In this document: positions 1-64,000 of the stretch, one piece after another
Layout of the letters: each line of letters begins with the position of its first letter
How positions within the stretch are numbered: the stretch's first letter is position 1
Assembly (NCBI RefSeq): GCF_006345805.1
Contig: NC_043012.1
Location: 16,430,001-16,494,000 of the forward strand
From: Octopus sinensis
Taxonomy: Eukaryota
Direction of reading: 5' to 3'
DNA: 64,000 nucleotides
The notes under the pieces: model-generated
Databases searched by the model: none
Seen by the model: only the letters and a program-made list of their open reading frames with translations
Told to the model about the DNA's origin: nothing
Made by a program: the position numbers and the translations under genes

Positions 1-127
1 TTCTCTTTCCCTCTCTCTCTCTCTCACTTTCTTTCTGTCTCCCTTCTATCGTTCTATCTCTCTATCTATCTTTCAGTCTATCTATCTATCTTTCTTTCTT
101 TCTTTCAGTCTATCTATCTCTCTCAAT

Positions 128-216
<89 letters not shown>

Positions 217-252
217 CTCCTGTCTATCTATCTCTCAATTTATCTATCAGTC

Positions 253-284
<32 letters not shown>

Positions 285-300
285 ATATATATATATATAT
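1..300. repeat. Compound microsatellite (CT)n/(CTAT)n/(CTGT)n/(TA)n
   Basis: Directly visible tandem di- and tetranucleotide runs. Confidence 0.95.
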
Positions 301-321
301 ATTTACCTTTTAGTTTATCTA

Positions 322-1316
322 CCTTGAGCGACTTCAACACAACCAAAGCATTCTATAGGGGATTAGTGTCGGGGAGGTACGATGACGAGCTCGGGGCGAA
401 CCTGGGCGTCGACGAGGAATACTTGACCCGCCTGTTCAGGACGACTTTCGGGCCAGGACCTATGGACAACTTCCAGAGATCCCTGGCCTGGCAGTGCTAC
501 CGAGAAGCGCTACCCGTTCGGGATAAGCTCTACAGACACGGCTCGAGAAACGCGGGGCCGACCTGCCCGAGATGCGGTCAGAGCGACGAAACCGTTCTGC
601 ACGCACACGTGCAGTGTCCAACCATTTCCGACTAGTGGGCTTATGTCGAACGACTGCTGTCACGTGTGGGACGAATCGGTTTATCAGCCGAGTCTATCGT
701 CAATATCGCCACACCTCCTTCCTTCAAACGGGAAGAAAGAACTATTTTCATCATACTTGTGGCTATGGTGAAAGAATGTATCTGGTGGACGCCTCTGAAA
801 GGATTAGAGACAAACACTTTCATCTCTGGTTAATCTCTCATCAACTTCTTCAAGTGTCACTTGAAAAGGAAAGTGAGAGTAGAGAGGCAAGTTTTGTCTA
901 GCGAATGTTTCAAAAAAAGATGGGTGAATGTAGCAAGGATGGCACGTATGAATGACGAAGCCACCTTGAGCACAATCCTATGAACCCGGAAAAATTTTAA
1001 ATAGAGAGTTTCTTACTTGCAAATAAATGTGTTAACATATGACATTGATGACCGAGGTTACCGAGGTCTTTTTCGTAGGCTTTTCTTTCCACGGATAAAC
1101 CTTATCTGCTTCCCCCTTTACATCATGACATTTCTGTAATACACGATCCCTATTGGTCGTTATTTTTCTTTTATCCTTTCTTATTTTCCCTTTTTTTTTC
1201 TTTTTACTATCCCTTTTGATCGAAAACCTACCCCACTTTTTTTCTCCTCAAAAAGAAAAGCTCTACTTTGTAATTTATCCCGTCTGTGTTCAGCCCTGTG
1301 TGGCTAATAAAGAAAC
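322..1316 (+). mobile_element. 5'-truncated, decayed Tx1/L1-clade LINE (ORF2 C-terminus with zf-RVT, plus 3' UTR)
   Basis: DNFQRSLAWQCYREALPVRDKL..PTCPRCGQSDETVLHAHVQCP aligns with DNFQKSLTWQCYRGALPVWDKL..PTCPRCGGDRETVPHAIVQCP of the 53360-56764 ORF. The frame continues through in-frame stops to ~983. It ends TGTGTTCAGCCCTGTGTGGCTAATAAAGAAA, like the tail of the full-length element, followed by (TATC)n. Confidence 0.9.
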
Positions 1317-1788
1317 ATATCTATCTATTTATCTATCTATCTTTATATCTCTCTATCTCTCTATCTATCTGTCTATCTATTTATCTATCTACAAACATAC
1401 AATTACAAGTTTATAGAGCTGTGTGTGTGTGTATGTATGTATGTTAATTTGGCTATATACGTATGCGTATATGTCATACCCTACCATGGGCCCTTAACTC
1501 CTTGATGGAGTCGTAGGGCCGTTTTCGTAGTAGTATACGGTTTCAACATAGTCGATTTCTTCAAGAAAGAGAGAAAGAAAGAGTTACAGAAAGAGAAGAA
1601 TCGACGCCAGTGAATAACTGGTACTTTATTTATCGGCACCGCAAGAAGACAACGCAAAGTTGACTTAGGCATGGTTTCAACTTTGAGCACAGACAGCGGA
1701 ACGATTATTCTAAAATATATATACCAGATGTTCTAACAACTGCTAATTTACCAGCGCCGCGCGTGACGTGTGTGGGTGCATACATGAA

Positions 1789-1925
<137 letters not shown>

Positions 1926-3362
1926 GTCCGCGCACAAAAGACCATCCAATTTTTTGTCACTCATCTTTTTTCTACTTGACCAGTGCATAGGTAAGACACT
2001 CACTTCACAGCCCCAGTTTATCTTTTCACTTTTCATTCTTTTCTTTTCTTTTATCTTTCTTCCCTTCTATCCCATCTTTCTATCCTTCTCCTGAACCTTC
2101 TCGTTATACCTTTGGAACACAAGCACCACTATTTTCTTCCTTTTTTTTTTTCTTTTTGTCAGTTTCGTCATGTAGTGTCCCACATTTTGAAATTTGTATT
2201 TTTACTGCTTATAGTTCGCTCCGCAATTACTACATCTACGGACAGTCAAACACGAACACCATATATACATTCAAAAAATTTCCAACCACCCAACCCCAGC
2301 TAATATGAGGAACCTTGCATTCAGAATAAGTAAGAGGCTACCATATTTTCCGGCATACAAATCGAATTTTTGAAGACCAAAATTTTCAGCCTAAACGATA
2401 GAACGACTTACACACCAACACGACTTTGAAGGGCCAAAAATTCTACGTGAACAACAGCAGCAGAATTTGGAAAGATAGTGGCGAGGCTTGAATGTGTGCA
2501 CTACATGTTTTCACTATATGCTACGTTAACTTGTCTGCCGAAAAATATGGTGTCTGATATATCAACGGATATAGACATACTGAAGAGCATTAAGGTAAAA
2601 TACATCGAAATCACTCATACACGAAATGTTATGAGGACATTTGTAATTCAAAATTTTTCAAGGGTGTGTGTTAAATTATTAAATTTATCTACCCCTAGTG
2701 AACGGAAGATAAAACTGTCCCATCTGAAATTAGAACGCAACACGGCATAACTCCAAACTAGGAACTATAAAGCATCTAACCCAACCCACTTTGATTTTGG
2801 TTATATTTTGCTTGTTTTTTTTTTTTTTTCGTTATTTCCTTCCCGAAGTCTCCCATTCTAAAGGGGAAGGAAAATTATACATTCTACTTGATATTAGTTC
2901 ACTGAAAGGAAGCTACCAGTTTGTTGTTAGGTGTATTCTAGGGAACTGATTCCAAACATTATCATTACAATTTTCAGCTATCAAATCACATTTTGGCACA
3001 ATCCCTGGAATGTGAGATGCTGAGAGACATTCAGTGCCTTGGGTAAGTAACCGACGAAATCTCATCTCCCAACGTGGAGCCGTCAACAGTCATTATATCA
3101 CATCCAAAAGTACAGCATTTCAAATTTTCTTCATTTTTGTCTCAAGTTCATTATTGCTTCATCATCTAAATATAGCAGGTGCATTCTTTAGCGTTTGAGT
3201 GTATCTGCTACAACATTCTTTAAAATCTTTCCGGCTTTATTTTATGTTCCCGAACAGCAAATTGCATACCATCAAACAGATAACAAACCTCTTCACCGTT
3301 CTGCGGTTGCTGCACTTGTTTTCATTTCCTCTAGATTGCTTTGAAATTCTAAACTTGGGGAG

Positions 3363-3780
3363 TTAGGCAAAGACATAGCTGTGCAGTTAAGAGGCTCATT
3401 TGCAGTCACAGGTTTCGTGTTCAGTCCCACTTTGCGGATCCTTAAGCAAGTGTTTCCCAGTGTTTTCTCTAATACCCACCAGGCCGCTAACTAATGTCTT
3501 GTGAATGAATTCGGTAGACGGACCCTGGAAGTCCAACACGGACCTAATAAGGTTCGAAAATTGATTGATTGTATGTAGGTATGTATCTGCGTGTATTTGT
3601 GTTTTCCCCTTAACAACCGTTTCTAGTTTGTTTACGTCCCCGCAACTTAGTGTTTCGGCAAAGAGACGGACAGTACCAGACTAAAAAAATACTGATGGCA
3701 TTTTTCTGACTGAACTCCTCAATGCGATGCTCCAGCGTGGCCGCGGTTCAATGACTGAAGCACGTAAAAGATAAAAGATA
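3363..3780 (+). mobile_element. Decayed copy of the CORE-type composite SINE
   Basis: GCTGTGCAGTTAAG..GTTCAGTCCCAC..CCTTAAGCAAGTG..GCTCCAGCGTGGCCGCGGTTCAATGACTGAAG matches the copy at 22663-23080. Confidence 0.75.
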
Positions 3781-5359
3781 TGGCTAACAAAGACTTTAAA
3801 AGGATGGGTTGGATTAATAGAATCGGGGAGCGGGGTATCTGACAAAATTCCTTGTGATAGTTGTTCCGGTTCAAATAATACCGAGGTTAATTTTGGCGTT
3901 AATTTTTCTGAGATCTATAATTTTAAGGCACCAGTTAAATGCAAGCTCCATTTTATAGATTGCTAGGTTTTAGATGGGTTAGCAAGATTTGATAGAGCCC
4001 ATATTAACGTCGTCCGACGATGGGGTTCCAGTGACTGTTGAAGGGACACACCAGTTGCAGTACGGTACCACTGCATCTATATTATCTAGCAGTATTATAG
4101 TATAACGTAGTCCAATACCGCTAACACTTACTCTCAACCATCCAAGCGTTCACATACACACATTTCCACTCTCTAAAAGTGGAATCTATTTGGAGAGATA
4201 ACAATAGAAAAAAGACGGCAAGATTTCAACCGAAAACCGTCTTGCTCCATGGAAACCAAAGTTATTTATTCAGCCTGGAATTAATAGATGAAATAATGGA
4301 TCTCAAGAGTGAATGAAAGGGGAAATACTTTGGCATTAAAGACATTTTTTTCTTTTTTCCTTTTTACGGAAAGAGAAAAATCTTTGCTCGATAGTTTTTC
4401 TATTTATTGAACAAGAAAACAGTGATTATTTATCGGATGTTCAAAGGCAAGCATAAAACATACAGCATAAAAAATATACCTCTTCAGTTCTTGTTAGTCA
4501 TTCAGATCATGTTAAAGAAAGCTACTTCTATATGAAATCAATATTAGTAAATACATATTGTGATTAGAAACGTACAATTTGTACGAATCAGAAAGTCTTA
4601 AACAGAGGTACAGCAGTTGTGGCCTTAAGGTTGTAGGAGGCCTTTTAAAGTGCAGTCTTCCAGAAGACGTCTAACGTTTGAGGTAAAATCATTATCCTGT
4701 AATATCTTTTTGTTGATTTCATTTTATTTAAGCTGAATCTCTTCAATAAATTGTACTGGCTTAAAGTAATTATAATTGTATTTTAAACATAGAAATTCAA
4801 AGAAAATTTCCTAAAGCACAAAATTACGATATGGATTGCTTCTGCTGTAACTCTGCCTTTGTTACATTTGTCAAAATGTTTGAGTAAAGCGTCAGGAAAG
4901 GACATCGCGTAATATCGATGAATGCATTACAAAAAGTAGGAGTTACGTAATCACCTTCATTTGCATCGGGATTTTGCTATAAGAAGAAGTACACTCAGAG
5001 CCGAGTGTTTGAGCAGCATCCTACAGCTTTCTCGGAGCTGAATATCAGCGTAAACCTGATCCTGGTACGTTAAATATGATTTTTTTTCTTCAAGTACAAA
5101 ACTTCTTTTAGCCGCAACATACACAAACCTATAAACACTAAAGCATTTTTCTGTACAAAAGACACGAACAAACATGTGACCCCTTTTTTTTTTCACTTCT
5201 CTCCTTTATATTTGTGTTCTATGTGAAACTTACCTTATGAATACGTGCATCAGGATATTTTCACAAACTATGATACGGAAACATTTATTCTCTGAAAACG
5301 AATTATTACATTTTCACAGTATTTCACACATACACCCACCCACCCACACACCACACACC

Positions 5360-5462
<103 letters not shown>

Positions 5463-5466
5463 GTAT

Positions 5467-5498
<32 letters not shown>

Positions 5499-5500
<2 letters not shown>

Positions 5501-6022
5501 GTCAAAAAAGGGTAATAATATAGAGTACTACCAGTGGCCCAGCACAAAGGACGAATTAGTCATTAGACAAAATATTATTCATATAGAAATATAATTAAGG
5601 GCTCCTAGATAAGGATGCCAAGTGCTAGGGACACAAAAAAAGGGATAAACTTATCGAGAGTGAAAATCAAAAACATTTACCATTAACGATACATCCCGGA
5701 CTGATCAGTTTCTACCTCTTTCTAGCAAACAGACAGAATATGTTTGCTAAGGCCGGTTTCATCAGCGAGAATCCTGAGTTAAATCGAGATGCGCAGCGTG
5801 TTAGACCATGTGTTGATCTAAACAACTTGCAGATCTTAACTTTTCAAATCTCTACGCAGACGCAAAATCTACCCGGTGATATAGGGCATGCCGGGAAAAA
5901 ATTTTACGAATAAATCTATCAAGTAATATGTGAATATAGTCAAAAAAGGGTAATAATATAGATTACTACCAGTGGCCCAGCACAAAGGACGAATTAGTCA
6001 TTAGACAAAATATTATTCATAT
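5499..6022 (-). mobile_element. Penelope pLTR / retrozyme-like unit: 438-bp monomer in ~1.2 tandem copies, inserted in (TA)n
   Basis: ~85-bp direct repeat GTCAAAAAAGGGTAATAATATAG..ATTATTCATATA at 5501 and 5939; internal hammerhead; (TA)n on both flanks. Confidence 0.7.
5694..5770 (-). ncRNA. Type I hammerhead ribozyme
   Basis: Minus strand: TCTCG-CTGATGA-[long stem II with TAGCAAACA/TGTTTGCTA]-GAA-ACTGATCAGT-C-CGGGA. Stem I TCTCG/CGGGA, palindromic stem III, GUC cleavage triplet. The first stem II pair is an A-A mismatch. Confidence 0.75.
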
Positions 6023-6192
6023 ATATATATATACCAGAGTAAGCACCTAATGTGAAACAAGGTGGAAAAAAGAGTACTCAAATACCAGAGGTAGAGTAAT
6101 ATGCTTTATTGAAAAGCAGCAGAAATATAACAAAAGTTGTTACTCAGCGTTACACGTTCTCGTTTGTCGGACAATTTTGTGATATATATACA

Positions 6193-6235
<43 letters not shown>

Positions 6236-6868
6236 TGTATGTATGTATGTTTGTGTGTATGTACGTATATACATACATACATCAGTGGAACTGTCATAAT
6301 ACGCAAAACTTTCCAAAAATCTAGCATTTATATACATGTCTTTACATGCAAATATGTTTGAGTATACATGCATAAAACAAAACATGTAGTGACTGCAAAT
6401 ACTCACATTTATATACACGCATACATAATTACCCTATTGATGTTGTTGAAATTCCAATAAAGGAGCCGTGGGCGTTGGTTAGAAACTGACTCTTTCTCCA
6501 TTGGCGAGAAATCTAGAAATAAAACTACATAATAACATACATATATAATAAATATAAAGCATGTCGTGTACAGAGATCGATGCAATCAAGTATATCCTCC
6601 CGACAGCACATGTATGGATTAACACCATTATTAAATGTCGATATTGGTATAATAAAATCGTATAAATTTAATTATTACGATGTGATTTACAAATTACCAC
6701 TACACATGTCGAGAAGAGTCATGTGTGGAACGAATAGAAATCAGTTTTCAAATCGAATAATCAGAAAAATCGATATGTATGCATGTATATGTATCTATTA
6801 GTCTCTTGCAGGCATCCGTCGTCTCGAGAGACCATGGATCTGCGTCCGAAGAAATTGTGTCAATTGCT

Positions 6869-6869
<1 letters not shown>

Positions 6870-6928
<59 letters not shown>

Positions 6929-6974
6929 TGTATGCATGTATGTATGTATGTATGTATTTATGTATGTATGTATA

Positions 6975-7041
<67 letters not shown>

Positions 7042-7047
7042 ATATAT

Positions 7048-7078
<31 letters not shown>

Positions 7079-7085
7079 GTATATA
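6870..7085. repeat. (TA)n/(TATG)n microsatellite
   Basis: Visible tandem runs. Confidence 0.9.
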
Positions 7086-7417
7086 TTTGAAATACACCGC
7101 CATCTTCAGTTGCAAAAATATTGATTTTCTTAAGTTTATTCTGCTACAATAATAGAAGCATGGGATTTTTTCATTCTCTATCTCTGAAGAAATATTTGCT
7201 AAAAATCATAGAGTATCTTGTCTGTTGAAAATCTATATTTTAAATTGATGTAATGCTTGTATTGGTCGATTAAATAGAGCCGCTTGAAACGGTCGTATTG
7301 CATTAATACCTTGACATCCTTGTTACTTATTTGCTATATTTATATATATATATACATACATACATACATACATACGTATTTCCACATAATACACAGACAT
7401 ACAGACAGACAGACAGA

Positions 7418-7450
<33 letters not shown>

Positions 7451-7544
7451 ACATACACACACACACAGATGTTCCAGTATAGGCATACTTCAGTAGTTAA
7501 AACCTGAGTGAAATGTAAAAACGCATGTCTGTGTTTGTGTGCAT

Positions 7545-7545
7545 T

Positions 7546-7576
<31 letters not shown>

Positions 7577-7705
7577 GTATGTATGTATGTATGTATGTAT
7601 GTATGTATGTATGTATGTATGAAAGTATGTATGTATGTATGTATGTATGTATGTATGTATGTATGTATGTATGTATGTATGTATGTATGTATCTATGTAT
7701 GTATG
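7545..7705. repeat. (TATG)n microsatellite
   Basis: Visible tandem run. Confidence 0.9.
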
Positions 7706-8519
7706 CATCATCATTATCATCATCATTACTTAACGTTTACTCTTCAATGCTTGCATGGATCAGACAGAATTTTTTAAGCAGATTTTCTATGGCCGGGTAC
7801 CCTTCCTATTGCCAACTTTCACCCGCTTCCAAAAAATACATTATTTCACCATTAGTCAGATATGTTTTTCATGGAAGACTGGAAACAAACATTGCTTCTA
7901 TGACAGTTACACTCGCTGTCAACCATCGCACGATGTCAAGGCAAGAATACACACACACACGCGCACTCTCACACACACACACGCACTCTCACACACACAC
8001 GCGCACATGCATAATACATACATACTGATATATATATATACTATATGTTATACACACACACACACACACACACACAATGGTCTTCTTCCATCTTTCGTCT
8101 GCAAAATCCACTCACAAGGCTTTGGTCGGCGTGAGACTATTGTAGAGAACACAAACTCAAGGACTCAGACATGAGTTGTCAGGCAAGAATTCCAAAATCA
8201 AGCATAGTCGCATTCTGAAGCGCTATCATTCGATAAGTTACATTCCAAAAACTAGCTTACGATCTCAATGAAGCTGACCCGGATCGTAGAGTAGAGTCTT
8301 GCGCAGGTTTACTTGGCAAAATATGTAGAAGATGCACACATTCTAATAACGAGCGTTTGGATTGATCATGTTACGTTTAAATCAATAAGCTCACTGAAGC
8401 TCCCCTTCTGCACCTACAGGATTCTTGAGAATCATAGAGGTGAATCATCCGTGTGGCTTATCATCAAAAGGATTAATTGGACCCTTCTTTTTTGACAGTA
8501 CTCAGATTGGTTCGAGAAA

Positions 8520-8981
8520 ACTTTGAATATGTAGAGTTTTATTTCCAGCAAGACACACTTCTAAAGTAATGAAATGGACGAGATTTTGTCAAATGGGGAG
8601 CTTGAACGAAGAAGTTCAGTACAACACTCCGCGTTCACCGGACCTCACGCCATTAAACTTTTTCTTATGGGAATACTTAAAAGTTGAAGAACACGGTAGA
8701 AAACCTGCAACAGTCGACAAACTGAGGGCAGCCATTGAATGAGAACGCGTTCAAATACCGAACAAAATGTTTCTTGATGTTAACAACTCCTTTGCTTCAC
8801 GTTACCAGAAGTGTCCAAACCAGTAAGATCATCAATTTGAAAACTGGCATTCATAAAACAACTTATTTTTGTCGGCAGATTATATTGAGTCTTCAAAATG
8901 AAATGTATTTTAATAAACTCTGACTTTTTTTATCATTCTATATATGTAAACATTCTTTTTTTTTTTTGCTGTGGGGTCATC

Positions 8982-8985
<4 letters not shown>
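8520..8985 (+). mobile_element. Tc1/mariner-superfamily transposase 3' remnant
   Basis: Translates to PRSPDLTPLNFFLWEYLK around 8630-8685, a close match to the WPPRSPDLTPLDFFLWGYLK motif; decayed with stops. Confidence 0.7.
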
Positions 8986-9021
<36 letters not shown>

Positions 9022-9097
9022 CTATAAACTATAAAATTCGTTACAAAGACTGAGTAATTGATAGAGAGAGAGAGGAGTGACTTAGCGATAGATAGAT

Positions 9098-9132
<35 letters not shown>

Positions 9133-9169
9133 GACAGATATTGAATTAATATAAAGTAAATACGGGAAA

Positions 9170-9218
<49 letters not shown>

Positions 9219-9302
9219 CTGATGTTTCAGTCATGTTCAGTAATGTTCCGTAAATTTGTTTTGCAATAAAACAAATATGTAAAAGAAATATATTTACACA
9301 GG

Positions 9303-9499
9303 CATGTATGTATGTATGTTATGTTATGTATGTGTATGTGCGTGTGTATGTGTTATATATGTATGTTATGTATGTGTGTTATGTATATGTTGTGTATGTA
9401 TGTTATGTATTTATGTATGTATGCATGCATACATGTATGTTATGTATGTATGTGCGTATGTATGTAGGAATGTTATATATGTATGTATGCGTGTATGCG

Positions 9500-9542
<43 letters not shown>

Positions 9543-9660
9543 TTCTGTATGTATGTATGTATGTATGTTATGTATGTGTGTATGTATGTATATATGTATG
9601 TATGTATGTATTTATGTATGTATGTATGTATGTATGCATGCATGTATGCGTGTGTATGCG

Positions 9661-9707
<47 letters not shown>

Positions 9708-9746
9708 TTCTGTATGTATGTATGTATGTATGTATGCGTGTATGCG

Positions 9747-9787
<41 letters not shown>

Positions 9788-9816
9788 TTCTGTATGTATG
9801 TATGTATGTATGTATG

Positions 9817-9850
<34 letters not shown>

Positions 9851-9985
9851 TGTATGTATGTATGTATGTATGCGTGTATGCGTATGTATATATATATATG
9901 TATGTGTTTCTGTATGTATGTATGTATGTATGTATGTATGTATGTATGTATGTATGTATGCATGCATGTATGCGTGTGTATGTAT
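9303..9985. repeat. Compound (TATG)n/(TA)n microsatellite with internal higher-order duplication
   Basis: Recurrent GCGTGTATGCGTATG..(TA)n..GTGTTTCTGTATG blocks. Confidence 0.9.
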
Positions 9986-10512
9986 GGGGTTACGTGCGTG
10001 CTGACTAAGTAGTCATGCAGCGGACGTTCCCTGCTGATAAATACGAAGATTTTCTAATCCCCTCCCAAACTGTAAACATGACAGGTCATATTTCTTCCGT
10101 ATTAAAACCAACCCTAATTTGATAGAAGAGGTGGTGGGGAATGGGAATAGGGGCAATTAAGCAGGGTTGTATGACGAGCAAAAGTTCTCACTTTAATATT
10201 ACTAAGAATCTCTGCGTTATGTTATGCCGCTTATGCCCTTGAGAAAAACAAAAATCAAAGCCTTACGTCTGTGCTGTGAACTACTGTTACTGGAAAGCCT
10301 TGAAGGAGATCGATTAGAGTAATCGATAGGAACGTTGGACAAACGGCAACATGTCCCGTGGGGCATTTAGTTGCAGCTATTTAAGTTCTGATTTCAACTT
10401 GTTATAGGTCAGCACTCCATTTCACCGAATCGCATTTTACAAGATTCTCTCCATCATTTACAAGTTTTCAACATCGGGTTTTAACACCAAAAGCTAGCAA
10501 GGCCAAGCTACT

Positions 10513-10553
10513 CCAGACTGATGAAGGACAATTACCCTGAAACTAGTCTCTGG
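10513..10553 (+). ncRNA. Minimal type I hammerhead ribozyme (Penelope-like element type)
   Basis: CCAGA-CTGATGA-AGGACAATTACCCT-GAA-ACTAGT-C-TCTGG: perfect 5-bp stem I, AGG/CCT stem II, palindromic ACTAGT stem III, GUC triplet. Confidence 0.8.
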
Positions 10554-10904
10554 TTGCTGGCATTGTTGAGTAGAGGTGCTTATCTCCCCTGTTTGAACTT
10601 AAGGACACAGAATGCTTGTGTCACGTAGCCATCTAGAAACTGTATTTCTTGGGGCTGAATAGCAGTAGCATTTTTCCATCTTGGGACTGCCAAAATAAGT
10701 TGGCAATAGACCACCACTTTATTCAGATAATTATTAATCAGGAAAATTAATTTTGTACAGAAAGGTTTATTATCCGTTATTTATTATGCTATCTCAGCTA
10801 GGCAGTGTCACGTTTTAGATAATTACTCGGACTGTGTGGCTTATGAAAACTTTTTGAGAGAAATTACTAAAACAAACAAAAAAAAACAACAAATATTACT
10901 CACG

Positions 10905-11300
10905 TGTTATATGTATGTGTGTGTATGTATGTATATATGTATGTATGTGTGCATGCATGTATGTACGCATACATGTATGTATGTATGTATGTATGTGTAC
11001 ATGCATGTATGCACGCATACATGTATGTATATGTATATGTGTGCATGCATGTATGTAAGCATATATGTATGTATGTATTATGTATGTATGCATGTATGTA
11101 TGTATGCATGCATGCATGCATGTATGTATGTATGTATGTATGTATGTATGTATGTATGTATGTGTGTGTATGTATGTATGTATGTATGTATGTATGTATG
11201 TATGTATGTATGTATGCATACAAGTATGCACGCAAGCATATATAAATGTATGTATGTGTGCCTGCATGTATTCAAGCATACATGTATATATGTATGCATT
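10905..11300. repeat. (TATG)n/(CATG)n microsatellite
   Basis: Visible tandem runs. Confidence 0.9.
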
Positions 11301-11664
11301 ACCTGATAAAGATCTTTGTTTTGTACTTTTTGTTTTTTTGTTAAAAGTGTTTAAAATGTAAATATTGTACGTGATTTAAATATTTTATTCCTAAGAAAAA
11401 TTCAGACCCCTATAAACACCCAGTGCCCCCATGTCACGCTTTTGAGTTTTGAACTCTCCGTCGTGAGATCGCAACACCTTCGATAATATGCATTTATATG
11501 CACATATACACGTACACATCTATACACACATACACTGTTGGATGTGTGTACAAATGATTGTACGTATGTGTGTGCATATATTATGGTATGTGGTTTGTGC
11601 CTGATAAATATGTTTGAGGCATTTCTCAACATATAAAACTATTAGTAGCACATTAAAACGAGTC

Positions 11665-11848
11665 TAGGACATTAACCCCATGGACAATAACACCCCCGCC
11701 CCCAGGACAATTATGCCTGAAGACAACAGATGATGATTTAAAACTTCTTAGTATATTGGAGAGAGGGTAATTACCCGAGAGGGGGTATTGTTCTAGCGGG
11801 TAGTTGTCGTCGGGGGGGATTTGTCTTATGGAGGGTAATTGTCGTGAT
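11665..11848. mobile_element. MITE-like element with subterminal inverted short repeats
   Basis: GGACAAT(T)-type motifs on the left face GGGTAATTGTC-type motifs on the right. Confidence 0.4.
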
Positions 11849-11954
11849 ACGCATAAAAGCGTGTCGATTAAATAGCATTTATCTCTCACCAGATGCAGTA
11901 ATTGTTGACCTTACCATAACGGAACAGTACATTATATATATATATATATATATT

Positions 11955-13260
11955 ATATTAAATTAGAGATAAAACCACTATAAGGCAAATCAATACATAA
12001 AATTAATTTAAAAGTTAAAAATAAAAAATTATTTAAATAATTTAAACTTATAAATTTTATATATACATACAAATATATATATATATATGTATATTTTTAT
12101 ATTTATATATTATTTTATTTATTAATTAATTAATTTTTTTTTTTAATATATCTAAAGTATTAAAAGTTTAATAAAAGATAAAGAGTAAAACACTACGATC
12201 GTTTCATGGCTGTACCAATTCGAATAACAATAATTTAAATTCAATTAATAATTCGAGTTATGGTTACAGTCAATCTTTAGGTTAATTGAAATATTTTTAA
12301 AATAATCAGAAATATTTAAACAATATTTTTAAGATATAAATAATATAATTATTTTACTTATAATAAACTCTATTATCAAACTAGAAACTTAAAACTTAAC
12401 AATTATGATTATATCAAAATCGATTATAATGTTAAATATTAATTTTAATTTATAAGTAGGAAACCCACCAATAATCTAATATCGGTATTAATCTATATCT
12501 AATTACATAAATATTTAAAATGACTAATATATATAAATTATCAATGAAAATATATAAATGTATATAAATATTATATTAAGATCTAAATAATCTCTATAAA
12601 TAAATATATATGCACATATAATAAAGACCTAAAATTAATTTTTCATATTTAAAGATGAAATAGCTAATTTCAAAAATACAAACAAACAACTTAAACGAAC
12701 TTCGGAAATCTTATCTAAAATACTTATAAAAATAATCATTCGTAGTTATATAGTATCGAATAAATACTATAAATACTATAAATATAATTATCAATGGAAT
12801 AACTAACGAATATCAATTTAAAAACAATAACTAAGTTATGCTATTAAGTTAGACATGGCCTGGACCAATCTTTAGTCGAAACATATCTAAGTTTATCAAA
12901 GTTTATCTAATTTTAATTATAAGAAATACTATTAATACATGTATATACAAAAGCCTAACTTTAGACACCTCGTATACTTGCTATCAAACAACAAATCTAT
13001 CGCTAAGTAGTATCTTACGAATAAACTTAAATTTAATATCTAATAATATAGAAAATTACGATAATTAGATCATCACATAAACAATGATATTTACATAAGG
13101 AAAATATTATTACACCAAAGACTTATAAAATATTAAAATTTACAATTTAAAGATCTTAAATATAAATAAATACTTATCTTAGCGAGGTTTTGTAATGAAC
13201 TAAAATTTTGAATCGGAAAACGTCTTTACAGCGTTTATAAGAATACTCGTGGAATTACGT
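11955..13260 (-). mobile_element. Extremely AT-rich decayed element, probably Penelope-like
   Basis: Starts beside (TA)n with AAATTAGAGATAAAACCACTAT, which recurs at ~15726. Degenerate hammerhead on the minus strand at ~12190-12285 (CTAAAGA..stem..GAAACGATCGTA). Confidence 0.35.
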
Positions 13261-13855
13261 TATTAGCAATTGCGACGACTGTCCACCGCTACCAGCCCAC
13301 AGTCAGCGCTATGGCGATCGGAGCTCGCTCTGGGCGCCATTGCCGTCACTATTACCGGGGTCTCGTCTCGTCTTGTCGCTGAAGGAGAGGAAAGAAAGAA
13401 TTTCAATTACAAATAGAGAACTATAGCGCGAAGGCAGCATAAAAAACATCATCGGTTGGCAGTTTTATCTACTCCGCATTGCGAGCATTTTAATAAGATG
13501 CGTCTTCGTCAAAGCAATTGCTCCCCCAAAGCAAATATTGTTTAAGTTTACCGAAAATGGTCCTTTTAACATGCCGAATACTATTTGGTGGAATTATTAA
13601 TTATTAATTAATTAATTAATTTTACCCTTTATTATTATTGATAATATAATTCCCTCCCTGATAATAAACTACAGTTTTTTTCTGTAGAATTTTTTTCTCG
13701 ACAACACACGTGGGTGGATGAGGGAGAATACGAGACCTCATTCGTATGCTTTGAATTTGTTGGTACTGGTCATTGAATATAGTTTGTCTGATGTTACTTG
13801 AATCGGATAGATATGTTAAATTTTTTCAGTGCTCTCAAATTTAAAAGCCTGAAAT

Positions 13856-13940
13856 ACTGTGCTGAGGAGGAAAATGATTAGAATGGAAATGTAATTCTTG
13901 CATTTTTCATATCTATATCATTCCGAAACGCGTCCACAGT
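13856..13940 (+). ncRNA. Type I hammerhead ribozyme with extended stem II
   Basis: ACTGTG-CTGAGGA-GGAAAATGAT..ATCATTCC-GAA-ACGCGT-C-CACAGT: perfect 6-bp stem I, intact CUGANGA/GAAA core, palindromic ACGCGT stem III, GUC triplet. Confidence 0.8.
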
Positions 13941-14154
13941 TAATCAAATGCCGAGTGAATTTCGCTGTTTTTCCTCTCTGCCTACGTGAATTGTTTTTGA
14001 GTATATATTGTCTGGGAGTTGTTTCTTACAGTAGAAGAAATAGCTAGGTTCTTTGGCTGCTATTTCTAAAGTTTGGTATGTGGTGAAGCAATTTTTTTTT
14101 GCTGAACCCTAATTATAATTATACTCATAATTATAAAAAATATATATATATTTC

Positions 14155-15705
14155 CCCTCTGCTTTCAGCTCAGAGCTGTGGCCATGCTGATGCAATGCTG
14201 TTTTGCTACACTGTTATTACTAAGAGCATCCTCTAATATGTGGCACTTGGTGAAGAATGGAGTTTGATATAGCTACCCTCATTTGTACCTCTTGCCGTGA
14301 GGTAGGTTCATCTGGGACTCTCTACAGGAAGAGGTCCAGCTTTGATCTAAAAACCCCTACATCTACTTTGTGCAAGTTCCTCAGACTCTTTGGAAGAATA
14401 TTAAAAAGCTGTGGGCCCTTGAAACCCAGGCTGTTGCAGTAACTGGTCCTGAAGCATGATGGCATTGCTGGGACTTTTGGCACTATGCAGTGTCGTCCCG
14501 TTCTAGCATTAGTGTAGCTTTCAATGCCAAAACTTGGCACAATTCCTTCCAGGATCTTCCAGATATATATTACTGCATACCTCTCCCGTCTTCTCTCCGG
14601 GGAGTAGAGTCTTAACTGTTTCAACCTTTTCTGTTTCAATCTTCTCTGGATTGCTTCAAGGTCCGCTGTTAATTTCACACTGGTGGGTGACCATAGCTGT
14701 GAGCAGTAATCCAGGCGGCTGAGGATGAATGTCCGCCAGAGGACCATCATAGTTTCCTTATCTCTGGTTCTGAATGTTCTTAGGATCCATCCAGCCAGTC
14801 GTCTGCACTTTGTCACCATCCTGGTAAGGTGCAGAGGTATCATCACTCATGTCGATACCCATGTCCCTCACTGACTTAGGCTCTGGGATTGAAATTCCCT
14901 GTGGACTGGTGTACCCTGTAAGATTCATATTCAGTTTTGGATGCTGGTAGCGCAGGGCTGGGAATTTTTCAGCATTAAACTGCATATTATTATCCTCAGC
15001 CCATCTGTAAATTGAGTCCAACTCCTGCTGCAACATCGCTGGGGTTCTGTATTTTCTGCGAGACTTTCGTATCATCTGCATAGCTTTCAAGGGTGGCTAT
15101 CCGGGCATTTGAGGCCGTATCTGAGAGGGCCACTATAAAAGCAGTGGTCACAAGACAGTGCCCTGTGGAACACCGCTCACTATTTGTGAGTTCATAAAGG
15201 TGGCTCCATTAGCCACTACTGCCTGACTCCTATCTTTCAGGAAGTCGTGTAACCACTCTCCAAGTTTTCCAGCTATGCCAAGATCACGCAGTTTATAGCA
15301 TATCATACCATGATCCACCTTGTCAAAAGCTTTTGCAAAATCAAGGTATATTACGTTCACATTTGATTTGTTGAGTAACTGCCTCAGCACCCAGTCATAA
15401 TGTTGTAAGAGCTGGGTCAGGCAGCTCCTACCTGGTCGAAAACCATGCTGGGTATCACTCACCAAGTTATTTTCTTCAAGGAATGCGATTAGTTTCCCTC
15501 TGACTATCTGTTCCATGATTTTGCTGATGTGTGAAGTCAGAGAGATAGGCCTGTAGTTTTTGGCATCTGCTCTACTTCCCCCTTTATGTATTGGGCATAT
15601 TATCCCCTCCTTCAGCTTGCCATTTGTAAGAAAGCTCTGGAAGAGAATCTGGAGGGGTTTTGCTAGGGCATGCTTACACGATTTGAGGAGGATTGCTGGG
15701 AATCC
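14155..15705 (-). mobile_element. 5'-truncated CR1/L2-group LINE; reverse transcriptase pseudogene
   Basis: Motifs YRPISLTS, QHGFRPGRSCLTQLL, IYLDFAKAFDKVDH, SGVPQGTVL, YADDTK (~15070-15083), LDYCSQLWSP and RRRERY, split across ORFs 15148-15516, 14758-15090 and 14322-14846 by stops and frameshifts. Confidence 0.9.
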
Positions 15706-15833
15706 TCATTTTATATATAAAATATAAATTAAAGATAAAACCACTATTATGCACTATTATGCAATATTGATACTGTGAATTTTGATTTAATACTAAATTG
15801 AATTGTTCCCTGTAAGTTTGGAGTTATACTCCC

Positions 15834-15914
<81 letters not shown>

Positions 15915-15939
15915 ATATATATATATATGTATATAAAGT

Positions 15940-16170
15940 TCCCAACAAGAAAACACAGAAAAAAAAGAGAAAAAAAAAGGAGAAAAAACACAGCAACGCA
16001 GGACGTGGAACAATTAAAGTATTATTGACGCTCGGGAAAGAAGGGAAGGAGGGTTTAACGTTTCGAGCGGAGCTCTTCGTCGGAAACAAGGAGAAGGAAA
16101 GATCCCAAAGAGGGAAGACAGAGGAGAAAATATTTGAGCTGGTGGTGCTTAAGAGATCACATGTTGAAAT
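15940..16170 (-). mobile_element. Short Penelope-like terminal fragment with variant hammerhead (16053-16087), within (TA)n
   Basis: Minus strand GTTT-CCGACGA-AGAGCTCCGCTC-GAAACGTT-AAAC; the core reads CCGA rather than CUGA; (TA)n on both sides. Confidence 0.5.
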
Positions 16171-16214
16171 ATATATATATATATATAGATAGATAGATCA
16201 CATATATATATATG

Positions 16215-16250
<36 letters not shown>

Positions 16251-16417
16251 TGCATGTATAATATATACATACATATACATAAACATATATGTATAAATAT
16301 AAGTATGCGTGCGTGTACAGCGGTATTTCGTATGAATTTACAGATGTCTGTGTGCGTATATATGTGTGTATATATATGTATGTATATATATGTATATATA
16401 TACTTATAATATATATG

Positions 16418-16487
<70 letters not shown>

Positions 16488-16865
16488 AGTATACATGATT
16501 ATGCCTGCGTGTACAAATATATGTGTTTACGTATGCGTATATCTATGTTTGTATTTATCTCTCTCCCCATGTGTGTGTATGTGTGTGTGTGTGTTTGTGC
16601 GTGTGTCCCTGCTAGTACTCTACTCATTAGTGAAATACAATCTAGTAAGTTCAATTACCTTCTAGGCGGACGCCGTTCCCAACGTTTAATTAATAAAAGG
16701 TAAAAGCGTGAATATTCCCTTACCTTTTCTCATTCAGGTAAAACTGTAGGGGAAGGCGGAAGCAGATCCTTCTCCATTTAACCAAATAGATTGTATAACA
16801 GCCTTGCTGCGTGTGGAACACTTACAGATGCGGTTGGCGATTTATTACCATGTTTTCTTACGCTG

Positions 16866-16950
16866 ATTGTTGTTGTTGTTGTTGTTGTTGTTGTGGTGGT
16901 GGTGGTGGTGGTGGTGGTGGTGGTGGTGGTGGTGGTGGTGGTGGTGGTGG
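16866..16950. repeat. (TTG)n(TGG)n trinucleotide repeat
   Basis: Visible. Confidence 0.95.
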
Positions 16951-17246
16951 TATTATTAGAGTGTTTATACAAGGTAAACGCGCTGATGATATTTTAAAAC
17001 ATATCATATACATGTATATGTGTATGTATACATATATACATACATATATATATACGTACATACATGACTATATACTGATATATATATATATGTGTGTGTG
17101 TGTGTGTTGTGTGTGTGGTGTGGCGTGTTGTGTGTGTATTAATGATACATATAATGTATATGTATATATATACATATATATTTATAATGAATATATGTAT
17201 ATATATAATTTGTATATATATGTATGCGTGTGTATGTATAAATATG

Positions 17247-17285
<39 letters not shown>

Positions 17286-17293
17286 TATATATA

Positions 17294-17341
<48 letters not shown>

Positions 17342-17436
17342 ATATATAATATATATATAATAATATATATATAATATATATATATAGTATGTATGTTATA
17401 TATATATATATATATATATATATGCATGTTTACATA

Positions 17437-17508
<72 letters not shown>

Positions 17509-17876
17509 TCCACACACATACATACACACACAAACACACACACGCGCGCACACATATACATATACATGCTAGGTGTGGTATATACGGAAATTTTGGGAGT
17601 TTTTCACATATTTCTTATATGATTCTTCCTAAGCTCCGCCCTCACCTTTTATTCCATCGTTCAATGAATTCACAGGCGATTTCCCGGGCCAAACATGGAG
17701 AAACATACCATTCCAAATCTATCTGAATTATTCACAATTATCCTTTAATACAGCCTCATCGCTTGCGCCTGTGAACAAGGCCGTAACCTGACTTTGGTAA
17801 CAAATCGCTTCAGATACATTTTCTGAGGTACACGTATCACATATCACGCGCACACACATACACACACACACAATAC

Positions 17877-17920
<44 letters not shown>

Positions 17921-18113
17921 TTATATATATATATATATATTATATATATACATATATATATATATATAATATATATATATACATACATACATACATACAT
18001 ACATACAACACATATATGTCTGTCACAACGTGACGTACATGTATGCTATTTTTCCATTACATATGGGATGTTAAATTATTACTATTTGTATCATCATCAT
18101 CATCATCAGTAGT

Positions 18114-18177
<64 letters not shown>

Positions 18178-18243
18178 TGTTGTTGTTGTTGTTGTAAACG
18201 CAAAGAAGAAGAGCTCTCTTCAATTCACTAACGAGATCATCAA

Positions 18244-18398
18244 CACTAGCGTAGCTACGGGTGGGAGGAGCAGTAGGGGTAGTCAACCCCAGGCGGCACT
18301 TTTGGAGTCTGCTGTAAGCAATATGTATTTTTTGTGGGGTTCGGGAGCGGCAGACGGAAGGGCCGGCCCGGGCGACACACACTCTAGCTACGCTAATG
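18244..18398. mobile_element. hAT-type MITE (155 bp)
   Basis: Terminal inverted repeats CACTAGCGTAGCTA / TAGCTACGCTAATG, with a perfect 8-bp TSD ATCATCAA (18236-18243 and 18399-18406). 8-bp TSDs are typical of hAT. Confidence 0.75.
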
Positions 18399-18644
18399 AT
18401 CATCAAGACCGAGTTTTGCGACCAATCGGGAAGTGAGTCTAAAATAACAAGCATTAGCGCTAAAAGCAGTGCTCAGCATGGCCACAACCGCTTGCTGAAA
18501 CTGATAATCGTATAACAAAATAATAGAAATCAAACGCAAGCCTTCGGTAGTTAGGTATGCCTAATATGAGGCCATGTTTAACGCATCTAACAGGTTCATT
18601 ACATGGTTCTTAGCGAAGTCTACTCTGTTGTAGATATCGCTAAG

Positions 18645-19024
18645 TGGAGGCGCAATGGCCCAGTGGTTAAGACAGCGGACTCGCGGTCGTAAGATCGCGG
18701 TTTCAATTCCTAGACCGGACGTTGCGAGTATTTATGAGCCAAAACACCTAAAGCTCCATGAGGCTCCGGCGGCGGGTGGTGGCGAACCCTGATGTACTCT
18801 CTCACCACACCATTCTTTCACTCTTTCTTCCTCTTTCTGTTGTACCTGTATTTCAAAGGGACCAGCCTTGTGACACTCTGTGTCACGCTGAATCTCCCCG
18901 AGAACCACGTTAAGGGTACGCGTGTCTGTGGAGTGCTCAGTCACCTGTACGTTAATTTCACGAGCAGGCTATTTTGTTGATCAGTTCAACTGGAACCGTC
19001 GTCGTCGCAACCGACGGAGTGCCA
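18645..19024 (+). mobile_element. tRNA-derived SINE (Arg-like head), tail type A
   Basis: A box TGGCCCAGTGG, B-box-like GTTTCAATTCC, flanking direct repeat AGATATCGC; homologous to 61928-62306. Confidence 0.8.
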
Positions 19025-19187
19025 AGATATCGCCAAAATCCTTCAAATGTATTCATGTTTGGTTGGTAATGTGGTGATTAGATGTGAGCTGCATGTAAAT
19101 AAAGAGTAAACACACACTAAATATAACTGTAACAATTTTTATTTTGGTGGAGATTCGTTGCATGATGTACAAAGGTTGAAATAATGT

Positions 19188-19529
19188 TGGAGTGATGTTA
19201 TGGCGAGCTGAGTTGAGGGACCTACTGGAAGGTAGAATGGTTCGTCATGGTTCGGTAGAATAGGTAGCCAGCTCTGTGTTAGCGAGGCATGGAGCCATTA
19301 GTCCTTAGGTTAGCTCCTGATACCGTGAAGAGCTGAGGGCTGTAGATGCCGCGGTTGTGAAGGGGCCAAGAGAGAGAGCTTGTCACAGCGTGCTTCTATA
19401 TATACCTTTAGAGCCGGGTAGTAGTCTATCGTGCCACCTGGTGGTCAAGGGTAGCCAACTCGTTTCTTCACCTGGAAACCTCTAGAGAGATGCAAAGGGA
19501 CGCAACTGAACTCGCTAACCATCACTACA
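19188..19529. mobile_element. Probable solo LTR, or TIR element
   Basis: TG..CA ends with an imperfect ~28-bp inverted repeat (TGGAGTGATG..GCGAGCTGAGTTG / CAACTGAACTCGCTAACCATCACTACA) and an internal TATA-like run; no clear TSD. Confidence 0.4.
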
Positions 19530-20399
19530 AACCTGCCTCTCTATAATACTGTTTCATATAATGTTGCCCTGTTTCCTAGTAGGCTCTCTCATGGTCACTC
19601 CCTTCCTGTTTAATTATCTACGACGTGGGCGGATGATGAGACACATGCACGTCGTGTACATACCAAGGAATTTCTTGAGATCTCAGGAGATGTTTGCAAA
19701 GATAAAAGGTTAGCCTTCACATTTTCAGAAAGGAGCTTTAAAATCTTTCAATCTCTACTTACAAGGATCAAACATCCATAATTCCTGAATCTTTCCTTCC
19801 TTTCTTTCACATTTTATCTCCGAAATTCTGCAACGGTCGTGGCGTACGTCTTAATACCTTCACTGCTTTGACAATTAAACATTAAAATATGTCAGACAAA
19901 GCATTTATTTTTAGCAAAACTAAGAAAATATTCATGCTTTGGAACCCATATGTCCTCAAATTGTGTTTTGTAATATTCTTTGTTGTATCTCTCAGAGAAG
20001 GAAAACCTAATCAAACTTCCTTTCTAAAAACTGGTAAAAATAAAGGAACTCTCTCTACTGCCGCTTGACCTATTAGATACCTTGCCCAAATATCTCTCAG
20101 ATCACTCATAATATTTACCCTGTTTTAAAAAGGAAGGACGCATTGTATCATGTAATCCTAGATACATTTTGCCTGAAACATAAACGTCATGCTCATGGTT
20201 AGAACGTTCTTTTATCATAGATCTGTTCAGCCAGATCTAAGTTTTAAAAAATCTACTTTTATTTTCAGCAGAGTTCAGGAACTGCTCTGTGAAAATCAAC
20301 GAAACATTAATCTTCGTGATCTACAATGCGAATCTAGAGTTAATTACTACGCAATATTATAGCTTAATACTAGGCTTCTATGAATTACTCATGTTTGAA

Positions 20400-20720
20400 A
20401 TCACCCAGAGGTTAGGTTGTGTTTGTATTTCATCAATATTGGTTAGTCAGGAGCCGTAGGCGTTAAAGGGCCAGAGTTTGGCCTGGTGTCCGTGGGGTAT
20501 AAGTGACTGAAATTACAACACTCCTTCCTGGGCGGGACGCCGGTCCGTCGCAGGTTTAACTTCCCAGTTTCTACTGGAACTCATTTTACAATTGAGTAAA
20601 CTGGAGCAAAGGGAAATGAAGGGTTTTGCTCAAGAGCACAACATACCGCACGGCTCGGAGAACGAACTCACAATCTTACAATCGTCAGTTCAATAGCCTC
20701 GAGACTACGCGCCTTCACTT
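20400..20720 (-). mobile_element. Old SINE remnant
   Basis: Minus strand shows a B-box-like GAGTTCGTTCTCC followed by TGTTGTGCTCTTGAGCAAAAC..GCTCCAGTTTACTCAATTGTAAAATGAGT, a CORE-like body. Confidence 0.5.
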
Positions 20721-21175
20721 CTCATCCATAAAATCCTTTCCCTTGTCTTGTCCAGAAAGTAGTGATGAAAGGAATAGAGTGGCCGACAATATGAACGTTT
20801 TTTATTGGCCCCTTTGACCGCGCAAGTTCTGATAAAGAGACATGGATAAATCGACTCCAGGAATTAACCGGCATTTTATTTACCAGCCCCGGATAAAATG
20901 AAAGACAATTTTTGACTTGAGCTCAGAACGTAAAGACGAACGTAATACTTTTAAGCATTCTGTCCGGCGTCTTAACAATTTTGCTAACTCGCTGTCTTTT
21001 TTTATATAGAAATAATAACATTCTCATGTAAAAAGAAAAATGGCAAAAGCTCAGGACGACATTCTTTCCTTCCTATTAACGTTACTTTCGCAAATGACTT
21101 GTCTTAATCCAGTCGTTTGGCCGAAAAGCCTTCTATAAGACGCCTACAAATACTGGCATCTTTTATGATATACTC

Positions 21176-21571
21176 TTTTACTGCTTTACTTATTTTAGTT
21201 ATTTGACTGCGGCCATGCTGGAGCAACGCCTTTTAGTCGAACTAGTCGACTCCAGGACTTATTCTTTGTAAGCCTAGTATTTATTCTATCGGACTCTTTT
21301 CACGGAACCGCTATGTCACGGAGATGTAACCACACCAACATCGGTTGTCAAGTGGTGGTGGGGAACAAACACAGAAACACAAATACATGCATGCATATAT
21401 GTATATATATACATACACACACACATACATGCATGCATATATACATATATATACATACACACACATATATATATATTACAAGTTAGATGACATGTAATTT
21501 CTTCTATAACACCATGAAGCCTAAAAATAACTCTTTCTGAACTTTTATTATTTGCTCGTATTTAAATATAT

Positions 21572-21649
<78 letters not shown>

Positions 21650-22086
21650 ATTATATACGAGCAAAACGCCCCCGTCCAATGGACGGTGCTGAGTTGTCAA
21701 ACATTTAAAGCAAATTTTCTCAAAACAACTTGTCCGACCGTCCCATAGGCCTCCCCTTTGAGAAACACTGATTTAACCTAAATTTGAGGCACCAGCAAAA
21801 GAAGAAATAAGGATAGACTTTTTTCCAATTCCAAAGAAAAACGATTTCCCACGACTTTATCGATCACATTCTCACCTGGAATCGATTTTTGTAATTTTTT
21901 CAAGGCTTGTACATGCCCTGATACCGTCGGTATCTACATATCAAATTTGAGCGCAATTGGATGGAGGATGCCCGAGATCCTAGAAGCCACACACACACAC
22001 ACATATACAGACAGACAGAACGGATTTTATATAAGAGATATGTATATATATATATGTGTGTGTATGTATGTATGTATGTATATATG

Positions 22087-22118
<32 letters not shown>

Positions 22119-22197
22119 TTATATGTATGTATATATATATATATGTATGTATGCATGTATGTATGTATATATATATACGTATATATGTATGTATGTA

Positions 22198-22243
<46 letters not shown>

Positions 22244-22415
22244 TGCATACATACGACGGGTTTCTTTCAGTTTCCATCTACCAAATCCATTCACAAGGCT
22301 TTGGTCGGCCCAAAGCTATAGTAGAAGACACTTGCCCAAGATGCCACGCAGTGGGACTGAACCCGGAACTATGTGGTTTGGGGAGCAAGCTTCTTACCGC
22401 ACAGCCACTCCTGCA
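21176..22415 (-). mobile_element. CORE-type composite SINE with an expanded internal microsatellite that hosts a nested Helitron
   Basis: Tail module 21176-21400 and head module 22250-22415 are reverse complements of the two halves of 22663-23080. Confidence 0.75.
21658..22038 (-). mobile_element. Non-autonomous Helitron-like element
   Basis: Minus strand begins A|TCTCTTATATAAAA, has internal (CTGT)n/(TG)n, and ends with hairpin CCGTCCATTGGACGG then CTCG|T (a CTAG variant). Confidence 0.7.
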
Positions 22416-22662
22416 CGTATGTTTATTTTTCGTTACTGTTTTTTTGCTTTTTTTAGTTTATCGTTTTATATATTTTCCCATTGTAATAAAAAAATTCCTC
22501 CCTTTTTACCGTTCATCTTTTTAACTTTCTCATTCTGTCCTTTTGACTCCACCAAATCGATCAATATTATCGATAAAGCGTCGAAATTGTGGTGACTTTT
22601 GGTCAATAGCTGATGAGGAGCAAGCGTGACCGCGATGTGTGTGTGTGTTTTCTATTTTTGTA

Positions 22663-23080
22663 TAGGCGCAGGAGTGGCTGTGTGGTAAGTAGCTTGCTAA
22701 TCAACCACATGGTTCCGGGTTCAGTCCCACTGCGTGGCACCTTGGGCAAGTGTCTTCTTCTATAGCCCCGGGCCGACCAATGCCTTGTGAGTGGATTTGG
22801 TAGACGGAAACTGAAAAGAAGCCTGTCGTATATATGTATATATGTATATGTATGTGTGTGTGTGTGTGTGTCTGTGGTTGTCCCCCTAGCATTGCTTGAC
22901 AACCGATGCTGGTGTGTTTACGTCCCCGTCACTTAGCGGTTCGGCAAAAGAGACCGATAGAATAAGTACTGGGCTTACAAAGAATAATTCCCGGGGTCGA
23001 TTTGCTCGACTAAAGGCGGTGCTCCAGCATGGCCGCAGTCAAAATGACTGAAACAAGTAAAATGAGTAAAAGAGTAAAGA
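22663..23080 (+). mobile_element. Full-length CORE-type tRNA-derived composite SINE (octopus OR2-like by recollection)
   Basis: A box TGGCTGTGTGG, B-box-like GGTTCAGTCCC, CORE-like CCTTGGGCAAGTG, internal (TA)/(TG) microsatellite, tail GCTCCAGCATGGCCGCAGTCAAAATGACTGAAAC plus (TAAAAGAG)n. Confidence 0.85.
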
Positions 23081-23449
23081 TATTCCTCCGTCGTCCTCCT
23101 GTGACATATTTTTTTGCTACTAATAAAAGCTCAGAAAGAGTTATTTTTAGGCTTCGCGGTGTTATAGAAGAAACTACAAGTCATCTAACTTGTAATATTA
23201 CTGAAATGTACAGAAATGCAGTCTAACAGGAACGGTAACTAATTAAAAAGTGAATATATGAACAATGACGAGGTGTATGTAGAACCAATCACAGAGAAAA
23301 GAGGAGAATAGGAGAAGCAAGAGAGAAAAAAAAGTGACAAAAGTGACTTCCTGTTACTACCGGAAGTTCATTTGAATATAGCTATGGCTTCTCACCATTG
23401 TTGCAATGGCGAATAAATGATTTTTGAAATAAGTGTTTTCCCTCTTTCT

Positions 23450-23485
<36 letters not shown>

Positions 23486-23540
23486 ATTTATCTATCTCTC
23501 TGTCTAGCTATTTATCTATACATCTCTATCTCTATCCCTA

Positions 23541-23580
<40 letters not shown>

Positions 23581-24187
23581 ACTTCCTTTAGTGTTGGTGT
23601 GTGTGTGTGTGTGTATGAATATATATGTGAGGAGGAGGAGGAGGACGAGGAGAAGGAGGAGGTGGAGGAGGAGTAGGAGGAGGAGGAGAAGGAGGAGGAG
23701 GAGGAAAATTCACAATAGGGAAATAAACAGATCTTCAACAAGAAACCAAAATAAAACAGCAGAAGACGTTTTAGCAGCACCAGAGGAATACAAGAAATCC
23801 AATTGTTTCACCAACTTTCAACATACGACACCGCACAGCCACCACCATCACCTCCACTACAACACACACACATACATACACGAGCGCGCGCGCACACACA
23901 TATATACATATCTATATGGATATATATATATGTATATACATATATACATATATACACAAATATACATATATATATATATGGATATATATATATATATATA
24001 TGTATATTTGTGTGTATGTATGTTCCTGTTGTTAATCATTATGTATGGATGGATTTATGCATGTATATTAAACATATATGTATCTATGTAAGTATGTATG
24101 TATAAATATATACTTATCTATACAAACATATATATATATATTTATATATATATATGCATAGCTAGCTGGATAGATAGATTGATAGGC

Positions 24188-24250
<63 letters not shown>

Positions 24251-24467
24251 CATAGATAGATATGGATTACATATATGTATTTGTTTATATATGTATTTGT
24301 TATATATATATATATATATATATATACAAACACATGCACTCACACACACACACATACACACACACACACACACACATACACATACATACATATCTACATC
24401 CATATTGGACGGTAATATTTAAGTCTATTATTCTCTTAGTGAAACCGTCTTCTGAAAGGTCAATAAC

Positions 24468-24468
24468 A

Positions 24469-24523
<55 letters not shown>

Positions 24524-24785
24524 CAACACAACAATAATAATAATAATAAAATAATAATAATAATAATAATAATAAAATAATAATAATAATAATAATAATA
24601 TAATAATAATAATAACAACAACACAACAATAATAATAATAATAATAATTAATAATAATAATAAAAATAATAATAATAATAATATAATAATAATAATAATA
24701 TATAATAATAATAATATTAATAATAATGATAAATAATAGTAATAGTAATAATAATAACACCAACAATAATAACAACAACAACAAC
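24468..24785. repeat. (AAT)n/(AAC)n microsatellite
   Basis: Visible. Confidence 0.95.
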
Positions 24786-25219
24786 AGTTGCAATAAATAG
24801 AGAGAGATCTGTATAGATAGAGTGTGGGGGAAGACAAAACAAAAGAGAGGGCAGCAGTTGAATATTAATTGCTCTTGGGTCAAACTGCCCCAACGCGGAT
24901 TCGAACTTACAATGTACTGAACTGGGTTAATCGCATGCATTCTTCAATTGATCTCGGTTTTCGTATTTTTGTGGAGTTTTTGTTTGTGTTTTTTTTTGGG
25001 AGGGGTTGTTCCTATATGAGTATTTTCGGCTTTGTCAATTGTTAGTATCCAAGGAGGGGGAAGAGATGAGTGAGAGAGAGAAACAGAGCGATTACAGTTA
25101 GGTAAGTAGTCAGGTAGGTAGGTAGGTGGGTGTGTGGGTAGGTTGGTAGGTAGGTAGATAAGTAGCTATGTAGATACGTAAGTGGGTGGGTAGGCGTGTA
25201 CAAGGCGGAAAAATTGGGA

Positions 25220-25831
25220 AAAAAATTAAAAAGATTATGATGATGATGATGATGACGACGATGATTATTATTATGATAATGACAACGACGATGATTATGA
25301 TGATGATGAGGAGGAGGAGGAGGATGCATCATGAGAGTGAGAAAGAAAAAGAAAAGAAAGTACGAGGATCTTTTGAGTCAGCACAAAATAAAATCTTTTA
25401 CATCTTTTGTTGTGGCAAATAAGGGTAGCTTGGGTGTGTGTGTACATATATATACATACGTATATATACGTATATATATATATACGTATATATATATATT
25501 CGTATATATATACGTATATATATATCTACGTATATATATATATATACGTATATATATATACGTATATATATATGTATATATATACGTATGTATATATATG
25601 TACACACACACCCAAGCTACCCTTATTTGCCACAACAAAAGATGTAAAAGATTTTATTTTGTGCTGACTCAAAATATCCTCGTACTTTCTTTTCTTTTTC
25701 CTTCTCACTCTCATGATGCATCCTCCTCCTCCTCATCATCATCATCATCATAATCATCGTCGTTGTCATTATCATAATAATAATCATCGTCGTCATCATC
25801 ATCATCATCATCATAATCTTTTTCATTTTTT
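25220..25831. repeat. ~610-bp near-perfect inverted repeat centred on a (TA)n/TACG microsatellite
   Basis: 25220-25460 is the reverse complement of ~25585-25831; mirror-image ORFs appear on both strands. Confidence 0.95.
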
Positions 25832-26336
25832 CGAAAGTCTATAATGGAGCTAATCATCGACAGCTTTAGTCTTATATTTATAAGATTGCCATATTAGTAT
25901 GGCGATAACTATTAATTTCCAGTAACGCTGCCGTAATCTCTTTTAGAGAGACTTAGTAATTTTAATATTTCTATTATTGAAAACAAGTGGATGTATTCCA
26001 CCGAAACTAGGTAAATAGATTCTTCGAACAGGGACAGTCAGTAGCGACACCTGCTGGGTCTGACTACGCTGCATTGATAAAGGGCAACTACCCTGAAACG
26101 AGTCTGCAGCTGTCTGACTTGCAGGATGAAGCAGCTGACCTCCCCTGTTCGAAAGTCTATAATGGACGCAGATTGTGTGTCAAATAGCTAGCTTGAGGCG
26201 ATGGCCGCTTGGAGCTAATCATCGATAGCTTTAGTCTTATATTTATAAGATTGCCATATTAGTATGGCGATAACTATTAATTTACAGTAACGCTGCCGTA
26301 ATCTCTTTTAGAGAGACTTAGTAATTTTAATATTTC

Positions 26337-26342
<6 letters not shown>
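25830..26342 (+). mobile_element. Penelope pLTR / retrozyme-like unit: 365-bp monomer in ~1.4 copies with degenerate hammerhead (26068-26110)
   Basis: GGAGCTAATCATCGA..TTTCTATTAT repeated at 25846 and 26211. Hammerhead GCTGCA-TTGATAA-AGGGCAACTACCCT-GAAACGAGTC-TGCAGC. Downstream CTCCCCTGTT is shared with the 10.5-kb locus. Confidence 0.7.
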
Positions 26343-26391
<49 letters not shown>

Positions 26392-26408
26392 ATTATATAT
26401 ATATATAC

Positions 26409-26932
26409 GTGAAATCCGGCTTTGCGCAGTCCCCGGGAACATTTTTTGTGGAAACTGGGTTCTCGAAGTTGTCATTAAGCTCTGCAGTAATTCTGGGAGC
26501 TATACTTTGGTTATCCTTTCTAATAATTCGCATAAGAGTCCGACGGTCCCTATCTGAAAGTTTTGGTTTTCTTCCGGAGTTATGTTTCGACAAGGAGGTT
26601 TTTCCCTCTTTCTCAAAGGCTGCCATTACTTTCGAGGCAGTACTTCTTGATACACCAAGCATTTCGGCTGTTTTCGTTACGCTAGCGCCTGCCATACAAG
26701 CACCAACAATTTGGCCTCTTTGAAAGTCCGATAGCTCTATCATTTTAATAAATTTTAATTACCTTTTTCTGATGGTATCTGAAAAGAAACTGCAATTTTA
26801 GCAAAACATATTAAGCAACACTATTAATAATTCAAAAACATAAAAATAAACTAGCTTTTGACGGTTTCATACATATTTCAAAATTATGATGCTATGATGC
26901 TAGGTGTTTCCATTATTTTGTCCAACCATGGT
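26409..26932 (-). mobile_element. Tc1-like transposon 5' part (TIR plus N-terminal HTH of the transposase), truncated at (TA)n
   Basis: ELSDFQRGQIVGA..GASVTKTAEMLGVSRSTASKV..SGRKPKLSDRDRRTL is a Tc1 paired-like HTH. TIR-like GGTTGGACAAAATAATGGAAACACC at the right end. Confidence 0.85.
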
Positions 26933-27665
26933 ATGTTTACATGTGATCAGGTTTAGCCGAATGGCTAAGAAATTTGTCTGACAATCACTAGTTCCATTTC
27001 ATAGGAATATTCAGCCAATTTACGCAATAGTTCAATGAACTGCTTCTCAAATTGTTCTGTGTGGTAAAAAGCTTGCGTTCCAACATGGTTCCACTGTGTG
27101 GTACGTAGGCCGAGTGCCTTCTATTTTGTCCTGTTTCTCATTCGTGACTTTATCAAAACCATAGAATTTTCTTGCTGATTATGATCCACAGGTCAGTCTG
27201 TGGAGTCGGGCGATTCCTTATATTTTGCCGTCATTGACAAAAGAGAACTGGATGGAGATTTCTACAATTTTGAAATAAAGACACAGTTCTTAATCGTAAT
27301 TTGTTTAGGTTTAAATCTGCAGACGTAGAATAATACACGCAGCGTTTACTTTGCAGAATAAAGTTATTTTAAAAGACATGATGGTCATGACTGGAATAAT
27401 TTTGATCAGAGCTGAACAACGATAATGATAATAATAACAACAGCCACCACTAATGTCGCCGCCAATAAAGGGGAGTTTTACGTCGTAATCCCGACGACTG
27501 CGACACCAGCTAAAAATCAACGATGTTCTGATAATGTTATCTCAGCTAGCAGAACAAGAAAGGTCCGAGTGCTTCTTCCACCTACTTGAACACTTTATCA
27601 GTATAAGAAGTGCGTTGGGTAACCACTTGGGGAACCTAGGTGTTGTAAGCATCTCGCTTTTTATA

Positions 27666-27915
27666 AGGTAGCGAGTTGGGAAAATCGTTACTACGCCTGG
27701 CAAAATGATTAGCAGTATATCGTTCTGATTTCAAATGCCGCCGGGGTCCACTTTGCCTTTCAATCCTTTCGAGGCCAAAAATATAAGGATCAGTTGATCA
27801 CTGGGGTCGATCAAATCGACTTGCTCCTTCCTAGATCGAATTTGCGCTTGTGGACAGTTGAACGAATTTGCTTAAATGGACAGTTGATAAAATATTGCCG
27901 GCCTTGTGCCAGAAA
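27666..27915 (+). mobile_element. Older SINE of the Tx1-targeted family (alternative tail) containing two 26-bp satellite units
   Basis: AGGTAGCGAGTTGG..GATTTCAAATGCCGCCGGGGTCCACTTTGCCTTTC..CTGGGGTCGATC..GGCCTTGTGCC, with satellite units at ~27833-27890. Confidence 0.7.
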
Positions 27916-27949
27916 CTAAATGGACAAAATATGGAGAACTTGCGACAGG

Positions 27950-28335
27950 TAGGCGCAGGTATGTCTATGTAATGAAGAAATTTGCGTCGTAATCCTATGG
28001 TTTCGGTTTCAGTCCCACTGCCCTGTATCGTGGGGGATAGAGTCTTCTCAATTAGATCTACGTTGACCAATGCCTTGTGAGTGGATTTGGTAGATGGAAA
28101 CTGTAAGAAGCTTGTCGTTTGTGTGTGTGTGTGTGTGTGTGTATTTGTTGTGTTTGTCCTCGTACCGCTTGACAACCGGTATTGGTTTGGTTACGTACTC
28201 GCAACTAGTGCGGTAAAACAGACTGATGAAATAAGCACCAGAATTGAAATAAATACTAGTGTCTACTTGTTCGATTAACGCACAACGCGGTGCTCCAGCA
28301 TGGCCTGTAGTTGAAATGACTGAAACAAGTATAAA
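27950..28335 (+). mobile_element. CORE-type composite SINE, decayed
   Basis: Matches 22663-23080 along its length. Confidence 0.8.
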
Positions 28336-28419
28336 AAAATAATAACGAAATTAAGTAACAAAATATGATTTAAGAGAGAAGAATGTAAATATAAAAATGT
28401 TTTGTAGTGCTTTAAAGTC

Positions 28420-28870
28420 TGGGGTACATTTGACACCAATTTCCAGGAGAATAAGACTGGCTGCTAGACAATACGAAATCGTAATCATCCAAGTTCATGC
28501 TTCAATAAGCGAAGAAATGAGGAAATTCTAAGATCTACAAAGAAACAATGGAAAACGAAATCAAATGACACACTTATAATTCAAGGTGACTGACTAGTAA
28601 GATTATTTGAATTTTCAAAACCGCACAAACAAATTATAGCAAATACGATACATCGCTGCACAAACCATAGAAAAACAAGAGCATGGCTTTCACCTGGAAG
28701 GCGATCGATTATATTCCGTCTTGCAAAAGAATTCAGTTAAATATAAGTGGAATTAAAACTGGCAGGGTTTTCTGTTTGATGGTTTCCGGAGGCAGCGATC
28801 ACGATCTTTTAATGATGGCAACAATTAATTTTAAATCGGCGAAGAAGAAGCAAAAGGAAAGATTTTGAGG
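28420..28870 (+). mobile_element. Decayed APE endonuclease remnant of an RTE-like LINE
   Basis: Fragmentary motifs IVIIQVHAS, LIIQGD, FTWKAIDYI and GSDHDLLM. Confidence 0.55.
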
Positions 28871-29057
28871 GAAATTTAAAGAGTTGAAGATGACGGCAAA
28901 ATATAAAAACATAAATGGAATGGAAATACCAATTAAAATTATTATTATGCAGGCTGAATCGAATAAAAACCGAAATAACTCAGCATTGTTTCTTCTAGAT
29001 AATAAAGTTCTGAGTTCGAATTCCATCGCTATACTGTGCAGACGATCGCGTGTGTTT

Positions 29058-29765
29058 GATTGGACAGTTGATCGAATTTGCACTAGCAGACAGTTGATCG
29101 CATTTGCACTAGTGGACAGTTCATCGAATTTGCACTAGTGATGAGTTGATCGAATTCACGCTTGTGGACAGTTCATCGAATTTTCACTAGCGGACAGTAG
29201 TCGAATTTGTGCTTGAGGACAGTTGATCAAATTTGCGTTTGTGGACAGTTGATCGAACTTGCGTTAATGGACAGTTGATCAAATTTGCACCAGTGGACAT
29301 TGCACGTGTGGACAGCTGATAGGATATGCGTAAGTGGACAATTGATAGGATTTGCGCTTGTGGAGAGTTGATCGAATTTGTGCATGTGGACAGTTAATCG
29401 AATTTGCGCTTGTAGACAGTTAATCAAATTTGCACCAGTGGACATTGCACTAGTGGAGAGTTGATCGAATTTGCGCTTGTGGACAGTTAATCGAATTTGC
29501 ACTTGTGGACAGTTAATCGAATTTGCGTTTGTGGTCAGTTGATCGAATTTGCGCTAGAGGAGAGTTGATCAAATTTTAACTGGTGGAGAGTTGATAGAAT
29601 TTGCACTAATGGACAGTTGATTGAATTTGAGCTTGCAGACAGTTGCTCGAATATGCGCTCGTGCACAGTTGATCAAATTTGCACTAGCGGACAGTTGATC
29701 AAATTTGCGCTACTGGACAGTTGATCGAATTTTCCATAAGCGCAAATTCGATCAACTGTCCACAA
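29058..29765 (+). repeat. 26-bp satellite array, block 1 (AGTGGACAGTTGATCGAATTTGCGCT consensus); orientation flips at ~29737
   Basis: Tandem 26-mers directly visible; the last unit is inverted (GCGCAAATTCGATCAACTGTCCAC). Confidence 0.95.
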
Positions 29766-30554
29766 GCACTAATTCACAAGTACTGAATTCATACTATAGC
29801 GCAAGGTTTGTAATTTTGAGGGAGATAGGAGCAGGTTGATTGTATCGATCTCAGTACGTTATTGGTGGTTATTTTATTGAAACTCGAAAGGATGAAAAGC
29901 AAAGTGGACTGGGCTGAAATTTGAACTGAAAATTTGCTAGAGTAAATTAGATGTACAGTCCGTAAGAGTATAATGAAACTTTTAATAATTCTGCTTGATT
30001 CTCCGTTACTTAGTCCGTCCGTAACACATCCATGTGATTAGTTCTAGGAGAGAGGGGGAGAGCTGTGAAGGAATTGGGAGGGGTTGTGGTGAGTGAAATG
30101 CGTAAAGTTTTAAAACTAAGTTTATCTTCCGTTACTTAGCCCGCCTGTAACGCTTTCACGTGATTAGTTGAAAGGAAAGGCGAAGAGCGAAAGAAAAAGG
30201 ACAGATAAGAAGTGGATAAGTTGAAGAATGAGAGAGAAAGAGGGAGAGTGCTGTGTATTATGACTATAAAATTGTGCATAAAGTACACAAAGTGTATATA
30301 TAGAGTATATTTAAAGTGATTATAAAGTATATGAAGTGTATATATAAAGTGCATTAAGTAATTATGGTATTCCAGTTTCCTTCACTTCCCAATGTGTTGC
30401 AGATGAGTACCTATCATTCCATACAGACACAACGCAGATTATTGTTTCAGGTTTTTTCGATAAAGTTTTCAGAAATTGCCCAATATGTTTGCCATTAATA
30501 GTGTGAAATATTTACGGGCCCCGCTAATCAATAATAAATTGTTGGCAAAGGTGA

Positions 30555-31922
30555 GTTTGACCAACTGTTTGCTGGCGCACATTCGATCAACTATCCACTT
30601 GGGCAAACGTGATCAGCGGTCTACTCGAGGAAATTCCATTAGTTGTCCAATTGAACCAATTAGATAAAATGTCCATAAGCGCAAAGTCGACCAACTGTCC
30701 TCTGACACAAATTTGTTCACGTGTCTACATAAATAAATCCAATCAATTATCCATTAGATTTTATTCAATCAGATGTCCTTCAGCGCAGAACAGTTGTCCA
30801 ATTGAGCTAATTCGTTCAACTGTATCTCTGAACAAATTCGACACTCTCTCTTATCTATCTATCCGCTCAATCGAAGTCGACTCTCGGTTACTCGTTGGAT
30901 CAGTGTCCTCCAGTCAGTTTTATCCTGGGCCGCTTCTTTCAGATTGGCTATATCCATTCCGGTATCACTCTTGATGATGTCAAGCCAGCGGGTTCTTAGT
31001 CGGCCTCTTCCTCTCTTGCCACTGACCATTCCGAGCATGATGTCCTTCTCCAGGGATTTTCTCCGCATAATATGACCGAAATATGCCAATCTATGCTTGG
31101 TGATCTTAGCTTCTAGCGACATTTTCGGCCTGATCTGCTTAAGAACTTCTCCATTGGTGAGCCTCGCTGTCCATGGAATCCGTAAAAGTCTTCTCCAACA
31201 CCAAAGCTCGAATGCATTAATTCTCTTCTGATCAGCTTTCTTTGGTGTCCAGGTCTCGCATCCATATGTTGCTATTGGGAAGACAATTGCATTCACCAAT
31301 CTGCATTTGGTAGCGAGTCTGATGTCTCTACTCTTCCAGACCCTGCTCATGCTGACCATTGCCTCTCTGCCTAGTACTATCCGCCGTCTTATTTCTGGAG
31401 TGCAGTCACCATCTCGATTTATTTTGGAGCCAAGGAAGATGAAATCATCAACCACTTCGATCTCTTCATTATCAATCTTGATGTTGATGTTCGTTGTGGC
31501 TGCTGTTGACATGATCTTCGTTTACTTAACACTTAGCTGGCGCAAATTCGATCGTCCGCTAAAGCAAATTCGATCAACTGCCCACGAACGCAAATTCGAT
31601 CAACTGTCCTCTGACGCAAATTCGATCTGCTGTCCACTAGCGCAAATTCACTCACCTGTCCAATAGCTCATATTCGATCTACTTACCACTAAATCAAATT
31701 CGATCAACTGTCCACTTGTGCACATTCAATCAAACTGTCCACATGTACAAATTCGATCAACTCTGTACTAGCGCAAATTCGATCAAATTTACTAGCGTAT
31801 ATTCGATCAACTGTCCAGTAAAGCAAATTCGGTCAACTGCCCACTGAAGCAAATTCGATCAATTGTCTACTAGCGAAAATTCGATCAACTGTCCACTAGC
31901 GCAAATTCGATCAACTGTTCAC
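30555..31922 (-). repeat. 26-bp satellite in inverted orientation, interrupted by the RTE insertion
   Basis: Degenerate units at 30555-30840 and clean units at 31535-31922 (GCAAATTCGATCAACTGTCCACTA). Confidence 0.85.
30843..31530 (-). mobile_element. 5'-truncated RTE-clade LINE (C-terminal ~217 aa still open)
   Basis: FIFLGSKINRDGDCTPEIRRRIVLGR, YGCETWT, FELWCWRRLLRIPWTAR, YFGHIMRR and GKRGRGRLRTRWLD are RTE/BovB-type motifs; the stop runs into a (GATA)n tail. Confidence 0.9.
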
Positions 31923-33712
31923 GAGAGTGTTTTGTGGACACCCCCAGATGATGAAGTAGGCTAGTCCAATACGTAGATATAGAGGGAGAAGGCTAGACAT
32001 GAGAGAGGAGTAGAGAGGAGTTGAGTTGAGTATCGGATTTTGTAGTTGATAGGCGTTATTTTTGAAGTGGACTTATTGAAGTCGGAGTGTTATTGTGAGT
32101 TGTGCGTCAATTAATTGTTGAATTTTGCTGTTTGTTATTATTGTGAATTTTTTGTGAAATTTCGTTGTGTTGATTTTTCCCGTTGAGGAAAATGGAGACG
32201 GCGCCAGCGGGCGGCCATAGTTATGCAGCCGCAACTGGAAAAGGAACAGAAGAGAAGATGTTAGAGACCTACGAGATCAAGGTTGAACCAAGAAAGATGA
32301 AGGAATGCGAAGAAAAGGAGGGCCTGACGTTGAAGTTGACGCCTCCGGCTGAGCTGACAAACAGCATAGTAAAGAGAACTGTCACCTACAAGACAATGAG
32401 AATCGCGACAAGAAAAATAGAGGTTGCATCTGTGGAGGAAATAGAAAAAGTATTGGAGAACATGAAAAAAGCTGATAGTCTTTAGAACGAGAGGAAGAAA
32501 GTATGCCACGGTGAATGTACGCTTCACATCGGAAGAGGAGGCAATTAAGCATGCAACGAAGGCAATACACTCAGAGGATTGGATACTTTTGCCGTAATAC
32601 TGTGGCAAACGCGTGGCTAGAGTACGAATAGTACAAATACCCCCTGAACTGGAAGAGGCATGGCTCATGACAGCCATAATGTATAACATGCAGGACTACT
32701 GGGGCTATGGGATAGAACTTACTATCCAAGCAACTGTGGACGATCTAAATAGGATTGTGGAAGAAATAGTGCTGCTTGACGGCTTTGCACTGAGAACTAA
32801 AGTGGAAGGCAGGCCGCCTGTATGCTTTGGATGTGGAGAGAAAGGCCACATGAAGGCGAGGTGCCCACAGAGAGAGAGCAGAAAGAGACACAAGAAGGTG
32901 TGAAACAGGCAGTATAGGTGGGAAATGAAGAGAAAGCGGCGGAGGAGGGATTCACGCTGGTTGAAAGAAAAAGAAGAAGAAGCGGAAGAGTAAGCCCGCC
33001 ACCGACTAACCAGAAAAAGAAGAAAGAAGGGGTGGAAAAGAAAGATGAGATGAGAAGGAAATCTGACAAAAGTATGGTGGAGAAAGAAAGTGGGAAAATA
33101 ATTAGTAAGGTGTGCGAGAACGAATTACAGGAGGAAACAAGGTTGAAGACGTCAGTGGATTTAGCGAAGGAGAAAGATTCTGGAGCGCAACTACACGATG
33201 GTGAGATGGAAAAATTGTTCACAGTAGAGACAGAGAAGGAGACGATGTCAAAACCAGAGGGAGAGAGTACTCAGCAGATATATACAATAAGTGAGATGGA
33301 AAATACAGAAAAGAGAAAGCCTAAAAGATGGAAGAACATGTGGAATTTCGTAACTTATGCCAAAAACAAGGAAGTTGAAAAGAGAATTATAAAATTTAAA
33401 CATATCATAAGAGTAAAATTACCCAGCGACACATACTCAGAAAACGTCAAGGCCATTGTGGTCGATAAAGAGACTTATAAGAGACTCGTAGAAATGTGCG
33501 GAAGTAGGATTGACCTAGCAGGAGTATTGGTGGAGTTCGACGAACTACCACCAGTAATCAAACTTACAGATCTGGAGCCTTATAGGAGGCATTAAAAGGA
33601 GGGAAAAAGAGTAAGTAAAGTTACTTTGTTTAAAAAAAGGAAAAAAGAAGGGAAAAAAGTGCTTCGAAGGAAATAGAGTAAAAAACCGACAATTAAGAAA
33701 AAACAACAGACA
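31923..33712 (+). mobile_element. Tx1-related element encoding only a disrupted gag-like ORF1 (32192-33595)
   Basis: SYAAATG, RGRKYATVNVRF, RVRIVQIPPE and VEGRPPVCFGCGEKGHMKARC (CX2CX4HX4C knuckle) align with ORF1 of the 53-58 kb element. One frameshift and two stops. An A-rich 3' end follows, with no ORF2. Confidence 0.8.
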
Positions 33713-33897
33713 ATATAACATGATTGTAAGAACAGTTTGTACAAATATTCAAATGGTACTGTATGAGGAGTGGGGCCCATGCAAGTGATTTCATGTTTTG
33801 GCGCAAGGTTTGCAATTTGAGTGATATCAGGGTAAGTTGATTGTATCGATCTAAGTTCTTCATTGATAGTTATTTTATAGAAACCAGAAATGTTGAA

Positions 33898-36800
33898 CGG
33901 CAAATTCGCCACAGGTGTAAATTCGATCAAGTGTCCACTAGAGAAAATTCGATCAACTGTCGTCTGATGCAAATTCGATCTAATTTCCACTAAAGCAAAT
34001 TCGATCAAGTGTCCACTGGAGTAAATTCGATCAACTCTCCACTGGCGTAAATTCGATCAACTGCACACAGGTGTAAATTCGATTAAGAGTCAACGGGTGT
34101 AAATTCGATCACCTGTCCACTTGTGCATATTCGATCAAATGTGCACTAGCGAATTGATCGAATTTACACTAGTGGACAGTTGGTCGAATTTCCGCTAGTG
34201 GACAGTTGATCGAATTTGCACTAGTGGACAGTTGATCGAATTTTCACTAGTGGACAGTTGATCGAATTTAAGCTAGTGGACAGTTGATGGAATTTGCATT
34301 AGTAAACACTTGATCGAATTTTCGCAAGTGGACAATTGATAGAATTTTCACTAGTGGACAATTGATCGAATTTACATCAGGGGACAATTGATCGAATTTA
34401 CACCAGTGGACAGTTGATCGAATTTTTGCTAGTGGACAGTAGATCGAATTTTCGCTACTGGACAATTGATCTAATTTACACCAGTGGACAGTTGATCGAA
34501 ATTCCGCTAGTGGACAGTTGATCGAATTTGCACTAGTGGACAGTTGATTGAATTTTCACTAGTGGACAGTTGATCGAATTTACACAAGTGGACAATTGAT
34601 CAAATTTACACCAGTGGACAGTTGGTGGAATTTGCAGAAGTGAACAATTGATCGAATCTACACCGGTGAAAAGTTTATCGAATTTGCGCTAGTGGACAGT
34701 AGATGGAATTTTCGCTAGTTGACAGTTGATCGAATTTGCGCTAGTGGACAGTTGATCGAATTTTCACTAGTGGACAGTTGATCGAATTTACACCAGTGGA
34801 CAGTTGATCGAATTTTTGCTATTGGACAGTTGATCGAATTTACACAAGTGGACAGTTGATCGAATTTACACCAGTAGACAGTTGATCGAATTTTCGCTAG
34901 TGGGCAGATGATCGAATTTTAGCTAGTGGACAGTTCATGGAATTTGCACTAGTGGACAGTTGATAGAATTTGGACAAGAGAACAATTGATCAAATTTAAA
35001 ACAGTGGACAGTTGATCGAATTTGCCCTTGTGGACAGTTGATCGTATTTGCGAGAGTGGACAGGTGATCGAATTTTCACTTGTAAACAGTTGATAGAATT
35101 TTCGCTAGTGGACAGTTAATAGAATTTGCACTTGGGGACAGTTGATCGAATTTTCGCAAGTTGATCGAATTTTCACTAATGAATAGTTGATTGAATTTGC
35201 GCTAGTAGACAGTTAATCGACAGTTAATCGAATTTTCATTAGTGGACAGTTGATTGAATTAACACCAGTGAACAGTTGATCGAATTTTCGCTAGTGGACA
35301 GTTGACCGAATTTTAGCTTGCGTACAATTGATCGAATTTACACCAGTGGACAGTTGATCGAATTTTCGCAAATGGAGAGTTGAACGAATTTGCACAAGTA
35401 GACAATTGATCGAATATACACCAGTAGACAGTTGATCGAATTCACACAAGTGGACAATTGATCGAATTTACACAAGTGGACAATTGATCGAATTTACACC
35501 AGTGGACACTTGAGCGAATTTGCGCCGGTGGACAGTTGATCGAATTTACACAAGTGGACAGTTGATCGAATTTTCACTAGGGGACAGTTGATCGAATTTA
35601 CAGAATTGGACAGTTGATCGAATTTACACAAGTGGACAGTTGATCGAAATTTTCGCTAGTGGACAGTTGATCGAATTTTCCCTGGTGGACAGTTGATTGA
35701 ATTTTCCCTGGTGGACAGTAGCTCGAATTTACACAGGTGGACAATTGATCAAATTTACACCAGTGGACAGTTGACCGAATTTTCTCTAGTGGACAGTTGA
35801 TCGAATTTTCACCAGTGGACAGTTGATCGAATTTTCCCTAGTGGACAGTTGATCGAATTTACACCAGTGAACAGTTGATCGAATTTGCGCTAGTGGACAG
35901 TTGATCGAATTTACACAAGTGGACAGTTAATCGAATTTTCCCTGGTGGACAGTTGATCGAATTTACAACAGTAGACAGTTGATCGACTTTTCGCTAGTGG
36001 ATAATTGATCGAATTTACATCGATGGACAGTTGATCGAATTTGCGCTAGCGGACAGTTAATCGAATTTGCGCTAGTGGACAGTTGATCGAATTTTCATAA
36101 GTGGAGAGTTGATCGAATTTCCACCAGTGGACAGTTGATCGAATTTTCGCAAGTGGACAGTTGAACGAATTTGCACAAGTAGACAATTGATCGAATATAC
36201 ACCAGTGGACAATTGATCGAATTTACACTGGTGGACAGTTGATCAAATTTTAGCTAGTGGACAGTTGATCGATTTTGCGCTAGTGGACAGTTGATCGAAT
36301 TGACACTAGTGGACATTTGATCGAATTTACCCCAGTTGACAGTTGATCGAATTTTCGCTAGTGGACAGTTGATCAAAATTTACACCAATGGAATTTTCAG
36401 AAATGGACAGTTGATCGAATTTACACCAGTGGTCAGTTGATCGAATTTTCGCTAGTGGACAGTTGATCGAATTTACACCAGTGGACAGTTGATCGAATTT
36501 GCGCTAGTGGACTGTTGATCGAATTTACACAAGTGGACAGTTGATCGAATTTTCCCTGGTGGACAGTTGATCGAATTCACAGCAGTGGACAGTTGATCGA
36601 ATTTGCGCTAGTGGACAGTTGATCGAATTTACACCTGTGGACAGTTGATCGAATTTGCGCTAGTTGACAGCTGATCGAATTTTAACTAGTGGACACTTGA
36701 TCGAATTTTCGCAAGTGGGCAGTTTATCCAATATGCACAAGTGGACACTTGATCGAATTTACATCAGGGGACAGTTTATCGAATTTTCAATAGGGGAAAG

Positions 36801-38010
36801 TTGATCGAATTTACACAAGTGGAGAATTGATCGAATTTACACCAGTGGACAGTTGATAGAATTTGCGTTAGTGGATAGTTGATCGAATTTTAACTAGTGG
36901 ACAGTTGATCGAATATGCACAAGTGGACACTTGATCGAATTTACATCAGTGGACAGTTTATCGAATTTTCAATAGGGGAAAGTTGATCGAATTTACACAA
37001 GTGGAGAATTGATCGAATTTACACCAGTGGACAGTTGATAGAATTTGCGTTAGTGGATAGTTGATCAAATTTTAACTAGTGGACAGTTGATCGACTTTGC
37101 ACAAGCGGACAATTGATCGAATTTACACCAGTAGACAGTTGATCGAATTTGCGCTAGTTGACAGCTGATCGAATTTTAACTAGTGGACACTTGATCGAAT
37201 TTTCGCAAGTGGACAGTTGATCGAATATGCACAAGTGGACACTTGATCGAATTTACATCAGTGGACAGTTTATCGAATTTTCAATAGGGGACAGTTGATC
37301 GAATTTACACAAGTGAACAATTGATCGAATTTACACCAATGGAGAGTTGATCGAATTTTCGCTAGTGGACAGTTGATCGATTTTGCGCTAGTGGACAGTT
37401 GATCGAATTGATACTAGTGGACATTTGATCGAATTTACCCCAGTTGACAGTTGATCGAATTTTCGCTAGTGGACAGTTGATCAAAATTTACACCAATGGA
37501 ATTTTCAGAAATGGACAGTTGATCGAATTTACACCAGTGGTCAGTTGATCGAATTTTCGCTAGTGGACAGTTGATCGAATTTACACCAGTGGACAGTTGA
37601 TCGAATTTGCGCTAGTGGACTGTTGATCGAATTTACACAAGTGGACAGTTGATCGAATTTTCCCTGGTGGACAGTTGATCGAATTCACAGCAGTGGACAG
37701 TTGATCGAATTTGCGCTAGTGGACAGTTGATCGAATTTACACCTGTGGACAGTTGATCGAATTTGCGTTAGTGGACAGTTGATCGAATTTTAACTAGTGG
37801 ACAGTTGATCGAATTTTCCCTGGTGGACAATTGATCGAATTTACACCAGTGGACAGTTGATTTAATTTGCGCTAGTTGACAGTTGATCGAATTTTAACTA
37901 GTGGACAGTTGGACGAATTTGCACAAGCGGACAATTGATCGAATTTACACCAGTGGACAGTTGATCGAATTTTCGCAAGTGGACAGTCGAACCAATTTGC
38001 ACAAGTAGAC
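33898..38010. repeat. 26-bp satellite main array (~4.1 kb): minus orientation 33898-34150, plus orientation 34153-38010
   Basis: Continuous tandem 26-mers with a constant GTGGACAGTTGATCGAATTT and a variable 5-6 nt segment; higher-order duplications of 182 bp and ~1108 bp. Confidence 0.97.
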
Positions 38011-38167
38011 AAATTCTAAACCTAAATATTTTATTTGAAATTTTATCTGTAGCTGCAATATTTTAAGTAGAAATTTTCAATGTTCCGTACTTTATCAGAC
38101 GTAATAACTTGTACTTTTCAAGTTTATTTCTCTTGCTCGCATATTCCATATAATACACACACAATCA

Positions 38168-38432
38168 CCAAGATCGGTTGTCAAGCGGTGGTAGGCACAG
38201 ACACAACACACAAATCCACGCCCACAGTTAGCCCCCCCCCCACACACACACACACACAAGTATATATACGACGGGCTTCTTTAAGTGTCCATCTGCGAAA
38301 TCTATTTATAAGGCTCTTGTTGTCCTGAGGCTATAGTAGAAGACACTTGCCCTAGGTGCCACGCTATGGGACTGAACTCGGAGTCATGTAGTTGGGAAGC
38401 AAGCTTCTTTACCATGCGGCAATGCCTGCGCC
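38168..38432 (-). mobile_element. CORE-type SINE, partial
   Basis: Reverse complement of the 22663 head and internal modules. Confidence 0.75.
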
Positions 38433-38687
38433 TCATATCAAGAATATTTCTTTTTCTCTTCTAGAACATAGAGAATGGTATTGTGCACGTGAGAGGAGTC
38501 ATCTGTTACAATCCATTAAACACTCGCTCATGTATCAACATTAACACGTCTGCTCGCATGCACACATGCATATGCTCATACGCATACTGACAAGAAAGGA
38601 GACATCCCATGCAAGTGGATTAGGAACAGAGAGAACGAATAAAAGAGGATGAGGAAGGAAGGTAGAAAGCAAGCAAGAAAGAGAGAA

Positions 38688-38690
38688 GGA

Positions 38691-38738
<48 letters not shown>

Positions 38739-38773
38739 AAAGTCGATTCCTATATAAATTGATTCAGGAATCG

Positions 38774-38855
<82 letters not shown>

Positions 38856-38897
38856 AAGATAGATAGATAGATGGATGGATGGATTGATGGATGGATG

Positions 38898-38990
<93 letters not shown>

Positions 38991-39078
38991 ACTGAATTGT
39001 GAATTGATATATAAAAGAAAGAACGAACGAACGAACGAAAGAACGAACGAACGAAAGAACGAACGAAAGAAAGAACGA

Positions 39079-39129
<51 letters not shown>

Positions 39130-39145
39130 TGAGGATGGATGGATG
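38688..39145. repeat. (GAAA)n/(GATA)n/(GGAT)n/(GAAC)n microsatellite
   Basis: Visible. Confidence 0.95.
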
Positions 39146-39794
39146 GGACCCAATGTTTCATTTGGTTAACAGCGTGGGAAGTTGTAGTGAATAATAATTG
39201 GAAAGGCTTTTAGTGAGGGCTTCTAAAGCAAAGGGAGCGACTCATAGGTACCGAGTTTCCTGTGTCACGCCTTCCTAAATTAGACACTGTCCCTTTCCCA
39301 ATTTAAATGTCACGCCGCCCCTACATGGGTCTGTACCTGTGCGTCACTGAGTACCCCCACCGCCACCACCACCACCACCACCACCACTACCCCCGCCGCC
39401 ACCGCCACCACCACCACTACCCCCGCCGCCACCGCCACCGCCTCCACCACCACCGCCTCCACCTTCTCCCTCTGTATGGTAATGCTTCGTAATAAACGTG
39501 TGTGTGTGTGAGTGTACTTGCATGCATTCATCCATGTGTCAGATTATTATTGGATAGCGCCGCTGTGATATTCAGTTTTTTTTTTTTAGATTTTGTAGTT
39601 TTGTTTTCTTTCTTTTGGTTGTTGTTGTTGTTGTTTTGGTGGTGGTGGTGGTGGTGACGGTGGTGGTGAAGTTGGCCCTGTGCGCTGATGTGTTAAATAA
39701 GTTATAAGCTGGTCTTTCTTAATGATGTATCGACAGTTAACTATAAATATATATTTTTCTCCCACGCACAACAACGAAATCACTTACATTACAT

Positions 39795-40197
39795 TTCTTT
39801 TATTCTTTTATTCTTTTACTTGTTTCAGTCATTTGATTGCGGCCATGCTGGAGCATCGCCTTTAAGTCGAGCAAATCGACCCCCAGAGCTTATTCTTTGT
39901 AAGCGTAGTACTTATTCTACTTTTGCCGAACCGCTATGTTACGGAGACATAAACACACCACCATCGGTTGTCAAGCGATGTTGGAGTGGGCGGACAAAAA
40001 CAGACACACAAACATACACACATATATATATATATATACGACGGGCTTCTTTCAGTTTCCATCTACCAAATCCACTAACAAGGCTTTGGTCGGCCCGAGG
40101 CTATAGTAGAAGAAACTTGCCCAAGGTGCCACGCTGTGAGACTGAACCCGGAACCATGTGGTTGGTAAGCAACCTACTTACCACACAGCCACTCCTA
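39795..40197 (-). mobile_element. Full-length CORE-type composite SINE
   Basis: Near-complete reverse complement of 22663-23080. Confidence 0.85.
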
Positions 40198-40206
40198 TAT
40201 ATATAT

Positions 40207-40358
<152 letters not shown>

Positions 40359-41094
40359 CACACATATATCATTCAACTGCGGTAGTATTTGTATAATATT
40401 CTTAAGGCCGCAATTTACTCATACGCAGCATCTTTCAGATCTTGTCGCTAATTCAGTTATTAACTACATTGAAAACCGTTAACATTTTTGGAGAGGACTG
40501 GTCCCTTGCTACATTTTGGCATTAAAAAATAGACATTTGGTCCAATAGAAAAAAGTTTACATCAAAATTTGTAGCGATGTTATAGGAGAGTAAGTAATGC
40601 CAACAATCAAGTTTAGATCTAAATAACTTTTTTATTACTTTAAAAGCAAAATATATTTATCTTAACTTCAACGACAGAAGAAAGCATGTAGAATTTCTAA
40701 GTTTTGTTCCCATGCAACAAAATTTTGAATAAAAAAAATTGCGAGGTAAAATATCATGAAAACATATAAGGCAAGAAATTGGATTGAAGTATATTTAACT
40801 TTTTTGTTTTAAAAACAAACTGTATTTTAATTAAGCTTAAATGATAGAACTCAATTCGAGGAACTTCATGGTATCGATCTCACGCAATAAAGTTTTAAAA
40901 GAAAAAGTTATGAGTGTTTGTTTCTCAAATTTCAGGGTGATAATATAGTTCTATACTTTTTATGAGTATAGTTCTAGGGGACTTTTGATATGTCACCGGC
41001 ATTATTGAGGTAAGGAAAAAATTATCAACGACACCGCTAATTGACACATTTGGCACATTATCAATTAGGATAGCCTGGAAAAAACATGGATTAC

Positions 41095-41489
41095 ATGGGA
41101 AAATGCGAGCAAGAGAAATAATATTCTTAAGATTATAAACCTGGAAAAGTACAGGACAAGTTATTACATCTGATAAAATACAGAACAAGAATATTCTTAC
41201 TTAAAATATTGCAGGTAAGGATAAAATATTTTGAGTTATTTGTTTTATTTTTAATAGAAGTTACAAGTAATAACAAATAGAAGTAATAACTTGTGATAAG
41301 ATTTTTAGTTTTAATAAAAGCTAATATTGTCTAAATCTAAATATTTTATTTGAAATTTTATCTGTAGCTGCAATATTTTAAGTAGAAATTTTCAATGTTC
41401 TGTACTTTATCAGACGTAATAACATGTCTTGTACTTTTCCAGGTTTATAATCTTAAGAATATTATTTCTCTTGCTCGCATATTCCATAT
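41095..41489. mobile_element. Foldback MITE (~400 bp, ~140-bp inverted arms)
   Basis: ATGGGAAAATGCGAGCAAGAGAAATAATATTCTTAAGATTATAAACCTGGAAAAGTACA is mirrored by TGTACTTTTCCAGGTTTATAATCTTAAGAATATTATTTCTCTTGCTCGCATATTCCAT; TA dinucleotides lie at or near both ends. Confidence 0.8.
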
Positions 41490-42204
41490 AATACACACAT
41501 AATCACACACACACACATACTCTCACACACACACACACTTACACAAACACACGCATACACACACATATACATAGTTGTATGCAAATATAGATAGATAGAT
41601 ATACACGCATTTTAAATATATATGCATGTATTTCTATACATATACGTGCATGTATATGGGTGTGTGTGTATGTATGTATGTATGTATGTATGTGTGAATG
41701 TATGTATGTATGCATGTATGTATGTATGCGTTCATATTCATAGCTAGAGAGAAATCTGCACGCATGCATGTGTAGGTATATACGATACATTATATGCACA
41801 CGCAGATACACGCGCGCACACACACACATACATGCATACATCCATACATACATACATACGAATGCATGCGTGTGTGTGTATCTGTGCGTGGGTGGGGCAT
41901 AACAATGAGGTGTTTGTGATAATTTGCTGAGCACTATAAATTATAAATTTGTAGCCGGATATTCCATAACATGTTATAACGACTACTTTCTAAATATGTT
42001 TCTTCAGGCCATGGTAAAGAAAAAGGCCATTCACCTCTATACATATTGATACTGAAGATGAGAATCAGCACATGCATGCATGCATGCAGATCAGTAGATG
42101 TTATCTCGTATCACCTGAAGAACCATTCTGTGGCGAAACTGCTGATTGTAATATAACCCGAATCATCCAGTTACTGAGAAATATTAAACGCGTATATATA
42201 CATG

Positions 42205-42655
42205 TATATATACTGAAAGAAGCCCGTCATGTATATGTATATATATATAAACATGTGTGTGTGTGTGTGTGTATGTATCTAGCATTGCTTGACAACCGAT
42301 GCTGGTGTGTTTACGTCCCAGTAACTTAGCCGTTCCGCAAAAGAGACCGATAGAATAAGTACTGGGTTTACAAAGAATAAGTCCCGGGGTCGATTTGCTC
42401 GACTAAAGGCAGTGCTTCAGCATGGCCGCAGTCAAATGGCTAAAACAAGTAAAAAGAGTAAAAGAGTATATATAAAATCAAGGATAAAGTCTTTATAAGA
42501 TTTTATCAAGCAAGCTTCTTACCACGCATCCACGTACACACACACATTCACAAAACTATAGTAGAAGACACTTGGCCAAGGTGCCACGCAGTGGGACTGA
42601 ACCCGGAACCATGTAGTTGGGAAGCGATCTTCTAACCACACAGCCACACCTCCGC
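42205..42655. mobile_element. CORE-type SINE pieces (plus-strand tail 42205-42468; minus-strand head 42555-42655)
   Basis: Direct similarity to 22663-23080. Confidence 0.75.
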
Positions 42656-43295
42656 CTCTCTGTCTGTATGTGTGTGTGAGAGAGAGAGAGAGAGAGAGTG
42701 TGTGTGTGTGTGTGTGTATGTGTGTGTGTGTGTGTGTGTTATCTGATTACATTTTACTGTCGTCTTTAGACATGCAAACACACACAAATATTCGTTCAGT
42801 CTATACCTTATACGGTGTTTGTGCATAACTCTCCGGCAATTAAATTCCATACACCAGATATTGGACACCTGGGCCCATATCTAAAATACTAGCGAACCTG
42901 GAACTTCAAGGTTACCATACAACACCACCTATACTCACAAACAAACTCACTCCATGACAACATTTCCATGATCAAGGAACATAAATATTTCCTGCTTTAT
43001 TCTGCAAATATACATACTTACTTATCTCCCCTGGACATAATTTTTGCAGTTACAAAAAATCAATTTTATGAGAAAATTAACAAATTACCGTTATGGAAAA
43101 AAATCCATATACCTTGATAAATATATTGAACCAGTAATCAATATAATACTAGAATATACAAGGAATTCAGTCCATATTTTTTCTCCTTTTTCATACAGGT
43201 TGCATTTTAATATATTTTAATTCCAGCGTAGTTGTCTCCCCTTCGATGGTTTATATTTTTATTTGTTTCAGTTGCGACCATGCTGGGGTACCACT

Positions 43296-43296
<1 letters not shown>

Positions 43297-43339
<43 letters not shown>

Positions 43340-43682
43340 TGTGTACAGTGCTCAGGTGCACTACAACTCATCTAAAGTGTATATATAATCAGGTGTAGTT
43401 TCGGCGGATTTCGGAAAGCATGAGGGCCTTAAAGGATGCAGTGTCATGGCAGTCAACAACTGATGCAGGCAGTTTATTCCATGCTTCAGCAACTCTGAGC
43501 GTGAAAAATGTTTCCGAAAGTCATGGTAGCTGTGCTGTTTTCTGACTTTGTAGGCATGTCCACGTGTGTTAGACACATGGAGATCAGAAAGGTGTTCAGT
43601 GTTATTGTTGGTGAGGTGGTTGATAACTTTGTGGGTGTTCACCAAGTCCGTCGCCAGACGCCGGAGCTTCAGTGAATCCATT
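43297..43682 (-). mobile_element. CR1-type LINE 3' fragment with (ATT)n tail
   Basis: SLKLRRLATDL..TRGHAYKVRKQH..RKHF followed by frameshifted RVAEAWNKLP, the typical CR1 C-terminus. Confidence 0.8.
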
Positions 43683-43684
43683 GA

Positions 43685-43839
43685 AAGGTTGTAGTCAAAC
43701 GGATCGGACCTAGTACTTGTTTGTAAACCTGGTACGTATTCTATCGGTTTTACTTGACTAACCGTTAAGTCACGGGGACAAACCAGCACCGATCAGCAAG
43801 CGCTGGGTCACACATACAATACAAATACACAAACATGCA

Positions 43840-43872
<33 letters not shown>

Positions 43873-44077
43873 TCTTTTATTTTTTTATTACTTTCAGTCA
43901 TATGACTGCGGCCATGCTGGAACACCATCTTTAATCGAACAAATCGACCCAAGGACTTACTCTTTGTAAACCTAGTATTTATTCTATCAGTCTTTTTGCC
44001 AAACCGCTAAGTTACGAGGACGTAAACACACCAACAGTGGTTGTCAAACGATGGTGGTAGGGCAAACAGACATGCAG

Positions 44078-44113
<36 letters not shown>

Positions 44114-44304
44114 GTGTGTGTGTGTATTCGACGGGCTTCTTTCAGTTTCCGCCTACCAAATCCACTCAGCAGCCTTTTGTTGACCCAAGGTTACAGTAGA
44201 AGACATGCCCAACGGGTAACGCAGTAGGATTGAACCCAGGACCATGTGGTTGGGAAGCAGGCTTCTTACCACACAGCCTATAAAAATGCCCGACGACCCT
44301 GATG

Positions 44305-44372
<68 letters not shown>

Positions 44373-45193
44373 TAAACACACGTACACGCTATCACGTACG
44401 CACGCACACACGTACGATGGGCTTCTTTCAGTTTCCCTCTACGTATTCCCCTCACAAGGCTTCGGGTTGTCTCTAAGCTATAACAGACGTCGCAGTGGGG
44501 TGAAACTTGAACCTTGTGGTTGGGGAGCAAACTTCTTACCTCTCAGCTTACTCTATAAGTAAATTAATTATCACTTGATCATTAACCCATTGATAATAAT
44601 TAGGAACAGTTGCAGAATAACAGAATACTTGTACACGTTCAAAATATAAAATTCTACGGAAAACTGTAAAATGCAAACGCGTTTAGCTAGACAAGAGTTA
44701 TCTCCCTTAAAACAAGATCGTTGATCGAAGCAAAAGTTGTGTTGGTGGAATCGATAAAGCATCGAAATAAATATTTCTCACGTAATTTGTTCCGGATTCT
44801 TAACTTGCGAGTTCAAATCTCGCTTGACTCAACTTTACTATCGATCCTTTCGAGATCGATAAAATAAAATACCAATTAAGTATTGGAGTTGACGTAATTG
44901 AACAAATTCTTCCCTCAAAATTACAGGCTTTGCAACAATCTAAGAAACTTTTATTACTTGTTTCAGTCGTTTGACTGCGGCCATGCTGGAGCACTGCCTT
45001 TAGTCGAACAAAGGGACTTATTCTTTGTAAGCTTAGTACTCATTCTGTCGGTCTCTTTGCCGAACCGCTAAAGTACTAGGACGTAAACACAGCATATCGG
45101 TTATCAAACGATGGTGGGTGGGGGGGACACACACAGAGTCACACAAATACATACATACATACGTACATGCATACGTATGCGTATACAAACACA

Positions 45194-45238
<45 letters not shown>

Positions 45239-45345
45239 GTATGTATGTATGTATGTAAATATGTGTATGTATATATATATATTCTTTTCTTTTTATTCTT
45301 TTACTTGTTTCAGTCATTTGACTGCGGCCATGCTGGAGCACCGCC
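43685..45345 (-). mobile_element. Cluster of CORE-type SINE copies and fragments
   Basis: Copies at ~43685-43800, 43872-44280, 44412-44548, 44950-45125 and 45283-45345 match the 22663 element. Confidence 0.75.
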
Positions 45346-45557
45346 TTTATATATATATATATATATTAACAATTGAGGATAAAATCTTTAAAAGAAATTA
45401 TCAGTAGTCAGCGTGAAAAACCTCGTAAGAGAAAAAATCCGTAAATTCTTCCTCTTTGAAAATATTCATTTATATTATATTGAGGGTACTACTATTCGTA
45501 GATACCAACACGCGGTCCCTCTTAGCGTGTTGGTATCTACGAATAGTAGTACCCTCA

Positions 45558-45603
<46 letters not shown>

Positions 45604-45605
<2 letters not shown>

Positions 45606-45900
45606 GAGGGGCAATGGCCCAGTAGTTAGGGCAGCGGACTCGCGGTCGTAGGATCGCGGTTTCGATTCCCAGACCGGGCGTTGTGAGTGTTTATTGAGCG
45701 AAAACACCTAAAAGCTCCACGAGACTCCGGCAGGGGTGGTGATCCCTGCTGTACTCTTTCACCACTCTTTCTCCCACTCTTTCTTCTGTTGGCCTGCTCG
45801 CTTAGCCAGCGGGCTAGCGTCGTTCGAAGGCTAAAACAATGCGAACGCATTGTGACCAGCGATGTGTAACTACATCTGATGGACTGGTCGGTCACGTGAT
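45604..45900 (+). mobile_element. tRNA-derived SINE (Arg-like head), tail type B
   Basis: Same head as 18645 (GCAATGGCCCAGT..GCGGACTCGCGGTCGTAGGATCGCGGTTTCGATTCC) but a different 3' half ending CTGGTCGGTCACGTGATA. Confidence 0.8.
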
Positions 45901-46197
45901 ATATATACACACACACACACACGGCGGGTTTCTTTCAGTTTCCATCTACCAAATCCACTCACAAGGCTTTGGTGGGTCCGAGGCCACAGCAGAAGACACT
46001 TGTTCATGGTGCCAGACAGTGGGACTGAACGCGGAACCATGTGGTTGGGAAGCAAGCTTTTTGCAACATTTATTTATTTATTTATCTATTTATTTATTTG
46101 TTTGTTTGTTCTTTTTTTTTTGTTTGTTTGTTTCATTAATTCCGTGTGTGTGTGTGTGTGCATACCCGTCTATCTATCAACATATACAAGATATAAA

Positions 46198-46571
46198 GGC
46201 GGCGAGCTGGCAGAAACGTTAGCACGCCGGGCGAAATGCTTAGCAGTATTTCGTCTGCCGTTACGTTCTGAGTTCAAATTCCGCCGAGCTCGACTTTGCC
46301 TTTCATCCGTTTGGGGTCGATTAAATAAGTACCAGTTACGCACTGGGGTCGATATAATCGACTTAATCCCTTTGTCTGTCCTTGTTTGTCCCCTCAATGT
46401 TTAGCCCCTTGTGGGTAATAAAGAAATAGGTATTTCGTCTGCCGCTACGTTCTGAGTTCAAATTCCGCCGAGCTCGACTTTGCCCTTCATCCTTTCGGGG
46501 TCGATTAAATAAGTACCAGTTACGCACTGGGGTCGATATAATCGACTAAATCCGTTTGTCTGTCCTTGTTT
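46198..46571 (+). mobile_element. Tx1-tailed SINE: head plus two 184-bp-period body units
   Basis: Head GGCGGCGAGCTGGCAGAAACGTTAGC, B box GAGTTCAAATTCC, tail GCCCCTTGTGGGTAATAAAGAAATAG joined directly to GTATTTCGTCTGCCG (46246 and 46430). Confidence 0.9.
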
Positions 46572-46687
46572 CAGGTGGGTGAAATAAGTACCAGTGGGGT
46601 ACTGGGACCTACGGAATGCATTTACCCACTTCCGCTGTAATTACTGACCGTCTGTCAGAATTTGAAATCAATATTTACAGACATAGA

Positions 46688-46900
46688 GGCAGGGAGCTAG
46701 CATGATGGTTAGCATGCTGGGCAAAATGCCTGACAGCATTTTCTTTCTTCTTTACCTTCTAAGCTCAAACGCTGCCGGGATCGACTTTGTCTTTCATCCT
46801 TTCAGGGTCAATAAAATTAGAACCAGTTGAACACTGGAGTCGATGTCATGGAGTTTCTCCCGTCACCGAAATTGCTGGCCTTGTGCCAAAATTTGAAACT
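46688..46900 (+). mobile_element. Older SINE of the same family with the alternative tail
   Basis: GGCAGGGAGCTAGC..TCGACTTTGTCTTTCATCCTTTCAGGGTC..GGCCTTGTGCC. Confidence 0.7.
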
Positions 46901-46999
46901 AATATATATATATATATGTAGACAGGTTTATGTGTTTACCTGTGTGGATTATTTGTGTATTTAAATCTTCACTTGTCTTCATCGCCCATTGAATTCTGG

Positions 47000-48750
47000 G
47001 AAGTATTATGGGGGAATATTCCTTAAGCCCGTCTTCCATCGAGTCCCGTCACAATCAATCGTCTCCAAATGATTCAGCTGGAATCCGAAGACAGGCCAAC
47101 CGAGTTCATAGATGTTATCCAAACAATTTGCTCATGGTCTCCCTCTGGATTTCCTGTCAGTTGGTTTTGCTCGTAAAACCTGTTCATCGATTCTTTCCTG
47201 AAACATTTTAAACACATTTCCGTAGTATCGGAGCTGTGATCTCCCAATTCGAAGAAGAGGCTTCTAGTAGTTTGTCCTCTGTAGCTCAAATAGCTGAATG
47301 ATATAATTTTGCAAGAAGTGTTATAGAGTAATCTCTCTTTAGTAAGTTTCTCGGAGATTATATTTCATGAGAAGTAATTCTTAATTATTCAAGAAGCTTC
47401 GCGTTTCTCTTGGAAGTTTCTAGAATGTCTAGCGTTCCATTAATAAAAACAGTTTGCTTGCCCTGCTCTTTGCTTTTTTGTCGATTAGACTCAGAGCCAT
47501 TCACGTCGTTACTATGCCTGTCTATTTCTCTATGCCACATTACTAAAAACCACTATTTAGCTGTTATTTCTAAATTTCTGAACTTTCTTGCATAGATTAT
47601 TTCATTCAATTAGTTTCTACATTTTGATTATGTTTCATCGACAACCAGTGACTAAAATATATTTTATGTAATAAATATATTGTTCCTAAATTCATTCTTC
47701 TTCTCTGTAAGAATTCTTCTAAGATACATGCAGCATTTCTAAACATATATTCACCCTACAGGCCCTACCAGGGACACCTCTCTGATCTGCAGGCTACGCA
47801 TTCAATAGAGTAACCTATCTCCAAAGACTATTCGGAAGAGCCCCCATTTCGGCCGTTTGTATTCACGATCGTATTCATTCGATTATTACCCTAGAGGACC
47901 AGAACTGCCCCCGTTTATTCTACTTCCCTCATATACTTGAAGCTACGACAATGGAGTTCTTTCATTGCCGTCAATGTGTATTATACTGAGCACCACAACA
48001 GTTCACCGTCTGTGGCTATAAGAGTTATTCACTGATTTGTAATCAAGAAAGATCATGACAATAATTGATTCCGCAGCACTTCGACAAAGGACGTGGTCAC
48101 ATGTTGGTGTGTAGAGAACTGCGGCTGCTGATGTCCACGTGTTTTTTGCAGCTGATATGCTGAACACCTCAAGAGAAAGAAAAAACTCTGACTGTTTGAT
48201 CCACCATATAAGATAATCTTGCGAGGTTATGTTCATTTATGTTGCATCCTCTGGTGTCTCACACAAAATATGCCCTCTGGCAAGAGAAAGTCAAACCGTT
48301 CTATTTGTATGAGAGTGCAAAAGATCGTCAAAGTTGTTGAATATCCCTCCAGAGCACCTTTAAGTGGTTGCGTGTAGATGTTTGTCAGATGTCTGTCGTG
48401 CACCATCTACTCAAACTCAGATGGAGGGTACGTTTTCCTTTTTACTTTCTATAAGCACCACTTGGTGCTCCGTGGTTGGTGGCTGTAGATAGGGAGTTTA
48501 CTTGATTCTTCTACGTCTCATATGAAGGTGTAGCGAATGTTATGTTTATTATTTGGCTGTCTAGGGTTAGGTAGCTGCAAATTGGCGTATTTTGCCTGTT
48601 TTCTGCAAGTAGTCACATGACCATACCCGTTCGTGCCAATTGGATGCTTTAAGTCATTGAAACAGACCGATGGCCAGAGCAGCAAATGTGTGGTCTGTTT
48701 TGAGCTAACAGATGGCTATAAATAAAGAATTTCTTTTGAGATAGCCAGAG
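47000..48750 (-). mobile_element. Possible heavily decayed BEL/Pao LTR-retrotransposon pol remnant
   Basis: Weak fragments only: GYGHVT (DAS..YG-like RNase H segment), TLLAKLYH and CLKCFR..QLTGNP (integrase zinc-binding-like); many stops. Confidence 0.3.
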
Positions 48751-49119
48751 AGCAGAGAATTGTCACCAGAGATATTTGACGCCATGCTTTGTATTTACCC
48801 CTCACACATCCCCATGTACAAGCTGCACTGGGAACCAATGTATTTTTCTTAACAGAATCATTCGTACCTTTGGAACAGAAGCACTACTATATTCTTTTGT
48901 GTTAGTTTCATCATGTAGTGTCTCACATTTTGAAATACTTGCAATTTGTATTTTTACTGCTAATGTCTGTTTCGCTTGATATATTTCCGAAATTAAACGT
49001 TTTAATATACAAAATATACTTCACATTATTATATACGTTAATGCAAAAAAATATTGTTTATTGACAATCTTCAAAATGATCACTGCAGTAATGGAAAGAC
49101 CAATGCGAACTTGCTAAGG

Positions 49120-49541
49120 CAGTTATGAAAGGCTATCAAGACCAAACACCTAGCAAAACTGATGAATGGGGTTTTGTTTCATTAGGACAATGCTTCAGCA
49201 CACATGTCCTTCGTTTTAATGGCTGCTGTGCGTGACCGGCTTTGAACTGGTTGCTCATTCTCCCTATGTTAGTGATTTGGTTCCATCTGGTTATCATCTG
49301 TTTCCCAACATAGGAAAACACTCAGCTGGCCACCAGCATCACTGTGATGGTGACATCTTGTCTCCTGTTGATGACCATTTTGACCAACAGAATAGCTTCT
49401 TCACCAGTGTGATCCGTCGCTGCAACTACTTATGGAAGTGTGTGGACAGTAAGAAGAACTACTTCAAAAAATTAACCTCATTTGGTCCCATTCCATGAGA
49501 GTGTCTTGCTCAGCCTATGAACATTTCAGCCGACCCCCATA
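49120..49541 (+). mobile_element. Mariner transposase 3' remnant
   Basis: LFH*DNASAH and ELVAHSPYVSDLVPSGYHLFP correspond to the mariner HDNA and PYSPDLAPSDYHLF motifs. Confidence 0.75.
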
Positions 49542-49743
49542 ATAATAAAGATTATTATTATACCTACATTTGTTTAAATGGTAACATTGAAAAAAATCCA
49601 CATTTTTCATAAAAATGTTGGACCTGGGTTTGCACTCCCTAAGCAAATTTTGTTGCTGGGCCACTGTACACACACACACACACACACCACACGTACATGT
49701 GTGTAAATATATATATATATACGTACACATATATAAACATGTA

Positions 49744-49825
<82 letters not shown>

Positions 49826-49991
49826 CAAAATGAGAAAATGGAGAAACATACCTAAATCAATTATCAACCATCAGATAATACCCACTCAATACTTTATTAA
49901 ACCATTACACAACAGCAATGACATTATACATAATATATTACAAATATAACTAGACATAGAAATAGAAATAGAAAATATAATTACATATATA

Positions 49992-50535
49992 TCTCTTATT
50001 ATAAAAGGCAGATTTTATCTGCCTCCCTTGTAACTTATAGAAATCTACAATATAGGATTTCTTCAATTACAATTTACCTAGCATTTTTACGAGTAGAATG
50101 CATCGGGTCATGCCAGGTCCAGTTTTTAAAATTTAAACTCCAATTAAGCAAAATTTACAGAAAACTCACATTCTGGTGTGTATGTCAAATGCTTTTCTTA
50201 ATGTGGTTTACACCACACGCACACGCACACACACAGTGTGCAACGAATAAAATGAAAGTAAATAGCGACAGAGTGATTTGAGGAAGACTAAACTGAAAGT
50301 ATTTAAACCACTACTCAAAAATAAAAAAACACAGCAAACAGAAACAAATAAATACATAACGATTTACTCCTCACACAATTTCTTCAATTACAGTTTACCT
50401 AAGATTTTTCAAAGTACTCCATTCGGTCATGCCATAATATATTTCTTTCAATTTCACCCCAATTAAGACAAAATTCGAGAAAACTCAATATTTTAACATT
50501 TCACTCCGAAAGCATTGATGTACATGTGTGCGTGC

Positions 50536-50570
<35 letters not shown>

Positions 50571-51642
50571 ATGGGTTGTGCGACACAGAAAGTGTGGTGT
50601 GTAAGTGAAGTGCTTTTGTTAGTGTGTGTAAAGAGACAGACAGAGTGAAAGACAGAAATAACTGAACTTTTTTATTCACTTTTTGTAGTGAGTGACTGAG
50701 AGAGAGAGGTTATGTATGTATATATGTATGTATGTATGGCTTCAGTGACACACACACACAAAAACACATACCTACGTACACCTAAAGCACGCACACACAC
50801 ACAAGCGGAGCGCGAACTTCAAAATTTTGGTAGTATTAATTTGCGAGCGTACTTCTAAGCGCGCGTAATTGAAAGTTTTCACTATGATATCATCACGTGC
50901 GAAAAAATTCGAAGGGTTTTGAACAATTGAGATACAGATGTCACGCCTGTATTGAAACCATTGCTAAGCTGCCGTAATTGCTTAATTAAGACTTTGTTTA
51001 AATTGAAAGGGGCAAATATGTGACGAGGTTGAAAAAAAATACCCCAGAAAAAAAAATGTACTGCTGGTATTTATATAATTCACTACTATTTTGCTACAAT
51101 GTCATGAAAAAGAAAAAAATTAGGTATGTAAATCGAATTCGCCACCCCCTTTTCCCCGTTCGCGTTTGTGTAAAAAAATTATTATTTAAGTTTTAAAAAT
51201 TATTTACTTTGTTCAAAAAATATTATATTAATTAATTTTCAAGAATTATTTAATTTTATTCTGTAAAATAGTAATTAATTCATTTATCTGTAAATCCGCG
51301 AGGTTGTTACTCAGGCACCTAGAATGGTAACCTTCAACTAACACTATCTCCTCCGAGACCCTGCGGCGCAAGTTGACCAAAATTGAGAGTATGGTAGAAG
51401 AAGGGTTGCTCTTTCTTCCGTAGAACATAAAATTCAAATCGGACCATGTTAACACCAAAAATTATTTACATCAAAAAGATGCTTTTTTCTATGAAAATCC
51501 CTATTTTTTACGATTTTTTCACTGCTGTGTCGCCACTTTTCGGTGTATTTCGACCAGAAAAATGTTCACAAAATTTTTACTTTTCAAAATTACAATTCCA
51601 GCGGGTCGAAACAAACCCGAGCAACGCCGGGCGATACTGCTA

Positions 51643-51643
<1 letters not shown>
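49992..51643 (+). mobile_element. Non-autonomous Helitron (~1.65 kb)
   Basis: 5' A|TCTCTTATTATAAAA; 3' hairpin CCCGAGCAACGCCGGG then CTAG|T; inserted in an AT context with no TSD; internal duplication 50040-50170 vs 50365-50490. Confidence 0.75.
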
Positions 51644-51699
<56 letters not shown>

Positions 51700-52240
51700 A
51701 TATATATAATAGAGAGGGAGAGAGAGAGAGACAGAGCGAGAGAGAGAGAAATATACACGTGCTTATGTGTGTGTACATGAGTGCATGTGTGTGTGAAAGT
51801 ACACGGACTACATACACACACACACACTCACACACACGCATACATCTATCAAAGACGCTCCTACTGAAAACACCTACAAAGCAACATCAGACGTTGACAA
51901 GTTCTTAAGGAAATCTCCTTCTGTTCAACTGTCAACATGAGAGCTCTTATGAGTGTGCATCGATGACCGTGTTCTTGTATATTGACCTTTTGTGTCTACG
52001 TGTACCATGGTATACAGGATGTATTTCTCCAGTAGAGGAATACACACCTTATCTTCATTCTAACACCTTGTTCTACTTATCTATTTGTCTGTCCGGTGTG
52101 GCGATAGACTCCTATCGATTTTAATGTGAAGTTCTCATGGATCAGCGGATTGGAAGGGGTGGTGAGGCTGGCGAGAGTAGCAAGAAGCACCTGTTCCCAT
52201 ATCACACATACCTGCGTACACACACACACAACACACACAC

Positions 52241-52300
<60 letters not shown>

Positions 52301-52675
52301 TACTTATCCTCGAATATTGCCATTTGATGTAACACTAAGTCATTAGACACACAAGTGGCTACAAACACATTTCTAGTGTTGATCGCTCTCAGCATTTACG
52401 TACAGACAGACACAACACACCTGCACACACACACACACACACACACACATACAAACACTCATACACATATACACACAAATACGTAAGTTATCAGCACTCC
52501 AACTAACACCTCTATCGTCATTATCATCATCTTCATGGTGGTCAAAAAATTTCGCCACCCGAGTGGCCTTTCCGTTTGCCGGCCCCACCCCCCACCCCAG
52601 GCACCACTAAAACACTTATTGCCTGCAGCAAATCCAAAAGTCGTGCAGTTCCAGTATTTTATATATATATAGGAT

Positions 52676-52921
52676 CGTAGGATCGCGGTTTCGATTACCA
52701 GACCGGGTGTTGTGAGTGTTTATTGAGCGAAAACACCTAAAGCTCCACGAGGCTCCGCAGTGGGGGGGGGGCGATCTTTTGCCACAACTTTCTCTCACTC
52801 TTTCTTCTGTTGGCCTGCTCGCTTAGCCAGCAGGGTGCGTCACTTGAAGGCTAAAACAATGCAAAACGCATTGTGACCAACGATGTGTAGCAACATCTGA
52901 TAGCCTGGTCGGTCACGGTGA
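52676..52921 (+). mobile_element. tRNA-derived SINE (Arg-like), 5'-truncated, tail type B
   Basis: Matches 45645-45900. Confidence 0.8.
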
Positions 52922-52944
52922 TATATATATATATATATATATAT

Positions 52945-53113
52945 ATTTCTTTACTGCCCACAAGGGGCTAAACATAGAGGGGACAAACGGATTAAGTCGA
53001 TTACATCGATCTCAGTACGAAACTGATACTTTATTTGTCGACCCCGAAAGGATGAAAGGCAAAGTCGACCTCGGCGGAATTTGAACTCAGAACGTAACGA
53101 CAGACGAAATACG
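52945..53113 (-). mobile_element. 3' body of the SINE split by the Tx1 LINE
   Basis: Reverse complement of the 46246-46428 and 59950-60132 body, starting at CGTATTTCGTCTG. Confidence 0.9.
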
Positions 53114-53359
53114 AATTTCTTTATTGCCCACCGGGGGCCAAACATAGATATGGACAGTACAACTGATGGGATCAGTGAATCGATATGATTTTACATAAAT
53201 GTGACATCAAAAATAAAATACAATACATAAAAATCGAATGGAATACACAGTACAAAAACAATACAAATGAAGCGATGATCAAGTTACGCTCCGATCCCAC
53301 AAGCCCCGATCTACCGCTGATACCTTTTTATTTTTCCTTTTTTTTTTTTCCTCGTCTAT

Positions 53360-56300
53360 TCACACGGTTCCTTGCACGCACAACACTCGTGCAACATACT
53401 TCCATCTCTTTTGGAACGTACACTCTGACAGACACCTCTTCTCCAGCCACAGTTTCCTTTTCAAATGAAAAGAAAAAAAGGATCGTAAATTGTCACCAGA
53501 GATAAAGTTGCCTGTCTTAATTCCTTTTATCCTAGTATTCCATACAGCCTCTTTTGCTATTGCTACAACCGTGAGAAAACAATTCTTACCTTCGTTCGTT
53601 AGAACTCCCGGTGGGTCAATTTTTATAATTGACTCAGTCGACAGCCGTACTCTTCCTTCGCCGGACAACAGATGTTCAGCATAAGCCCACATTTCAGTTA
53701 TCTCCGGACACTGAACAATAGCGTGAGGGACGGTTTCCCTGTCCCCACCGCATCTTGGACAGGTCGGCGACTGACGTTTACCATGTCTTGCGAGCTTATC
53801 CCAAACGGGCAAGGCACCTCTGTAGCATTGCCAGGTTAAGGACTTTTGGAAGTTGTCCAACGTTCTCAACCCGAATGTACGATGAAACAAGCTGTCCAGT
53901 TGAATAAATCCGAGACCTAGAGTCGACCCCAGGCCATCGTCGCATTCAGACTCTACCAACCCACTATATAAAATCCGTGTGGAACCCCCACCGCTGGCGT
54001 TGCCCGAGCGCCGGAACAGCAAGAGGGCCTTACGGCACTCTTTATGCCACTCACTCGACCTCGGTCTACGAGAACACCAGGCTTCCTGTTCGCAAAAACT
54101 CTTGAACTCAGGGAACATTTGTCTGGCCAGCTGAGACCACACCCGTTCACTATCCAGGAGAATCCAGAGGTGCCTCAACCTCAACGCATGTCTGCGCATC
54201 ATTAACCAAGGCATCCCTAAACCTCCATTTAAAGGCTTTTGACAGCAGACAGAGCGTTTCACAAGTGGCGACCTGCCCTTCCACAAAAAGCGAAAGAGCT
54301 GTCTCTCCAACCTGATCAACCACGAATCCGGACAGGGCACGACAGTCAGGCGGTAGGTAATGACCGATGCGATAAACACATTGGCCACTTCCGCCCTCCC
54401 TTTCAGGGATAGCCACCGCCAAGACCAAGTCTTGACTACTGCAGCCACCCTGCTCAATACCTCCGTCCAGTTCTTCTCTATCTGGAGGCCTGGTCCAAAC
54501 CAGACTCCCAGCAACTTAACCGGTCCCTCCGTCCAGCGCCTAACAACACTGTCTGAAGGCATCGACTTGCCAACCCAGGTGCCGAGCTGCAAGCCGACCG
54601 ACTTTTCCCGGTTAATCTTTGCTCCTGCTACCTCCTCGTAAGCCTCAATAGTCTTACCTACTTCACGTAGGCGTACCACTGTGGTTACACTGATAGTGAT
54701 ATCATCCGCGAAAGCCGTAACAAACTCCTCTAGTCCTGGTTCTCTCGGGATGCCACTCAACCTTTGCAGTAATGGCTCGAGAGCCATCACATACAAAAGT
54801 GGTGAAAGCGGACATCCTTGACGAACCGAGCGTCTGATGCAGAACGGCTTCGAAAGGAAACCGTTCACCCGAACTATCGAGTCAATGTTGTGGTACAAAG
54901 CGATAAACCACCTGAGGAAGCCAAGGCCCAGGCCAAACCGCGCAAGTACAGTCGCTAGGTATCGATGGTCAACCCTATCAAAAGCTTTAGACTGGTCCAA
55001 ATGCACCAATGCCCCACCTTTGCCAGATTTATTACCAAACCTCTCTATGGTATAGCGAATAAGATGGAGGGTATCCTGAATGGTTCTGCCTGGGATGGCA
55101 CATGTCTGTGCCTCCCCGACTATACCATTCGCGACACGCGCCAACCTTTTTGCTAGAACCTTGGCCAAAATCTTCACTTCTGCGTTTAACAGAGTGATGG
55201 GCCTGAAATTCTCTAGAACGTCCCCCTTGTCCGGGTCCTTTCTGACCAACGTCACTACTCCCCGGCGCACAGATCTGGGGATAAACCCATTCTGTTTCCA
55301 GTTCGCGTACACGTCAGTCAGTAGTTGCCCGAACAAGTCTGGCATACATTTATACAGCTCGTACGGAAGACCATCAAGTCCCGGTGACTTACCCGCTTTA
55401 CAATCGGCCAAAGCCTCCATCACCTCCTCAAGTGTGATTGGCCCTTCGCAAGACTCCGCATCCGACCCCGAGAGGCACGGCAGCCCGGTAAGAAAGTCCT
55501 CGAGGGCTCTCCCACCACCAGGACCGCCGTCACCCCCGAACAGCTGGGCGAAGTACTCCCGAAAGACCTCACACATTTTCTCGGGTTCGTTTATCAAGAC
55601 ACCATTTTGATTCGTCAAAGACCGAATAGAGGAACTATTTCCTTGCCGAGCTTCCACCACTCGGGCCCATCCAGCGGCTTTGATTCCTTCACTTCCCATT
55701 GCACGTAACTTAGCTCTGGTAATACTTCCCATGTGGTGGGCTTCAAGATGCTGGTTTAACTCCAGTCTTTTCACCCTCGCTTGGTCTGTATTACCAGTCC
55801 TCCAGGCTTCTTCTAGTTCCTTAACTAGACCATCTCCTATTTTACGTCCCTTCTTAGCTAAACTTATGCTAAACCTAATAGACTCATATTTGATGGCTCT
55901 TTTTAGGGCGTACCACCATTTGTTATTAATGATGGTACCTGTTAATGCCCTCTGTATTAACATCTTGATCCGCTTTCTGTACTCCTCAATCGCCAAAAGG
56001 GACGTATTGAGTTTCCAGTAGCCAGATCCCTGTCTATGCAACTTATCTACCGTCAGTTTACAGGTAACCATCTTGTGGTCACTGTAGCTGACTAGAAAAA
56101 ACTGTGGACACTCAACTATGGACTTATCTTTTTCTCTAATTAAAATCCTATCTAGATATGTTCTGGTAGACCCGTCACTATTTGACCACGTCCACTGTGG
56201 AGTGTTCGGGTGCTCCAACCTATATGGATCTGCTAGCTGAAATTGACTTAGCAGATCCCGAAAGCCTGTGTTACATTTTCTGTTCATGTTCGAGTTTGAG

Positions 56301-56764
56301 CCAACACAATCTGTGTGTGCTGCACATATTGTATTAGAGTCTCCTAACACTACTAGTGAATGCGACGTGGCTAGGAACTTTCCTAGGCCACGAAAATATT
56401 CAGTTTGCGGGCCAATAATGTTTGGTGCATAAATAGCGACCAGCCTGATTGTCTTGCCACAACTGAATGTCAAGTCGAGAACGACCAGCCTGCCTTCTGG
56501 GTCAGAAAAAACCAACTTTTTCTCGGCTACCCGGTTTCTTTTTAGTAGGACCAACACCCCACCCCCACCTCCCGCCCGACTCGGAGAAACGTACTTCTCG
56601 TAGCCGTTCAGGAGGGGGAGCAGATCTCTTGGCCCCTTCACCCGGGTTTCCGTTGCAACAATTACATCCAAATTTCTCGACCTGATGTCATTCAGAAAGC
56701 GTCCTTGCTTCCAGCTTGACAACAGGCCATGAACATTTAAACAACCAATGTGAATAGCCATCAC
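53360..56764 (-). CDS. ORF2: APE endonuclease + reverse transcriptase + C-terminal zf-RVT, 1134 aa, uninterrupted
   Basis: APE: CLNVHGL, ATET, AIYAP, LGDSN, YLDRI, SDH. RT: KSPGLDGLP, FRPITLLN, LDQSKAFDRVDH, RQGCPLSPLLY, FADD. Zinc finger: CPRC..ETVPHAIVQC. Confidence 0.95.
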   Translation of the reverse strand: MMAIHIGCLNVHGLLSSWKQGRFLNDIRSRNLDVIVATETRVKGPRDLLPLLNGYEKYVSPSRAGGGGGVLVLLKRNRVAEKKLVFSDPEGRLVVLDLTFSCGKTIRLVAIYAPNIIGPQTEYFRGLGKFLATSHSLVVLGDSNTICAAHTDCVGSNSNMNRKCNTGFRDLLSQFQLADPYRLEHPNTPQWTWSNSDGSTRTYLDRILIREKDKSIVECPQFFLVSYSDHKMVTCKLTVDKLHRQGSGYWKLNTSLLAIEEYRKRIKMLIQRALTGTIINNKWWYALKRAIKYESIRFSISLAKKGRKIGDGLVKELEEAWRTGNTDQARVKRLELNQHLEAHHMGSITRAKLRAMGSEGIKAAGWARVVEARQGNSSSIRSLTNQNGVLINEPEKMCEVFREYFAQLFGGDGGPGGGRALEDFLTGLPCLSGSDAESCEGPITLEEVMEALADCKAGKSPGLDGLPYELYKCMPDLFGQLLTDVYANWKQNGFIPRSVRRGVVTLVRKDPDKGDVLENFRPITLLNAEVKILAKVLAKRLARVANGIVGEAQTCAIPGRTIQDTLHLIRYTIERFGNKSGKGGALVHLDQSKAFDRVDHRYLATVLARFGLGLGFLRWFIALYHNIDSIVRVNGFLSKPFCIRRSVRQGCPLSPLLYVMALEPLLQRLSGIPREPGLEEFVTAFADDITISVTTVVRLREVGKTIEAYEEVAGAKINREKSVGLQLGTWVGKSMPSDSVVRRWTEGPVKLLGVWFGPGLQIEKNWTEVLSRVAAVVKTWSWRWLSLKGRAEVANVFIASVITYRLTVVPCPDSWLIRLERQLFRFLWKGRSPLVKRSVCCQKPLNGGLGMPWLMMRRHALRLRHLWILLDSERVWSQLARQMFPEFKSFCEQEAWCSRRPRSSEWHKECRKALLLFRRSGNASGGGSTRILYSGLVESECDDGLGSTLGLGFIQLDSLFHRTFGLRTLDNFQKSLTWQCYRGALPVWDKLARHGKRQSPTCPRCGGDRETVPHAIVQCPEITEMWAYAEHLLSGEGRVRLSTESIIKIDPPGVLTNEGKNCFLTVVAIAKEAVWNTRIKGIKTGNFISGDNLRSFFSFHLKRKLWLEKRCLSECTFQKRWKYVARVLCVQGTV

Positions 56765-56772
56765 TTACCTGT

Positions 56773-58329
56773 TTAATTAGGATTGTCCGGTGGAGGGGGA
56801 CCCTCCACCTTTTTTTTATCCAGGGTCGGAGGTGGACGGTCTTGGGAAATAGATTTGTCAAAATCCCGTCTCACCACCGACACAGAATTATCAGGTGGAG
56901 GGGGAATCTCCACCTTTTCCTTTTCTCGCGGGATCGGAGCTGGTAATCCATGAAATATCGACTTGTTAAAATCTAATCTCAATGAAGATACAGTCTTTCT
57001 GTACTTATTTTGTAGAATTCTATAAGTCTTATTTGAGACTTCATATATGTCGTAATTGATAAATTCCTCTGAAAGGTTATCAATTTTTTTTTACAGTCTT
57101 TATGAGTTGAATGTCTCTCATGAGCTCAGTATCTTTAGTGTATACGGCTATTATGCCTTTTTCTTCTTTTTCTCTTCTGGCAGTCTTTTTTGGTCGTTGT
57201 TCTGTAGTAGTCGCCGCTCTCGGCTGGGTTGCTGGTTGTATTTTTCTTTTGTTTGTTGTTTTTTTCTCATCTGTTTCTTCTTTATCTTCTTCCTCTTTGT
57301 CTTTTTTCTCCTCTTCCTCCTCTTCTTCATTTTCCTTGCAGTTCCTTCGAATGTGGCCTAATTGACCACATAAAAAACATCGAGGTTTTCGGCCCTCAAC
57401 AAACACCACGAGGTTCTCCTCCCCTACCTCAATTGTCTCAGGAATTGTTTGAATTATTTTAGGGTCCGCTTGAATGAGAAGATTAATTGTTTTACCATCC
57501 CAGCGTGGGTTTTCCGTAGCGGTAGCCTGGAGGAGAGTAATTTTTTCTACCTCTTTGATTAGGACTGCCGCCAACAACCACATAGGTTCGACCTCTGGCG
57601 GGACCCTTGTAATTTTTATTCGCGACGTCCTCATCCCCATATAATAGGGTATTAACTCCACGTCGTTCGTTTTCAACGTTTCCACTGAGTTCTTGTGTGC
57701 TATTTCTTTATTGGTGAACCTTACTTCCACCGTTCCGAATTTTTTCCTCTTCTCAGAAATACTACGTCGCCCAATATTGGCTTTAAGCACTTTTCTATTT
57801 TCTCTTCTGACATTCTTTCAATTTTTCTATTTTGTAGACAATATGTTTTGAAAATTATTGTTTTTTGCTTTTCTTCCTGTAATAACTTTTGCGGAGGTTC
57901 AATTTTCACACTGTTGTCATTTATTTCCATCATTTTGCTGTATTTCATAATTTCGCTTTTATTCGTCGACAGTATCTGGGTTCCACCCCCAGCAGCCAAC
58001 GCAAAACTTTTTTTTCCATTTTTTGGTTCTATCTGGATGCTAGGCACATCAATTATTCTCTTCGACACAATGCCTTTGTTCTCTGGCAAAGTCGGAAACT
58101 CTTCTGGTGAAAGTTCTGACGAGCTCTCAGACACATCTCCAAAAATATCAAATATATTATCCTCTCTGCTATTCCTTCTTGTAGCGGGGGAAACCCCTAT
58201 TTCCTTGTCTGTAGTTGGCTCCTCGCCGGACATGTATTTCCTCCTCTCAACAGGAGAAACAAGTATTTCTGCTCCAACGGTAGGCTCCATGCTAGACGAC
58301 ATTCTTCCCTCCAAAGGGGGAATGAACAA
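56773..58329 (-). CDS. ORF1: gag-like protein with zinc knuckle, split by two single-base indels in A-homopolymers (~57745, ~57085)
   Basis: ORFs 57721-58329, 57080-57790 and 56773-56982 join as FLRRGK/KFGTVEVRF and KTVKK/IDNLSEEF..LRLDFNK; knuckle CFLCGQLGHIRRNC. Confidence 0.8.
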
Positions 58330-58465
58330 CGCGTGCTACCACAAGCACTAAGTGTTTTCATTGAAAACTCCAACAGTTAAGTTATTCAACAGTTTAACAA
58401 GAAACAACAGTTGTTAACAATATTAACACCACGAAACAGCAATTCTTACTTCACGAACACATGTG

Positions 58466-58528
58466 CGGCAGACGAAATACGGCTACGCATTCCGCCCGGC
58501 GTGCTAACCACTCTGCCAGCTCGCCGCC
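58466..58528 (-). mobile_element. 5' head of the SINE split by the Tx1 LINE
   Basis: Minus strand GGCGGCGAGCTGGCAGAGTGGTTAGCACGCCGGGCGGAATGCGTAGCCGTATTTCGTCTGCCG matches the heads at 46198 and 59903. Confidence 0.9.
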
Positions 58529-59574
58529 TAATATATATATATATATATATAATATCGGGAATTATCGCATACCGTATTATTTCAATATAATCTATTCTGG
58601 TTTATAGATGAAAAGTGCCGCCCCTCCAAAAGTGCCCTAACCCTAACCCCTACCTCTCCCTTAGCTATTCTTGTGTGCTAGGGGTATCTGTAGAGGCTTA
58701 ATTATCCGTATAATACTCTCTTCAAACCTATTGAAAAGTTTCTTATTTCTTTCAATTCTCCCATGTCAGATAAAATGCTAACACAAAAAATGAAAAGACA
58801 CGCAGTGAAAATTATGAGGAAACAAAGTCAGTAGGGAGGAGGGCAAAACTGTATAGATATGTCAACTGGTGTCTGTACAAGATTTCACTAAAAAATACCC
58901 AGTTTTCTGCAAGTTATGAGGTAACAAAGGCGACTCGTGTGAATTTTAAAAAACTTTTCTCTCTCTCCACCTTCGCCACATCAGGAAAACGTCCCACTTT
59001 AAATTCTGATATAAATGGAACGTATACCATCAGAAGCATATCTGTTGAAAATTTCAAGTTAAAGAATCCATTTTTCCGAAAGTTATGAGGAAACAAAGTC
59101 GATAGGAACACACTTGTGTCCGTATGCCCGGTGGTACATGATCTATAGAATTTATTCTTTTATTCCTTGAAGCGTTTCAGCCCAAAGATTGTGGCCATGC
59201 AGGAGCATCGCCGGTAAAAGTAGGCGATGGGTGCATATGCATATTTCGGGAATACTTGCACTTTCTTCAGTACCACATGGAACCCAGAAAAATATATTTA
59301 ACATAATTTCTTTGTTCGCTGTGTTCCGGACTAAAATATATTTACGAATTAAAGCGGGAGTATAACTTGGGACTCGTGCAAATACAAGCGCACATACACA
59401 GACATACACAAAAGCACACACAAGCGTACACACAAACACACACATAAGCTCGCATACACATACACGAACACACTCTAACACATGCACGCAAACACATACG
59501 CACTGATACATAAATAAAGAAGAGCACACACAAGTACACATGTACACACAAACATACACATACACAAGCATATA

Positions 59575-59850
59575 CATATACACACACACATAAGCACGCA
59601 AACAGACACACACATGCATACACACATAAGCACGCATACGCACACACACACAAGCATACACACATCAGCACGCAGACACACACATGCATACACACATAAG
59701 CACGCATACGCACACACACACAAGCATACACACATCAGCACGCAGACACATACATGCATACACACATAAGCACGCATACGCACACACACACAAGCATACA
59801 CACATCAGCACGCAGACACACACAAGAATACACACATAATTACGCATACA
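59575..59850. repeat. 70-bp minisatellite built from CA-rich sequence
   Basis: CATCAGCACGCAGAC recurs at 59663, 59733 and 59803. Confidence 0.85.
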
Positions 59851-59902
59851 CACAACACACAGACACACACACTGTGTATGTTTTCAAAAATAATTTCTGT
59901 TA

Positions 59903-60135
59903 GGCGGCGAGCTGGCAGAAACGTTAGCACGCCGGGCGAAATGCTTAGCGGTATTGCGTCTGTCGTTGCGTTCTGAGTTCAAATTCCGCCGAGGTCGACT
60001 TTGCCTTTCATCCTTTCGGGGTCGATAAATTAAGTACCAGTTTCGCACTGGGGTCGATGTAATCTACTTAATCCCCTTGTCTGTCCTTGTTTGTCCCCGC
60101 TATGTTTAGCCCCTTGTGGGCAGTAAAGAAATAAA
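59903..60135 (+). mobile_element. Full-length monomeric Tx1-tailed SINE with 12-bp TSD
   Basis: Complete head, body and tail; TSD AATTTCTGTTAG at 59892-59903 and 60136-60147. Confidence 0.9.
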
Positions 60136-60723
60136 AATTTCTGTTAGAAAGAAAATTCGTTCACAGTCATTTGACAGCCGAGTTTACGGCAAACGGCGAT
60201 CGTTGCCGTAGTCATTGATTTTAATATCTGCTTTATTAAACGAAAAGCCCGATGACGATGATGACGCCGACAACGACGATGATCCTAGCCCTAACGCTGA
60301 TACATAACTCTAACCCTACCTCCAATCCTAATCTTAAAGCTAATTCTAAACCCTAAACCCCAACACCAATACCAAACCCATTATTTCTGCTCATCGATAT
60401 AGTGTACTCGAAATGAATTCGAATCGTTGGCCTGAAGTAGATACTGGGAGCGTAAAATCTATCTGCTAATGTGAAAAAGTGCTGTACAAGTAGAACAAAA
60501 TTCAAATTTTGTGTTAAGAGAAGCTCTATACTGTAAACATTATCAATGTCACATGCTTAATGTTACATATTTAATGCATGTGCTTTGTTTAAACGCTTTT
60601 AGACTACGGTATTTCGTCCGCGGTATTTGTAGGAATCCAAGTAACCACTACACCATATGCCCACGGGCGTAGTAGTTAAGAGGAATCCAGGTAACCACTA
60701 CGCCATATGCCCACGGGCATATT

Positions 60724-60794
60724 GGGCATATGGCGTAGTAGTTAAGAGCGCGGGCTACTAACCCCAAGATTCCGAGTTAGATTCCAGGCAGTGA

Positions 60795-60836
<42 letters not shown>

Positions 60837-60870
60837 CAACAACAACAACAGCAGCAGCAGCAGCAGCAGC

Positions 60871-60950
<80 letters not shown>

Positions 60951-61090
60951 CGAAAAATACCTTAGGAATGAGAACCCAGGTTCGAAATTTCCCCAAGACA
61001 TCTGATGAAGGTTGCGGGGTATATCAGCCGAAACGTGTTAACAACAAACAAGATGAGGACAAATATCCGTCAATTGTAAATAATGCAAAT
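60724..61090 (+). mobile_element. tRNA-headed SINE-like composite: head, (AAT)n(CAG)n(CAA)n spacer, and hammerhead-like tail
   Basis: A box TGGCGTAGTAG, B-box-like GAGTTAGATTCC; tail CTGATGA-AGGTTG..CAGCC-GAAACGTGTT at ~61002-61039. Confidence 0.55.
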
Positions 61091-61342
61091 AATTTATAAA
61101 AAAAAAAGTCACAGGAAAAAATGTCACAGGGGTTTTGTCCGGGGGTGGGGGGTGGGGGTCCTGATCCCATAAATTAATTGTGACGTATTTTTCCTGCGAC
61201 TTTATTACCGGTCACCATTTGTATTGCCCCGATCTGGCAAAGCCTAAGTTGCCTCTCATTTAAGCTAATTCACTTCCTAACCAGTTATACCATAACTTGT
61301 TTATATCAATTCAATTCCGCTATTGTCAAATATTAGTCATAC

Positions 61343-61373
<31 letters not shown>

Positions 61374-61679
61374 TCCTGGTAGGAATATATATATAAACAC
61401 GCGTGTGTATGTTTATATTGCTATCCTCCACCTCTCTCATTTCGCTTCTCTCTCTCTCTCTCTCTCTCTCTCTTTAAAAAAGATGGTTATTATATATTTT
61501 TAAAAGTAGATCACTTAAGTTAACTACTCAGCGATTTCCGTGCCAAGAAGTAAACACAAACCCACGTGGCTGCGTGCGAAGTTGTTAGAATCCGGTTCCC
61601 CGGCCCCACCATAACCTCTAGGAAGAATCTTGATAAATAAATAAAAATTGAAGGCATGTGTGTATGTATGCCTCTTCTA

Positions 61680-62408
61680 TTTGTCAATTATTATAAATCT
61701 TCCGCCGAGGAGGGAGCCGGTTTGTAACAAAGATACAAGGCCCCATCTTTGGGATGTAGTTAACACATTTGGAATTTGAGAAAAGTCTTGCTCATTTTTA
61801 CTGTCCCACTCACAGACTACACTTGTAATGTACGAATTAGCCAGTCGATTTCTTTTTCTGAAAATCCCGGTTTATCCAGATTCTCCTTTAAGCATTTACT
61901 AACAAAACCTAATACTCCAATAATCATTCGTGACGCTTCGTCGGTTGCGACGACGAGGGTTCCAGTTGATCCAATCAACGGAACAGCCTGCTCGTGAAAT
62001 TAACGTGCAAGTGGCTGAGCACTCCACAGACACGTGTACCCTTAACGTAGTTCTCGGGGAGATTCAACGTGACACAGAGTGTGACAAGGCTGGTCCTTTG
62101 AAATACAGGTACAACAGAAACAGAGGAAGAAAGAGTGAGAGAAAGTTGTGGTGAAAGAGTACAGCTGGGTTCACCACCACCCCCTGCCGGAACCTCGTGG
62201 AGCTTTAGGTGTCTTCGCTCAAGAAACATTCACAACGCCCGGTCTAAGAATCGAAACCACAACCCTACGACTGTGAGTCCGCTGCCCTAACCACTGGGCC
62301 ATTGCCCAGTGAATTCATAGTCTGAATATAGAAGCTGGAGGTTTCGAAGTAGTTGTCCATGATATCCTCCTTTTTCTTTGGTTTTCAAACAAATATTTAT
62401 ATCTGCAT
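61680..62408 (-). mobile_element. 3' fragment of an RLE-type (R4/Dong-like) LINE, interrupted by a SINE
   Basis: ADINICLKTKEK..GQLLRNLQLLYSDYEF [SINE] IIGVLGFVSKCLKENLDK..SVSGTVK; homologous to 62500-62830. Confidence 0.6.
61928..62306 (-). mobile_element. tRNA-derived SINE (Arg-like head), tail type A
   Basis: Reverse complement of 18645-19024. Confidence 0.85.
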
Positions 62409-62496
62409 GCATGTATGCATGTATGATTGATTGATTGATTGATTCTAGTTTCAGCTCACGATCTGTGGCCATGCTGGGGCACCGTTCTTTTATGTT

Positions 62497-63310
62497 TTTC
62501 ATTATTTAAATTCTTCGGAGGAAGAAGGATCTGGTTTCTAACAAAGATACAAAGCTCCATTGTTAGAATGTAGATAAGGAAAACAAGGTCACATTCTGAA
62601 CCCGAGAAATGTCTTGCAAAGCTTTAGTGTTCCGCTTACAGGTTGCATTTCTAAAATGCGAATCATTTGGTTGATTTCTTTTTTCCGAAAATCCAAGCTT
62701 ATCTAGACTGACAGTTAGACATTTACTTAACCAAGCGCTCCGATTATTATTGGTATACATGTAAGCTGGAGGTTTCGAAGCAGATGTTCATAGTGAGCTT
62801 CTGTCTCTTTGATTTTCAAACAGATATATTCACATCAGATAATTTCTATGACGGTGCATACTTTTACTAGTCCGTCCCAAACAATATCCGGTCTGTTATG
62901 CTCACACTTGACACATCATTTGATGGCAATGTTCTACAAGTATTCCTTCAGCTGATATTTGTCTAAGTATTCAATAACAGGGGGATTCACTATATTTATT
63001 CTAGGACAGTCTTTTTTCCGGGGAGGGTTTTTGTATATTGTTTTTGCAACAGCGTCGTGTCGCATAGGGAGGTAGCACCTCGATGATATTTTTAAGCAGC
63101 TGTTATCACATTCGTGATGTCTTCCACGGAAATATGACATAGTCTACATTTACGGTTGCATCTTGGAACTCCAAGGGCTTCACTGTCTCTTGTTCTTGGA
63201 TTGCAAATGCATTGTCTTCGAAGTGTGATTTGATGTAGCGGTCACGAGTTTAAGAGAAGCTTCGCTTCATGTCAATGGTACTGTCTTTGAGAGATTCATT
63301 AGTTTTTTTC
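62497..63310 (-). mobile_element. Decayed RLE-type (R4/Dong-like) LINE 3' fragment
   Basis: AFAIQEQE, SC..YLPMRHDAVAKTIY, HNRPDIVWD and IIIGALG, in the order expected for the CCHC-RHD-PD(D/E)xK endonuclease region. Confidence 0.7.
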
Positions 63311-63334
63311 AACATCCACTCATAATTATTTCTA

Positions 63335-63819
63335 CTTTAGGCACAAGGCCTTGAAAATTTTGGAAGGAAGAGGGCTAGTCGATTACATCGACTCCAGTGC
63401 GTAACTGGTACTTATTTTATCGACCCCGAAATGATGAAAAGCAAAGTCGACCTCGGTGGAATTTGAACTCAGAACGTAACGGTAGACGAAATACCTATTT
63501 CTTTACTACCCACAAGGGGCTAAACACAGAGAGGACAAACAAGGACAGACAAACGGATTAAGTCGATTATATCGACCCCATTGCGCAACTGGTACTTATT
63601 TTATCGACCCCGAAAGGATGAAAGGCAAAGTCGACCTCGGTGGAATTTGAACTCAGAACCTAACGGTAGACGAAATACCTATTTCTTTACCACCCACAAG
63701 GGGCTAAACACAGAGAGGACAAACAAGGACAGACAAACGGATTAAGTCGATTATATCGACCCCATTGCGCAACTGGTACTTATTTAATCGACCCCGAAAG
63801 GATGAAAGGCAAAGTGGAC
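63335..63819 (-). mobile_element. Tandem array of Tx1-targeted SINE bodies (184-bp period; three partial or complete units)
   Basis: GTAGACGAAATAC|CTATTTCTTTA junction at 63482 and 63666; the terminal unit has the alternative GGCCTTGTGCC tail. Confidence 0.9.
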
Positions 63820-64000
63820 ATATACATATTACTGCTCCCAATTGTGGTCCCCACAGAGTGAAAAACTAATTGCGGAATTTGAAGCGATCCGACGCCACTT
63901 CACAAAGACTATAGACTCAGTAAAACACATGAGCTACATGGAGAGATTGAGGGAACTGGGACTCTACTCTCTGAAGAGGAGACGTGAGAGATATTCAGTG

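What the first reader, a model, noticed from the sequence alone, without database searches (positions are those of the whole stretch)
53114..53155. The targeted SINE carries this LINE's own 3' tail: a closed LINE-SINE loop
LINE 3' end (minus strand): CTATGTTTGGCCCCCGGTGGGCAATAAAGAAAT. SINE 3' end (60100-60132, 52945-52977, 46395-46428): CTATGTTTAGCCCCTTGTGGGCAGTAAAGAAAT. Both contain a GCCC..GGGC hairpin. A shared 3' tail is the established sign of a stringent LINE-SINE partnership. Inference: the LINE mobilises the SINE, and each new SINE copy is a new LINE target, so the parasite multiplies its helper's landing sites.
Basis: partly seen in the sequence, partly recalled or inferred. Interest (0 to 1): 0.8.

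Follow-up and report, generated by a model that had tools for sequence, protein, structure and literature searches.

The report
Site-specific LINE living inside a SINE
A young jumping gene sits at one exact spot inside copies of a very abundant short repeat and shares that repeat's 3' tail, but several sister elements carry the same tail and one matches it better, so the short repeat is likely spread by the group as a whole rather than by this element alone.

Summary
The shared tail is real: 4 mismatches in 33 nt, with a GCCC/GGGY hairpin. The element is a 5.35-kb Tx1-type LINE ("A"), and all 70 copies examined sit at one site in the SINE head. The tail is not A's own. At least six sister Tx1-type families and an ORF1-only element share its layout. 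Family E, whose flanks do not hit this SINE, matches the SINE hairpin better in 47 of 48 unselected SINE tails.
Part of the loop holds. 28,313 SINE tails are followed by the A site in A's register, and A also uses those internal sites. A second LINE and its ORF1-only partner use another site in the same head.
Landing sites follow the subfamily's own downstream flank rather than the endonuclease sequence. This suggests that read-through RNA pairing helps choose targets (inferred). I found no report of a SINE-targeting Tx1 in 9 paper searches.

The parts
53114..58465 (-). Full-length Tx1-type non-LTR retrotransposon, family A
   Evidence: 115 exact tail copies genome-wide; median pairwise distance 1.0%
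53360..56764 (-). ORF2, 1134 aa, open: APE endonuclease, reverse transcriptase, zf-RVT
57080..58335 (-). ORF1 with zinc knuckle, in two frames in this copy
   Evidence: all 4 public runs laid differ by one base at 57739 and at 57084, so the break is likely specific to this copy or assembly
53115..53147 (-). LINE 3' tail shared with the SINE and with sister LINE families
53126..53138 (-). 4-bp stem, 5-nt loop hairpin just before AATAAAGAAAT
53098..53113 (-). 3' copy of the target site (site 1), start of the host SINE's 3' half
58466..58481 (-). 5' copy of the target site; its first base comes from the host, the later bases largely from the donor LINE (inferred)
58466..58528 (-). 5' half of the host SINE (tRNA-like head with A-box-like motif at 58508-58518; site 2 lies in this motif)
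   Evidence: box consensus recalled, ARAGORN and Rfam found nothing
52945..53113 (-). 3' half of the host SINE (B-box-like motif 53076-53088, body, tail 52945-52977), flanked by (TA)n on both sides
46197..46560 (+). SINE with a tandem second unit starting at site 1
59901..60132 (+). Monomeric SINE at a non-SINE site with a duplication of about 14 bp
63377..63819 (-). Headless SINE tandem array with two site-1 junctions
327..1315 (+). 3' fragment of sister Tx1-type family B with the same tail layout, followed by (ATCT)n

Best explanation
LINE A is a Tx1-type retrotransposon that sits at one site in the head of an abundant SINE, and its 3' tail is shared by a group of sister LINE families that likely mobilise the SINE between them, with family E giving the closest hairpin match. 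Shown: A's site specificity; the shared tail across families; SINE-in-SINE junctions at two sites; landing-site class tracking SINE subfamily; A's 5' site copy tracking the LINE lineage. Inferred: ORF2 binds the hairpin and starts reverse transcription about 11 nt downstream. The transcript runs on into its flank, and those few bases pair with the nicked target, so copies tend to land at sequences like their donor's flank. This would make SINEs that already sit at site 1 or site 2 self-targeting, giving arrays and dispersed GGTA- or AGAAAC-starting insertions. A would be kept at site 1 by its endonuclease plus target copies at both RNA ends. An A-lineage enzyme probably made the first site-1 junctions, but present-day A is mainly a resident of the SINE, and each insertion separates the host's promoter boxes.
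For: Specificity: 30 of 30 top-scoring loci (one is the window copy) and 40 of 40 loci picked from the exact-tail list without regard to flank are at site 1; an older copy at 90.6% identity is too (L340). Shared tail: families B, D, E, F, G, H, I and ORF1-only C. Over the 15 nt of the hairpin, mean differences to 48 unselected SINE tails are 1.06 (E, L187), 2.92 (C, G), 4.19 (A) and 4.71 (B); E is closer than A in 47 of 48. E flanks: 0 of 27 tested hit the SINE. E is A's nearest relative in the ORF2 tree (71% identity, FastTree support 0.91). SINE ends fall into several classes, including one B-type (ATCT)n end. Flank memory: ends starting GGT come from the GGGT subfamily in 26 of 26, the subfamily that forms site-1 junctions (120 of 126 typed inner units); AGA ends are GGGC in 10 of 13, as are 8 of 11 site-2 junctions. 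In 7 of 11 head-bearing GGT-ended copies the upstream duplication also starts GGT. G elements whose endonucleases differ at 3-8 of about 200-234 residues sit in three unrelated targets. One A sub-lineage is in C-type hosts 15 of 15 versus 7 of 19 for the rest (p=1.4e-4), with no shared substitution in the endonuclease columns. Priming on 4 matched nt is documented for L1 (PMC3649969, abstract).
Against: No experiment shows which ORF2 moves the SINE. E is low in copy number (at most 184 exact tails, mixed with SINE variants). Over 45 nt family F, not E, is closest, so the true partner may be unsampled or extinct. The family survey covers only 30 of 150 scored zf-RVT hits plus 20 fetched elements, out of 24,041 candidates. 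The A lineage reaches about 9% divergence (L340), overlapping SINE ages (median 9.3%). The site-1 junction register equals A's cut. The C-host bias could reflect host availability over time. A few endonuclease changes could still switch targets: an N/G difference in one loop tracks AGAAA versus G-starting targets. Part of the subfamily contrast may come from a few chimeric master dimers (terminal GGGC 15 of 28 versus 21 of 74 monomers, p=0.02).
Confidence: 0.6

Rival explanations
1. Closed loop at lineage level: an ancestral A-lineage ORF2 that cuts before GGTA was the main mobiliser of the GGGT SINE subfamily. It put copies into other SINEs and into dispersed GGTA sites, and so multiplied its own targets.
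For: Identical register of SINE-SINE and LINE-SINE junctions, 28,313 cases; inner units are one subfamily inside mixed hosts; dispersed GGT-starting duplications; an older A copy at site 1 whose loop is one base closer to the SINE's (L340); weak excess of C junctions in C-headed arrays (5 of 8 versus 3 of 14, p=0.08).
Against: A itself is at dispersed GGTA sites in 0 of 70 loci, including truncated copies. Its tail is among the poorest matches. A uses C-type hosts in 22 of 34 aligned copies, but C junctions are only about 1% of SINE junctions, like T (625 C or T of about 28,000; about 46 C and 54 T among the 100 listed, my count). 0 of 15 C-headed arrays had a C junction. The base before dispersed GGT sites is mostly T, not the C of A's site. 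This C/G test is weakened if RNA pairing selects the host type.
Confidence: 0.22
2. Arrays are not retrotransposition products: one or a few ancestral SINE-in-SINE events made master multimers, which unequal crossover between duplications expanded and an unspecific LINE dispersed. Target choice is purely endonuclease-driven and A is just a passenger.
For: The junction base is G in 71 of 75; some arrays are homogeneous (L173); no nested SINE heads were found; unequal recombination between duplications is proposed for SINE arrays in bivalves (PMC11481361, passages).
Against: It does not explain why dispersed insertions of each subfamily land at sites starting with that subfamily's junction letters, nor near-identical endonucleases in different targets. 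Inner and terminal units differ in subfamily (p=5e-9).
Confidence: 0.15
3. The 33-nt match is only a remnant or part of an older SINE at the junction, not LINE sequence.
For: The tail abuts SINE sequence.
Against: The LINE tail has fixed diagnostic bases in all 70 copies, and homologous tails occur in sister LINEs at non-SINE sites.
Confidence: 0.01

Closest known systems
Target-specific Tx1 clade (Tx1L into Tx1D; Keno into U2; Kibi and Koshi into microsatellites; crocodilian Tx1-Mar into Mariner-N4) (PMC4494074, passages and section 15)
   Same: APE-RT ORF2, zinc-knuckle ORF1, strict insertion into a multicopy repeat
   Different: The target is a SINE head. SINEs are not among the Tx1 targets in the passages read. 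Two families use two sites in the same head.
SINEU / Tx1-Mar pair (PMC4494074)
   Same: A SINE shares target preference with Tx1 LINEs, taken as evidence of mobilisation
   Different: There the shared target is a third element. Here it is the SINE itself, and the tail is visibly shared.
Stringent LINE-SINE pairs with a common stem-loop tail (PMC3747384, passages)
   Same: Shared 3' tail with a short stem-loop whose stem letters vary between families while pairing is kept
   Different: No one-to-one partner: the tail is shared by many families with different targets.
R1Bm, R2Ol, I factor and L1: RNA-target pairing at priming (PMC6007223 passages; PMC3649969 abstract)
   Same: Template RNA end pairs with nicked target DNA
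   Different: There it assists an endonuclease-set target. Here it may carry target identity from donor to daughter (inferred).
HAL1 (half-L1) ORF1-only elements (recalled, not checked in a paper)
   Same: Family C has only ORF1 plus the tail
   Different: It forms 1.75-kb tandem arrays, often at SINE site 2.
SINE tandem arrays in bivalves (PMC11481361, passages)
   Same: Head once, then repeated units
   Different: Here the unit boundary coincides exactly with a LINE target site and is far more common.

Membership tests
Tx1 clade non-LTR retrotransposon | ORF2 with APE endonuclease, RT and C-terminal zinc-binding domain | tested here: met
   PF03372, PF00078, PF13966
Tx1 clade non-LTR retrotransposon | ORF1 with zinc knuckle | tested here: met
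   PF00098
Tx1 clade non-LTR retrotransposon | Sequence-specific insertion with target duplication | tested here: met
   70 of 70 loci at one site; base 1 of the duplication concordant in 35 of 35
Tx1 clade non-LTR retrotransposon | RT phylogeny places it with named Tx1 references | not tested
   No reference sequences were on hand; the tree holds only elements of this genome. Tx1 is assigned from anatomy.
Stringent one-to-one LINE-SINE pair (A with this SINE) | Shared 3' tail | tested here: met
   88% over 34 nt
Stringent one-to-one LINE-SINE pair (A with this SINE) | This LINE is the best tail match among the genome's LINEs | tested here: not met
   Family E closer in 47 of 48 SINE tails
Stringent one-to-one LINE-SINE pair (A with this SINE) | Conserved stem-loop with compensatory change | tested here: inconclusive
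   All 16 tails tested (not independent) hold a stem with 3-4 Watson-Crick pairs at the same place, with different letters (GCCC/GGGY, AGCC/GGCT, ACCT/AGGT, GATT/AATC). But 0-33% of control windows reach the same count and folding z-scores run from +0.24 to -2.57.
Stringent one-to-one LINE-SINE pair (A with this SINE) | Same insertion signature | tested here: inconclusive
   Same register at site 1, but most SINE arrays end elsewhere and the junction base differs in C/G spectrum
Stringent one-to-one LINE-SINE pair (A with this SINE) | Concurrent activity | tested here: inconclusive
   Median pairwise distance: A 1.0%, E 4.8%, B 10.6% (E and B from best-scoring copies), SINE 9.3%; one A-lineage copy at 90.6%
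Stringent one-to-one LINE-SINE pair (A with this SINE) | Trans-mobilisation depends on the tail | not testable with these tools
   needs a cell assay
tRNA-derived SINE | tRNA-related head with A and B boxes | tested here: inconclusive
   Box-like motifs seen by eye against a recalled consensus; ARAGORN 0, Rfam 0
tRNA-derived SINE | Short, high-copy, LINE-like tail, flanked by duplications | tested here: met
   about 232 nt; 74,836 exact tails; a duplication was called in 24 of 42 head-bearing copies

The most novel reading that the evidence does not exclude
In this Tx1 group the target is inherited through the RNA: each copy's transcript carries its own flanks, which pair with the nicked DNA, so lineages with nearly identical endonucleases keep different homes. 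A SINE that once landed in its own head became self-targeting and now seeds sites for at least two LINE families that live inside it, a SINE-centred community of LINE, ORF1-only and SINE parasites.
Probability: 0.3. Interest if true: 0.8.

Novelty: new variant of a known kind. Interest (0 to 1): 0.55.

Why it matters
It adds a SINE head to the known safe-harbour targets of Tx1-type LINEs and shows that a shared tail does not by itself name the partner LINE. The natural series here (intact ORF2s about 70% identical with one tail layout but different targets, and near-identical endonucleases with different targets) makes it testable how much of APE-type LINE target choice comes from protein and how much from RNA-DNA pairing. 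That question also bears on retargeting such elements as insertion tools.

Tried and rejected
ARAGORN and Rfam found nothing on the SINE. The repeat finder was swamped by a 26-nt satellite. A hammerhead-type retrozyme origin for the 184-nt units was considered; no core motif was seen by eye, and this was not tested with a model. I first read terminal TAGGTA ends as pure read-through from master multimers; one search showed the GGT is also in the upstream duplication, so that reading was dropped. I first took the C/G junction test as excluding A; one search showed host type tracks the LINE lineage, so it is only partial evidence. A search for nested SINE heads found none. A search for non-A LINEs at site 1 gave, among the 7 non-A-pattern loci of 30 fetched (212 matches), 6 SINE variants and 1 older A copy. 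Sequencing runs: no RNA holder listed; the contigs laid say nothing on expression. No earlier scan notes exist for this genome. Paper searches found no description of this LINE or of a SINE-targeting Tx1. Repbase/Dfam entries and subscription papers (Kojima and Fujiwara 2004; Ohshima and Okada 1994, seen only as citations) could not be read, and no supplements were opened; these may already name the SINE or the LINE.

Full report
Observation. The quoted tails are present: LINE 53147-53115 and SINE 52945-52977 and 60100-60132. The 46395 copy differs slightly, and two more tails lie near 63.5-63.7 kb; there were 6 matches against 0 in 100 shuffles. LINE and SINE tails are 88% identical over 34 nt. 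The LINE spans 53114-58465 on the minus strand, with an open 1134-aa ORF2 (endonuclease, RT, zf-RVT) and a zinc-knuckle ORF1. It splits a SINE between its A-box-like and B-box-like motifs (boxes judged against a recalled consensus), with 16-nt site copies on both sides. The genome is 2.72 Gb. That it is an octopus is my recall from the SINE sequence, not a tool result.

Target specificity of LINE A. There are 115 exact copies of a 37-nt tail pattern. All 30 top-scoring loci (including the window copy) and all 40 loci picked from the exact list without regard to flank are followed by the same SINE site (site 1). Of those 40, 37 reach the element's 5' end, 2 are truncated and 1 is interrupted by another element. 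In 35 copies with a scorable 5' junction (5 dropped), base 1 of the duplication agrees on both sides in 35 of 35, but departures of the 3' copy at positions 8-16 are shared in only 2 of 34. The 5' letter at position 14 tracks the LINE lineage (12 of 15 versus 4 of 17, p=0.004; permutation p=0.0005). So the LINE RNA likely carries a copy of its target at its 5' end, which could explain the high share of full-length copies. An older copy at 90.6% identity is also at site 1.

The tail is shared across a group. Family B, at window 327-1315, has the same tail layout and mostly ends in (ATCT)n. A zf-RVT scan (30 loci of 150 scored, 24,041 candidates) and other loci gave further families D, E, F, G, H and I. 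A 1.75-kb ORF1-only element, C, forms tandem arrays. All 16 tails tested end in a short stem followed by A(A/G)TAAAGAAA, with different stem letters between families, though each stem alone is weak against controls. In 604 kb of unselected sequence (54 ten-kb stretches, 6 of them next to the window, plus the window) I found 48 SINE tails using a motif that excludes the distinguishing loop bases. Over the 15-nt hairpin they differ from E by 1.06 on average and from A by 4.19; E is closer in 47 of 48. Over 45 nt F is closest and A second worst. None of 27 E flanks tested hits the SINE (one mis-anchored, some duplicates, 3 loci unanchored). E is A's sister in the ORF2 tree.

What remains of the loop. 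Of about 75,000 exact SINE tails, 28,313 (counted with a shorter pattern) are followed by site 1 in A's register, and A was found at one such inner junction (L047). A second site in the same head is used by autonomous G elements (L309, L314) and by 6 of 10 terminal C copies (my reading), and it also forms SINE-SINE junctions. One locus holds a G LINE, a C array and LINE A within what appears to be a single SINE head. However, A uses C-type hosts in 22 of 34 copies, while C junctions are about 1% of SINE junctions, no more than T, and 0 of 15 C-headed arrays had one. A weak C-C excess remains (p=0.08). Present A copies are 1.0% apart and SINEs 9.3%. A fills well under 1% of sites, so sites are not limiting.

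How targets seem to be chosen. Across all loci held (167 arrays and monomers, selected and unselected), site-1 inner units are GGGT-tailed in 120 of 126 typed, whereas terminal units are 13 GGGT and 15 GGGC. Dispersed ends starting GGT are GGGT in 26 of 26; AGA ends and site-2 junctions are mostly GGGC (10 of 13; 8 of 11). In 7 of 11 head-bearing GGT-ended copies the upstream duplication also starts GGT (1 near, 3 unresolved), so these are real target letters. G elements with 3-8 endonuclease differences occupy three unrelated targets. An A sub-lineage with no shared change in the endonuclease columns is in C hosts 15 of 15 versus 7 of 19. The simplest reading is that read-through RNA pairs with the nicked strand, as described for L1 (4 matched nt suffice; PMC3649969, abstract) and for R1Bm, R2Ol and I factor (PMC6007223, passages). 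This step is inferred. An ancestral A enzyme cutting before GGTA, small endonuclease changes, or chimeric master dimers remain live alternatives.

Comparison with what is known. Tx1 elements target DNA transposons, LTR elements, U2, 5S and microsatellites, and SINEU shares a target with Tx1-Mar (PMC4494074, passages and section 15). Shared stem-loop tails define stringent pairs (PMC3747384, passages), and SINE arrays occur in bivalves (PMC11481361, passages). Passages of PMC13282606, PMC4758252, PMC5804259 and PMC5786205 did not describe this system. Nine searches found no SINE-targeting Tx1, but Repbase, Dfam, subscription papers and supplements were not seen.

Verdict. This is a strictly SINE-targeting Tx1-type LINE within a group of families sharing one tail, not a closed two-party loop. 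It is a new variant of a known kind; interest 0.55.

Noticed in passing
L144:460-1875 (G000:C6 near 70.55 Mb) and L131-L155: Young ORF1-only element (family C, 471 aa, 39% identical to A's ORF1 over 135 aa) in tandem arrays of period about 1750 bp, carrying the shared tail; terminal copies often at SINE site 2.
   Followed up: partly
G000:C6:45.20-45.217 Mb (L063, L131, L309): What appears to be one SINE head holds a G-type LINE and a C array at site 2 and LINE A at site 1.
   Followed up: partly
L298, L299, L305 versus L304, L314, L303, L315: G-type elements with near-identical endonucleases sit in different repeats and have different 5' UTRs; an N/G difference in one loop tracks AGAAA versus G-starting targets.
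   Followed up: partly
L110; G000:C9:76.60-76.62 Mb and other hits: Several Tx1-type families form tandem arrays of full and truncated copies.
   Followed up: no
L192:about 2200-2250: Family F shares about 29 nt with the SINE just upstream of the hairpin but has a different hairpin, suggesting tail shuffling among families.
   Followed up: partly
window 29338-29845 and 33900-about 39700: Large 26-nt satellite array, with an inverted block near 33900-34150.
   Followed up: no
window 25222-25823: Inverted repeat with 291-nt arms, 89% complementary, 20-nt spacer (possible MITE or foldback).
   Followed up: no
window 56779-56981: Tandem duplication of about 100 nt (72% alike) between ORF1 and ORF2 of LINE A.
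   Followed up: no
window 53000-58700: Near-identical LINE A sequence is held by public runs under seven organism labels; four were laid and cover all 30 bins.
   Followed up: partly
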